Shown piece after piece: positions 1 to 64,000 of a DNA stretch of 64,000 nt (position 1 is the stretch's first letter; the number at the start of each line of letters is the position of its first letter). Location: positions 496,001-560,000 of the forward strand of contig JBNJNM010000006.1 in the NCBI GenBank assembly GCA_052426225.1, given 5' to 3'. The stretch is from Zancudomyces culisetae HAW-14-8 (Eukaryota > Fungi > Kickxellomycota). A program made the position numbers and the translations under genes. Below the pieces are notes generated by a model. That model did not search any database, was not told the DNA's origin, and worked only from the letters and a program-made list of their open reading frames with translations.

Positions 1-722
1 AAGGTGCTCCATTTGTCAACGGTTCCCCCCAAAACACTTTGGTTCCAGGTGTCATTGAGTTATCCGCAAGCAAGAACTGCTTTGTAGGAGGTGATGATTT
101 CAAGACTGGACAAACCAAAATCAAGTCAGTTTTGACTGAATTTTTGGTCAACGCTGGAATTAAGCCTGTTGCTATTACCAGCTACAACCACTTGGGTAAC
201 AACGATGGCTACAACCTCTCTGCTCCTGCTCAATTCCGTTCTAAAGAAATCAGTAAGAGCAACGTAGTCGACGACATGGTCTCTGCCAACCACCTTCTCT
301 ATAAGAAGGGCGAGCACCCCGATCACACCATCGTCATCAAGTATGTTCCTTCCGTTGGTGACTCAAAGCGCGCTCTCGACGAATACGTCTCCGAGATCTT
401 CATGGGTGGTCTCAGCACCATTTCCATCTACAACACTTGTGAGGATTCTCTTCTTGCCTCTCCTCTCATCTTGGACTTGTTCATGGTCACTGAATTGATG
501 ACCCGTGTTGAATACCGTGTTGATTCAAGCGCCAACTGGGAACCATTCCATTCTGTTCTCTCTATCCTGTCCTACATGCTCAAGGCTCCTGTTGTTCCTC
601 CAAACACACCAGTAGTCAATGCTCTTTCCAAGCAAAGAGCTGCCATGGAAAACATCATGCGTGCATTCATTGGCTTGCCTCCAAACAACGATATGCTTCT
701 TGAACATGTAACTAAGCAATAA
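1..722 (+). CDS. INO1: Myo-inositol-1-phosphate synthase, 5'-truncated by window edge
   Basis: Frame open from position 3 ([12 protein letters not shown]). Contains MIPS motifs [30 protein letters not shown]. Confidence 0.97.
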
Positions 723-1197
723 TCCCATTTGCTCATACTTTTTTTTGACTTTTTTTTTTGTTTTCAAATTGGTAAATAAAACTTTTTTTTTTGGTCGCAT
801 TCAACCCCCCATATTCTTTTTTTTTTGTCGACCTTGAAATTCGATTTAATTCCATGATATTCCACGAACCAGGAATTCCACAACACACCATATCCAAAAT
901 ATCGATTTTTGCGTCCAGGAAAGAAAAAAAGAAAGAAGTGGAGGAGGAGAGGAAAGAGAGGGAAAAAAAAAGTTAGAATGGGTGTGTGCAAATAAACACA
1001 GCCAAAATGCCCCCCACAAGCCTGATGCACCCAACAGTCAAAACTTTTTGGCTATATAACTACCATTTTGAACGAACTCTTTTTCTTCCTGTTTTGAACC
1101 AGACGACTATCATTTCAAACAAATATTATATTTGTCCATTTTGGTAGACACCTTTAGTAAATCGTATCATTCTAACAGATAAAAACTCGAAGCAAGG

Positions 1198-2352
1198 ATG
1201 GAGCAAGTAGAAATGTTGAATCCAGAAAACCCTAGGGTTTTCCTTGACATCACTGTAGGCGGAGAATTTGTAGGACGCATATTGATAGAACTGTATTCTG
1301 ACAAAGTCCCCAAAACCTGCGACAACTTCAAAACACTGTGTGTCGGAAACGAAGTATCGAAAGTCAGTGGAAGACAACTGAGTTTCAAGGACAGCTCCTT
1401 CCACAGAGTGATAAAGAAATTCATGATTCAGGGTGGAGATTTTACTGCCGGAAACGGCACTGGTGGCGAAAGCATCTACGGGGAGAAATTTGAAGACGAA
1501 GCCTTTGTCTACAATCACGATAAGCCATTCCTACTTAGCATGGCCAATGCTGGTCCAAACACCAATGGGTCGCAGTTCTTCATAACCACTGTCCCAACTC
1601 CACATTTGGATGGTAAACATGTAGTGTTTGGTCAAGTACTGAAAGGGTTTGATGTGGTTCGTGAAATCGAAAACACAAAGACCGATAGTAACGATAGACC
1701 CTTAAAGGAGTGCCTAATATCCGACTGTGGGGTATTAGAAAGCGGAGCTGATGATCAAGTAGATAAACTAAACTACTTGGAAGGTGATATTTACCCAGCA
1801 TATCCAGAAGATTACAAATTGGACAGAGATGAGGATGACGCTATTCCAGCCAAAAAAGTGCTTGAAATCAGTTCCAGGCTTAAAGATTCGGGTACTAGCT
1901 ACCTAAAGAAGGGTGAGTACAAGTCAGCTTTGAAGCTGTTCACCAAGGCTATCCGCTACATGGATGAATACCCTGTATTTGATACTACCGTTGATCCCGA
2001 AGGCAAACTCAAGCCCAAATTCATGGCCTTGAAGGTTCCCATATATTCAAACACAGCTCTGGCTTTCCTGAAGCTTTCCGATTATGATAATTGTATAAAC
2101 AGAATCACTTGTTTGTTGGAGCTTGAGGACGAAACACCACTTTCCAACGAAATAAAGACCAAAGCCTATTATCGCAGAGGGGTTTGTTACCGCCACAAAA
2201 AGATGGAAAGTGAAAGCATGTCCGATTTGTCCGCAGCTCAGAAGCTTTCGCCTGAGGATAAGGCCATTTCAAATGAACTTGTTCTTTTAAAGCACGAGAT
2301 TAAACTGCGCTCCATTCAAGAAAGAAAAATGTATGCCAACCTCTTTTCTTAA
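1198..2352 (+). CDS. CPR6: Cyclophilin-40 type PPIase (cyclophilin domain + C-terminal TPR)
   Basis: [43 protein letters not shown], followed by TPR helices (KAYYRRG) and C-terminal KMYANLF. Confidence 0.93.
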
Positions 2353-2532
2353 GCCTCATTTGGTATTCTATTTCCTCTTTATTACCATTTTCTTTTTATA
2401 TATATAAAATAAAAATGGGAGGGATCTGAAGTACATTTAAAAAGCATTTAGTATGCTACTTGTTAAATAAAACGTAAAATCAACTTTTTTTAATTGAAAA
2501 GAGAATTAAGCAAAGAGAAATGTTACACCTAT

Positions 2533-2817
2533 TCAGGAAGTCTTTTCTTTATATATAAATCTTTCATTTCCTTCAATGCTCAATATACCCATTGTCGCAT
2601 AGTACACAACTATCGCTAATATCAGTACCACTACAATCCCTGAAATTATCGCTGGCGTGGCCCAATCCAAAAAATACAGATCCGATGATTGTGAAGGCGC
2701 TTTTGTGATAGAACTGACGATAGAGGATATCGTTGAGGTAGCTAGGCTTGTGCTTGTGCTTGTACTTATGCTTGTACTTGTATCTGAAAGTGAACTGGAT
2801 AGTGCCATTGTTGACAT
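2533..2817 (-). CDS. Small Ser/Thr-rich single-pass membrane protein with Ac45/Voa1-like TM segment
   Basis: 94 aa. WATPAIISGIVVVLILAIVVYYATMGILSIEGNERF resembles the ATP6AP1/Voa1 C-terminal pattern (F.PGIWMGL...L.M..SL...DRF). No long luminal domain. Confidence 0.6.
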   Translation of the reverse strand: MSTMALSSSLSDTSTSISTSTSTSLATSTISSIVSSITKAPSQSSDLYFLDWATPAIISGIVVVLILAIVVYYATMGILSIEGNERFIYKEKTS

Positions 2818-3286
2818 GTCTACTTTTGATTTTATCGTCGAAAATCGTTTCTCGTATTTTTTTCCCAGACTTCTATATCGCTATCTGGTTACCACAATTA
2901 TTTCACTTTTTAGCTCGTAGATGCAAGAATTTAGTATTAGTAATTTTATACCACAGCTGTTATGGTATAACTATCGCTGTTCAATCCTTAATTTACTATT
3001 GCTGTGTTTATTTAACAAATGGTTAGAGACATTTTTCACCAAAAAAAAAAAATACACCGGAAATGTAATTTATCTTTTGTAAATAAAATAAAAGCTGGAC
3101 TCAGTCCAAAGCTGCAATCTCATTTGCTTGCTTTTGAAAATCGCTTTGCTCTTTTTTTCAGTAGCGAAAATTTATGCATCTACATTTGCCATTACATTTT
3201 TTTTACCAGTTGAATAACATAACTTTTGTTCTTGCTCCAAGAAAGAATAATAAAAAACAATTCAAGAAACACAAAGCGGGATACAA

Positions 3287-5939
3287 ATGACCTCCGAAAA
3301 AGAGTCCATCAGAAATTTTAGCATTGGCATCTTGGGTCATGTAGATTCAGGAAAAACCTCTCTAGGTACAAATCTTACTACCTTTGTTCTACAGCTACTT
3401 GATATACCTTTAGGACCACCATTCACTGTTGATAAGCTGTGTGGTGAGAATTGGTCTTGTTTAGATGCATTTTAAAACCAGTCTATTACAGTGCCAGATA
3501 TCTTTTATTTGCGAGATAGAATATGTACCGATCCAATACTCATAAAACACATATCAATACATTAGCAAAGGTACTGAGCACCAAAAGCTCCACTGCTGCC
3601 TTCGATAAAAGCCCACAAAGTCAGGATAGAGGTATTACTCTGGATGTTGGCTTTTCTTCATTTGAAATAGTTAGCGACGGTGATAAAAAAGGTTTGGTCT
3701 CATATTATTCTACTCAATTGTACGTATATTCGAAACCACCTCAAGTATACCGCCAAACTTTGTGCATATATTCTCTACTTATGTGTATATTTATTAGTCG
3801 AAATAACTATTGTTGATTGTCCTGGACATGCCTCGCTCGTACGAACTGTGATTGGAGGTTGGTTACTAGCTTCTCGTATTTTATAACCGTGCTACACACC
3901 CACACATACATAATATTTAGTTATTCATCTATTTATCCTTTCTTACGCTTCTTATCTTGTTTTTTTTTAGGTTCGCAAATAATAGATGCTGCAATATTGG
4001 TAATTGATATTAACAAGGGTATACAAACCCAGACCGCTGAGGTACGTTATTTCTAAGTACACACATTCTTTTTCCTGTTTAGTATCTTAGCATTGAGGAA
4101 TACTTTTTTTTTTGTTACTAGTGTATATTCACAATCCCACAGGTTTTTTATATATAATTTTAGTGTTTGGTGTTGGCAGAAATCACTGAAAGACCGCTTA
4201 TAATAGTTCTAAACAAGATTGATCTGCTCCCGCTCGACAAACGCGCGGATAGAATCAAAAAAGTGACGAAAAATCTTCAAAAAACATTAAAAGATGCAGG
4301 ATACTCGGACTGTGAGATTGTCCCAATATCGACCGTTGTAACAGAAAGTGGATTTTGGGGTAAAGACGAACTAGTGAATGCGATAGAAAAGTCATATAGA
4401 AAATCTTTATCAGTTGATAATGATAGAAAATCTCTGGATTCTAAAATGTGCTTAATGTCTTTTGATCATTGTTTTGCCCTGCGTGGACAGGGAACGGTAT
4501 TAACGGGAACAATGCTGCAAGGAAAACTCGCTGTTGGTGATGTAATAACACAACCTTATTAATTGCAGTAGCACCGTACGCTCACATAGCCGATTTAATA
4601 ATTATATTTGGTCTTTTTTCAACATAGGTTGTAGAAATCCTGCCCATAAAGCTGGAGCGAAAGGTGAAGTCAATTCAGCGATTTAAGGCGCCCGTGGATA
4701 GTATATCCTCAGGCGACAGGGCAGGAGTTTGTGTAACAAAGATAGATGCATCTGATCTCGAGCGTGGACTACTTGTGTCACCGCCCGGGGGTGGTGGCAC
4801 AGTGACATTGTCTTCTGGTTGTATAATAGAGATATCTCAAGTCAGGTTTTATAAGGGAGAAATCAGATCTCATTCAAATTTCCATATCAGCATTGGCTAT
4901 GAAACTACAGTGGGAAAAGTGACTTTATTCGGAGCTCCAAAATCCGCACCAAAACCAACTGCGGACGACTTTTTTAGATATGAGTTTGAGGCCATCGATG
5001 CTATATCTAGCACCAACCCCCAAAATATTAAGAAAGCTGGTCAGTACGACGATAAACCCCCAAAGTACACATCCGAATCTTACTACACATATGCAATGAT
5101 CGAATGGAAAACCGATATGTACATTCCCAACTCATCCCTAATCATTGGGTCCAAGTTGGACTCTGACCCAAGTAATTTTTATATATTTTTATATATTTTT
5201 TAATATTTTTTTACCTCACTGTATTTCATATGCAAGCAAATCGATAAAATGATATATAAACCTAATATTTGTAAAATAGGTCTTAATGTCTGTAGGTTGG
5301 CATTCTATGGTAGGGTTTTTAAGCCCATACACGGAAAACATAGTCCCGGGTTTATACAACAGGGTATCAGCTTGTTTACTGTTAAACATAAATCTGCAGA
5401 GATTTTTAGGGTGAGACTGCTGTGTTTTAAGTATTTTTTTACTATTAAATACTTGTATTCATTACATTTGCTTAATTCTATCACTTACCATCTTTTTTTC
5501 CACTTTTTTTGCCTAGGTCATTGACGATACCTTGTTGATTGCAAAAGGAAGTATAAACTCCACTAATATTCCATTTTATGACGGCTTTCGAGTCGATTTG
5601 ATTGAAGGTAACCAACAATCTCTGTACATATTGTTTAAAACTGGTTGAAATACAAAAACTTCAAAATATGCAAACTTTTTAATTTTATTAGTTTCTTCAG
5701 GAGAGGTTTTGTGTACAGGCACAATAAGTGGGTTGTTTGGAAAATCAGACAAATTTAGAGTCCAATTTCCCACATCAGCCAACCTCTCCTTGTACCTGGG
5801 CCAGTCAAAAAAGACTAAAGCACCTCAACAACAACAACAGAAACAAAAATCCCCTCAATGCATGCTATTGATAAAATACAGAAAATTCTTAAACTCAGCT
5901 TTGGCCCATAAAAAGATCGACCAAAAGTTCACTTCTTAG
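3287..5939 (+). CDS. EEFSEC: Selenocysteine-specific translation elongation factor eEFSec (9 exons)
   Basis: Exons 3287-3365, 3566-3691, 3798-3857, 3971-4041, 4164-4541, 4628-5171, 5280-5410, 5517-5607, 5692-5939, all GT-AG and in frame. Motifs GHVDSGKTSL, STAAFDKSPQSQDRGITLDVGFS, DCPGHASLVRTVIGGSQIID, GIQTQTAECL, NKID, DHCFALRGQGTV, KVKSIQ, GDRAG, IGSKLD, CRLAFYG, FGKSDKF. Confidence 0.95.
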
Positions 5940-6361
5940 TTTGGTTTCTGCGCTTTTACGAATGTACTGTTTATAAACAATCCTCATTCGCATCTACATA
6001 TCTTTTTTCCCCCCACTCAATATGGGGAATATAGAGCAGATAGAGATACACAAATGCCACACCTCGCATATGTTCAGACACAAACCCAAACATTATTATT
6101 TATACAAAAACTAAAATTAGGTTTGTATAGGGACATTTGACTGGATTCTCACCCAGTACTTGTGAACTTTTCACTATAATTCACAAATTTGACCCAGCTC
6201 CGTAACAATACAATGCTTATATCGCATAAAAAGTGAAATTTATTTAATTCGATCCTTTTCAAAATACGTTCAACTCGTATATGCAAAACTGAGTATTAAA
6301 GAAAGAAAAAAGATTATAGTTCACCTTCACACAAAGAAGAACAATGTTATATTCATCTTCA

Positions 6362-6844
6362 TTAGCCCTTCATCTTCATAACTGTTTGTACGACTGACAT
6401 CATCATATCCTTTTGACCACCAGAACCGGCGCCACCACTCTTTCCAAGAAGAGCCATTCCCTCCTTAATAGCCATACTAATAATACTTTCAATTCCTTTT
6501 CCTCCACCTCCCCCACCAAACTTGTTCATGATTTCATAGGCAGCTGCCATACCCATCATTTTGTTTGTCATATCCTGTAACCCACCACCTTGCTTGTATG
6601 CCATGTCATGTGCCTGTTGGATTTCTGAGTGCGATGGTTCTCCCCCAGACATAGATCCAGCCATGCTCATCATCTTTTGAATCGCAGCCTTCTCGATACC
6701 ACCACCACCTCCTCCTCCTCCTCCACTCATCAATCCTGATGCTATTGCGCCAAAGTCTATTCCTCCAGAGTGTTGCTGTTGATCTCCCTCTTTACCCTGG
6801 TTAAGTGCTCCTTCTGCAAGCTTTGCGAGATTTGAAAAATCCAT
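6362..6844 (-). CDS. Gly/Met-rich small protein with fungal helical domain (AH..AY...MG.AAA motif; DUF7721-like, tentative)
   Basis: 160-aa intronless ORF with coding-like composition. Core EIQQAHDMAY...MMGMAAAYEIMNKF...IISMAIKEG. Confidence 0.8.
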   Translation of the reverse strand: MDFSNLAKLAEGALNQGKEGDQQQHSGGIDFGAIASGLMSGGGGGGGGGIEKAAIQKMMSMAGSMSGGEPSHSEIQQAHDMAYKQGGGLQDMTNKMMGMAAAYEIMNKFGGGGGGKGIESIISMAIKEGMALLGKSGGAGSGGQKDMMMSVVQTVMKMKG

Positions 6845-7727
6845 TTTCCTTACTTTTTTGATAATTTGTATTAGATAAACTCTAGAGCTGGTTCAAGTGA
6901 AAAGAAATAAAAAAATATAAATATGACATTTCTGAGGAAGATGTCTCATATTTATACGGGAAGTGAGTCTGACAAACATCCTTCCTCTCAACATGTGATA
7001 GAACAAACCCACCCTCTAAACAATGCCTTAGTTTTTCTGAATTGATTTTTTTTTTCATGCATGATAACTTGAACTGCATATCCCTATTTTTTCCAATTTT
7101 GCGCCTAAATATTGCTTTCACCCAACCCTTATATGCTTATTAGATTGCGCAATTAAGTTTGTAAAGTTGGACCAGATTAGCGTTATCAAAACAAGCAAGG
7201 CTGAGGTAGATTAAGCGGTGGTAAATTGAGGAGGATTCTTGATACACAATTCCGCATATCCAAACACTATTTTTTGATTTGGAAAAGGCTACTTGAATTC
7301 AAACTTACCCTATCATCAACCACGCATAAACTCTAAATGCGAAAAAAAGAAAAGCAACAAAGATACAATTTTAAACTGCTTCTTTTATCACACAAATACA
7401 TCTCATTCCCTTACTTCATAAATGCCACAAAGTGCTTTTTATGGAAAATATTCTCTTCCAATAGTGGTAAATAGTGGCGATAAAAATATCTTGCTTCAAC
7501 AAAAATATAAAAGCACTCTAAACGTAGGGCTGGGATTCGAATATATTACTTGGACATCAACTAACAAAAATTTATAAGCTAATATTTTTCACCATTAGGT
7601 GTTTTTAGCAGAAAATAAAGCCAGTCTTGGTACTGATTTGAAATATAAAGTACGCTTGAAAAATAATAAAAAGCTATTGTAGTGTTGTGACGCATATCAT
7701 ATGCGAAAGAGGAGGGAGGAGATACAT

Positions 7728-8528
7728 TTATATGGATTTTTCATTAAAATAGTCTTGAAATATCTGTTTTACTTTGTCCATGTCTTCTCTAATCACCATG
7801 ATGTTAAAATCATTTGTAATTTTTTCGTGCAACTCCAAAAACTCTTTGGTGGTGTCAACTACAAGGTCATAAGTTGTATCAAATATTTGTTTAGTTCCAT
7901 CTCCTGTGATACATTCAGAGTAGAATGTATACGCACTTTCTCTGAAGGATTTTATTTCAGGATTAACATCACCTATTCTCTTGTGTACCACTGAAATGTA
8001 CAAAAGAAAGTCCATTAGGTAGTAATGAAAATCAATATAAAAGTCCTTCATGTGTTTCATGTATACATCCAAGTCCGCAGTCTTTAGACTGCTAATGTTT
8101 GTTCTAATGTGGCTTAATACCTGATGGCTTGGTTTTGAGTACAATTCAAACACATTGTTTTTAAAATCAGCAACAAGTATACTTAATGCCTCTACACCAG
8201 GTGCCGTGTCCGCCATGAAATCTGTGTATCTATCTCTTGCACTTTGTATTTCGGTTGAGATGCGCGAGGCTTCTTCATAACTAAAGTTCTCGTAGTACGT
8301 GTTGGCACACTTTTCAATAGCAAAGGCAACACATTTGAATGAATCAACACCACCGCGTACATTTCTGTACTTTCCATGCTCCATATCGTCATGAGACTCG
8401 CGCCTTTGTATAGTTTTCGATTTTCCTACAACCATATGGGCTTGAAAGAGAACGATGTTGAGTGCTAGTAATGAAATAAAACTAGTAGTATATATACTAT
8501 TCATGCTGTTATCCAAAAAAGTATACAT
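7728..8528 (-). CDS. Predicted secreted, alpha-helical protein of unknown function
   Basis: 266-aa ORF. Hydrophobic N-terminal segment (FISLLALNIVLFQAHMVVG) followed by a dibasic QRR site. No recognised family. Confidence 0.7.
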   Translation of the reverse strand: MYTFLDNSMNSIYTTSFISLLALNIVLFQAHMVVGKSKTIQRRESHDDMEHGKYRNVRGGVDSFKCVAFAIEKCANTYYENFSYEEASRISTEIQSARDRYTDFMADTAPGVEALSILVADFKNNVFELYSKPSHQVLSHIRTNISSLKTADLDVYMKHMKDFYIDFHYYLMDFLLYISVVHKRIGDVNPEIKSFRESAYTFYSECITGDGTKQIFDTTYDLVVDTTKEFLELHEKITNDFNIMVIREDMDKVKQIFQDYFNEKSI

Positions 8529-9455
8529 ATAGTTTTAGATTTTTATCCTGCTTGAATAATGTGTTTAGTTGTGACAATTTCTTGGGTTTGTGGTGAAATA
8601 TATATACTTTTCTTTATTAAACGCTGTTTATACTGGGGTAAATTTGACAGTACTATTTTTGAGCGACAGTAGAGCAAAGAACTGATTCTAAAGTACTCAC
8701 GGTATATCCATTCTTTCACTTTTGTTGTACATTTACCACATCCCCTTACGCTCTTTAAATGAGGCTAGTAAAGTGTGTACCATATGATATTTGAGTATAC
8801 TTTTACTTGTATATTTTTTTATATTCTGTTTACTATTCATGTACAGGTACATAAAAACATCATCCACGTGCTTTGTGAGAACGAATGATGTGTTTTTGTT
8901 TAGCACCAAAAGTGAACAAGAAAAAATAGCTATACAACTCACTGATGCTTATGTTCAGGTAGGCTGCATCCTGCCAAATTCTTTTACAATAAACAAAGGC
9001 GCATCCCTATACAGTACCATTAACAAGAGTTGTGAGCATTAACCCTTTATGATGCATTAAACGATTATAACCATATACACTGGTTGCGGTTTTGTTTTAT
9101 GGTGGACGTATAAACATTGACTAAAAACTAATTACAACAACAGAGTCCCTTTTTGATGTTTTTACGATTTCGTCGCATGATGTATGTTGCACAGAAAATG
9201 CTTTATTCTCAAGGGTATTAAACTTTTCGTGTGATAGACACCACTATCCTTCCTGTCGATACTTGATAAATATTTTGGTAAAAAACAGAAAGAGGGAAAA
9301 GTATTAAACTTAAAACAGCAACTAGAACATAAATAAAATATTAAAAAACCCACAGGAGAACATAACGCATTTTGATGGATACAGAAGATGTCTAGCCAGA
9401 GAGAAAGCAAAAACACGATGTCTCATTGTGGATGCCTAGATAGGTGTTTTTCAAG

Positions 9456-11523
9456 CTAATAGTTTTCGGATGATTGAGAAACGATGCCCTTAACCGTATT
9501 TAATGCAGAGGACGAGATGGCTTCAAGTTTACAATGTCCACCCTGGCTTGTAAATCTCTTGTGGATGCTTGTAGCTTCGTTAATTACGGAAGCCACTACC
9601 AATTCATCTGAAACTCTTCCTCTTGAAACATCTTGCATTTCACCAAGAACTTTTACAGCAACAGCTTGACCCATGTACTCTGGTGAAAAGCCTGTCAGAT
9701 CATTCGTCCGCTACGTTTGTTTACAAGGATTAGAGTTTGGCGTATAAAGATAAAGCTGTACACACAAATATGAGAACAACATAAAGATAAATGTACTTAC
9801 ATAAACGCGATTGTATGCCTCATTCGCCTCGTTGTAATCCACCGCTGTCGCAAAGCTATCGAGATCTCGTTTGGAACCACCACCCATTAGCCCTCCAAGA
9901 AGCTATTTTTTTTGTGTACTCGATGTAGTTAAAATGTTAATATACAAAAAAAAAGACCGAGAAAAAGAACTTACACTTGAAATCATATCACCCCCACCTC
10001 CGCCAGAACTTCCACCACTTGGTTTACCACCACCAAATAATGAAGCTGCCATGCCTAACATTTGCATGGGGTTACTTCCACCTCCACCTCCACCTCCACC
10101 CCCGCTGCTTCCACTTGAAGTTCCTCCTAGCATACCCAAGATCTTTCCTATGTCAAACCCAGAAGAGCCCGAGCTGCCACCCCCACCTCCACCTCCTGAA
10201 GCCATTCCACCAAGAAGTGGTGTTAGTCCAGCTGCCAAACCAGCAAGCGACCCAAGACTCAACCCTCCAGGCAGCGACATTCCACCACCCCCACCACCAC
10301 CGCTGCTACCACCATGGTTTCCACCGCCCCCTGAGCCAGAGTTCGACTGGGATGGTTGAGGCTGTGATCCACTGCTGCTTCCGCCATAGTATGACGAGGG
10401 TTTCGGACCTCCACTCTGTAAAGGAGGAGGAGTGCTTTGGGAACCTCCTCCATAGCCACCTTGTGAGCCTTGGGGTCTTGGGCCACCACCGTATCCCCCT
10501 GGAGGCCCTTGTGGTCGCGGGCCTGGACCTCCTCCGTACCCACCTTGAGGGCCTTGAGGTCCTGGACCTCCTCCGTATCCCCCTGGAGGGCCTTGAGGTC
10601 GTGGACCACCCCCATATCCCCCTTGTGGTCCTGGGCTTGGGCTATGATTATTTCCATATCCTCCTTGAGGTCCTTGAGGTCCTGGACTACCACCGTATCC
10701 CCCTGGAGGGCCTTGTGGTCGCGGGCCTGGACCTCCTCCATATCCTCCTTGAGGGCCTTGAGGTCCTGGACCACCACCGTATCCCCCTGGAGGGCCTTGA
10801 GGTCGTGGACCACCCCCATATCCCCCTTGTGGTCCTGGGCTTGGGCTATGATTACTTCCATATCCTCCTTGTGGGCCCTGTGGTCGCGGACCTGAACCTC
10901 CTCCGTATCCTCCTTGAGGTCCTGGACCACCACCATACCCTCCTGGAATACCTTGGTATGGCGAGGATTCACCGTATGCGCCTAGTGATGCCTGAGACGC
11001 AGGAGCCCTTTCATAACCTCCTGAAAGACCATTATCTTCGTATTTTTTTGAGACACTTGGAAAGCCCACACCACCTTCTTGACCAGATTGTGAGGAACGC
11101 TGAGAAATCGAACTGTCCTCCATTTCGAACTGATTTTGTATTCCTCTATGGTGGCTGTGATTTCTGGGGAAATGCGGTGGTCGTTGTTCATGCCTATTAT
11201 TACTTCCGTACTCGGATTCATCTTGATATGTGTTGTCGGCTTGTTCCAAACCACGGGTGTTACTATTACTCCCAGAATTGTAAGCATTGCTTCCATCTTG
11301 ATCAAAAACTTCACCACCATAACTGGGATGAGGCATATAAGGACCCGAATTGTAATTGTTCGAGTACTGGCCCCCGTTTTCCCAACCTAAACGTATGAGT
11401 ATTACATAGGATTTCTAAAACTATCCAGCTATTACACCAAGTCGCTCTAAAAAGAGGGGGAAAATAGTGAAAGATGCTTTAAATTTTGTGTTTAACATTA
11501 CCTCTGTTATTGTCGTACGACAT
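9456..11523 (-). CDS. Large G/P/Q/Y-repeat, Gly-rich protein (~600 aa, 4 exons) with C-terminal helical domain related to the 6362-6844 protein
   Basis: Exons 11523-11502 (MSYDNNR), 11386-9975, 9902-9801, 9710-9456. Donors gtaatg/gtaagt/gtaagt and TAG acceptors keep the frame. Confidence 0.85.
10460..10945 (-). repeat. Coding tandem repeat (GPQGPQGGYGGGPGPRPQG-type units) with 204-bp higher-order period
   Basis: ccttgtggtcctgggcttgggctatgatta occurs at 10621 and 10825 (204 bp = 68 aa, NHSPSPG to NHSPSPG). Confidence 0.95.
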
Positions 11524-12045
11524 TGCTGTTCTGCTGCTAGTATATATTACACCTATATAAAATTTAAAAAACAGAGTTCGGTTTGCCTTGCTTTTTTTTC
11601 TGTAATTTGAAGAAACAGTCTTTTCAATGGTTGTTTATATTTGCAAACAACATTGTTTACACCATTTTTGTAACAAAATTGTTTAATTTACTTTATCATC
11701 CAAGAAATTACAAACGCGTGACCAAAATCCACGCAATCCCGATTAAACCTCCTAATTTCTATTGTTTTTTGTGGTAATCTCAAAAAGTCAACCACCAGCC
11801 AAAAAAAATAGCAAATCAAAATAAAGGACAAAAGTATCCCAAGATGCTCTGATTTCTTAGCAATTCCCACAACCCCCCCAAAAAAATGCAAACTGCTATG
11901 CTCATACCTTAATCTTACTACTTTTGATAAATTTTGGACCAATTATAGTTAGAGAATAACCATATCTCTATCATCGAGACTTGATTTTTAGGTGTAAATA
12001 AGCTTTATTCTTCAGCATATACACCCAAGCCACGAACCTAACAAA

Positions 12046-13836
12046 ATGATACCGAAACCACACGGTATCAACCGATTTCTATACACTAATCCCACGAAAA
12101 TCGCAACGCTCACCGCAGCTTCACATTCTATACGAGCCTCAAGATCATTTTATTCGGTTTATATACCACACTTTTGTTTGAAAGCACGTAAAAATGTATT
12201 TTCTCAATCATCAACTTTGGTAAGCACTTCGGGGTTTGACTTGGGTTCAATTTATCCTTCTAAAAACCTTTTTCTAAACAGTGGACTGATGCACTCCAGG
12301 AGCTATTCACGAGAAATCGATCGCAACGATCATACTAGCTACAATAATCAGGACAACCAGAACTATCTAGGCGAAGAAAATCATACAGGAACTCCTGATT
12401 CTATATTAGAAACGGATACTACGATCGATCAAATTCCCTACGATATCCTTTCAGCTGAAAATATACAAGCGATAGATAATTCTACTCCATTTATCTTTGA
12501 GCTCACACAAGCACTCCTTGAAAAGCTTCATGAAGGTTTTGCCATTTTTGGTTTAAATATTACAGGTCTACCTTGGTGGGCAGCAATATTTTGTTCTGCA
12601 ATCGTGCTTAGAGGATCTGCTACACTTCCTATTTCTATTTTTCAACAGCGAGCTATAGCCCGAACGAAAAAGTTAGAGCCAGTTTTGAAAAGCTGGTCAA
12701 ATGCATTGAAAAGCTTTGCCCAAATCGAAGCAAAAAGCAGGCGGTTAAACGATGCCGAATTTAAGAAATTATTCTACAAGATGGTAAGCCTGTCTAGCTT
12801 TTGATACATAACTATAATTGCGTGTTTATTTTGTTCTTGCTTTTTCTTTTCATCCGGTATCCTCTCTAAACAAAAGATACCTGTGAATTATCACGATAAA
12901 TTCTGTTTTCCCTGAGTATATATGGGTTTTAGTTGTATGGAAATTTGTAAACCCAATAAATGTATTTGTGTACTATAGTATAGAAAAAAATCCAACGAAC
13001 TATATCTAAAAAACAAATGCCATCCTGCATATAGTATGGTGCTACCGCTGGTTCAGATTCCATTATGGATAGTTCTCTCCTTAACTATAAGAGGAATGAC
13101 CGGAAACTCTTCATTATTGATGCTTGGTGGTGTATCAGGGGTAGCCACGCAAACTACACTTCAAGAGCTTTCGACAGGAGGGACATTATGGTTCGAAAAT
13201 CTCCTACATACTGATCCGACTTTCATCTTGCCTGCATCTGTGGTTCTTTTGTATCTTTACAACTTTGAGGTAAATTTTGTATCTGACACAAGTTAATTAT
13301 ACATATAAACTGAATCTATGCTTATGTAAAAGCGACTCTACATTCTGGTGTATTTTAGATTTTGCGGGTTTGACTTGATCTCATATTACCCAAAAACCAC
13401 TAACACTAAAAAATATCGGCTTGATAGGCAAACCAAAGGTATAATAGAACGCTTGTTGGACAGAGATCCAAGATCCAAAACATTATGGTGCATGTTTTCA
13501 GAGGTGTTTGTCTACTTATGATTCCTATTTCCATAAATGCGCCTGTTGTAAGTACCAGCATCCAATATGCACTCAATTGCTTTTTGCTTTGTATAACAAA
13601 GAGCTGTACTTTGAATCTGTATACCATTTAATGCACCGTTTTATCGGACGGAGCTCCACTTTAGTGTGTTGTTTAACCGTATATTGAGCATTGGATACTA
13701 AATATAAAATTAAATATAGGCACTGAATCTGTATTGGCTGGCGTCTGCTTTATTCAGTTTTTTCCAGACCACTCTATTTCATTATGAACCATTCAGGAGA
13801 GTCATGTCTTTTTACACTCCGGATAAGAAACCATAG
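12046..13836 (+). CDS. COX18: Oxa1/YidC family mitochondrial insertase Cox18 (4 exons)
   Basis: Exons 12046-12783, 12979-13269, 13428-13547, 13720-13836. Mitochondrial presequence, LPWWAAI...LR...TLP, CHP...LPLVQIPLW, GGTLWFENL..TDP, LYWLAS..FSFFQ, no Oxa1-type long C-tail. Confidence 0.85.
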
Positions 13837-14365
13837 TTTGTACATAATATTTAACTCGCAATACCTCATCCATATGTACAATTTCACTTTTTTGTATATG
13901 TGATGCACTCTCTGTTTATTAGACTTATTTCTTAAGACCAGGTAAACTGGTGTTTGAATAACAGTGTTTTATATACCATTTTTAAATGTACTATATAAAG
14001 CCTAATCATGGGGAAGACTGCTGAAAACAAGTAAAAGCAAATTGACACCGTAGCCCAACTACCAAGCGTAGCTTTTACCCATAGGGTTAGAAAAAAAACA
14101 TCATTTTTATCCGAAGGATTGTTCAAGTACATCCAAATGTAAAACATATCAAGTACAACAGAATCTCCTTAAAAAATACGAATATATGTTTATTTAGAGG
14201 TGCGCATTTAGAGATAATTTTGAAGGGTTACCTCTGCAGAAAAAAAACAACAGCAAAACAAAAATATTGATGTTTCGATAAAATAGTGTATATTTATGGA
14301 CATTCCTAACGCAAAAGGGAAACTAAGCCGGGTAGGCAATATTCAATACTGATATCCGGAAATAA

Positions 14366-15011
14366 TTATACCAATTTGGCGAAAACTGCTCCAGCAGACT
14401 ACAGAATGGGTATTTTAAAAAGTTGTATAAGAAATCATGTTAGATACTCGGTTAGCAATTTATAAATATTCATCTGTGGTTGTTTAAAAAAAACATTGAC
14501 GTGGCAGTCAATGCAGTAGAAAACAGAACACAGAAGACTCTGAGCAATCAAAATCTTTCATAAGGCTATAAATGACTTACACAATGATCAACACATTCCA
14601 CAAAGTGGTAGAATTCCTCTGCGCACACTTCGTGAGCTCCATTATTGACACGTTCGGTGCATTCCTCGACTAATCTGTTCAATGCTACACATTGAGTGGT
14701 CTCGGCACAGGCTATAATCATTCACAATTAGTAGTTAAGAAAAAACCATTGTAATCTTGTACAAACAGACTTTAATTTCATTGGGAAAGGGAAATACTCA
14801 ACATAAATAACGAACCTTGGGCTATAGCGACTTTTTGATCTTCAACCTCTTCCTCTTCCTCCTCTTCCTCTTCCTCTTCCTCTTCTTCATTGTCGTCCTC
14901 TGCTTCCAGGGGTGATTGTGCTACAAACCTAGCATTAGTTTCAAATTCTCTTTCTTCTGCTTCAACGCTAGCGCCTCCAAAGATCGAATTGAATGTATCT
15001 AGGAATCCCAT
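14366..15011 (-). CDS. QCR6: Cytochrome bc1 complex hinge subunit Qcr6 (3 exons)
   Basis: Exons 15011-14816, 14711-14581, 14398-14366. Acidic poly-Glu, then C..C...ECTERV...EVCAEEFYHFVECVDHCSAGAVFAKLV. Confidence 0.92.
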
Positions 15012-15520
15012 TTTGTCTGGTATTTTTTCTTTATTAATAGTTAGTAAAGCTATTAAAAGTTTTTTTTTTAGAGTAAGCGAAAACAAAAGGGCAACTGGTG
15101 TAAGATTCCTCACAAATTGATAAAAGCAAAATTTTCAATCGCTTTTTTTTTAAGGCCCAGTATTAGATGGTTCTGGTAGCCCTTTTATCAACTTTTTTTT
15201 TCAATTTTTTTTATCCAGCTTTATCCAGTCTGGATAGATAAGTTTCAAAAATGCAAACAACCACTAAAAATAATTGAAATCAGCCAATAAATGCTTTTAG
15301 TGCATGATAAGGCTCAGAAAATGGCCTACAGAATCCATTAGCTTGCAATGCAATATATGGGAGCGAGGGGAGGCATTTGGGCGGCTAAAATATAGGGTCC
15401 ATCAACTAATCACAAACTGGAACTTATACAATGTATCAGGAGTGTGTTCATGTAGCCATATATACACACACAAGAACACAAAAAACCTCTTACAATATTT
15501 GGTGATATGTTTTTTTTATT

Positions 15521-15705
15521 GATAAACCTCCCTCCGGTACGCACGGTGGCCGTAAAAACGGTTATTTCGGCGATTTGGAAGGTGATTATCGCGCCAAGTG
15601 AGCGAATGGCTATGCCATCATCGAGCGTTAATGCGACCAAGTAGGGTCGAGTACTATGCCCACTACCAATCCCCACTCCAAGAGTAAAGCGCGGACATCA
15701 AATCT
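15521..15705. ncRNA. Candidate structured ncRNA (GC-rich island between QCR6 promoter and TCTP 3' end)
   Basis: About 180 bp visibly richer in GC than its flanks, with several stems and an ACA+3 nt just after a closing stem. Family not recognised. Confidence 0.35.
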
Positions 15706-15845
15706 TAAACAAACAGAAAAAATCTCATAGGCTGAGCAAATTGGTCACATGTAGAGTTTTATTCAAGCTTACATGAAAACTAAAAAAAAAAAAATACCAT
15801 ACAACAACAAAAAAACCCAAAGAGGTTTGTAGAAAAGAAAGACAT

Positions 15846-16349
15846 TTAAAGCTTCTCTTCCAAAAGTCCGTCTTTGAAGAAGGAGAAGTATGGGGTAATA
15901 CCATCCTCGCGGTAGTTAAGGAGGGCGACCATACCATCTGGGTCCATTCCTTCACCAATGTAAAAGTCGTAGTCCTTGATGTTGGAGATAATCTTCTTGA
16001 CAAAATCCTGAGCTTTCTTCTGGAAAACTGGGACTCTCTCGGGGTTGGTCTCAGAAAGATGCTTGAGGACGGACTTCATGTATCCCTTGATGTAGGCCAT
16101 GTATGACTTCTTGTCGAAGGATGTTTGTTGGAGACGGAAAGAGTAGACAACGTTGTTGGTCATTTCTACACCTTCTTCAAGGGCTTCTTCACCATCTTCA
16201 GCAGATGGATTAGCACCAATATCGAAACTTTCTCCTCCAACTTGGATCATTTTACATTCGACCTCGTAGATAAAATCATCTACCAGCTTGATTGGGTAGG
16301 CATCGGAGAAGAGCTCATCCTTTGAGATAACGTCGCGGAATAGTAACAT
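15846..16349 (-). CDS. TMA19: Translationally controlled tumour protein
   Basis: MLLFRDVISKDELFSD, IGANPSAE, FDKKSYMAYIKGYMK, FYIGEGMDPDGMV, FFKDGL. Confidence 0.97.
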   Translation of the reverse strand: MLLFRDVISKDELFSDAYPIKLVDDFIYEVECKMIQVGGESFDIGANPSAEDGEEALEEGVEMTNNVVYSFRLQQTSFDKKSYMAYIKGYMKSVLKHLSETNPERVPVFQKKAQDFVKKIISNIKDYDFYIGEGMDPDGMVALLNYREDGITPYFSFFKDGLLEEKL

Positions 16350-16499
16350 TTTGATTGATAACGTTCAAGATGGTATTGTTAATCTTTTAATGATCCTGAA
16401 AACAATCTAGAATAAGCTAAGCCTGAAATAAAAGATTGTTTTAAAAGTCGTTGTTAGTTTGAACACTTTTTTTATTTGAGAAAAAATTTTTTAGTCAAA

Positions 16500-19420
16500 G
16501 GAGCCTGGCTTTGTAGGGGTTTGCGAGACTATTGGCTAATTTTTCCTGTTGAATTGGATTAAAGGATGCGCTTTTAATACTAGCCTATAGGCATTCAAAG
16601 GTAGTTGTAATTTTCTCAAATAATCGTCCGTTTATTATTTCGATGTTTATAAACTAGAAAAAAAAATTTTAAAAAGAATTTATTTTGGTAAATAAAAAAA
16701 AAATTTAATTAAAAAAAAATCAACACAAAAGTTGACCTATAAGTTGAAACCTGGCAAGTTTCCGTTCGTGGACTTGTAGCCAATTCACGACCAGCTTTTT
16801 GTAGGCAGAAGTACAGATAACTAGGAGAAAGTGAAGTGTGTATTTTTGTGCTGTGAGTAAAGCAGAGCTGACCAAACATTCAGCCAGCATTAGGTCGCTT
16901 TTCTTGTGCTAGACGTTTCCAAGACATCGATTTCATTTTATTTTTCCAGCGTAAATGTTGCTAGAATGTGTGAATATGTGGTTGAGTATTTTGTAAACCA
17001 TATTTCAAGTAACAGTATATAGCAGGTTTATACATCATAAAGACATTCAAGTAAAACAAAGTATGAGTGGTATGAAGGCGTGGTTTAGGTTGACACAATA
17101 TTGAATAGCAACGGTACTTGTGTGAATATATGTGAAATAATTGATGCGTGAATCTATATACCTAGTCCACGAGTACTATTTCACATATCATGCACAAAAT
17201 ATATTTTTTCACAGTTATAAGTACAGATTGGGCTCAACCAATTTGGGGTTTTCGAAATTTGATTAGTACATACTTTGGAGTATATGTAATTGTTATTTTT
17301 ATTTTTTTTGTAAAACCACGCCTTGCACTCTTCTTAGTGTGAAATACACTCTATCACATCAGAATTATATATTCAAAACTAACCCACAGTGATAAATCCT
17401 TTAGTTATATGTGTACACGTGAATACGCATGTACATACCTGAGAGTTAATTGAATGGGCTACACTTATTTAGTAGAATTTAGTTGCACTATACACTCTTG
17501 AGCACCCAAAGGAAGATACGTAACACTATCCTCTGTGAAGTTATGCCTTGATAGCATTATGTTAGCCTCGAATTCCTCCTGTTATCCAGTTGAAGAAATT
17601 TACGCTTTACATGCACTTTTTTTCAGCAAAACAACCCACTCTTTTTTGTTGGATATACTATGGAAATAAGGTGTGTATGAATCTGAAACTGATGTGCCAT
17701 GCTATCATATTTGCGAGAAATACGCAATAGGCGTCATTTATAAAAATCAAAATTTGTATTACAAAGCGTTTTTCAAAAGCTAGCACCGAAAAGATGCGTT
17801 AATAAAAACCTGTAAAGAGTAGATTGGTTACCACAAAATAAAACCACTGTTTTATATATGGATGACAAGAATTATACGTCATTCCAATCGATCCAACAGT
17901 CATTCTGCAATATTTTGCAAACAGATTTTCTCGTCAATAACATAGCGATATTAAGTTCGTGTATATAGGATCCTGTATCCGTTTATTCACAGTTCAACAT
18001 AAATATCCAACTTTTTGATAACTCAACTAGTAATGAATGTAAGGTTGTGGTAGTAAATAAAATACCAAATGTTGGCCAATATATGAAACCACCTGTACGA
18101 ATGAAGGGGGGTGGACAACCCAAATAAGTATTAAACTCGTCTTTATACTTTCAATAACACTCCTTTTCATATAAGAGTGATAACAAAGCTATCATTCAGA
18201 CGCAACTGCCGCACCATTGACAGGATATGGTAACATTGATCTTGCTGGGAATAAAAAAAATTCGATACAAAGAACCGATTTTATGGAAAGATCGGAGTTG
18301 TGAAAATATATAACAATTGTAACAACTGCCTCTGACAATAATTTTCTTGATACGCCCAATTAGGCATGTATATTTTCTTTTTACAAAGTTATTGTCTGAA
18401 CAAAGTTTTAAATCCGGATTAAATTCAAGTGTTTATGTTTGTAAATTAAGATGGTAATCCAAAAAAAATTGTAATTTGGTAAATTTGACATAAATTATTG
18501 CTTGTGTCATCTAAAATTTCATTTGTCATGCCATAAGATTGCTATTGAAAGCCTCATATGTGAACAAAAAAAAACCCCTCGACCAAACACTGTTTTCGGT
18601 GATTAATTGTTTTAAAGTGGCCAAAAACTTGATGAATACAATATTATGTATCTTAGTATTTAACTTCTTATGGGCAGATGATGTGTTGCGTCCTGGACTA
18701 AGTGCGTCATAACCCAATTTAACCTTGGGAGAGTGTTTTAATGGTTGATTTTTCATTAGATTATTTTTGCGAAACACGCATAACAGCCTTTTTTTCTTCA
18801 TACCTGACGGCTATTTGGCTATAGATTAATAAATCATAGTTTAGCAAGTGGGAGGTAACACCAATTCAAATTAGTGGATACATTTTGATTTAATAGCAAA
18901 AGTATTGCATTTTGTTTGGTGACCATATTATCAAGATCAAAGAAAACAAAGCTGTTTTTTCGCACTATTGTTGGATTGTAAGTCCATTATTTGGTACAAT
19001 AACATTGGTCTAACATCTCGCGTATTTTCTTTTTAGATAATTAGCTATATTTTTGAAAAAAATGCTCAAAAAAGCACATGTACTAAACACTGATGATAGT
19101 TCAAACACTGAACTGCTAACAAGGCCTTGAAAGCTTGATACGCTCTCTCTCTCTTCCAGGAAACTGCAGATTTAGTGAACAGCAAAATTGATGAATACAT
19201 CTAAGCTATGAATAGTTGTGTAACAAAGCCAGATGCATTTACCACATTTCCCGTAATTTTTTCAAGCATTGAAAACAATCCATAATATCTAGTGCTTTCG
19301 CAACGCAATGATATTGTCTACAAAGAAATGTGCAAAATAAACATGATCAGTTTGGTCAGATTAACACAGGTTGAGGGTTGTTTTAAAGCGCGATTAAAAA
19401 CAAAGAAAACATTAGGTAAT
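16500..19420 (+). promoter_or_regulatory. Cluster of HMG-box-type WWCAAAG sites upstream of the HMG gene
   Basis: AACAAAG at 17055, 18182, 18399, 18945, 19222, 19399. TACAAAG at 17760, 18266, 18382, 19319. ATCAAAG at 18936, TTCAAAG at 16594. Confidence 0.4.
17065..17330. repeat. Nested imperfect inverted repeat / long hairpin
   Basis: aaggcgtggttt (17075-17086) / aaaccacgcctt (17313-17324) and atatgtgaaata (17128-17139) / tatttcacatat (17177-17188). Confidence 0.7.
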
Positions 19421-20104
19421 GTGCGTGGAAAAAGTTTCAATTATACGAAGCAATCATCTTTGCTCAATTTCATCCCTATTTTTGGGAGAAAAGCAAAATT
19501 TCCGAATAAGGCTCCAAGTAACACAGATGTTGTTTTATTGGTAGCAAAAACAGTAATATAGTATTTCAAAAATCAATTTAATTCACACACATATGTGCGC
19601 CTTTGTGAATAATAAATACCAGATTAAGAAAAAATGCTTCAACTTGACATTTTTCTCAGAAGAGCAAACACCCAGCATCTGAAAGCTCTTGGTGCTAAAC
19701 ACTTGTGTATACTCCTCTTCCCTACAATCTGCATTATTCTCTGCAAATTTCAGTACCAAACTTTTTTTGGTAACTTTAGGCTTATTTTCATATAAAGTAA
19801 ATAAACCATATTTGTAATCGGCTCAATAAAATACAATGGTTAGTTCACATCTTAGATTAATTTGCATCTGAAAGTTACAATGAACCACTAACCTCCAAAA
19901 GATAAAAAAGTAGATGGTTTTTTTTTCTGGTTTTCCATTGATTTATTACCAAGAAAACAGGGGAGATGCAAAATAATAAGTAGAACACAATAGCAATACA
20001 ACAGAAAAAATATTTAAGAGAGGAGTGAGTAAAATGATATTGTATTTTAAAAAACACTATTTCTATTTTTCGCTTAAAAACCAACCGAGAACACTATAAT
20101 TATA

Positions 20105-21511
20105 ATGGGTAAGATAAAGAATACCATGCTTGTTGAGGCAAAGACGTATACAGACAGTAAAGGCTCTGTTTTTACACAACGCCTAGAAGATCATTATATG
20201 ATGTATGTCCCAAAAAGCATAAGTAAAGAGTCAATTATTGACCGTATAACACAGGGATATGGTGGATCTCCTAAAAAGAAAAAGAAAAAAGTTAACAGGC
20301 CGTTCAACAGCTTTATCCTATACAGAATGGACAAGATGCCAGAGATAATAAAAGAAAACCCAACATTAAATCAAAAGTATGTCTCACAACAGTGCGCCAA
20401 GATGTGGAACAATGAAAAGCCCGAGGTTAAAGAGTGCTATCGTCAAAAGTATGAAAAACTAAAGCTAGAGCACAAGAGGAGGGAGAAAATAGAAAAAAAT
20501 AAAAACAAACACTTGTTTTCACAAATACTTATTAACCCAGCACACGCGTCATCCATTGGGCACCAAAACAATAATTTGATAAACAATAGTGCTTTACTTG
20601 ATAAAAACTTGATGTTCCAGAACCACTTTGGCACCAGTAGTATAACTATCAACCCATCTGTTCATCCATTAAACAATAACATGTATGGCTATAGCAATCA
20701 AACGACATCAACAAATTCTGAAATACCACCTCCGTTTGTAAATAACAACGGGATCCCAAAAAATACTATTAGTTGTGAGCATGAGATAGAGTTGTATAAT
20801 ACTGACTGCGGAGCCAATCAATATATTGGTAACAGCTTTGTATTTACTCCACAAAATATATACAGTTCTCTGCCGTCGTGCTACATGTTGGAAGGTAGTT
20901 ACAACTTTATGTCGAGGGAACGAAGGGTAAACTGCCTTGAGAGTATGAGTAATAGCAGTAATACTACAAAAGGCCACTTATCAAATCTCGGGCTTGATAC
21001 ACCACAATTTAATCTCATTGATAAAACAACGGTCATGTCCAGCGATTCAGGAAAAATATCTCAGCATGTTAATATTTACCACAAACCGGAAAATCTTTAC
21101 AGTGAACCGTCCAATATATTCAACCCTGATACATTCAAGCAGGATATGAGTGTCCTACCATTTAACCTCTTTAATGTACCAGTGAGTGTAGGTGTAGGTG
21201 TAGGTGTGGATAGAATCAAAAGTAGCTTGATTTCTGAGAACAGGATGGCTGAAGGGCGCATATACAATAACTACATTGAAAGCACTTCAAACCAAGTGCA
21301 GCTTTACCCAATGTTGGACTCTTCATCTCGTCTAGTAGATGGAACGTCATGCAGTTCAAATTTCTGTAGTAACACTGTATACACTAGCTCGGAACAAGTT
21401 GATACAACTTTACCAAAAGATAGTTTCAGTAGCAGTTGTTCTGATGATAACACTAATCCATCTATTGTAATACCCAGCTTTCTATACGGAAGCTCTAGTT
21501 TTCAGTACTAA
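20105..21511 (+). CDS. Single HMG-box transcription factor, sequence-specific SOX/MATA/TCF class
   Basis: KVNRPFNSFILYR...IKENPTLNQKYVSQQCAKMWNNEKPEVKECYRQKYEKLKLEH, followed by a long Asn/Ser-rich low-complexity tail. Intronless, 468 aa. Confidence 0.92.
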   Translation: MGKIKNTMLVEAKTYTDSKGSVFTQRLEDHYMMYVPKSISKESIIDRITQGYGGSPKKKKKKVNRPFNSFILYRMDKMPEIIKENPTLNQKYVSQQCAKMWNNEKPEVKECYRQKYEKLKLEHKRREKIEKNKNKHLFSQILINPAHASSIGHQNNNLINNSALLDKNLMFQNHFGTSSITINPSVHPLNNNMYGYSNQTTSTNSEIPPPFVNNNGIPKNTISCEHEIELYNTDCGANQYIGNSFVFTPQNIYSSLPSCYMLEGSYNFMSRERRVNCLESMSNSSNTTKGHLSNLGLDTPQFNLIDKTTVMSSDSGKISQHVNIYHKPENLYSEPSNIFNPDTFKQDMSVLPFNLFNVPVSVGVGVGVDRIKSSLISENRMAEGRIYNNYIESTSNQVQLYPMLDSSSRLVDGTSCSSNFCSNTVYTSSEQVDTTLPKDSFSSSCSDDNTNPSIVIPSFLYGSSSFQY

Positions 21512-21578
21512 CATTTAGTTTAATTTAAAATATTTCAATCTCTATGTGCTTTCTAATTTTTGATATACACTCGCTCTT

Positions 21579-21630
21579 AATTATTATTATTATTATTATT
21601 ATTATTAGTATTAGTATTAGTATTATTATT
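21579..21630. repeat. (TAT)n / (TAGTAT)n microsatellite in HMG gene 3' region
   Basis: ttattattattattattattattattagtattagtattagtattattatt. Confidence 0.9.
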
Positions 21631-24379
21631 GAAATATAAATGTAATCAATTAATATATGAGTAACAAGTAGCTATAAGCTCTGCTAAATAGGCATACTCT
21701 GATCTTTGATGAGTACCTATAATTAATACAAAATCAATATACTGGAAGCTGCGAGTACACAATATAGGCAAAACTTATCAGCGCTATTAGCTCACAAAAA
21801 AATCCAATAACAAGGTATATCAAATTAGGTTTTATGTGCTATACTTGACACTATTTTTTTTTGATCAGGTCACTAACTTTGAAACAAATGTGCTGTTTTG
21901 TTGAATATAAACAATAATACGTGGAATAGCCCTTTTCTCTTTGGATCCAAGACTTTAGTATTTGTACAAGAAATATTGTGTTGGTTGAGACTGAAGACAA
22001 TTGTATTTTATGTTTTATTTCACCAGTATCAGAACCTAGTTATTCCTTTGATTGAAATAAAAGAAAATCAGGCGTTTGATTTAGCAGTGTAAAGATTGAG
22101 GTTATAGTAAATCTGTTATATTTTCGTCAGATCTCTCGGATGAGTTCAACCTTACTATGAATATTTTTGGATTTATTTAGAACCGAATATATTAACTGGA
22201 ACAAACAGAAACTAAGGTAAACACAAACGTAGCTGGAAGAATTAGCTTTTTAAAATTTTAACATACCTAGGTTCGCGATCTGCGGGCACTCAGTTGTGTT
22301 TGTGTTAGAGTACCACATTTAAATATCGATTCTTCATGCCGAAGTGGCTCTTTAATCATCAATCTTTTGAAGTTATTTACCAGTTTTTGTTCAATATCTG
22401 AAAATTCTATTAAAGACTCTTTGTGTAAGATGTTTTTGAGATTCTCCGCACAGGCCGAAACTTCTTTGCAGAAAAAGATCATGGGAAATCCTAACAAAAT
22501 TAAGCTTCAATTAGTGACACCTTTGTTGTATTTGTGAACATTCTGAATAAATGTAGCATAAAACTTAAACATGAGACAATGGTTTGATGGTTCTATATGG
22601 CTAGTAACCACTCCCCCTCCTAATAGGCTGCTTTCTTGTAGAGAATGTTTTTTTAGTATTTTTCATTTTCATATTTCTTGAAATGTATTTGTTTTTACAG
22701 GTGAGATTCTATTTACAATTATCATAACGAAACAGTAACTATTAAATAGGCGGGATGTGAGTGAATTAATAGCCGAAATTACATTTATAGTGTTATTTTG
22801 ATCGGTTACAGCTTTAGGATTGATTATCAACTCATAGACACATACAAAAAAATTCTTTGTAATTGTTTCCAGTTTGCCACACCTTTCATATCGGTAGTAA
22901 TTGGATGTAATAATTCCGGATGATATTAAAATGCTGTGTCTTTCCACATACTAAATTTAAATTTTATAGTTATGTGTAAATAACAGCTATCCTTCACATA
23001 TATTTAGAAGTGTAGCGCTAAACGTATCAAACGTTTTGTAAACAGTCTACCCTGGCATTATTTTACTCCATATGTGAACCAAATTTTACAAATTACAAAC
23101 TATTTATTTTTCCTATACATGTAATTCGAAGAGATAGTATATCGTTTAGGGAAAAAAATTGAGCAGCGTTTTATAGAACTTTGTAATTACCATTAATGCT
23201 TAAGAATAAATAGTATCCACCACAAAAACAATGTATAGCGCCAATTCCATTAGTTTTCTTTTTAATAAGCCCTTATTGTATTTTTTTTCCTAAATTGGCA
23301 GAAACAGGACCCAGCAAGTGGATGGTGCAAAGTTCTATATTGGTATCTGGGGATGTTTTTCAAAATAAAAAAACTATAAATTCTAGCAAATGTTTGCCCA
23401 GTAAAGTTGAGGTGACTTGCTGCTTTAAATGTTGCGGAAATTAGAGTAAGTTGAAATTAGAATGGTTTGCTGAAAACCTCCGGAAAATTGAATGGATAGT
23501 TCAAATGCCGAGAAATTTTCAGGATATATCACCAATTAAGTGTTGTGAGATATGTAATATTCCGATATTTGTGTAAATCATTGAGTTTGTTCATTTACTA
23601 CATATTTTTGGGTACTGTTACCCAAAGCAACATTTGAAAAAAAGGTTTGGGAAAATAGAACAAATAGATCAGCGTGGTTATTTTAATGAGCAAAAGTTGG
23701 GCTTTGTTCAAGTTGTGTTGCCTTTATTAAAATAAGTAACTGTTTATCACTAGCAAACAACAATATGGAATTACGTTTGACAGCATTTATTGTGATAGAA
23801 ATCCTGAGGTTTTCAGTATTGCTAGAGCTTTTTTAATGCTTCTTGAATATGGATTTAAAACCAAAAATGGTTTGCATTTTATGTTTTGGATATAGTTTAT
23901 TGTCCAATTATGTTTGAGAAATCAGAGGTAAGTGCCATTATTGTCAGAATCGTTAAGAAAATATGTAATTTGCTAAAAAGTAAAACTGAAAAAAATTAAA
24001 CGCAAATTATCAATGTTGTAGACACTCGTTTGCTTTGTAATGGAAAAACGGTTTTAATTTCTAAAACAAAGTAATCGATACTGCGCTGTCCAATTACACA
24101 CAAGTTATTAACTTTGCTTAGTCGAAAAAAACACGTAGAAACATTTATTCCATCGTTTTAGCTTTTTTGCTTTCATTCGCTACTGGCCATAAAAAAATTT
24201 TTTTTAAATGAAAATACGCTGAATAACCAATATTCACCAACACAAATAAGGAATGATTGAAGCTAAAGTCTTGTTTTCAACATTGCTTGTGGTGTTAAGT
24301 ATTTAAACTTGGGTTTGTGCAAATAGTATCTGTACGAGTTCTTTTTACAAAAACACTATATAAAATTAGAGGCAAGAAT

Positions 24380-25432
24380 ATGTTTGAAACTCTTAACTCT
24401 GAGCGCATTGATTTAGCTAAAGGAGGTTATAGGAAGATAATACTTTATTCTGAACACAACACATATGGGAGTATTGGAGGAAAGGGCATTCTGATGAAAA
24501 CACCAAGCAACAATAATACACAACCACCAACAATAATAGAGGGTATTCCTGCAGGTATATCTCCAATTCAAAAAAGGGTACATCTACCAGACAAAAATAT
24601 CACAATGGCTGAAATGCTTCAGCAAAACAGCGTGGAAAAGATCAATTTCTTTGGTTGTAACAATAACGGTGTACTAGCAAGATCCAGCTACGAACATGTG
24701 GGAAACACACCCATGTATGATTCATTGCATGTGGATAGCTCCTTTTCTGAAAACGATCTAATCCAAGAATCTGTAACCAGCAAAGCACCAGGGAGTCACT
24801 TCGCAAAGGCAAAGAAGAAGAGCCTCTTTTCGATTACACAAACTTGCTTGAAAAAGGCGTTTGCTAGGAAACCACCCAAGAGTAGTGTTGAACGCCAAAA
24901 GCTTAAAGAGTTGGCGTTTGACGAAGATATCCCAATAAACATATATCCCGAGCTTTTGGATTTTGTACCATTATCATTAAGCAAAGGCTCAATTTCCGAT
25001 TTGAAAACAAAAGTTTCTGGGAAACTCAACGACAAATATCCAACAATTCGTTCATCACAGAGTATGGACGATGAATTGAGTGAACATAGTAATACTTCAT
25101 CGAGCAGATCGTCAGTAACATACGTAGATAAAGAACAAACATCAGCCAACCTTCGAACTTTAAAAACAATATACGTAATAAGCGCCGAAAAACTAAACCA
25201 AAATAACAAAAGATCTCTTTCCCAAACCGTCTTGATAAAAAATATTATGAGGGCAAGCGAGGATAAGATAGCACGATGTTCGGGTTATGAGCTTGAAAGT
25301 GTTAGCTGTGTAGATTTGGCACTTAGTAGGATGTTTTACAAAGAATACAGTGTTTTTGAACATCCCCCCTCAGACGTTATGAGGTCATATCGAACTCGTG
25401 CTAAAAATAAGAGAGTTTTGGCTGTATACTAG
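24380..25432 (+). CDS. Low-complexity protein with C-terminal Zds_C/SERTA-like motif (start uncertain: 24380 or 24494)
   Basis: Long open frame. KTIYVISAEKLNQNNKRSLSQTVLIKNIM matches the IY..S..KL....R.L...VL..N.M pattern. Confidence 0.65.
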   Translation: MFETLNSERIDLAKGGYRKIILYSEHNTYGSIGGKGILMKTPSNNNTQPPTIIEGIPAGISPIQKRVHLPDKNITMAEMLQQNSVEKINFFGCNNNGVLARSSYEHVGNTPMYDSLHVDSSFSENDLIQESVTSKAPGSHFAKAKKKSLFSITQTCLKKAFARKPPKSSVERQKLKELAFDEDIPINIYPELLDFVPLSLSKGSISDLKTKVSGKLNDKYPTIRSSQSMDDELSEHSNTSSSRSSVTYVDKEQTSANLRTLKTIYVISAEKLNQNNKRSLSQTVLIKNIMRASEDKIARCSGYELESVSCVDLALSRMFYKEYSVFEHPPSDVMRSYRTRAKNKRVLAVY

Positions 25433-28134
25433 CCTTTGTATTTTATAACGATCTCATGAAGCATTCCTTGACCTCAACTTATCTTTTCTAGACTTATCAT
25501 GCCTTACAACTTAACCCATCTTACTTTTTGGTGTCCATTAAACTTGTTTTCATGAATTTACCTTAAAACCAACATTTATAAATCAAGTTTTTTGGTCTTG
25601 TAATTTTACACATTTCTGATTTATAATAAATCTGTTTTTGGCATTATTTCAGATCAAAATTTTCAAAAACTCAATTTTTTGCCTAAAAAATTTGATAATA
25701 TATTTTTAAGTGTGGGGTTTACCTAAAAAGCTTTTTTTTTGTAGCGTACAATTTGTAAAATAAAGAAGTTTTTCGTAAAGCCAAATGTGGTATAAATTCA
25801 CGAAGTTTTATCTCGGGTATGGTACTGGTAATAACGGGGGGTAATGTTTGTATTATTTCGTTCATTATGCAAAGTGTGCCTGTATAGCTGCTTTACTGCG
25901 AGTAGCACAAACATTTTGGGGGTTGTGAATGTTTGAATTTTTTTTTGGAAATGAATTAGTTTACGAATATCGTTATCAGTATTTTTGATAAATGGATTAT
26001 CTTGATTTGCAGAAAATTGCTGAAGAAAACTATTACTCTTTTATAAGATCATTAGGTATTGCAAAAGTAATATCTCACCAATAAGTGAAGCGTACAATTT
26101 GTAATACGGCGCTTATTGTCAAATAGATAATTCGAGATCCTTCGCTGATCATTGATTAGCTGTGTGTACTTTGTTAGCTCTGTTTTCCTCTAAAGAAAAA
26201 AAAAGCAAAAAGAGATTTGGAATTACGGAGAAGCTGCGGCGTTGAGGGGGGTTGACAGCGAATGTGATTGCTGGTTTTGGTTGTCGTAAGCGATAGAATT
26301 TTGAGCTACCAGCATAGCCTTTGCTTGGATTATTTTGTTCAGTGTTTTTTGATAAGCTATACATATATCCGTACACACTTACAAAAACGTATTTATGTGT
26401 TGGGTTGTGGTTGCTACTAAGCACAAGTCAGTATTCGTGAATCTTGTCTGATGGGTACTGCGACTTTTAGAACAAAGATTCAAGCTTTTTTCAATTATAA
26501 CCACATATTCACGCAAAAAGGGGTCCACGTCACATATTTTAATGATGCATGTGATGAGGTGGTATCATAGATGTGGGTAGTTTAATTGTTTCTGATCGTT
26601 TTTTTTTCCTCATTGTTTGGATTTGCATAACCAGGTATCAAGCATCAATAGGGGTGGTAGTTCAGAGAATGCAGAATTTATGTGATTACATGTGGTTTTC
26701 TTATACGCGCAAAAATTTTCAACCTGAATTAAGAATATTTTGGTCTACGAAGAGTGAATTACTCAAATGATGTCATTACATGAAAAAAGCACATTGTATG
26801 ATTTTTGAGCAATGAAGTGATATGACTCAGAACTTTTTTATTTTATTATACAGGTTTCGTTTGTATTACTGTTTCCCACAAAGCTAAAAAAAAAGAAAAA
26901 CAAAATAGAAAAAACCGGGATTGAGACGTAGGGTGGAAGGAAAGTGGAAGGAAAGAGGAAGGATAAACTGTTCTTGTAACACTAACTACTGACTACATAA
27001 CTAGTTGGCCCGTATTTATCATTCATAGCACATTCCATCTATATTCAGATAGCACAAAGATAAATGTACTGTTTTTATATTCCTCCTCCTTCTCCATAAA
27101 AAGACAAAAAAATTTGAGTTCATCGCAGGTTGTTTTATTCTAACATATGCAATTTCCACAAAAATAGTTATATCTCTAAATATGGAAAATACAGATAATA
27201 TACGCAATTAAATACTCACATACCTTGGAATTGCCAAAGTTATTAGAGTATATGGGAAAATGCCAATATGTTACATTTACACAATTCTGGAAAAAGGTTT
27301 ATTTCAACATTTGGATAGAGTATGCTTTATTCAATGCACACATGGGCTGTTTTTTTCTTGTTGTAGTGATATTATAAACAGGATGATGTTTATCAAAAAA
27401 AAAATCATATCATTTCTTGCACACTAAGGTCGGGATAAGGGGGGGATTTCCACTCTAGCAAAAAGTAGTCATGAATTGTACTTGTGCATATCAAAAAAGC
27501 ATTACATATAACTACGTCCTTGATCATCCATAAAAATACACTGGACTATTTTAAGAAGGGAAGGGACAACGGGGATGGGGACCTGGTTCTCTCGTTTATA
27601 AATCTATTGAACATAGTATAAATCATGGTTTCTCTGTAAAGATGTAAATAATGGGTATCAACAAAAACTATACAATCGATTGTTACTCAGAAATTAAAGA
27701 CACTACACACTTTTTTATTCTGTACACAATGGTAAAGTATGTGGTTTAAAAAAAAAGATGTTGTTGATCAATTCCAGAGTAGTGTACTAAAAAAAGGATA
27801 AAATGTATTGAACAAGGGTACAAGCGACTTAAAAGTACTACTATTTACACTGCTTCCAGTAGTGTTACCGTTGTAAATCCCGCTGCATTTGCTTAAAGTT
27901 AGTAGTTTTGATTCACGTGGATCATTATAAAAATGTCCAAAATGTGAGAATGGCCAACAGATCAAGTATTAGTATAGCCTGAGAAAATTATAGTATATAG
28001 TACTTGGAAGTTCATGGGACAAAATAATGCAAAGAGAATCGCTTTGTTTCTTTTCCTCCTCGCAGAGTTTTTTTTACCTTTTTTCTATGCTTGTTTTTTT
28101 ATTATTGTCATTTTTTAAAAAAAAGTCATCAGCT

Positions 28135-28151
28135 AAAAAAAATTTTTTTTT
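28135..28151. promoter_or_regulatory. RRPE-like AAAWTTTT element upstream of SDA1
   Basis: aaaaaaaattttttttt about 160 bp upstream of the ATG. Similar elements occur upstream of FCF1 (51941-51955), GPN3, TCTP and PRS. Confidence 0.35.
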
Positions 28152-28308
28152 AATTTGATGAAAAGCCAAAAAAAATAAATATAAATGAATGTGTAACAAT
28201 ATTTAAGTTCGTTTTAAAAGCTAGCATAGGTTATGAATATAAGGTAGCTGGCTATAAACACAACCTATTCAATAAAAAAAGTATAGAAAATATAAACAAA
28301 CAACAAGA

Positions 28309-30546
28309 ATGGTTCGAAAACAACGGGCAACAGAATTGCTAAACAACTTACCACAGTTGCAGAACCTAATAAAGAGAGATCCAGAATCATACCGAGAGGA
28401 ATTTCAGCAGCAATGCAGACATTTTGAGGCAAGTATGACGGTTTTTGAGCTAAAGCCAGAGGAAGAGAACAAAGAGTTTGGAGACGTTATCATGTTTTTA
28501 TCGCATGTAGCTAGTTGCTATGGAAATGATCTGATCAAGGATTTTGGACAAAAGCTTTTAAAGCTAATACAAAGACACTATATGATAATGGGACCAAATC
28601 TACGGAAGAACATGGTACAGAGCATGATACTATTGAAGAATAAAGGTGAAATAGCGAGCATGGAGATACTGCCCACGTTTTTCACACTATTTAGATGCCG
28701 TGATAAAGCGCTTCGGGAACTATTATATAGCTTTATAGTAAACGACATTAAAATAGCCAACAAAGGGAAACACAGAAATAATGGACTGAACAGGGGCTTG
28801 CAGAACTACATGTTTTCAATAATAAATTCACCAGAATCACAAGACAAATCGGGGCCAGGTGCGATATCGGCAAAAAAGAGTTTGGATGTGTGTATAGAGT
28901 TATACAAAAAGAACATATGGAACGACGAAAAGACAGTAAACGTAATAGCACAGGGATGTTTTTCGCCTATTACTAAAATATCTGTTACTTGCATAAAGTT
29001 TTTCCTGAACCCAGTTAGCAAAAAAAAGAAGAGTGAGGATGATGATTCAGACTCGCAAGGGGGTTCAGAAAGCGATGATGAAAACTTAAAGGACTACCGC
29101 ACAGAGTTGAGAGAAATACAGAAACAACAAGCACACACAAAGAAAACTAAGTCTAGAAAGCGAAAGTTACAGCGGGCGCTGAGATCTCACCGGAAGCAAG
29201 AAAAGGATGAGGATGAGGCGGAGGAGTACAATAAAAACCAGCCACAGTATAGAGTGCTCTCCCTTTTGCATGATCCTCAAACATTTGCTGAGCGGCTGTT
29301 TGCACGTGCAAGTAACAACACGTCGCAAAACAAAAAGACGGTTGAGCGATTTGAGGTACGACTGATGCAATTGAAGCTTGTATCGCGAGTACTCGGGTAT
29401 CATCAGTTATTTGTTATGCAGTTTTATCCGTTTATCCAGCGCTACCTACAGCCACATCAACGCGATATTACATCAATTCTTGCTCTGTTTGCTACTGCGT
29501 GTCACCAATACACACCTGCCGAAGTGATTCAACCACAAATCAGAACTATTGCAGACAACTTTGTCTCAGACCATTGCGCGCCTGAGGTTATTTCGGCTGG
29601 TCTCAACGCGATAAGAGCAGTTGCATCTAGACAACCATTAGTATTAGATTCTGATCTATTATCTGATCTTATAGAGTACAGAAAGCATCGTGATAAGGGT
29701 GTTGTCAGTGCTGCTAGATCGCTGTTGCAGCTATACAGAGAAAAAAATCCGGAGCTACTACACAAGAGAGAGCGAGGAAAAGAGATCTCCGAAGGCTTTA
29801 AGCGACAAAAGACAAATAGTTCTTTGTATGACCAGAACAACGTCGCTGAGGGTGTCGATGGAATTGAGTTGTTGGATCTCCCCACTCCTGATGGTAGCGA
29901 AGAGGACGTTCCTGGTACTTCTAATTCCAAGAAAGATATCTCTCCTGAAAATGAAGAGCTCGAATTTACATCTGAGGATGACTCTGGGTCTGAGCTTGAG
30001 CATGAGAATGAAGATGAAGATGAAAATGCAATCGAATCAGAAGATTCCGACTCTGATCTTGAAACAGGCTCTGAATCAGATTCCGAATCTGTACCTGAGG
30101 ATTCAGAGTCGCTAAATACAGCGAATCAATCAAAACCACCAGGTGTTTCCTCCGAAGAACCACAACAGCCAAAGGTTCGCCTCGAGACAACCCGAATTAT
30201 TACTCAGGAAGAATTTGATAAAATTGACAAAATCAAACTCAAGCAACAAGAAGAGGGCAATTCCAACACCATCGATGACAACGAGATTGTAGATCCATTT
30301 GATATTTTAGGCGATTATCACTCCAGAAAACGCAAGAAGGCCACTTATGAAGAAAGAATGGCATCAATCCAACAAGGAAGAGATAATAGACCCAAATATG
30401 GATCAAACAAAAAGGGCAAGGCTGGTACTGGCAAGAGTACTAGTAATTCTGAGAAGCGGAAGACCAAAAACTTTATGATGATTAAACACCGGTCCAAAAA
30501 ATCTCTAATGGCAAAGAGAGCATTGTTGAAAGCAAAGAAAAAGTAG
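28309..30546 (+). CDS. SDA1: 60S ribosome biogenesis factor Sda1
   Basis: NLPQLQNLIKRDPESY.EEF, LHDPQTFAERLF, FYPFIQRYLQPHQRD, GLNAIR, STSNSEKRKTKNFMM. Confidence 0.97.
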   Translation: MVRKQRATELLNNLPQLQNLIKRDPESYREEFQQQCRHFEASMTVFELKPEEENKEFGDVIMFLSHVASCYGNDLIKDFGQKLLKLIQRHYMIMGPNLRKNMVQSMILLKNKGEIASMEILPTFFTLFRCRDKALRELLYSFIVNDIKIANKGKHRNNGLNRGLQNYMFSIINSPESQDKSGPGAISAKKSLDVCIELYKKNIWNDEKTVNVIAQGCFSPITKISVTCIKFFLNPVSKKKKSEDDDSDSQGGSESDDENLKDYRTELREIQKQQAHTKKTKSRKRKLQRALRSHRKQEKDEDEAEEYNKNQPQYRVLSLLHDPQTFAERLFARASNNTSQNKKTVERFEVRLMQLKLVSRVLGYHQLFVMQFYPFIQRYLQPHQRDITSILALFATACHQYTPAEVIQPQIRTIADNFVSDHCAPEVISAGLNAIRAVASRQPLVLDSDLLSDLIEYRKHRDKGVVSAARSLLQLYREKNPELLHKRERGKEISEGFKRQKTNSSLYDQNNVAEGVDGIELLDLPTPDGSEEDVPGTSNSKKDISPENEELEFTSEDDSGSELEHENEDEDENAIESEDSDSDLETGSESDSESVPEDSESLNTANQSKPPGVSSEEPQQPKVRLETTRIITQEEFDKIDKIKLKQQEEGNSNTIDDNEIVDPFDILGDYHSRKRKKATYEERMASIQQGRDNRPKYGSNKKGKAGTGKSTSNSEKRKTKNFMMIKHRSKKSLMAKRALLKAKKK

Positions 30547-31082
30547 TTTTGTTTCCTTCTGCTTTCTTGTTTGGCAGTTTCCACTTTTTATTTTACTATG
30601 TACATATTCATTATTCACATGTTTTTCAAGTAAATATATAACTTTATTTGTTCATCACGCACAGGCATTGAACTATGTCGCACTGGTTAGTTGCTGAACG
30701 AATTCTGTTGTTTAATGAAGGCATAGTCCAGAATTTGCAAATGTTGAAATATCAGTAGTTTATTTACGCTTGATTGGATTTGTTTGTTTTTTTTATTGCA
30801 ATGCTGTTTCCATGCTGGCCAATCCAAAGTGTGTTCCAAGTTGTTTTTGATTTTGGCATGTAAAATTTTAGAAATGGTTAAAGCTGATGTTTGCTCCCCT
30901 TTTTTTTTCTTCATTCACTACCTTACCTTTGCTATCCAAATATACTCCTTGGCTCAAGTGGTGAATTAAAATTGCACATAAACTAGAGAAGCTCGAATCA
31001 TTATTCCTAAGCATTCTTGTACAAGATTTATATCAAAGTATTAATTTTATTGTCACCAAGGACCGTAAATACATAATCAGCA

Positions 31083-32230
31083 ATGTCAGATATCGAGAAC
31101 CAATCTGCGGAAATCAAAAAGGAAAATACCAGTGCGTACGTTCCGAATCCAAATTCTCGTATTCTAGAGAAGGTAAATTACCTTTTTTCTTTTTTTTTTA
31201 ATTAAAAACATTTATACTTTGTACGGCTCTTTTTGTTTAGGCTGAGGATTGTAGTTTGCAATGTTATTTACAAATCAAATAGGTACTGGAGATAAATAGC
31301 GATTTAATCGAATTATGCAAAGATTTTCAAAATATGGGCCTTGTGAACGATCCAGAGTATATGCTGTGAGTTTTCTTCTTTCTTTGTATTACCTAACTTT
31401 TTACCTCTTATTCTTTACAGTTTAGTAATCCTTACAACAATAGTTTTTTTTAACCTGATTTTATGATTATTTGTTCATTTTTCTAACCAGATATTAGTGT
31501 TACATAAAATATAGGTACCAAATGAAACTGCAATCGAATTTAAAATATTTGGCAACTATTTCTGACTACTACTTGAACCCTATGAAGGTAAATTATCAAG
31601 ACACTCACCGAGCTTTGTATAAATATACATTTCTACTTAGCTTTATCTTTTAGTTATTTGATTATTTGATATATCATACCAACACACACTAATTTAACAT
31701 GCCTAATTAACAATATATTTTAGTATGAGCCTGATCTTAGGCCGCTTCCAATTATATCATCATTCAAAGAGCAGAAAAATGAAAATACGAAAAAGTCCGT
31801 AAATAGTAATACCAATAGCACTGAACATCAGAGCGGTGTTCAAAATAGGAATACAAACGATAACACTCTCAATGGTTTCAACACCTCAGCATTGGGACAT
31901 GAGGAGAGCAATACACTTCTGGACGCAAAGCAACACAAACTCCACCAAAAGATTGCAGAACTAAAGGTGGAACATGATAGGTACACAAGTTTGTGGAAGG
32001 AACGCCAACTGGAGCTTTCTAAGCGGGCCAAACTTGAGCTACTCAATAAGGATAAAGAGCGTTATATGAAATACAAAGAAGCCTATCCCACTGATAAAAT
32101 CGTGCAAGCTCTAGGCGAAAACCGCACTGAGATTGACTTTGAATACTTGAAAGCCAATGAGCCGACTAGCTCGTACAAACCTTTACCACCCTTTTCGTTG
32201 CCTGAAGGTGTAGAATTACCACCGTTTTAA
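31083..32230 (+). CDS. SS18/SSXT (SNH)-domain protein, SWI/SNF-associated (4 exons)
   Basis: Exons 31083-31172, 31283-31365, 31515-31587, 31724-32230 give ILEKVLEINSDLIELCKDFQNMG...YQMKLQSNLKYLATISD, matching the SS18 N-terminal domain. Confidence 0.85.
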
Positions 32231-33351
32231 TATTGTTTATTTCTCTGTTGACCTTTTTCAGGCTATGTCCATATGCGTTATTTTCATTTTTGTATTATAC
32301 ATTTTCAATGTTCGTATCGTGTCGCCTTTTTTCTTTTTTTTGCATTTCTTTACCAGTGTACCACATTGCATTTGGTCTAGCTTGAGGGTGTGGTGTATAA
32401 GTTTGGATAACGAGGGCAATACTTCATGTTTTTTTTTTCTCTTAGATGAGCAACGATGTCAGTGGAAATATGGCTGGTGAACATTTGCGAAAAATGCGAT
32501 AAATCCAAAGTACCAGCCTATGTCTCCGGTTTTTCTTGCTAATTGTGACATGCTTTGGTAAGGCATTCAAACTTTGAATAATTTTGACTTGGATAATGAA
32601 TTGATTTATGTGAGGGTAAAATTCTCAATTATGCAATTTTTTTTATATAATTAATTTATTGCTTTTCGATTCAAGTTTTTGCTAATTTTTTGCTAAAATC
32701 ACGAAAGTGAAACTAAATCTTTGCTTGGTATTAACATTGAGGTCAGAGGCACACATTCTCAAATAGAAACCGAGATCCCCAATTTGCACCAACATTATCT
32801 GTGCTGTATGCGAAATATATTACACATTTCACGTCATAATTTCAGAAATGACGTTCCCGACACAAGCTAAACAGGGGAAGTATAGGAAAAAAAAAGTGAG
32901 AGAGAGACGAAAAAAAAGAAACGTCTACTATTAAGTGGCATCCAGTAATTACACTATTAAAATGCAAATAACCGCTAATTATAATGGAATGCTTTGGGCA
33001 TTTAAATGGATGGATGTGTGTATTAGTAATTAATATAGCTGTTACTATTTAACAACCAGCTCAAACAGGGTTGTGCTTAATGTTGGTCGTTATTATCCAG
33101 TATTCATTCTGAAATCACAATGTGTTAATTCATTCAACTACATTGTTTGCATAATAACACACAAAAAATATACACTTTGTGATAAATGGGGATGCAGTAT
33201 AAAAGTTTTTTTTTTGACTTGGATCAGGCTTGATAATTCCTAGTTTTAGATTTTTCTATATATTGCTACACAAGAACTGGGTCATATTTTGGTTTTATTA
33301 TCAGTACAGAAATAGCAAACAAGACAGAGAAAGGCACAAAAAGTAAAAAGT

Positions 33352-35139
33352 ATGCAAAAGGAAGAGAAAAAGAAACAGGAAATGCAATATCCCGTACCTG
33401 TTAGTGGTGGCTCGTTTATAGTCGCTTGGAGAGCAAAGGATAAACATATACTCGTAATAGGCGGAGGAAATGTGGCAACAGGTCGCGTGTTTAACGCATT
33501 GGAGGCAGATGCAATTGTCACAGTGATATCCCCAAAGATCGATGACGAACTGTACTATAGATACAAGAACTCCCAAATAAACTGGATCCAAAGCGAGTTC
33601 AAACCGTCATTTCTGGACGAATTACAAGTGGATTTGGTACTATCAACCATCAATGACCATGAAAAGTCAAAAGAAATAGTAGAACTATGTAGACACAGAA
33701 AGCTGCCAGTAAACGCAGCGGATATCAATGACCTTTGTGATTTTTGGTTCATGTCTATGCATAGAGATGGCCCACTACAGATAGCCGTATCAACAAACTC
33801 CAAAGCGCCCAGGCTTGCCAATAGGATAAGAAGAAAAATAGCTGCAGCGATGCCGATTGGTGCTGGAAAGGCAATAGAGAACATAGGCGAGCTAAGAGAA
33901 AAAATCAAAGCTGGTAATCCAGGAATCCAGAATGTGGGCAGGCGAATGGGTTGGATGAAAGAGTTTTGCGACTATTGGCCCATTGAAGAGATTGCAAAAA
34001 TAGGTAGTGATGATATTGATCGTATTTTCACCTCTTACTTAGACCAGAAGAGTGCTGGGAGTGTGCCATTAAACGGAGTCAAGGTAGAAGAGGGACAAGC
34101 GGAAGAACGCTACCAGGTAGACAATGAGAGTCAAGTTGAAACCAAGCCAGCTTCCGATGTACCAGAAGAAAAACCTGAGGATCAGACTACAAAGGATAAG
34201 GAGGTGTTGGAAGAATCCACCTCTTCTTTATCCTCTTCTTCGGTGGGACAGGTGTATTGCAGGTCAAGGTTCTCGCCAAAAAACGCTACAGCGGGAGAAA
34301 GCGCGAAAGTTTCTGGATGTCTATATCTAGTTGGGGCGGGGATAGGAAAGCCAGAACTAATGACAATCCAGGCTAAAGAGGTTTTAGAAACGGCGGATGT
34401 GATACTTTCAGATAAATTGGTATCCAAAGAAATACTTGATATGATCTCAGATATACAAAAAGTTAGAAACAGCGAGAAGAAACTGGAGATATTCATAGCA
34501 CGTAAATTTACAGGGATGGCAGATGCAGCGCAGAACGAACTTAATATTAAGGGTTTAGAAGCACTTGAACAAGGAAAAGTTGTAGTAAGATTAAAACAAG
34601 GCGATCCATTTTTATATGGGAGAGGAGGAGAGGAAGTGCTTTTTTACGAAGAGCATGGGTACAAGTGCCGGGTAATCCCAGGAATTTCGAGTGCATTATC
34701 CGGACCTCTATTAAGTAGAATTTCAGTAACTCATCGCGGTGTAGCAGACCAGGTACTTATACTATCAGGAAACGACAGAAACAGAAGTTTACCAAAGGTT
34801 CCGGAGTATCTACAATCAAGAACGCTGGTGATATTGATGTGTATCAAGAGGCTGAATGACATTGTACAGCTACTACTCAGCTCTGGTTACCCTGCGGAAC
34901 TTCCCATCGCAATTGTTGAAAGAGCAGGAAGCGAGGATCAGAGGACACTTCGAGGGACGTTAAGCAACATCGTTAGCATTCTTGAAAGGCTTGGGAGCAA
35001 TCCACCTGGCCTAATAGTTGTTGGACATGTGGTAAACGTGCTACAATCAACCAAGCCATTTGAAATAAGTGATATCAATAGTATTGTTAGGGAAAACTCG
35101 CAAAACGTTGAAGAGTGTGGTGAGATGATAGCAGCCTAA
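33352..35139 (+). CDS. MET1: Fused siroheme synthase (Met8-like dehydrogenase/chelatase + uroporphyrinogen-III C-methyltransferase)
   Basis: N-terminal LVIGGGNVA, VNAAD...CDF, GPLQIAVSTN..APRLA. C-terminal LYLVGAGIG.PELMT, VVRLKQGDPFLYGRGGEE, IPGISSAL. Confidence 0.95.
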   Translation: MQKEEKKKQEMQYPVPVSGGSFIVAWRAKDKHILVIGGGNVATGRVFNALEADAIVTVISPKIDDELYYRYKNSQINWIQSEFKPSFLDELQVDLVLSTINDHEKSKEIVELCRHRKLPVNAADINDLCDFWFMSMHRDGPLQIAVSTNSKAPRLANRIRRKIAAAMPIGAGKAIENIGELREKIKAGNPGIQNVGRRMGWMKEFCDYWPIEEIAKIGSDDIDRIFTSYLDQKSAGSVPLNGVKVEEGQAEERYQVDNESQVETKPASDVPEEKPEDQTTKDKEVLEESTSSLSSSSVGQVYCRSRFSPKNATAGESAKVSGCLYLVGAGIGKPELMTIQAKEVLETADVILSDKLVSKEILDMISDIQKVRNSEKKLEIFIARKFTGMADAAQNELNIKGLEALEQGKVVVRLKQGDPFLYGRGGEEVLFYEEHGYKCRVIPGISSALSGPLLSRISVTHRGVADQVLILSGNDRNRSLPKVPEYLQSRTLVILMCIKRLNDIVQLLLSSGYPAELPIAIVERAGSEDQRTLRGTLSNIVSILERLGSNPPGLIVVGHVVNVLQSTKPFEISDINSIVRENSQNVEECGEMIAA

Positions 35140-35423
35140 GAGGCGGCACTTGCCACATATAATGTAGAAATGTAATAGAACAGTAAAGAAATAATTATAG
35201 AAACACCAGCATCTTTTTATCTTTTTATCTTTTTCTGCAGTTTTAGTATGCATGCATTACCTTTTCTTTATTTTAATTTTAATTTTAAAAAGCGTATAAA
35301 ATATCAGTTTGCACATTTGTGTCTGTATTATAAATGAGGCAAGTCGATATAAAAAACATGAAATTTGTAATAAAAACATGTAAATAAGATACAAAAGTCG
35401 ACAAACAACGATCACAAAAGAAA

Positions 35424-36812
35424 TCACCGCCTGGAAAGACGGTAGGGACTTCTAGATCTGCTTCTTCGTGAATGCTTTCTAGGAGGCGAAACACTAGTTC
35501 TTCTTCCGCGGCGATAGCTAGATCTACTACGACTACGAGATCTCATGGAGCGAGAACGTGAACGGGAGAGGGAGCGGGAAGGGGATCGGGATCGGGAAGA
35601 GGAGTAACGACGAGGACGCTTGAATGACCTTTGTCTTGATCTAGACCTAGACCTAGACCTAGACCTAGACCTTGATCGAGACCTTGATCTTGAGCGAAAT
35701 CGTTTATTTCTGCTTCTATTTACAAAAGGTCTTGAGCGATTCGAGTAATAGCTGTCACGACGACCAGTTCCAGTGCTTCGTATGGAGGGACGGCGAGGCT
35801 CTCGCAAAACTACACTCAAGATTTCGTCGTCCAGCATACCGCCGTCCATATAGTCGATTGCTTTCAAAGCTTCTTCAGGCTTTTCAAAGTCGATATAGGC
35901 CATCTTTCGAAACCGTGTGGACCGTCTTTCAAAAGGTATAGTTACACGATCGATTTTCCCATAGGTAGAAAATATCTCATTTAAATGAGCCTCCCTTACT
36001 GCATGTGTCAGGTTTTTAACAACGACAGTAGATATTTCAGATGGCAGCTGGCTAACAAGAGCTGATGCTGATCGTTCTCTTTTTCCTGATCCTCGTGATA
36101 CCGACCGTGATACTGACATCAGTTTGCGCCTTGGAAGACCTGAGCGTGACCTACTTCTTTTCCTATTACGCTCTCTTGATCTTGAAGCTGACCTCGACCT
36201 CGACCTCGACCTCGACCGTGAGTACCTCCGCCCCGACCGTCGACTTCCACGTCTCGAGTCGTATGAGCGTGAAGGACTTGGTGATCTTCGTGTACTTCTG
36301 CGCCTCGTCCGACTGCCCCTAGAAGAGCGGGATCTCGAGAAGCGCGAATTGCGTCCTACCGATCGAGTTGAGGCTTGTAAGTCAGGGGATTTGCTTCTCG
36401 ATCTTGTTCGTATCGGTTGTGAACGTTCGATAATTGGCTCGTCTGTTCTGGTTTTTGATTTGCTTCTATCTCGATGTGGCGATCTTGAGTAGCTTATTGA
36501 TCTATTATTAGTGCGTAATTTTCAATATTATTAAAGTTGTTATTTTTACTAAGCTATAGCGGGTAGTATCTTCAGAATAAGTCAAGATTATAAAAATTGA
36601 GGCACCCCTCCCAAAAAAAAATACGGGAATGTATCCTTCTCAAAGTTTTTGACGACAACAAAGAGAATTGCACGAGCTTTAGGCAATGATATAATTTGAT
36701 CAAGCTCACTCTCACTTCCCTTGCCTCTTAAGAATCCAAAAATAAAAAAAATGAGTAGTTACCTAGAATCATCATCCATTGATGAGAGACTGGGGCTGCG
36801 AACCGTTGCCAT
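35424..36812 (-). CDS. RNPS1: RNPS1-like RRM/RS-domain splicing and EJC factor (2 exons)
   Basis: Exon 36812-36763 plus 36501-35424 in frame. RRM VKNLTHAVREAHLNEIFSTYG...KAIDYMDGGMLD flanked by SR repeats. Confidence 0.88.
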
Positions 36813-39800
36813 GTTTTGTGCATGCGTTGTATTTGTACTGTTTTTATTGATTCTTTTTTTTTAAATTATGTTTGTTGATCGTTTTGTTTGTTTGTTTGTC
36901 TTATTTATTTGTTTTTATAGTAATGTTATCACCACCAAAAGTGAATAAAGACGGCACAAAATTTTGAAAACAATTATGGAAATGTATTTACATAAATTAA
37001 TGAAAAATACTTCAATATTATTTTTATGACGTTTTTATGACATGTAAACTTATTAACCCCCTTGATCTATGGGAAAACGCGTTGGATATAACACCACAGG
37101 TATACTAGCCTTGGTATTGCAAGTCCTTACAGACGATTTTACCAGGTTGATTTGAACTTTTGTGTTAATATGTATTGAGTTCATTTATCACTAACACTGT
37201 TGTATGAAATTTCCGTGTCTTGTCATTAACAGCAAAGTTTGGGTTTACTAGATTTTAATGTGGTAAGTGCCCTATTTAGAAATAATGAGATGAAACAGGA
37301 TTGTGGTTACAATCAACTTAGATTCCCGATTCCTCAGTTATCCAAGAAAAGTGCGAATATTAAGATGCTGATACTGAATTTGTTAGTATACTAACTTTCA
37401 TGATCGATTTTATATTTTGGTACATATAAAAAAATAGCTAGATGTGTTTGATTTTGCAGTTTATAAACAACAAGCAGATATGAGTGTGGAGTATTGCTGT
37501 TACGGCTCATATCTGACTCGCCCCCAAAATACATACATACACATATACAAGTGGTGGTTAGGTGCAAGGATGCTAGATCCAATTTATTTTCTGTACCAGC
37601 TTCTTTTCTTGTTTCTGTGAGTGTAATAAAAGTGGAAACATAACGAGTGTTGGAAAGAAAGTTGCAAATACATCAACTGGTGTCATGGGCTTCATACTTG
37701 TTGTATTTTGCTACTTGAAGGAGAGAATACAATTGGGCTTTTGGATTAGCTCCAAACACGAAAAGCAATAAACAGGAAATCTTCCACTTTATTCTTTACT
37801 TTTTTATTTTTATTTTTATTTTTTGAGATTATTTACCATGAAAATCAGATTTGGAAAATCGAATTTAAATTCTTGAACGTGTAAAAAAAGTTGTGAAAAA
37901 ACAATGTTGGAAATGCATATAAATTCCTCTACAAAAAAAAAAGAGCAACGTCCACAAGAGGGCAAATTACTCGTAAACTCAACACCAGTAGTCATAGTTA
38001 GAAATTGGACCAAGTATGTGATTTGCATTATTTTGTTATGTTTTGGTGGTAATTGGCCTAGACCACATTGCAAATTCGTAGCTAATATTGGGAGGGAGGG
38101 GGGAAACACAGTTTTCGTGTTAATTCTCACCCAAATAGCAAAAAAAAGACTCCATAGTTTGGAAATGCGGAGCTTATAGCCAATATTACAAAGCCAGTAA
38201 ATGAAAACAATGTTGTTGATGAAGGAAATTTTAACATTTCATACAAAGAAAAAAAATGAAAATAGGTCAAAGAGTCAGAAAACACAAACCAATTTCCATT
38301 ATTACTACATATGGCATTAGATAAATACATTTGAATTTATTTGAGAAGCAAGGAGAATGTAAAAAAAAAATTTTATATTATTTTGCTATTGGCTAGAAAA
38401 TTGTTTGAATTTCCATTAAAAAAATAGATAGGAGATTCGCAAATGGGGTTATTTGCGTTGTACCAGTTTATTAAACCAGGAAAACTTTTCTTCTAGATGA
38501 CGTAAAGGGGGATAAAAAGCCAGGAGACAAACCATATTCAACAAGGATAATTTTTTGCCAACACTTATTTGAAAAGGCGAAAACAAAAACAAAAACAAAA
38601 ACAGAAGAAAAAAGAAAAGAAAAAAAAAGGATAAAGGAAAAAAAAGAGTATTAATATAGCTTTGCAAAATATTTCTATTTAAGAATTATATTTGATTTGT
38701 AGAATTAGTAGGAATACCAACAAAACCAACAACACTAAAACCAAAAACAAAAACCAAAACCAAAAACCAAAACCAACAAATACAGATTGTAAGTTGCTTT
38801 TTCCATAATACTATTATATGCTTTTTAGCTAGAATGTTTAGGCCATCTTGACCGCTTTGCCCAAGCGTTTCGAAATTCGCAAGGAGGAACCTTTATTTTT
38901 CCCAGCACTCGATTTTATTATCACTTTTGATTTTGGTTTCCACCTTTGTTTGAGCTTTTAACTCGATGGGTTGCGAAACGAAAACTAAACATAAAAAAAA
39001 CAAGGACAAAAGCCAAAAGATGAAATAAAGATGAGAGTCAGATCGGAGGATAATGGGTATATTCTAAAGAAATAGTCGAGTAAAGACAAAATAATCGGGA
39101 TACAACAAAACAAAAACATAAAAAAAACAAAAGATGATGGGATCGCTTTGCTCAACTCCCTTATTTTTGCCCTTTTAAAAAACCTGTTGTTTTAGAATCT
39201 TGTGCAATCACCAGAAAAAACGCAGATAAATTCCCCTCCCCCTTATTGCTATTGATTTTTCTTTCACAAGATGAAGCGAATCATTAGGATCAAATGGAGA
39301 AAATAGGAAATACATTTTCAATGCGCACACTTGTGAATCATCGCTACAGAGATGATAGCCCTATCCAAAGAAAAAAAGAGTTCTGAAGGGTACCTTTACT
39401 TTTTCCATTTAATTATATTAAATAAGCACCTCATGAATAAGGGAGGGCATATGGTGCTATGGAAAGTAAGTGCTGAGATAAGAAGTGAATAAGGGCGGGG
39501 AATAAAGAGATAAAAACGCGTATACGTATGTAAATCTATTTCTTTTGGATATTGCTTTTTAAAGCCACACATAGTGTTGCGAGTATAGCATATTCTGACA
39601 ATAGCCTGTAGGCTAGACTAAAAGGGTGGGAGCGAACGCAAAAAAACACGAGTGTACTAGTTGATAGAATTAGAAGCACAGTCGTTTAAAAAAATATACA
39701 GATATATATTTTTTGAAGCAAAGCAGTTTTCTGTCAAAGCCTGGTGTAAGGGAGGGTGAAAGAAAAGTATCTGCATTGATAGTGAAATGCTAGAGTGAAA

Positions 39801-40103
39801 AGAACGTTTTTGAGGATGGAAAGAAAAAAGGAAATTGTGATCGACTTGAGGAAGGGGGAGAGAGGGTGATCAACGGCTTAAATATAGGGAAAATAATGAG
39901 TTGTGGCTAATCGGATGTCTTTTTTCTTTTTTTTTGTTTTGTTTACCTTGATTTTTGTCTAGAAAATGACTTTAGGCTCATAAAAGATAGAAAAGGAGAG
40001 GAGAAGGAGGAGGAGGAGGGATATAGATAATATCAGTATATATAAACACACAAGAGTAAGAAAAGAATAATTAAACAAACGAAAAAAAAAACAAATAGAA
40101 AAA

Positions 40104-40820
40104 ATGTCAACCAACCTAGACAAGTCGCTTGATGAAATTATAACACAAAACAGAAGCCAGCGAGGAGGAGGGCCAAGAAGAAGAGGAGGACCACGAGAAG
40201 GAAGAATCGGAAAGAGAAGCTCACCATATGAACGCGGAGGAAGAGGTAACCAGGCAGTGCAGATGATCGTTGCTAACCCAGAGATGATGATGAAGGCAGT
40301 TGCAGGATCTTCAAGTGGGGCAGATGTAGGTGGAAACAAAATCCTGGTGGATAACCTCGACTACAAGGTAACAGAGGGAGACTTGCGAGAATTATTTGGC
40401 AAAGTGGGGCCAGTACGTCGAGCCACATTGAATTACGACTCTCGTGGTCGCAGCCGGGGTAAAGGTGAAGTAATATTTTCAAGATCAGGAGATGCGCTCA
40501 AGGCAATGGAAAAGTATAACCGTGTTCCATTGGATGGCCGGCCAATGAAGATTGAAATCCCAGTAGCCCAGCCAGGTGCAGCTGGAGCTGCAGCAGGTCA
40601 GGTTCCAATGCAGATGCCAATGCTGGTTGCTGTTCCCCAAGGTGGTATTGGGCGTGGAAGAAGAGGTCCTGGTGCCTTCCCTCGAAGAAGGGGTGGCAGA
40701 CGCAACATGCCAAGCCGACGTGAAAAGGGACCAGTTTCCCAGGCCGATTTGGACAGTGAAATGGACAAATATATGCAGATTGACGATGGGGCAGCAGCCA
40801 CTGCTCCCAAAACTGAATAA
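40104..40820 (+). CDS. YRA1: mRNA export adaptor Yra1/Mlo3/ALYREF
   Basis: N-terminal LDKSLDEII, central RRM (NYDSRGRSRG...YN.VPLDGRPM), C-terminal ADLDSEMDKYM. Confidence 0.95.
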   Translation: MSTNLDKSLDEIITQNRSQRGGGPRRRGGPREGRIGKRSSPYERGGRGNQAVQMIVANPEMMMKAVAGSSSGADVGGNKILVDNLDYKVTEGDLRELFGKVGPVRRATLNYDSRGRSRGKGEVIFSRSGDALKAMEKYNRVPLDGRPMKIEIPVAQPGAAGAAAGQVPMQMPMLVAVPQGGIGRGRRGPGAFPRRRGGRRNMPSRREKGPVSQADLDSEMDKYMQIDDGAAATAPKTE

Positions 40821-41087
40821 ATGAGTCTTAAAACTCATTCTCTCGTTATTGTTTAGTCGTTAAATTTTGGAGATAGGAGTATTGAAAAGTTTTTACTATT
40901 TAGTCTTTTTTCTACAATAATATTATTTAAATATATTACAAAAAAAACCCTTTCCCCCCCTAAAAAACAAACATGCACTCGCACACACACGTACATATAC
41001 ATACATAGTTCTTATGATTACAAAAATAACATTGAAATTAGATAAAGCAAGAAAAAAAAAAGGGGAAAAATTGTACAAATCTAAGAA

Positions 41088-44000
41088 TCAGGCAAAAGCA
41101 CAAGCGTGACCGCAGCCAGGAGAAGGGCAGATGGATTGGGTTGATTCTATAAACCAGGAATAGATGTGGGGAGGATGACCACCATGCCCACATCCCTGAC
41201 ACCAAACGTACTGACCTCGCACAGGCGAGCAACAAAACGAGCAAAGAGTGTTGTTTAGCTGAACAAGCTCCAATCCAGCACTAGTGTTCACAGCATTATC
41301 ACTGTTATCTGGAACGTCTTTAGTAGATGTAGGTGTAGATATAGATGTAAACGTAGAGGTAGAGGTATGGGGTTCAGTTGCTGGTGGTGATAATGGGTTC
41401 GGTTTATAGTAAAACCAACAGCATTTTGTACATCTATAGGAACCATTAAACGGTTCTTTGAGTTCATTACAGATATTACAGGTAAAATAAATGGAACAGG
41501 CGGTATTAGTAGTATTAGTAGTATTGGTAGTATTGGTAGCATTGGTAGTGCTGGTGACATTTGTGACAGTAGGTGGGTTTGTGTTTGCTGTGGCAGGTAC
41601 ATTTTGTTGTATATGTCGACTGTTACCATCCTGAACAGATCCAACACCAACACCACCACCAACACCACCACCACCAGCAACATTTTCTTGAAGATTGCTG
41701 TTATTATTATTACCAATAACATCGGATTCTGGACTAGTTACACCTATCTTTTCGTCGCTTTTATTACTCTCATTCACAGAGCTACTGTTGCTTTGTAATA
41801 CATCAATCCCATCGTTATTAATATACTCGGTGAGAAAAGAAAATGCATTAATTATTTGGTTTGCTTCGATATACAAACCGAGGCGAAACAAAAGGTCCAG
41901 GTAACAGGAATTGATAATGTTGTTGAATAAATAGTCTACCAATAACGATCTTCCATACCTAATATCCTTCATATCTTCCTCAACAAGCGCACTGGTATTA
42001 CCGATACTACTATCGTTATTATTGTTATTATTATTATTATTATTGCTATTGTTGATACCATTGGTGGTGATGCTATTGACAAATAGATTAGCAAATGCAG
42101 TTTGGTTCAATGTTTCACTATTATCTAAATGTCGTAGTCTTTTAGAGAGTAAAGTGGGTGAATACAGGTACTTTCTGATTATGCAGATAATAACAACCGA
42201 GAGTTGCAAATTAATCAAAAAATCGTTATTGCTGCTATCCCCATCATCACTAATAATACCATCGTTTGCTGTGCGTAGGTAGCGGCCTCCAAGACTATAA
42301 TCCATCTTGTTTTTGCTATCTGTTTGTTTTGGATTATTTCCAGTATAGTTGTTATACACATCAAGATAATGTAGTATCATTAACAGTCCTAATTTGACTT
42401 CTTTGAATGTAGGTTGTAGATTGGGTGGGACCATAAATACCTTATCGCTATTGCTGCTATCGCTAGTAAAAATATCAGTATCCAATTCCACTTCGCTACC
42501 ATCATCATCACCATCACCATTGTGATTGCAACTATTATTACCAAAACCAAAACTTGTACTAGGAGCGCGTATATTTTGGGTTTGAGCAGAGTTTATGTAT
42601 GAAAGCATTGGATTATGAGATGAATCAGGTATTACTGAACTTTTTTTTGGTTTTACTCTTAGAATATTGAGGGATCTTTTGTTGCTATTGCTGATGCTGG
42701 TGGCAATAGCTGATTTCCGACTACTAAACAATCGTTTGGGTATGTTACTAACCCTAGAGTTGTGATTAAATGGAGTAGATATAGTTGAACTAGCGTAGCT
42801 ACTACCAATAAGCGGTGAAGCAATAGCACTACTGTTATTACCATTATTACCACCACTGCCTTTATTCATCATTTTATAATTGTGGCCTTTTTGTAAAAAC
42901 GCATCCAGTTGTTGTTGTTGTTGTATCTGGTATATTTCATTAAACGGGATATTTTTTTGTTCAATATACTTGTAGTGCATAGTCTCTGAAAAAAGAAAAG
43001 ACAAGAGTTCCCAATCTTTTTCAATTCTATGGCAGCCAAATACATGAGCAACTCGAGCGTTATGTTCAAAGGTATGTACAACACCATCACCATCACCAAC
43101 ATCATCACCAACATCATCACCAACATCATCGCCATTGCCATTAGCATAAGAGTTCATAATGTGAGTTGGTGTGGTGGTTTTGGTTGTAGTAGTTGATAAT
43201 GGTTTTGAAAGCGTCAGTGGTTCATTTATTCTATAGTTTCTAGCAAAATACAAAAACTCTTTGCCTATTCCCAAATTGAGCCCTGTATTGCTAGCAAATC
43301 CACTAGTGGTGTTGTTTGATGAATCAGATATTGAAACTGATGGATCCGAATGAGAAGAGTCCATTGAAAGCGATGAAAAATCGATTTCCTGCACGCTGCT
43401 CGTATACCGGTTAAGTGGTAAGAACTTTGTCATGTTAATTACACCATAAATCCGTTCTAATTTGTGCATACTGACGTATTTGGTATATTCAGCTATAAAC
43501 TCATTTTCAGAAGTGGAGTTTCTTGCGCAAGAGTTGGTGGTTTTAATAGCTGTTGTTTGTTTCTTGAGTTTGTCACCATCCGAGTTTGTAGGTGAAATAT
43601 TATTAGAGGTAGAATTTGTCGACTTGTTGTCCTTTTGTTTGTCATCTGCTTTCAATAACTCCTTTTCGTAATTTAAAAAATAAAATTCTTTCAAATCGTT
43701 GCCCAAAGTATCGCCCGAAGTTACAACGTATTTGTTCCCATCAGTATCCTTACTGCCGTTGTCTTTTCCATGCTCATTATTAAAGCTTTTCAACGTGGGT
43801 TTTCCAATTGCAATTTCAGAAAACAATCCCAAATCAAATGACATATTACTAGTGTATCTGTCATAGCTAAATGGCGAAGTAGTGTTGCCTTGGTTGTCGT
43901 GGGTATTGAGATTTGTGCCCATATCTGTAATGACAAATTTCCCATCATTCCCGCAAGTCCATAAATAACGGTATTCATGAGAATCATCACTTGGGTTGGA

Positions 44001-47000
44001 GTAGTTAGATGAATAATAGTCATCATATAGCGAAGGACCGGCACAGTTTGTCCACAACAGACTGGTAACACTATCTACATGCAAATCATGGAAAAGACTG
44101 GGTCGTGATGGTCGGTTGGTATTCCAGACATAAACATTGTTATCAGAAACTAATGAGCAGCTAGCCAGCTCGGAACTATTGACACCAGGTCTAAACGCAA
44201 TTCTCCGCACATGTGCAATAGTCTCAAATGTAGAAAGAGGCAGATATATCCGCTTATTTCCATCACTATGCAGATCGTTGACACGCCATATGTGTATATA
44301 CCCATCACTTCCACCACTGGCAATAACCTGTCCACTAGAATGCCAACTTACACACTGGGTACGCCCCGAGGAATGTGCTATAATCGAGGCATAGGCAGTC
44401 CTAGTCTGGCGAATATCCCACAGTCCGACACGGCCATTTCCGTTAGCCACAGCCATCTGATACATATTATTTGGGTTACATGCAATATCGTTTGCAACAC
44501 TCTGGCCAGTCTTGAGTTGGACAATTGACCCTTTACCCGAATATCTGCTGTCAACACGCTCATCATATCCCAAAACAATTCCATCTTGAAATGCGCCGAA
44601 AAATACACTTGGCTCTCCTGGTTGGGTTGCCAGTCGACTTAGCGCACGATTACTTGCCCGGATTCTTCGTTTGGGCTCTGAAGCCACTCCCCCAAACCCA
44701 CCACCACCACCACCACCACCAACAGTATTTTCAAAATCATTATTCCCGCTGACTTGTGGATCCCATAGCAAAATTGTTCCGTCGTTTGCTCCAGTAACAA
44801 TAGTTGTTGCAGAGGGCCAAAGCACATCACGAAAATCCACACTAAGAGACATCCTCAACTGTCCCACCAGGTTTGCCCGTCTGTGTATCCCATTTCGTGT
44901 AATACTCATCAGCACCAACCCTTCCTGCCCTGCCAACACCGCCATCTTTCCCGGAACACCTATTGGTGACTCTGCCAGTGCTGCCCAGCGACCTGAACTC
45001 TTGTCTTCAGCAAGACTGGTTTGGTTGAGCCGATCACGCTTCTGTCTCCACGTTTGAGCGATACTTAACCCAGTACTGTAATCGCTGGCGCTAATGCTAT
45101 TCTTAAAGTTGCTGCTAATACTACTACTCTTAGCCACAATGCCCTCGACACTACTGCGCTCATTGAGCTCACCATATCCAAGATCCTCAGTGCTAGTTTC
45201 GCCTGTTTCATAGAAATCATAGTTGAGATTGCGTTTCCCATTATCCTTGTATGTATTCGTGGTTGTTGTTGTGGTTGTAGTCTTTGCTATTGCTGGAGCA
45301 TATTGAGTTTTGTGGTTATCAGAAGGCTGCAGTAATTCCTGTTGATGCTTATATTGGTTTTGACGGTCTTGATGATGACGATGATGATGGTGACGATGGT
45401 TATGCAATTGTTGTTGTTGTTGTTGTTGTTGTTCGTATTCAGTGTTCTCCACATCCCTTCCCGCATTTGACTTTTGCGCTTTATAAGGGTTTCTATTTAT
45501 TTCATCAATACTTGTTTTGCAATCACTGCTTCCAAATCCACTCTTAATACCTTCGTTTTGTGGTAAGTCATAGCCATGGCTATAGCTTTGACCCTGTCCA
45601 TACCCGTACCCGTACCCATACGCAGACTTGGACTTGGATCCTGATTCATACATCGATCCAAGCCCGAACCCTGAACCTGCGCTTAGCCCATGCTCACTGC
45701 TATTCTCTACATTAGGCGATGCTCTTTCAGTTCTTTCCCTCTGTTCATTTTCATAGTATATTGCTATTTTGTTTTTTCTTTTCTGGTCTGCAAATTCTCT
45801 CCCGTGGTAGTTTCCCAGTATTGCTGACTGTTCCTGCTATTTTTAACCACCATATTTCTGAGCATCTGACCATTGTGTTGATTTTATATGCGATTAAAAA
45901 AAAAATAAATATAAAAAAAAATAAAACTTACCAACTCCTCGGAATTTCGAAGCAGAGAACTGCCAGTGCTATACACTTTATTTCCACCAGTTGCTGTGGA
46001 TCTTGTACCATCGTCTGCCATCAATAACCCCCCAGCACTACCTCCAATACCTCGAATATCCCCTGGTATATGGTACCCTGAATTTGTACGTTTATAAACT
46101 GTCGGCTGGCTTTTATAGCTGCTTGGCTCACCTCCAAGATCATCAGACACTCCTTTCACCCCCATCGCCGACAGCAACACCCCACTGCCTCGTTTTTGAA
46201 TATTTTCAATCCTATCAAGCCTATTTGCTTGCACCTCCGCCATGGTCGACTTTTGATTTTGTTGCCGAATCGATTGGCTGCCTTTCTGATTTAACGTTGC
46301 TGAATTCATTACAATTCCTTCGAATAGGTATTTTCGCAGATTGACATTTCCGACAGAATCATCAATCCCCTCTCCAGGTATACCTACTATTTCCTTCCTG
46401 CTTACTTCGGCAGATTTTCTTAACCCGGAATTCACAACAACATCATCCCTATTTTTACCATCCATACTATATCTAGTTGTTTTACTTTGATGTTCATTTT
46501 CAACCTCATTTTCATCTTCATTGTCGTGCCCTCCCCCATTATCCAGTCCCATCCCAAAAGCTGCCCGTAATCCCTTTCCAAGTCCCAATCCTAACCCCAA
46601 CCCCAAACCCAGCCCCTTTTTTTCGTCTCTTACTACTCTTATGTTCTTTTGACCCTGAGTGTTATGGATACTATCAAACACACCACCCACAGATATCATG
46701 CTTCTTGTCTTTTTCATAGCCTTTCTATTTTCTCCTGCAAGCTTTTCGACAGCTCGACCACCACTCTCCCCTATCCCAACCTTTTGTACTGCATATCTAG
46801 TCGCAGACTTTTCCTGATCAATATTATTGCTACCGCTTTTTGCTACCTCTTGTTCCATATTATATACCGACAGTGCTTGTGAGCTCGTATTCTGGCCAAT
46901 ATCGACCTTGATCCCGGCGTCAGACTCTAGCTTTGGTTCAGCCTTTTGCCCAGGGTTGGGCTTCCTACTCTTGCCTATTGCATCAGATAACACCTCACTA

Positions 47001-48190
47001 TACTTTCTTATCAACATATACTCCCCACCATCCACAGCATTCAAATCTACCGACCCAGCTCTCTGCTTCTCTTGCCTCTTATCATCTTCTTGTCCACCCT
47101 CTTTTGAATTTATTGGTGGCACTTTTTGCCCCCCAACTACACCAATTCCCCCTGCAATAATACTCTTTTGATTCTTATTTTTATTCAAAGTCTCTGATAT
47201 TGTTGTTAGCTTCCCATGTTGACCATCACTATAGCGCCCTTCGATCTCTGGTACTCTCTCAGTTCCCAAAATGCTTTTTTTCGGTTCAGTTTCAGTCGAA
47301 ATATCCATAGGTACAACACCAGTGGAGACAGTATTTGTCGTTACTGCTACTTCCTCGTTCCCTGAGACCCGCTTTTTAAACATACTTAGCCATATACTTG
47401 TTCCAACACCACCCCCACTTCCACCACCATCTCCAACATCGCCCTTGAGAACCTCAGCCGTCCCTCCACCTTCGGTTGGATGAGTGCTATCCTTTATATC
47501 ACCCATTATTTTGTTTTTGTTACCAACATTGCTTTTTTCACCACTACTCAATCCACTATTCCCAGCGTCCCCTACTTCTACTGATGGCATTATTTCGTGC
47601 CCTTCAAAGCCGAACAGTAAATCCTTGCTGGTTTTTATAATTTTTCCAAAAACATTTCCTTCATGTATCTGTATTTCACTTTCTGTCCCAACAGATCGTG
47701 CTTCATTCTCTTGTCGTTTTTCTTTACTCTCGTCAGCCTTGACTCTAACATTTAGATCAGTATTTTCTTGATTAATCCCGCTACGACGGCCATCAGCACC
47801 ATCACCCTCGTTGGTTGTGGTAGAAACGATGGTATAAATGCTGCCTTGCTTTTTTTCTTGATCGATATGTGATTTTGCTCGTGTTTCTGTGCTTTTCCCG
47901 GTTGTATAGTTTCTGAATTCTCCCCTTTCCATTCCTCTAACCTCAGATCCTTCTTCGCCAATCAAATCTCCAAACACATACTTAGACCGCTCCGCTTCAT
48001 CAATCTCGCTTGTCGACCTTCCTGCTGCTGCAGTGGTAGCATCTGCATCGAATCCTGTTTCTCTTCTTATCTGACCCACAGGGCGCTTAAACAAACCTCC
48101 TCGGGACTTTTTATGACCATACCCTCTTGGCTTGGTAACAGGTGAATCCATTATGTCTTTTGCTACTATTATATTATTATTGTTCAACAC
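41088..48190 (-). CDS. WDR24: GATOR2/SEA subunit WDR24/Sea2/Rtc1, probably with a ~750-aa extra 5' exon (~2,335 aa total)
   Basis: WD40 repeats, HNARVA motif, C-terminal RING CSFC..PVRGQYVWCQGCGHGGH..HI.SWF...CP..GCGHAC. Donor gtaagt at 45931 and TAG acceptor at 45837-45839 join the 48190 ORF in frame. The WDR24 call is firm; the 5' fusion is less so. Confidence 0.85.
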
Positions 48191-49521
48191 TATCTTGTCT
48201 GTTCGTATCGCGCTAATACTTCACACATTTACTCATTATTCAATTTTCGTATTTAATTATTCATTTTGCTTGTTCATTGCCCTTTCGTTTAGCATTAGAA
48301 TCGACTCTGCATATCCCTATTAGTCTTGATCATAGTTCTATTTATAGAGTCACACAAGGGTTCTTCGTATTCACAATATCATTTTTTTTGAAAAACTTGG
48401 TCAATTTAATCAATTTAACTTGATATAATTTAGCCGCCGTTATTATTGCCTCCAAACAAATCAAGCACTAAGCTGACTGTTAATTATTTAATATCGCCAA
48501 AATTGCGAACCAACTTACAAAAAATGGGGCCTGCTTTTTCAAACCCCACTCATTTTGGTGTTTTCGTTTTTTTTTTATTTCTGCAAGTTTTTCTTCTTGC
48601 GGAATTGAAATTAGTTGGTTAGTTGCTTGTACTAGTAACAAATAAATTCCCAGAAATATTTTATTATCCAATTTGTTCAAAGTAAGGCTATTAGACCAAA
48701 TTTTTAGTTTCAGAATGCTTCGATATCTCCATGCTCCCCGTTTGTGAAACGCAAAATATCCTGCTTGCCCCGCTCTGCCCTGATTTGTAGTTTAATTCTT
48801 TACTTTTGATAGTAAAGGGTCTAGACCATGGTAATCAACCTGTATTTGACAATATAACCCCATTCAGTTGATAAAAGAGCCACGGTAACTAGCTTAGTCA
48901 AAGGTTGTATAACAAGCTGCAGCTATGGGTATGGGTATGGATACGGGTATGGACTCAAGCTGAACAATGTCAGCAATTTTCTATCAATTGATGCAAGATA
49001 AACCCATTAACTTGAGTGAATAAACTTTTGGATCTTGGTAAAACAACTAAAATGGCTCATATCTACTATATACTAAGAAAATATTGGCAGTAATGTGTTT
49101 TTGTTTGGGCGTATTCCGCTGGATTGCTATAACAATCGACCTATATTACATAAAAGCTCTAATTTTGATCAAGCTTTTGGATAGGTGTGATTTGTACTTG
49201 TAGTGAAGAAGGGTGTTGAACATATAAACATATTGTATTGAGCGTTTTACTTATAACACTTTATTAGAATAAAAATTTTAGTTGATCATCTCGATCCTGT
49301 CTTCTAATGAGCATGTAAACAAATTACAAAAAATGATAATAATTATATAATCTAAAGAAATTGAGTTTACTAAGGATATCACAAGCATTCCCTTAGCCAA
49401 CACTATACATAATTATTCATATTCATACCCTTAAAAAACACAATTTTATTTAGCGAGTATCTGAATTGACAAAAAAAAAGACAAGTTTATGGAAAAGGCA
49501 AGAAAACGCAAAAAAAATATA

Positions 49522-51350
49522 CTAGTTTTCGATCATTGCTGGTGAATCTGAGTTGAACATGTTTGAAAAGAGTTCTGCAAACAAATTCGTGGGTCGGTTT
49601 ACCTTAATTCCAAAGTAAAGACTACCGATTTCAGTGAATAGCTATTTTTAAGTATAATAACAACAGATATTAAATAGATGTTAAAAAGAAAAAAATGGAT
49701 TGTCAACAAAACATAGAAATAGTTAAGATAAATATTAATTACCGGATCAAAAGACGAAGAGTAAGCGTTTAGGTAATGCAAATACATTCTCTTGCAAGTA
49801 CCAAAAGGAATCGAGGCACTTGAATTTGGATCGCCATCGCTCTTCTGAACACAAATTACCAATAGTTGGCACAAATTGACCAGGGGATACTCGGTGTTAT
49901 ATTCACATTTTAGTTTGCTGGAACCAGGCGCCATTTTTGATTCAAACGTTGTCAATCCTCCGTGTTTTGCCGAGGAAACAAATCCCTTAAAGCAATTGTT
50001 TGCACCATCTACATTTCCCATCGCTAGTAGTCTACCATTAACAGAATTAGGATTAGGATTAGATTTAGATTTAAGTTTAGAGCTAATGTTTATGCTATTA
50101 TTTTTATAATCCAAGTAATGCTCAGCTAGAGTTCTGCATCTCGCTGATGAATTTATACTATACAATTGTCACAAATAGCCAGCCAGCAGACCATCCCAAG
50201 TAAAATCGACCGACTATTCAATAGTAAATACCCGACTTACGAGAATACTCCTCTGCATAACAATATCCCAATGTCATCTAGCTCACATTCTTGAGACCAC
50301 TTCCAGTACATTTGCCCCAATGCCGTGGCACTTTCATTTGTTCCATACAGATAATTCTTTTCTGCAGAGACATAATTTCCTCCTATTTATCACGAATACC
50401 CTTACTTAGTACACTTCAAATGCGCAAGGTTGGTAAGTAACTGAAAAAACGTGATAAAGATAATATATTTCTAAGGGTTCTTTTTTTCCAGCATATAAAA
50501 AAAAAGAACTCAATCAGAATCAATTTTAACTAGTCTCTAAACAGAGGAGAGAGGAGAAGATGTGTATTTACCTAGACTAAAGATAGTGCCAAAGAAATGG
50601 TGTAGCTGTGGATCACCTGTTGGACTTTTATTTACCAATGTTGACCAGCTATTTAAGAAAGTAAAAGTATATATACATATATATCAGTACCAAACTAGGT
50701 AAATATATAAAGTATGAGTAGATATCAGATATAATGTTTGACCCACCTTATACTGTCACTGCATATCTTTTCGATATTTTTGTTTTCATACGGTAGCTCT
50801 CTTACGAGATCAAAAATTCGTTCTATTTCGTGTATTATACATTCAAAATCCATTAGTAAAGCCGTACATCTTCAAGAGTAGTAAAACAGGACCCCTACAA
50901 AAAGCATCTTATTACAGGCTTTTACTATTGTTTATACTAGTAGACATTGCATACCTTTGGCCTCTTGAGTGTTTGGAATCAACCTCTCCTTATAAATCAA
51001 AATCATCAGATTTGTTAGGTCGATAGCACTACCCCATACATTATGCTTCAAAAACTCCTTTGCTCCCGCGTAGCATAATGTAATTGCCTCTGAGTATTTT
51101 TTTGACTTTGTATATCTATACATAAAAGTATACCATTTTAATACAAATTAAATTGCACAAAATAAAACAATAGTAATAAAGACGTTAGGATTGATGTCTA
51201 TGATGGTATTGCGAGTTCGCTAAACGTTTGATTCATTTACCTTTTTACAACGGCCAACAGCGCTTGATGTCCCTCGTAGAATTTATTATCGTTGATGCTT
51301 TCCAGCAAATGATGTAGTATTCGGTTCAGTCTCTGCTCGGAGGAACTCAT
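49522..51350 (-). CDS. GET4: Golgi-to-ER traffic protein Get4 (multi-exon)
   Basis: FYEGHQALLAV.KRY, GSAIDL, GDPQLHHFFG, PLVNLCQLL, C-terminal IGSLYFGI...NLFAELFSNMF. Stop at 49522-49524. Confidence 0.9.
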
Positions 51351-52127
51351 TCTATTTTAGCTTGTACTTTGATGTGTTTCTATCTGTTTACTTTTTACTC
51401 AAAGTGGAGAATGGAGGGGAGTTGGAAACAAAAGTATATTTTAGATGAAAAACTGTTTACAATTTGCAAAATTGCTTTATATTGAAAATTGTCAAAAATT
51501 ACTAAAGTGTTGCCAGCTGGCGAATAAAAAATCGACTTTTGAAGTACTGGGCTGCTTGCAAAATAGAAGCCAGTCAACCAAACTAGATCCTATACCGGCA
51601 CTAGGGCAAGCACCATTTCTCTATCCCCAAAAGGGTGAGTCTACTCTCGCTAAACCCTTTGGTGTGGAGGATATACTGTCTCACATGTAGAAGTAACCAT
51701 TATTTTGCTTTCATATACTCACAGGGATGCATTGATGTTAGACAAAGCTATGACATAGTTAATTCTGTCAAAACCAGCTTCTTAGACTTTTGGCACTTTT
51801 TTTTTTCCCTTACTCTTCCGAACCAGCTTTCTAGTTATTTTAACCGCAAGATTGGTCCGAGTATTGAATTTATCTTCCCAATCCAGATAATTGCCGCTAA
51901 ATAAATCAAATATAGCCACTGATTTCATGTAAAAAAAAATAAAAAATTTTTTTTTGTTAAAGCGTACAACATCGAAAATCTCGAGTAAAAGGTAAGAATA
52001 AAAGCATATTTCACTACAACTGTACTACTATTACCAAAAACATCAGTTACCAAAAGAAAAAAAACTCATTTTCCTCTTTATCACGATTTCTCTAGTATTT
52101 ATATAAAACCGGCAGTGTATACAGAAA

Positions 52128-53059
52128 ATGGTAAGTTCCTCCTATCTCTATATCCTTCGTACCTGTAGTAACCACACGCAGTAGTTTTTTTTGTTAGATA
52201 CTTTTCCGAGTATGGTTACAGGAATTATTTCCACCAGTTTTCGATCACACTATTTACAGGCTTAATATATCTAGGTTTAAGTGGATATGTGATTCTTATT
52301 ACTTTTCTACTAAATATAGGGTAAAGCTAAAAAGACAAGAAAGTTTTCAGTACAAAAAAAGTTGCTCAGTCCCCATGATCCCAACTTGTAAGCCTTTTTT
52401 TTTACCAAAAAATCTTTAGTAAATCTTCTATACATCTTTGTCTAAAATGTCAAAAAAATGTAGAGTAGCTTAATTGTTTCATTTGTATTATCATGATACG
52501 TTTTTTGACTTTGGCTGACAAATTGTGATGTAAAAATAGGAAAAAAAACAAACAAAAAACCGAGGAGAAAATCAAAAAGGAAAAGGCCTCAAAGGTTAGA
52601 AATATACCTAAAGAACATGTAGGCATGTTCTTCCAATACAACAAGTCGTTAGGTCCACCATACAGTGTACTAGTAGATACCAATTTTATAAACTTTTCTA
52701 TCCAGCACAAAATCGAACCAATACAAGGGATGATGGACTGTCTATACGCGGAATGTACACCAATAATTACAGATTGTGTGCTTGCTGAATTGGAGAAGTT
52801 GGGGCAAAAGTATAGAATAGCGTTAAGAATAGCTAAGGATCCAAGATTTGAGCGAATGAAATGCTCACACAAGGGAACATATGCTGATGACTGTATTGTT
52901 GAAAGGTGCCTACAAAGTCGCTGCTATATAGTGGCAACATGCGATAAGGGACTGAAACAAAGAATCAGAAAGATTCCTGGTATTCCTATTATGTATGTTA
53001 ATAAGCACCGGTATACCATTGAAAGACTTCCAGAAGCTTATGGTGCTCCGAAAGTCTGA
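52128..53059 (+). CDS. FCF1: SSU processome PIN nuclease Fcf1/Utp24 (3 exons)
   Basis: Exons 52128-52130 (ATG only), 52320-52387 (GKAKKTRKF), 52540-53059. Motifs LGPPYSVLVDTNFINFS, CSHKGTYADDC. Confidence 0.96.
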
Positions 53060-53156
53060 TTTGTAAACAAAGTTCCTGGAAATTAGAGTAACCAATGCAT
53101 AATTGTGACCGAAATGTCGTACATCCCTTGTAGAGATACGTTATTAATATTTTTAT

Positions 53157-54233
53157 TTAGTTAAACATCTGGTTAAACATGCTAACATTTGTATCTAACA
53201 ACACTTTAAGAATCGATTGTGGTTTTTCGTTGCTAGATTTAGAAATACTTGTATTTAGGATATTTATTGTATCTGTTGCGATTTTTTTATATTCTGGTAG
53301 TAAATCCTCTGAACAATAGTAATAGTAGCAGTGGTTAAGTTTGAACTGTTGTCCACCAAACCCTTGTATTTTCTTTGCATCTGCTAGATACTGCAGAGCT
53401 TCTTTGCTGGCCTCGTTTATGAGTTTGCTCGTGATAATGGTATTAATCACTTTGGTACATCCATTGTGAGCGGAAAATGTCTGCACAATCTCTCTTACAA
53501 ATTCCTTTTGTGACCATATGCATAGTTGGATTGCAGGTGTCAGTGTTGTTTTAATAAGATGAATAAAAGCTTCTACAGAAGGGCTCTTCTCTTCACCAGT
53601 CGAGTCAGATAGCTTATCACACTCTTCAACTAATCGTGCTAGAGCAGCTTCTGTAGTAAGACAGGTAGTATCCTGTAGCATGATGTATGGAAGCTTGCCT
53701 ATTAAAAACGTTCAACACAATGAAATTAGTTTGATATGAAGGGGTATTCATAGTATACCCTTAAAGCTATTGTATGTAGGACGTAATAATAGTCGTGAAA
53801 ACGATTATTTAGGTCATTGTGATTTAAATTCTATTATAAAACAAGAGATAATACCATCAGGGGAAGCTTCGGAATCCACGGTATAGCGGATCTCATATTT
53901 CAGATCTCTTTCCTTAACTATATTCTAATCACATACAATAAAGTTCAAACTAAATCCAATACAAGAATTTCAATTTCCTCCCCGCCTCCTTTATGTTGGA
54001 AAGAGATAAAAGTAAATATGTAAAAACATAGATATGCATACCACAAAGAAGAAGCTTGCAACATCGAACCATCTGCTAGAGCCTACTGTCGGTGGATAAA
54101 CGTAGATTATTGGCAAATCGTTGACTACCGGCTTATATAGAGGCTCAAAAGTGACTCGTGGGGTTTTTAATTCCTTTAGACAGTTGGAAATATCGGTAAA
54201 TATGTTGAAGCTCTGATTGTTGTCCTCCTCCAT
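53157..54233 (-). CDS. Metaxin/Sam35-like GST-fold protein (3 exons)
   Basis: Exons 54233-54042, 53924-53855, 53698-53157 give WFDVASFFFVNIVKERDLKYEIRY...EASPDGKLPYI and AFIHLIKTTLTPAIQLCIW, resembling metaxins. Confidence 0.6.
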
Positions 54234-54764
54234 TTTGGTAATAATGTTTCTTTTAAAGAGTTATGTTGTACTTTTTTTAGTGAGATTTGACCCCTTTAGG
54301 GATGATTATAAAAAATAAAGGGATTAAAATATGGTGTAAATATACTGACAAAGTCTGGGCGAAAATCCAAGTTTATCAGAGCTCGATTAATTCAATTAAA
54401 GATAAAAAGATTTATCCCCAGTTTAGTAAATATAGCTTTTCCAGTGATTTTACTCATGATCAGCAAATTTCGGGGGACAAAAACTGCTGGATATAAATCG
54501 GTCTTTGGCAACTGGTCAAATTAGGATACTTATTTTTTTTTGTATATATGACAAAATAAACTATTGAACACAATTTGAAATAATAATAAACGTTGGAGCC
54601 TTGTAATATTTATCTTCATTTACTTTTCAGAGGACAAAGCAAGTGACAGCTGGTAATGATAAACTTTACTTAATTTAGTATAGCGGGAAAAGTATAAAAA
54701 TATTGTCCATAAGTAGAAAAGCCAGCAACTGGCCAAAGGAGAAAAGGACAAAACAAGGAAGAAA

Positions 54765-56006
54765 ATGAACAATAACGAAATACCACAGATATTAGCGATA
54801 TTCTTAGCAAAATTCGATCCGAGTATAGGTCCAATGATCGAATATGTAGTTCCAAAGGAGAAGACGCCGGAAATAGTGGAAGATTTGCGAAACAACAGCA
54901 GAGAAAAGCTACTCATAGATTTCAAATCAATCACACAGCTACTTTTGCCCAATCAGGTATTATACCAAAAGCTAATAAAAATTAGGTCGAACGACCACTA
55001 TGTGATGGGATACCCGGTTGGGGTATCGGGAATGGGAATATATGAAAGAAACACTTTGTTGTTCAATTTGTGTTTTGTGTTTGAAGGATTTGCAAAGCTA
55101 AATGTGTACGATACAGTGGTAAGAAAAGTTGGACAGCTATTTAAAGAGCTAGAGATTAATTCTGGATTCATACGGAACAAAAAACACTTGAAAAGTCTGG
55201 TAATGATCACAGAAAAGCTTATGGAAGATCTGAACATGTTTGGAGAGAGCCAGCTTTACATTGAAGTGGCACAAAACCAGAGCTTGGAGTTCAATTTCAA
55301 ATTGTTTCCTAGGCCAAACATTATTGCAGAAAAGATAAACAGCTATGACGTGCCAATATTAGTTGTTAAAGATTTCTTGGGTGAAGAACAAGCCAGACAA
55401 GACTTGAGTATGGATCGAGTGTTGAAATTTATTAATAATGTAAACCACGTCAAGAGGATAGCACAATTATCAGATGTTCCAATTCAAAAAGTAGTGAAAA
55501 TTCTACAGCATTTGCAAAGAGATGGCTGTATTAAGCTTACAGAAATCTTTCAATTTTGTAACCGATATGTGGTAACACCTAAACTGTATGATCTTATTAA
55601 CAATGATGTACTGCAAGCTCAATGCCTTACAACAATTACACACTCGAATTGCGCTGACAAACCGTCAATGCCCTTTGTGGTCCGATTGTACAGCACACTA
55701 AGGCCAGATACCGAAATCTTGTATTGGATGTTAGGACTAAGGCAACAAGTCGACTGGGATAACCAGATAGATATAAGGAAATTTATTAATTTTGGGGTAG
55801 TAAATGAATTTGTGCGACAGGTAAGACAGTATCCAGTTCTAATAAACGAGAATGCTGTGAAAAACACCTGGGACAAAAAACTACTCGCTCTTCTGGACGG
55901 TTCTCACCACCTCGACGAAATAGCGTTCGAGCTGAACACAGATATCTACACATTGGTAGATCTGTTTAATAGCCGCATCGACGCTGTTAGAATGTACCAG
56001 CGTTAG
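54765..56006 (+). CDS. NPR2: GATOR1/SEA subunit Npr2
   Basis: AIFLAKFDPSIGP, GYPV...YERNTLLFNLCFV, VVRKVG..FKELE, FINNVNHVKRIA, IFQFCNRY, LLDGSHHLDEI. Confidence 0.93.
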   Translation: MNNNEIPQILAIFLAKFDPSIGPMIEYVVPKEKTPEIVEDLRNNSREKLLIDFKSITQLLLPNQVLYQKLIKIRSNDHYVMGYPVGVSGMGIYERNTLLFNLCFVFEGFAKLNVYDTVVRKVGQLFKELEINSGFIRNKKHLKSLVMITEKLMEDLNMFGESQLYIEVAQNQSLEFNFKLFPRPNIIAEKINSYDVPILVVKDFLGEEQARQDLSMDRVLKFINNVNHVKRIAQLSDVPIQKVVKILQHLQRDGCIKLTEIFQFCNRYVVTPKLYDLINNDVLQAQCLTTITHSNCADKPSMPFVVRLYSTLRPDTEILYWMLGLRQQVDWDNQIDIRKFINFGVVNEFVRQVRQYPVLINENAVKNTWDKKLLALLDGSHHLDEIAFELNTDIYTLVDLFNSRIDAVRMYQR

Positions 56007-57300
56007 TCTTGTTCATATTCTTCGTATTCCTCATACTCCTCAGGCTCTTCTAGTTCCTGAGGTTCTTTTGGCTCTTCGTCTTCTCCATACTGGATTGCAT
56101 TGTCTGCATGACTAACTACATAGCCTATGCTGTCTTCATCTCGTATATTCAGCGGAATAAAACTGACTATACTGTTATCATCGATTACTCGTACCAATGC
56201 CTTATTTAGCTCCATAAATTTGCTGCTCATTACTTTGCTGCTCTCTTCCATCAACAGCTGGCTATCAGGATCCATGTATTTTTCGACTTCTCCCTTATTT
56301 TCCACCAGATCCATTTTTGTCATTACGTTGATGAATGGGATCTCTATATTACACATTGTTGCCATTGAGCTTGTTACTCCAGCAAAATACTTGCCTATAT
56401 CTTCCATAAATTGGCTCTCCAAGCAATAAACACCGACTATTCTGTAGTCATATGAAGATGTCAGTATGTAGCATATCTGCTTCATCACTCGGCTATGCGT
56501 GTACAACTCTATTTGCCCAGGGCAGTCGATTATTAGGTAGTCATCTGAGTAGTCTCCCAATTGCTCCGATAACCAGTCAATGTTTTCCAACAAGTATCTA
56601 TTTTTGGTTGTATTAATGGTTTCTTTTTAAAAAAATTTCTTTTAGCTGGTTTATGACTTTTATAAGGTAATCCTTATGGATATTAAAATCAGTATTTTTA
56701 CTTGTTATAATCACTAAGATTAAGGTTCTTAGAATGTAAATGGTTATTCTCTTACTCGAAACAATACATTAAACCCCCGTTTGGGCCATAGTCTAATTCA
56801 TCCATAACATCCTCCAGTGTGATCAAATCTCTAATATCTGCAAGTTATTGTCGTTGTTCAATACCAGAGCTTTTAGATTGATAGTATAATAAATGGATAA
56901 AACTTTTTGCGATATTTTATAACACTTTTGTCAAATAGACCTACCAATGCTAGGGGTATACTCAAATTTTTCAGCCGCTGGATCCAAATTCACCAAATGT
57001 ACACTTCTTTTTATGTTTGTATAGTGATTCATTATTGTTGCGCAATACGTGGACTATCGAATTATAAAAAAGATACTGTTATTGCCCAGCCTAACTTTCA
57101 CTTGTGACTTTTGAGCATAAATAAACTGTGGATATAAAATTTAATCTTTTTAGATGAGGCTTACTTTTCCACTACCTGCTGGTCCCATTACCAATTGACA
57201 ATATTTACCCCTATTTAAAATTAATGGTTTTAAATACAATTTAAGAATTCTTACAGATCTTTTCTTTAAAAATGCTGTAACTGCAAATTCGAACCTACAT
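56003..57300 (-). CDS. GPN3: GPN-loop GTPase 3 (5 exons)
   Basis: Exons 57300-57299, 57210-57165, 57053-56945, 56837-56756, 56597-56003. [58 protein letters not shown]. Confidence 0.95.
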
Positions 57301-58367
57301 TTTGCCTCAGAGTATCGCTAAAGGTATTCGGCTATATTTTTTGTATATTCGCCTCGCCAATCTTGGATCGAGTCTCGTCGTTTAAACTGTTATGTTATCG
57401 AAGCGTTTCTGAAATCGTTTCTAAAATCTTTTCAAGTTGGTTGCTATATTTATGTATTTTTGTTAGCTATTTTGGCAAAGAAAATTATTTCAATTTTTCT
57501 ACTCCTTAGACCTTAGAGGTTGATCGTTGAGTTCGAAACAGACCTAGAACATTTAAACGTAGCTATTGGGCAGCGAAAAGAAAAATTGTGTGTTAAAGCT
57601 ACCTTTTTTTTTTGGACAAAAAAGCACAAATATACGCCAACTTTTTGGGGAAAAAATTTTTTTTACAGTTTGTACATTTGCACTTTTAGTGGTGAAAAGT
57701 TAAAGCAATCAGTAAATTGGAACATGGCTTTTATATTAGTTAAATGTTGTAAAGATACATAGTGTGTGACATCAGCTACATATACAGAGAATGAAGTATG
57801 CGATTAAATATATTGTTTCTATTCGGTCACAGTACCAAGCATAGCAGTAGACAGTTTAATCCATCTTCTCCTACCCCAAAATCGCAAATATCAAGACTAA
57901 TTATCTCTCCTTAATTGTTATGGGGGTATCGATATGTGGTTTCGTTATATAAACCGGCCCAACCATACCCCAATATCTGTAATTGCTAAAGATGAACGCT
58001 CCAGATACCCATGTGGTATTCGGGATGTGAAAACCCATATGTATTAGAAAACAATCAGCAGAATACAATTACAGTTTTCGCTTTATTCCAATTTTTTTTA
58101 TTTTCTTCCAGTATATATTGATAGTTATATCGATTTGCCCGAAAAAAATTAATCAGAAGCCAAAAAAAAATAATTCATCAGTTGCTTATTGATAGACCAG
58201 ATTTTTTTTGATTATTTCAATTCATTAAATCCAAATCAAACTTACTCAAGAGAAAAGAAGGTGACAGATTCATACGCTTCGAGAGAAAGCTGTAGATAGT
58301 GTTATAACAACGAATACTTGGATATTTTATCAAGAGGTCAAAACGAAAACCACGTGTAAAGAATAAA

Positions 58368-58865
58368 ATGAATTTGAGAATAAAATCACAAGCAATTGCA
58401 GTGAGCAGGTTATTGCATACAACCGCAATTAGAAAAGCTGGCGGTAGTAGCGGTGGTAGCAGTGGCGGTGGTGGAAAGGATTATAACAAAGTAACATTGG
58501 ATTCAAGACACGAGCAAATTAAGAGACTTTTGTTTGACCAAGCTCCAAGCACTCTTCCAGAAATGAGCGAAGCAGATTTGGATCGTCATTTTACCATTGA
58601 ACGGGCGAGAATCATCTTGAAAAAGGAGCAGAGTAAAGCACGGAGAGAAGAGAGAGAGGGTAAATTCAATGCTATGGTTGCGGCTCTCAAAGAACTGGAA
58701 AATACCGATTTAGCTTTGCTGCACGATGCCTGCTTGAAATCAAATGTCACAAAGTTTCCTCTGCAACTTCGAGTACCTACTGAAACCCCACCCAAGGTTA
58801 TTTGGCAATATAAAGCACTTTCTAATCAAGCTAATAATGGTAGTGGTGCTGCAAGCAATAGCTAA
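58368..58865 (+). CDS. MRPL28: Mitochondrial ribosomal protein mL40 (yeast MRPL28 family)
   Basis: Presequence, then RHFTIERA...M..ALKELE...L..A...FPLQLRVPTETPP. Confidence 0.8.
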   Translation: MNLRIKSQAIAVSRLLHTTAIRKAGGSSGGSSGGGGKDYNKVTLDSRHEQIKRLLFDQAPSTLPEMSEADLDRHFTIERARIILKKEQSKARREEREGKFNAMVAALKELENTDLALLHDACLKSNVTKFPLQLRVPTETPPKVIWQYKALSNQANNGSGAASNS

Positions 58866-59267
58866 TCGCTATCAAAAATTAGAATAAAAAAAGGCTTGAC
58901 TTATTTCTTTCTCAATAGTCAACTAGATATGGTCATGGATCAAAGGAGTGGTTTAAATAAACGCCAACTGAGCTATGTGGATGGTAACCATGACATATGC
59001 CAGATTATTACTGTTACTTTTTTATTTTACTTATTGTGATGAGTGTACCCTCTTAACTTATTAGATATTTACATGTTTATAAAAGCTATACTTTGTCTCT
59101 ATACCTTTACAAATAAACAACAAGTATTGCATAAAAACGGGCGGGAAAATGGTTGTGGAGTATGTTGTAAGTACAGAAAGATAACTCTAATCACTCCTAT
59201 TGTTTTTCCTCAAAAAGGAAATATCACAATACCCTTCTATTCCTGATAAAAGGAATGGAGGAGATGG

Positions 59268-60935
59268 CTAGTTAAGTTCAACTATTCTTGGATGTGCACA
59301 TGTCTTTTCTGTAGATTCATCACCAACAACCTTGAAAATATTATCAGCTTGGCTTTCTTCCTTATCTTGGGGTGATGTGATACTTGCCCTCTCAACTTCA
59401 AACCGTTTTTTTAGCATGGTAATGTAATTCAGATGGAATTCCAATTCACTTAAGGGATGGTTGGAATTTGTGTCTTTCAAAGTGTCTTCGTTTAGCATTG
59501 TATTTAGGAGTGATAGATAGTAGTACAGTCTGTTTGATGCTCTAGTGGATTTCTTGATTGTTTGGAGTATGGTTTTCGCATTACGCTCGGAAGTGTCATT
59601 GAGCTTATTTTCACAGGATGTGATTATATGGCTGGTGAACCTAAATAAGTCAGAGATGGCGCATAAAGGACCATCCCTTTTGGAAAGTATGGCTTCAATA
59701 TCAGATAAGCACAGTATTTTTTCGGCAAAGCCAAAACTAGTCGGTTGTATCTACAAAAAGAATTTTGAAATTAGTCTAGTTTATATATATCTCCTTTTTT
59801 TGAAACTAAACAAGGGGGCACATGTTTTTGTCAAAAGAATGACAAATTAAATTTTATTAGCGCGTTATAGTATAATATAATTACAAATGAACTAACCTTT
59901 TCAATAAAACCAAGTCCTAGGTATATTGGCTCTTCGATTGTTCGGAACACTGGTGCCTTTTTCAGCTCCAGGTGCGGTACTGTGGCAAAGAGTAGCTTCG
60001 TGGCATCCTCAGTAAACAGTATAAACTCTCCTTGAAATACCCGATATACATATACATATCCCAATCTATTTGGTTTTTCTAGCGCTGTTATTATTGTACT
60101 TTGGAATACAGAGCAATTTAATGAAAAAACTCTGATCCAAGATTGATGGTGTTATTCTTGACATAATCAAGCAAATAATACTACCATACATGCTCTCAAA
60201 CAAACAATCTACATCACAAAGAAAAAAATATACTTACATAACACCCATTAGCTGGTTGAATACAGATGGATGTGCTTTCTTGTTTGATATTTGAGATAAC
60301 AGTTTTACGTCTCTGTAGGCTGCCGGAGACTGTAAATATTCTTTTTTATTCTGATACGTTTCCAAAAGGTCAACTTGTTTATCTAGCGTCGTTGTATCAT
60401 TTTCACCATCCTCTGTGAGCACAACTGATGGTTTCTGAGGATTTTCCCACCAAGGGAGATGTTGTTGAATAGCTTGCTCGATTATGTCCTTTCCTTCTTG
60501 AGTATTAGAATAGCTGCTTCCAAAGAGTTGTTGAAATTCTAGCTTACTTGGTTCATCCAAGTTCTCCCATATTTCTTCAAAACTTGCATTATTCAGATCT
60601 ATTCTGCTAATTTTTTCAACAAAATCGTAATACTCGGCATCGTTGCTATCAATCATTTCTTGATAGTGTTGATTGATTATTTTCGAGATTTTCTTTTTCT
60701 CATCTTCAGTAGGACCATTTTCTGAGAGTGTCGAAACGATCTGTTGTTTATAGAAGCCCTCACTACAACCCGAATGGTTCTTTCCCTTGTAGCATTCCAC
60801 GGAACAGTAGCCCTTTTCGCACCTGGGACATGTGTATTTTGCATTTCTCTCGTTGCAAAAACCACATGGTTTTAGATCCTTGTTGGGTCCTTCACCCTTT
60901 TCTTGTTCTTTTTTCTGACCTGCTTTACTTTTCAT
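59268..60935 (-). CDS. ZNHIT2: zf-HIT protein, ZNHIT2-like (3 exons)
   Basis: CGFC....AKYTCPRC...YCSVECYK..H..CSEGFYK, IWENL...FQ, PWW. Exons 60935-60238, 60065-59897, 59750-59268. Confidence 0.85.
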
Positions 60936-61464
60936 TTCTTGGTTTTATTATTCTTCAATGCCTGCCATTCGACCATTTTAACCTTGGATATCCCATTATT
61001 TGAAGTTATATGAACCATTAAAAACTTGTTCAGTAAAATCAAATTCGATTACCCTCATCTCATTCAGCTAAAAAAAAATTCCCACCATTTAGCATCAGTA
61101 TTTACTCGGACTAAAAAATGAATGCTCTAACAACACCACTAATGGTTAGCTGGAGTCTCTCGGGCCCTTTTGCTTTAGATTTTTTCATGAGCATCTGCTG
61201 AAATAGAGCCGATAGAAAAAACAAATTAGGTGCGAGAGAAGGGTAAGAAAAAGGCAAGAAAATAGCATTTACATTATCCCCTTAGTTAGGGGTTGTTTTT
61301 ATTTTTTTAAATAAAAGAGCGCAAATTGTAGAACGTTTAAAAATCCCTCTCCCTTAAACGATAATAGATAATCCACAAAACGTTCGGATAATGAAAACAA
61401 ACAATGAAAATAAATCCATGCGTTGACAAGATAGCGGGTTAATGGAATCGTGATCCTAGCAGAT

Positions 61465-62659
61465 TTAAATGACATGTTTAAACAAATATGAAACAGATTC
61501 TCCGTTGTGTGTCCTTCTGATGGCTTCAGCAAACACAGGTGAAACGTCAATAGTATCTAATTTATTACACAGCTTCTTTTTATGCTCATGTGGAATGGTA
61601 TTTGTCACAACAACTTTTGTCAACACACTATTGTTGATGACATCAATGGCCTTTCCTGACAATACACCGTGGATCACAATAGCATACACCTTTGAAGCAT
61701 GGTTGTCCATCAAGGTCTTCGCGGCAAGTCCCAAAGTTCCGCAAGTGTCGGCCATATCATCTACCAGGATGGCGATTTTGTTTTTGACATCTCCAACCAA
61801 AACCATTCTAGAAACTTCATTTGCCTTCTTTCTTTCCTTGTGAATCAACGCAAAGTCGAGGTCCAATCTGTCAGCTATGGATGTTGCTCTACACATACAC
61901 ATCGTTTTTTTTCTTGTTCTTATATCATGATTTCAACAATATGTGGTGGAGTTGAAATAAAAAATATCAAACAGCTTTAAAGAAAGATAATCTTACCTCT
62001 TTGCTCCTCCTGCATCAGGGGATACAATTACTGCGTTTTTATAGTCTGGAATGTTCTCCATAATGTATTTTAATACGGATGGTTCTCCATACAGATTGTC
62101 GACTGGTCTATCAAAGAACCCTTGGATTTGACTCGCGTGCAAATCCATTGTAATTACGTGGTCAGCACCTGCAACTGTCAACATGTTTGCAACAAGCTTG
62201 GCAGTAATTGGAGCACGGGATTTATCCTTTTTGTCTTGTCTAGCATATGGGAAGCATGGAATAACAGCACAAATGTTTCTTGCAGAGGCCGTTTTACATG
62301 CGTTTATCATAATTAGAAGCTCCATGAGATTGTCGTTTATCTCATCGCAACCTGATTGAATAATGTATACATCCTCGTCACGAACCGATTCACCAATCAC
62401 CACAGCTGTTTCGTGGTTCGAGTATTTTGTAACTGTAACCTTTGAAAGCTCAAGCCCCAGTCGTCTATTTGCATTGTTCATGTTGTTTTTTTTATTAGTA
62501 CAACCATTGAAAAGGCTGAACTGAGTATATTCACAGCATATACAATATTTAATAAATATATGATCAGATAGTTCATTTTTTTCTGTCTTACTTTACAATT
62601 AATTTGGATAATTCTGGGTGGGAATTTCCACTTAAAATCTTGATTGAATTCGAGGCCAT
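61465..62659 (-). CDS. PRS: Ribose-phosphate pyrophosphokinase (3 exons)
   Basis: Exons 62659-62592 ([15 protein letters not shown]), 62464-61997, 61888-61465. Motifs [36 protein letters not shown]. Confidence 0.97.
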
Positions 62660-64000
62660 TGCTGCAAATGCTTTCCTGTCAATAGGTTGCGAATCAAAAC
62701 AAAGTGTGCGCGCTAGTGTGACTTTACAAAGTCATAAAAGATCTATCAGTTGTATGGATATATAACTTTAGCTATTTCAGCGACAAGCCAGAGCTATTCG
62801 TAGAAATAAAGCTAATAGCGAAAAAAAAAAGAGCCTTGTAGTCAGAAAACGAGTTTGTGTGGTAGTTTAGCCCTTTTTTTTTAGTTGCTATTTAATTTCC
62901 CGGGTCATGCGTCCTTTGATAGGCGGACAAAATTCTGAAAATAGTGCACTATTTGCTGGAAAAAATTTTTACTTTTTTTGCAAGCCTCAGATAACATTAG
63001 AATGATATGGATTCTGGACTGGAGTAGTAGATTAGATGAAAAAAAAGACTATATTGATTTATACTGTTGGAGCTCGAAGGCAGAAGGGCTAAGACTAATA
63101 GTTTTTTGGTTTGCAAGCCTATCTGGTAGTAGCTGCCTAAAAAAAAATTTTCAGAAGAGTTTGGGTTATTTTTTCAAACAAAAAATACTGGCTGGCCTTA
63201 TGTAAACACACAAATCACTCCATTTTCAGCTTTGAGGGTTAGGCGAAAAACTCGGAAATGTATATCAAAAGCAATTGTACCAAAAAGTGAATGATGTGGT
63301 GGCAAAAGGCAGAGACCAGACTCCCAAATTCCAGACTTTACGTTTAGACAAACAAAAAGCATCAAATCGGATGTTGTACTCTTACTATTTATGTGTTTTT
63401 GTATCTTGTGCTTGCGAAAATTTCGATTAAATAATTGCAAGTATTAAGACACATATTAATCAAAGATTTGTAACTAGAGTAAAAGTAGTATAGACTAATG
63501 ATAATGGCTTCAACGATCTTTTCATCGATGTTGCGTGGAAGAAAAAATAAAATAAATGAGTATTTAGTACACAGATTTCAAATCAAAACGGTGCTTTATT
63601 CGCAGTGTTTTACTCCTGAAGAAATATACATTCCATTACTACATATTTGCATTATAGCTATCTGGCTGACTGTGTATGGTTTCATAAAACGATTACATGT
63701 ACACTCAAAACCGCTAATGTAACTACGGTGAATACTTTCAAACTGTAATAAAGAAAGTCACTACAAAATATAATCATCATTAATGATAATGATTAAGTAT
63801 CTAAGACCCATATGGTATCCAAAGGTGTTATGATGGTATGTTTTTGTCATGATCTTGCTAGATACATATCTTATTTAATCTTCAAGATAGTACCAACCGT
63901 ATTGGTGTTCCTGGAACCCAGCTTGAAATTCCATACCAGTTTTCCGCTTTTTAAAGCGTACTTTTGAAACTAACCTGCTCTTATTTTTGCTCATTTTTTC

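Follow-up and report, generated by a model that had tools for sequence, protein, structure and literature searches.

[quoted passage not shown] Z. culisetae is one of the five Sec-utilising fungi described, with SPS and SelenoH as its selenoproteins, and the EFsec proteins of fungi were found to form two clusters, vertical inheritance being the conclusion reached (10.1101/314781). In the older Z. culisetae assembly all of the Sec machinery except SecS was present, SecS has since been recovered, PSTK and SBP2 are reported for the species, and eEFsec is listed in both the genome and the transcriptome in Supplementary File 2 (Yang and Wang 2025, PMC12611240). Both the eEFSec and the Sec trait of Z. 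culisetae are already known (Mariotti 2018/2019 and, for this very assembly, Yang and Wang 2025), and an earlier note on this DNA, when counting Harpellales gut fungi among the cases of fungal Sec machinery, was referring to a published case (10.1101/314781, PMC12611240). What is modestly novel here is a complete nine-exon, 575-aa model that corrects a public annotation in which the gene is split.

Within the window (the whole 64-kb stretch of DNA that was analysed), the eEFSec gene model comprises nine exons between positions 3287 and 5939 of the forward strand (Table 1). The predicted introns (n = 8) are 84-200 nt long with a GC fraction of 0.17-0.34 and are all of the GT-AG type, the exon phases agree at every predicted junction, the exons hold zero internal stops, and the CDS of 1728 nt amounts to 575 aa and a TAG, so that the nine exons do splice in silico without a frameshift or stop, as the earlier note had claimed. 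At two of the predicted junctions there are in-frame alternatives (donor 3680 vs 3692 and acceptor 5692 vs 5701), with the frame intact either way; donor 3692 is favoured by the exon length in Smittium angustum, and acceptor 5692 is the one found in the GenBank model. Used as a query against the whole genome, exon 5 indicates a single-copy gene. The same note had pointed out that the open reading frame track fragments the gene and that automatic annotation might miss it, and both points hold: the ORF list of the window shows it as fragments only, and the older GenBank annotation (LSSK01001139.1, L015:4842-7503) has two genes in its place, of 123 and 295 aa, and lacks exons 4, 7 and 8.

Table 1. 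Exons of the predicted eEFSec gene (window positions) and the other Sec-pathway genes, candidates and targets (positions preceded by their contig).
Feature	Position	Strand	Content and evidence
eEFSec exon 1	3287..3365	+	Start codon, P-loop GHVDSGKT; profile 3-24, E 2e-10
eEFSec exon 2	3566..3691	+	Switch 1, with the counterparts of human T48 and F53 (the latter in the Sec pocket); human eEFSec E 2e-9
eEFSec exon 3	3798..3857	+	Switch 2, DCPGH (human D92/H96); profile E 2.6e-11
eEFSec exon 4	3971..4041	+	G-domain; in neither GenBank model of the older assembly; profile E 3e-11
eEFSec exon 5	4164..4541	+	Guanine-binding motif NKID; beginning of domain 2, DHCF = Sec-pocket D229/H230; human eEFSec E 1e-19
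eEFSec exon 6	4628..5171	+	Remaining domain 2 (GDR = R285), domain 3 (PF21208 E 7e-21), hinge Glu; human eEFSec E 1e-21
eEFSec exon 7	5280..5410	+	End of domain 3 (CRLAFYG), linker; left out of OMH80588.1; profile E 1e-6
eEFSec exon 8	5517..5607	+	Start of domain 4, divergent; left out of OMH80588.1; collinear with Smittium proteins
eEFSec exon 9	5692..5939	+	PF21131 (domain 4) including a loop rich in Lys/Gln; KYRKF in the C-terminal part; stop codon TAG
tRNA-Sec	C12:2376020-2376107		RF01852 57.9 bits, cut-off 47; UCA anticodon, 9-bp acceptor, 4-bp T stem (9/4 fold)
SecS	C14:532619-534278		TIGR03531, one exon passes cut-off; 254.8 bits
SPS	C21 ~462080-463540	-	TGA at 463451-463453, context KG-TGA-GCK
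SelenoH	C11, TGA 3954438-3954440		EHCTR-TGA-RVF, then KPR, intron, GPPRKLKFPE
PSTK-like 439-aa ORF	C21:3237127-3238446		TIGR03575 E 1.6e-8, far below cut-off; KTI12 is the alternative identity
SBP2 candidate	C11:4040730-4042407		L7Ae-like part: sole PDB match SBP2, weak, E 0.058

Judged by its sequence, the locus encodes eEFSec. With the model searched exon by exon and not as a joined protein, exons 1-7 and exon 9 match a profile built from 47 full-length eEFSec homologues collinearly (E 2e-6 to 5e-52), and the frames of the introns gave zero matches to it. Exon 8 by itself scored insignificantly against the wide eEFSec profile, and in three Smittium proteins it aligns gap-free between the matches of its neighbours, exons 7 and 9. 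The 75.5 bits of exon 6 against PF21208, the model of eukaryotic SelB domain 3, stand well over the cut-off of 27; exon 9 alone reaches 26.6 bits against a cut-off of 27 for PF21131 (eEFSec domain 4, E 7e-6, second half of the model only), matches the eEFSec profile at E 1.4e-6 and also resembles domain 4 of Smittium. Among the PDB entries, human eEFSec is the best match of exons 2, 5 and 6, far above archaeal SelB, EF1A, HBS1 and EF-Tu in the best-hit ranking, and exons 7 and 9, searched singly, gave no PDB match. The claimed full four-domain architecture is recovered in the form of the GTPase domain, the pocket, the PF21208 domain 3 and the PF21131 domain 4, and the proposed comparison with SelB, EF1A and HBS1 puts the protein nearest to human eEFSec by that ranking.

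The GTPase motifs GHVDSGKT, RGITLD, DCPGH and NKID are all present (exons 1, 2, 3 and 5). The sections of PMC5059743 drawn upon here give F53, D229, H230 and R285 as the Sec pocket of eEFSec, and T48, D92 and H96 as required for read-through; in the alignment, each of these human residues has an identical counterpart in Z. culisetae (human eEFSec numbering is used, from which the PDB residue numbering is offset by 20). Of the Sec-pocket motifs that had been proposed for this locus, DHCF and GDR do carry pocket residues (D229/H230 and R285), whereas KS.Q, found as KSIQ in exon 6, is absent from the pocket residues named in those sections of PMC5059743. The CRLAF.G motif, also claimed, is there as CRLAFYG.

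The protein OMH80588.1 (UniRef A0A1R1PI12, GCA_001969505.1), named Selenocysteine-specific elongation factor of Zancudomyces culisetae and 99% identical to exon 6, represents the same gene with the same neighbours, and over 8.9 kb from its start the window shares 98.7% nt identity with LSSK01001139.1, the older-assembly contig. Fifteen exonic differences separate the eEFSec genes of the two strains, the splice dinucleotides are kept at 16 of 16 positions, and the indels fall within introns, with none in exons. The orthologues of Smittium angustum, S. simulii and S. culicis are more distant (~45% identity in exons 5-6), and the one from S. angustum, PWA01834.1, has introns at all eight positions and an extra one inside the exon 6 region, a likeness that speaks for conservation and is not a proof of splicing, as the S. 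angustum gene structure is itself a predicted annotation. Upstream of eEFSec lie the genes for inositol-1-phosphate synthase (window 1-722, +) and a cyclophilin-TPR protein (1198-2352, +), whose order and orientation are unchanged in S. angustum. Two Gly-rich low-complexity ORFs are also seen in the window, at 9903-11336 (-) and 6362-6844 (-); the former has tandem Gly/Pro/Gln repeats and a Gly/Met-rich C-terminal style similar to that of the latter, and the two are possibly related structural proteins.

Trees of exons 5 and 6, calculated for 26 named eEFSec proteins (eEFSec rows only, with neither an outgroup nor dipteran sequences), place Z. culisetae eEFSec in a clade with the three Smittium species (support 96/90 and 100/99), apart from insects, and cover the eEFSec part of the phylogeny that the earlier note had called for. 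The branches are long, and a single branch separates all of the fungi from the insects only in the exon 5 tree. Taken as a whole, the gene is almost certainly an intact, single and vertically inherited eEFSec of Zancudomyces culisetae (Harpellales), presumably acting as a part of a Sec decoding system.

As far as the rest of the genome tells, this eEFSec is not an orphan: predicted tRNA-Sec, SecS, SPS and SelenoH genes are present, plus PSTK-like and SBP2 candidates, and the Sec genes are dispersed over contigs C6, C11, C12, C14 and C21 without forming a cluster. The tRNA-Sec, SecS and SPS that had been proposed as search targets were all located, and the selenoproteins that had been expected elsewhere in the genome are represented by two genes, SPS and SelenoH, each with an in-frame TGA at the Sec position. 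For PSTK and SBP2 weakly matching candidates were located, with a TIGR03575 score far below the cut-off for the former and a match at E 0.058 for the latter. The idea that some UGA codons are decoded as Sec is supported by the predicted machinery genes and the two TGA-containing targets. ARAGORN reported no tRNA within the 64-kb window. The tRNA-Sec gene is preceded at ~30 nt by a TATA-like TATAAA (L002:1461-1475) and followed directly by a T-run terminator.

Genome searches with PF10262 and TIGR02174 missed SelenoH, which was instead recovered by a codon pattern, the other 8 matches of which are chance ones; with a control count of 14, the evidence lies in the flanking protein and not in the pattern per se. 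We take EHCTR-U-RVF, KPR and GPPRKLKFPE to be motifs of SelenoH. A PF01248 search of the genome returned Snu13, S12, L30, Nhp2 and L7a only, and no SBP2; the SBP2 candidate stems from a codon pattern with 78 matches, whose context was examined at 54 loci. Many dispersed ORFs resembling LTR-retrotransposon integrase regions (HxxxH...CxxC) came up in the same pattern search (L034, L035, L037, L045 and others). Some gene copies are paired at equal or near-equal scores (C19:125689 / C21:2454830, C19:148983 / C21:2477891, C6:2160566 / C12:691635 and C7:264734 / C7:321424), the pairs comprising S12, two translational GTPases and Nhp2; the assembly would seem to contain segmental duplications or else redundant haplotigs.

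No RF00031 (SECIS) match exceeded the cut-off genome-wide, near SPS and SelenoH included; the best one (E 0.5) was rejected as chance, being situated inside a long ORF resembling acetyl-CoA carboxylase. An imperfect hairpin with AUGA, AAAA and a 3' GA is found ~330 nt 3' of the SelenoH stop (C11:3955096-3955152, +; L027:2174-2230); its outer helix is good, its helix II is poor, and its z of -2.1, obtained for a hairpin picked after a scan, is weak, making it a possible non-canonical SECIS. Significant shared sequence was absent between the 3' regions of SPS and SelenoH. Such a SECIS gap in fungi has been noted before, elements having been found for 5 of 16 fungal selenoprotein genes and being undetectable in the other 11 (10.1101/314781). 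Harpellales might use a non-canonical SECIS, with a diverged eEFSec domain 4 that co-evolved with a diverged SBP2, and the failure to find a canonical SECIS, together with the divergence of both domain 4 and SBP2, would fit such a mechanistic variant, yet general fast evolution accounts for the same facts equally well, and we regard the variant as rather unlikely.

The same lack of a detectable canonical SECIS, along with the long branches in the exon trees and the weak PSTK and SBP2 scores, is what one would cite for the gene being an intact-looking relic, in which case the Sec pathway would be decaying, eEFSec would be unused, and the TGA codons of SPS and SelenoH would be stops. This is very improbable. 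The pocket and switch residues of eEFSec are all retained, the differences between the strains are 11 synonymous vs 4 non-synonymous with no exon indels, six machinery genes, PSTK and SBP2 among them as candidates, and two targets have been kept, translation would end in the first coding exon of SPS if its TGA were a stop, transcripts are reported (PMC12611240), and SECIS elements escape detection in most fungal selenoprotein genes as well (10.1101/314781).

It could also be asked whether the gene was acquired horizontally from the insect host, or whether host DNA has contaminated the assembly, given that a mosquito-derived polyubiquitin gene is reported for Z. culisetae (PMC12611240) and that some insect proteins rank high among the search matches. 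We consider such an origin extremely improbable, as both exon trees place the gene with Smittium and not with insects, S. angustum has the same neighbour genes and the eight common intron positions, the gene is found in the second strain too, and the published trees favour vertical descent (10.1101/314781); fungal monophyly in the exon 5 tree only, with long branches, does leave a little room, strictly speaking, for an ancient acquisition by the ancestor of Harpellales. As to what the gene is, weak matches of exon 5 to the models of EF-Tu, EF1A and eIF2-gamma are all that would point to some other translational GTPase (EF1A, HBS1/eRF3, EF-Tu or eIF2-gamma), or to a contaminating bacterial SelB, whereas PF21208 and PF21131 are eEFSec-type domains, EF1A and EF-Tu are matched at E 1e-4 to 1e-5 vs 1e-19 to 1e-21 for human eEFSec, and 17 further EF-Tu domain-2 matches sit elsewhere in the genome; a bacterial SelB is additionally contradicted by the eight predicted spliceosomal introns and by a pocket with Phe/His and not Tyr/Arg. 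An identity of this kind is refuted by the domain content, and its probability is vanishingly small.

If the vertically inherited eEFSec works by analogy with the established eukaryotic pathway, tRNA-Sec would be charged with serine and phosphorylated by PSTK, and SecS would convert it with selenophosphate from SPS; eEFSec-GTP would bind Sec-tRNA-Sec via its domain 1/2 pocket and, with SBP2 on a 3'-UTR SECIS, would deliver it to the in-frame UGA of the SPS and SelenoH mRNAs; GTP hydrolysis would then shift domain 4 and the tRNA would be released, while UGA codons elsewhere would stay stops. Being a culturable mosquito-gut fungus, Z. culisetae suits the testing of both the poorly defined fungal SECIS signal and selenium incorporation.

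Compared with human eEFSec, it is domain 4 of the Z. culisetae protein that has strongly diverged. The earlier note had placed IKYRKFL (exon 9) at the position of vertebrate KRYVF: the counterpart of KRYVF is indeed there, and the residues that the profile alignment puts against its KKYLF consensus are RKFLN. The Lys/Gln-rich loop presumably corresponds to the one carrying KKRAR in the human protein, and the hinge Glu and a basic residue at K582 are alike in both. The remainder of the likeness to human eEFSec (PDB 5IZK, 7ZJW; PMC5059743) extends over the four domains, the P-loop, T48, D92/H96, NKxD and the F53/D229/H230/R285 pocket.
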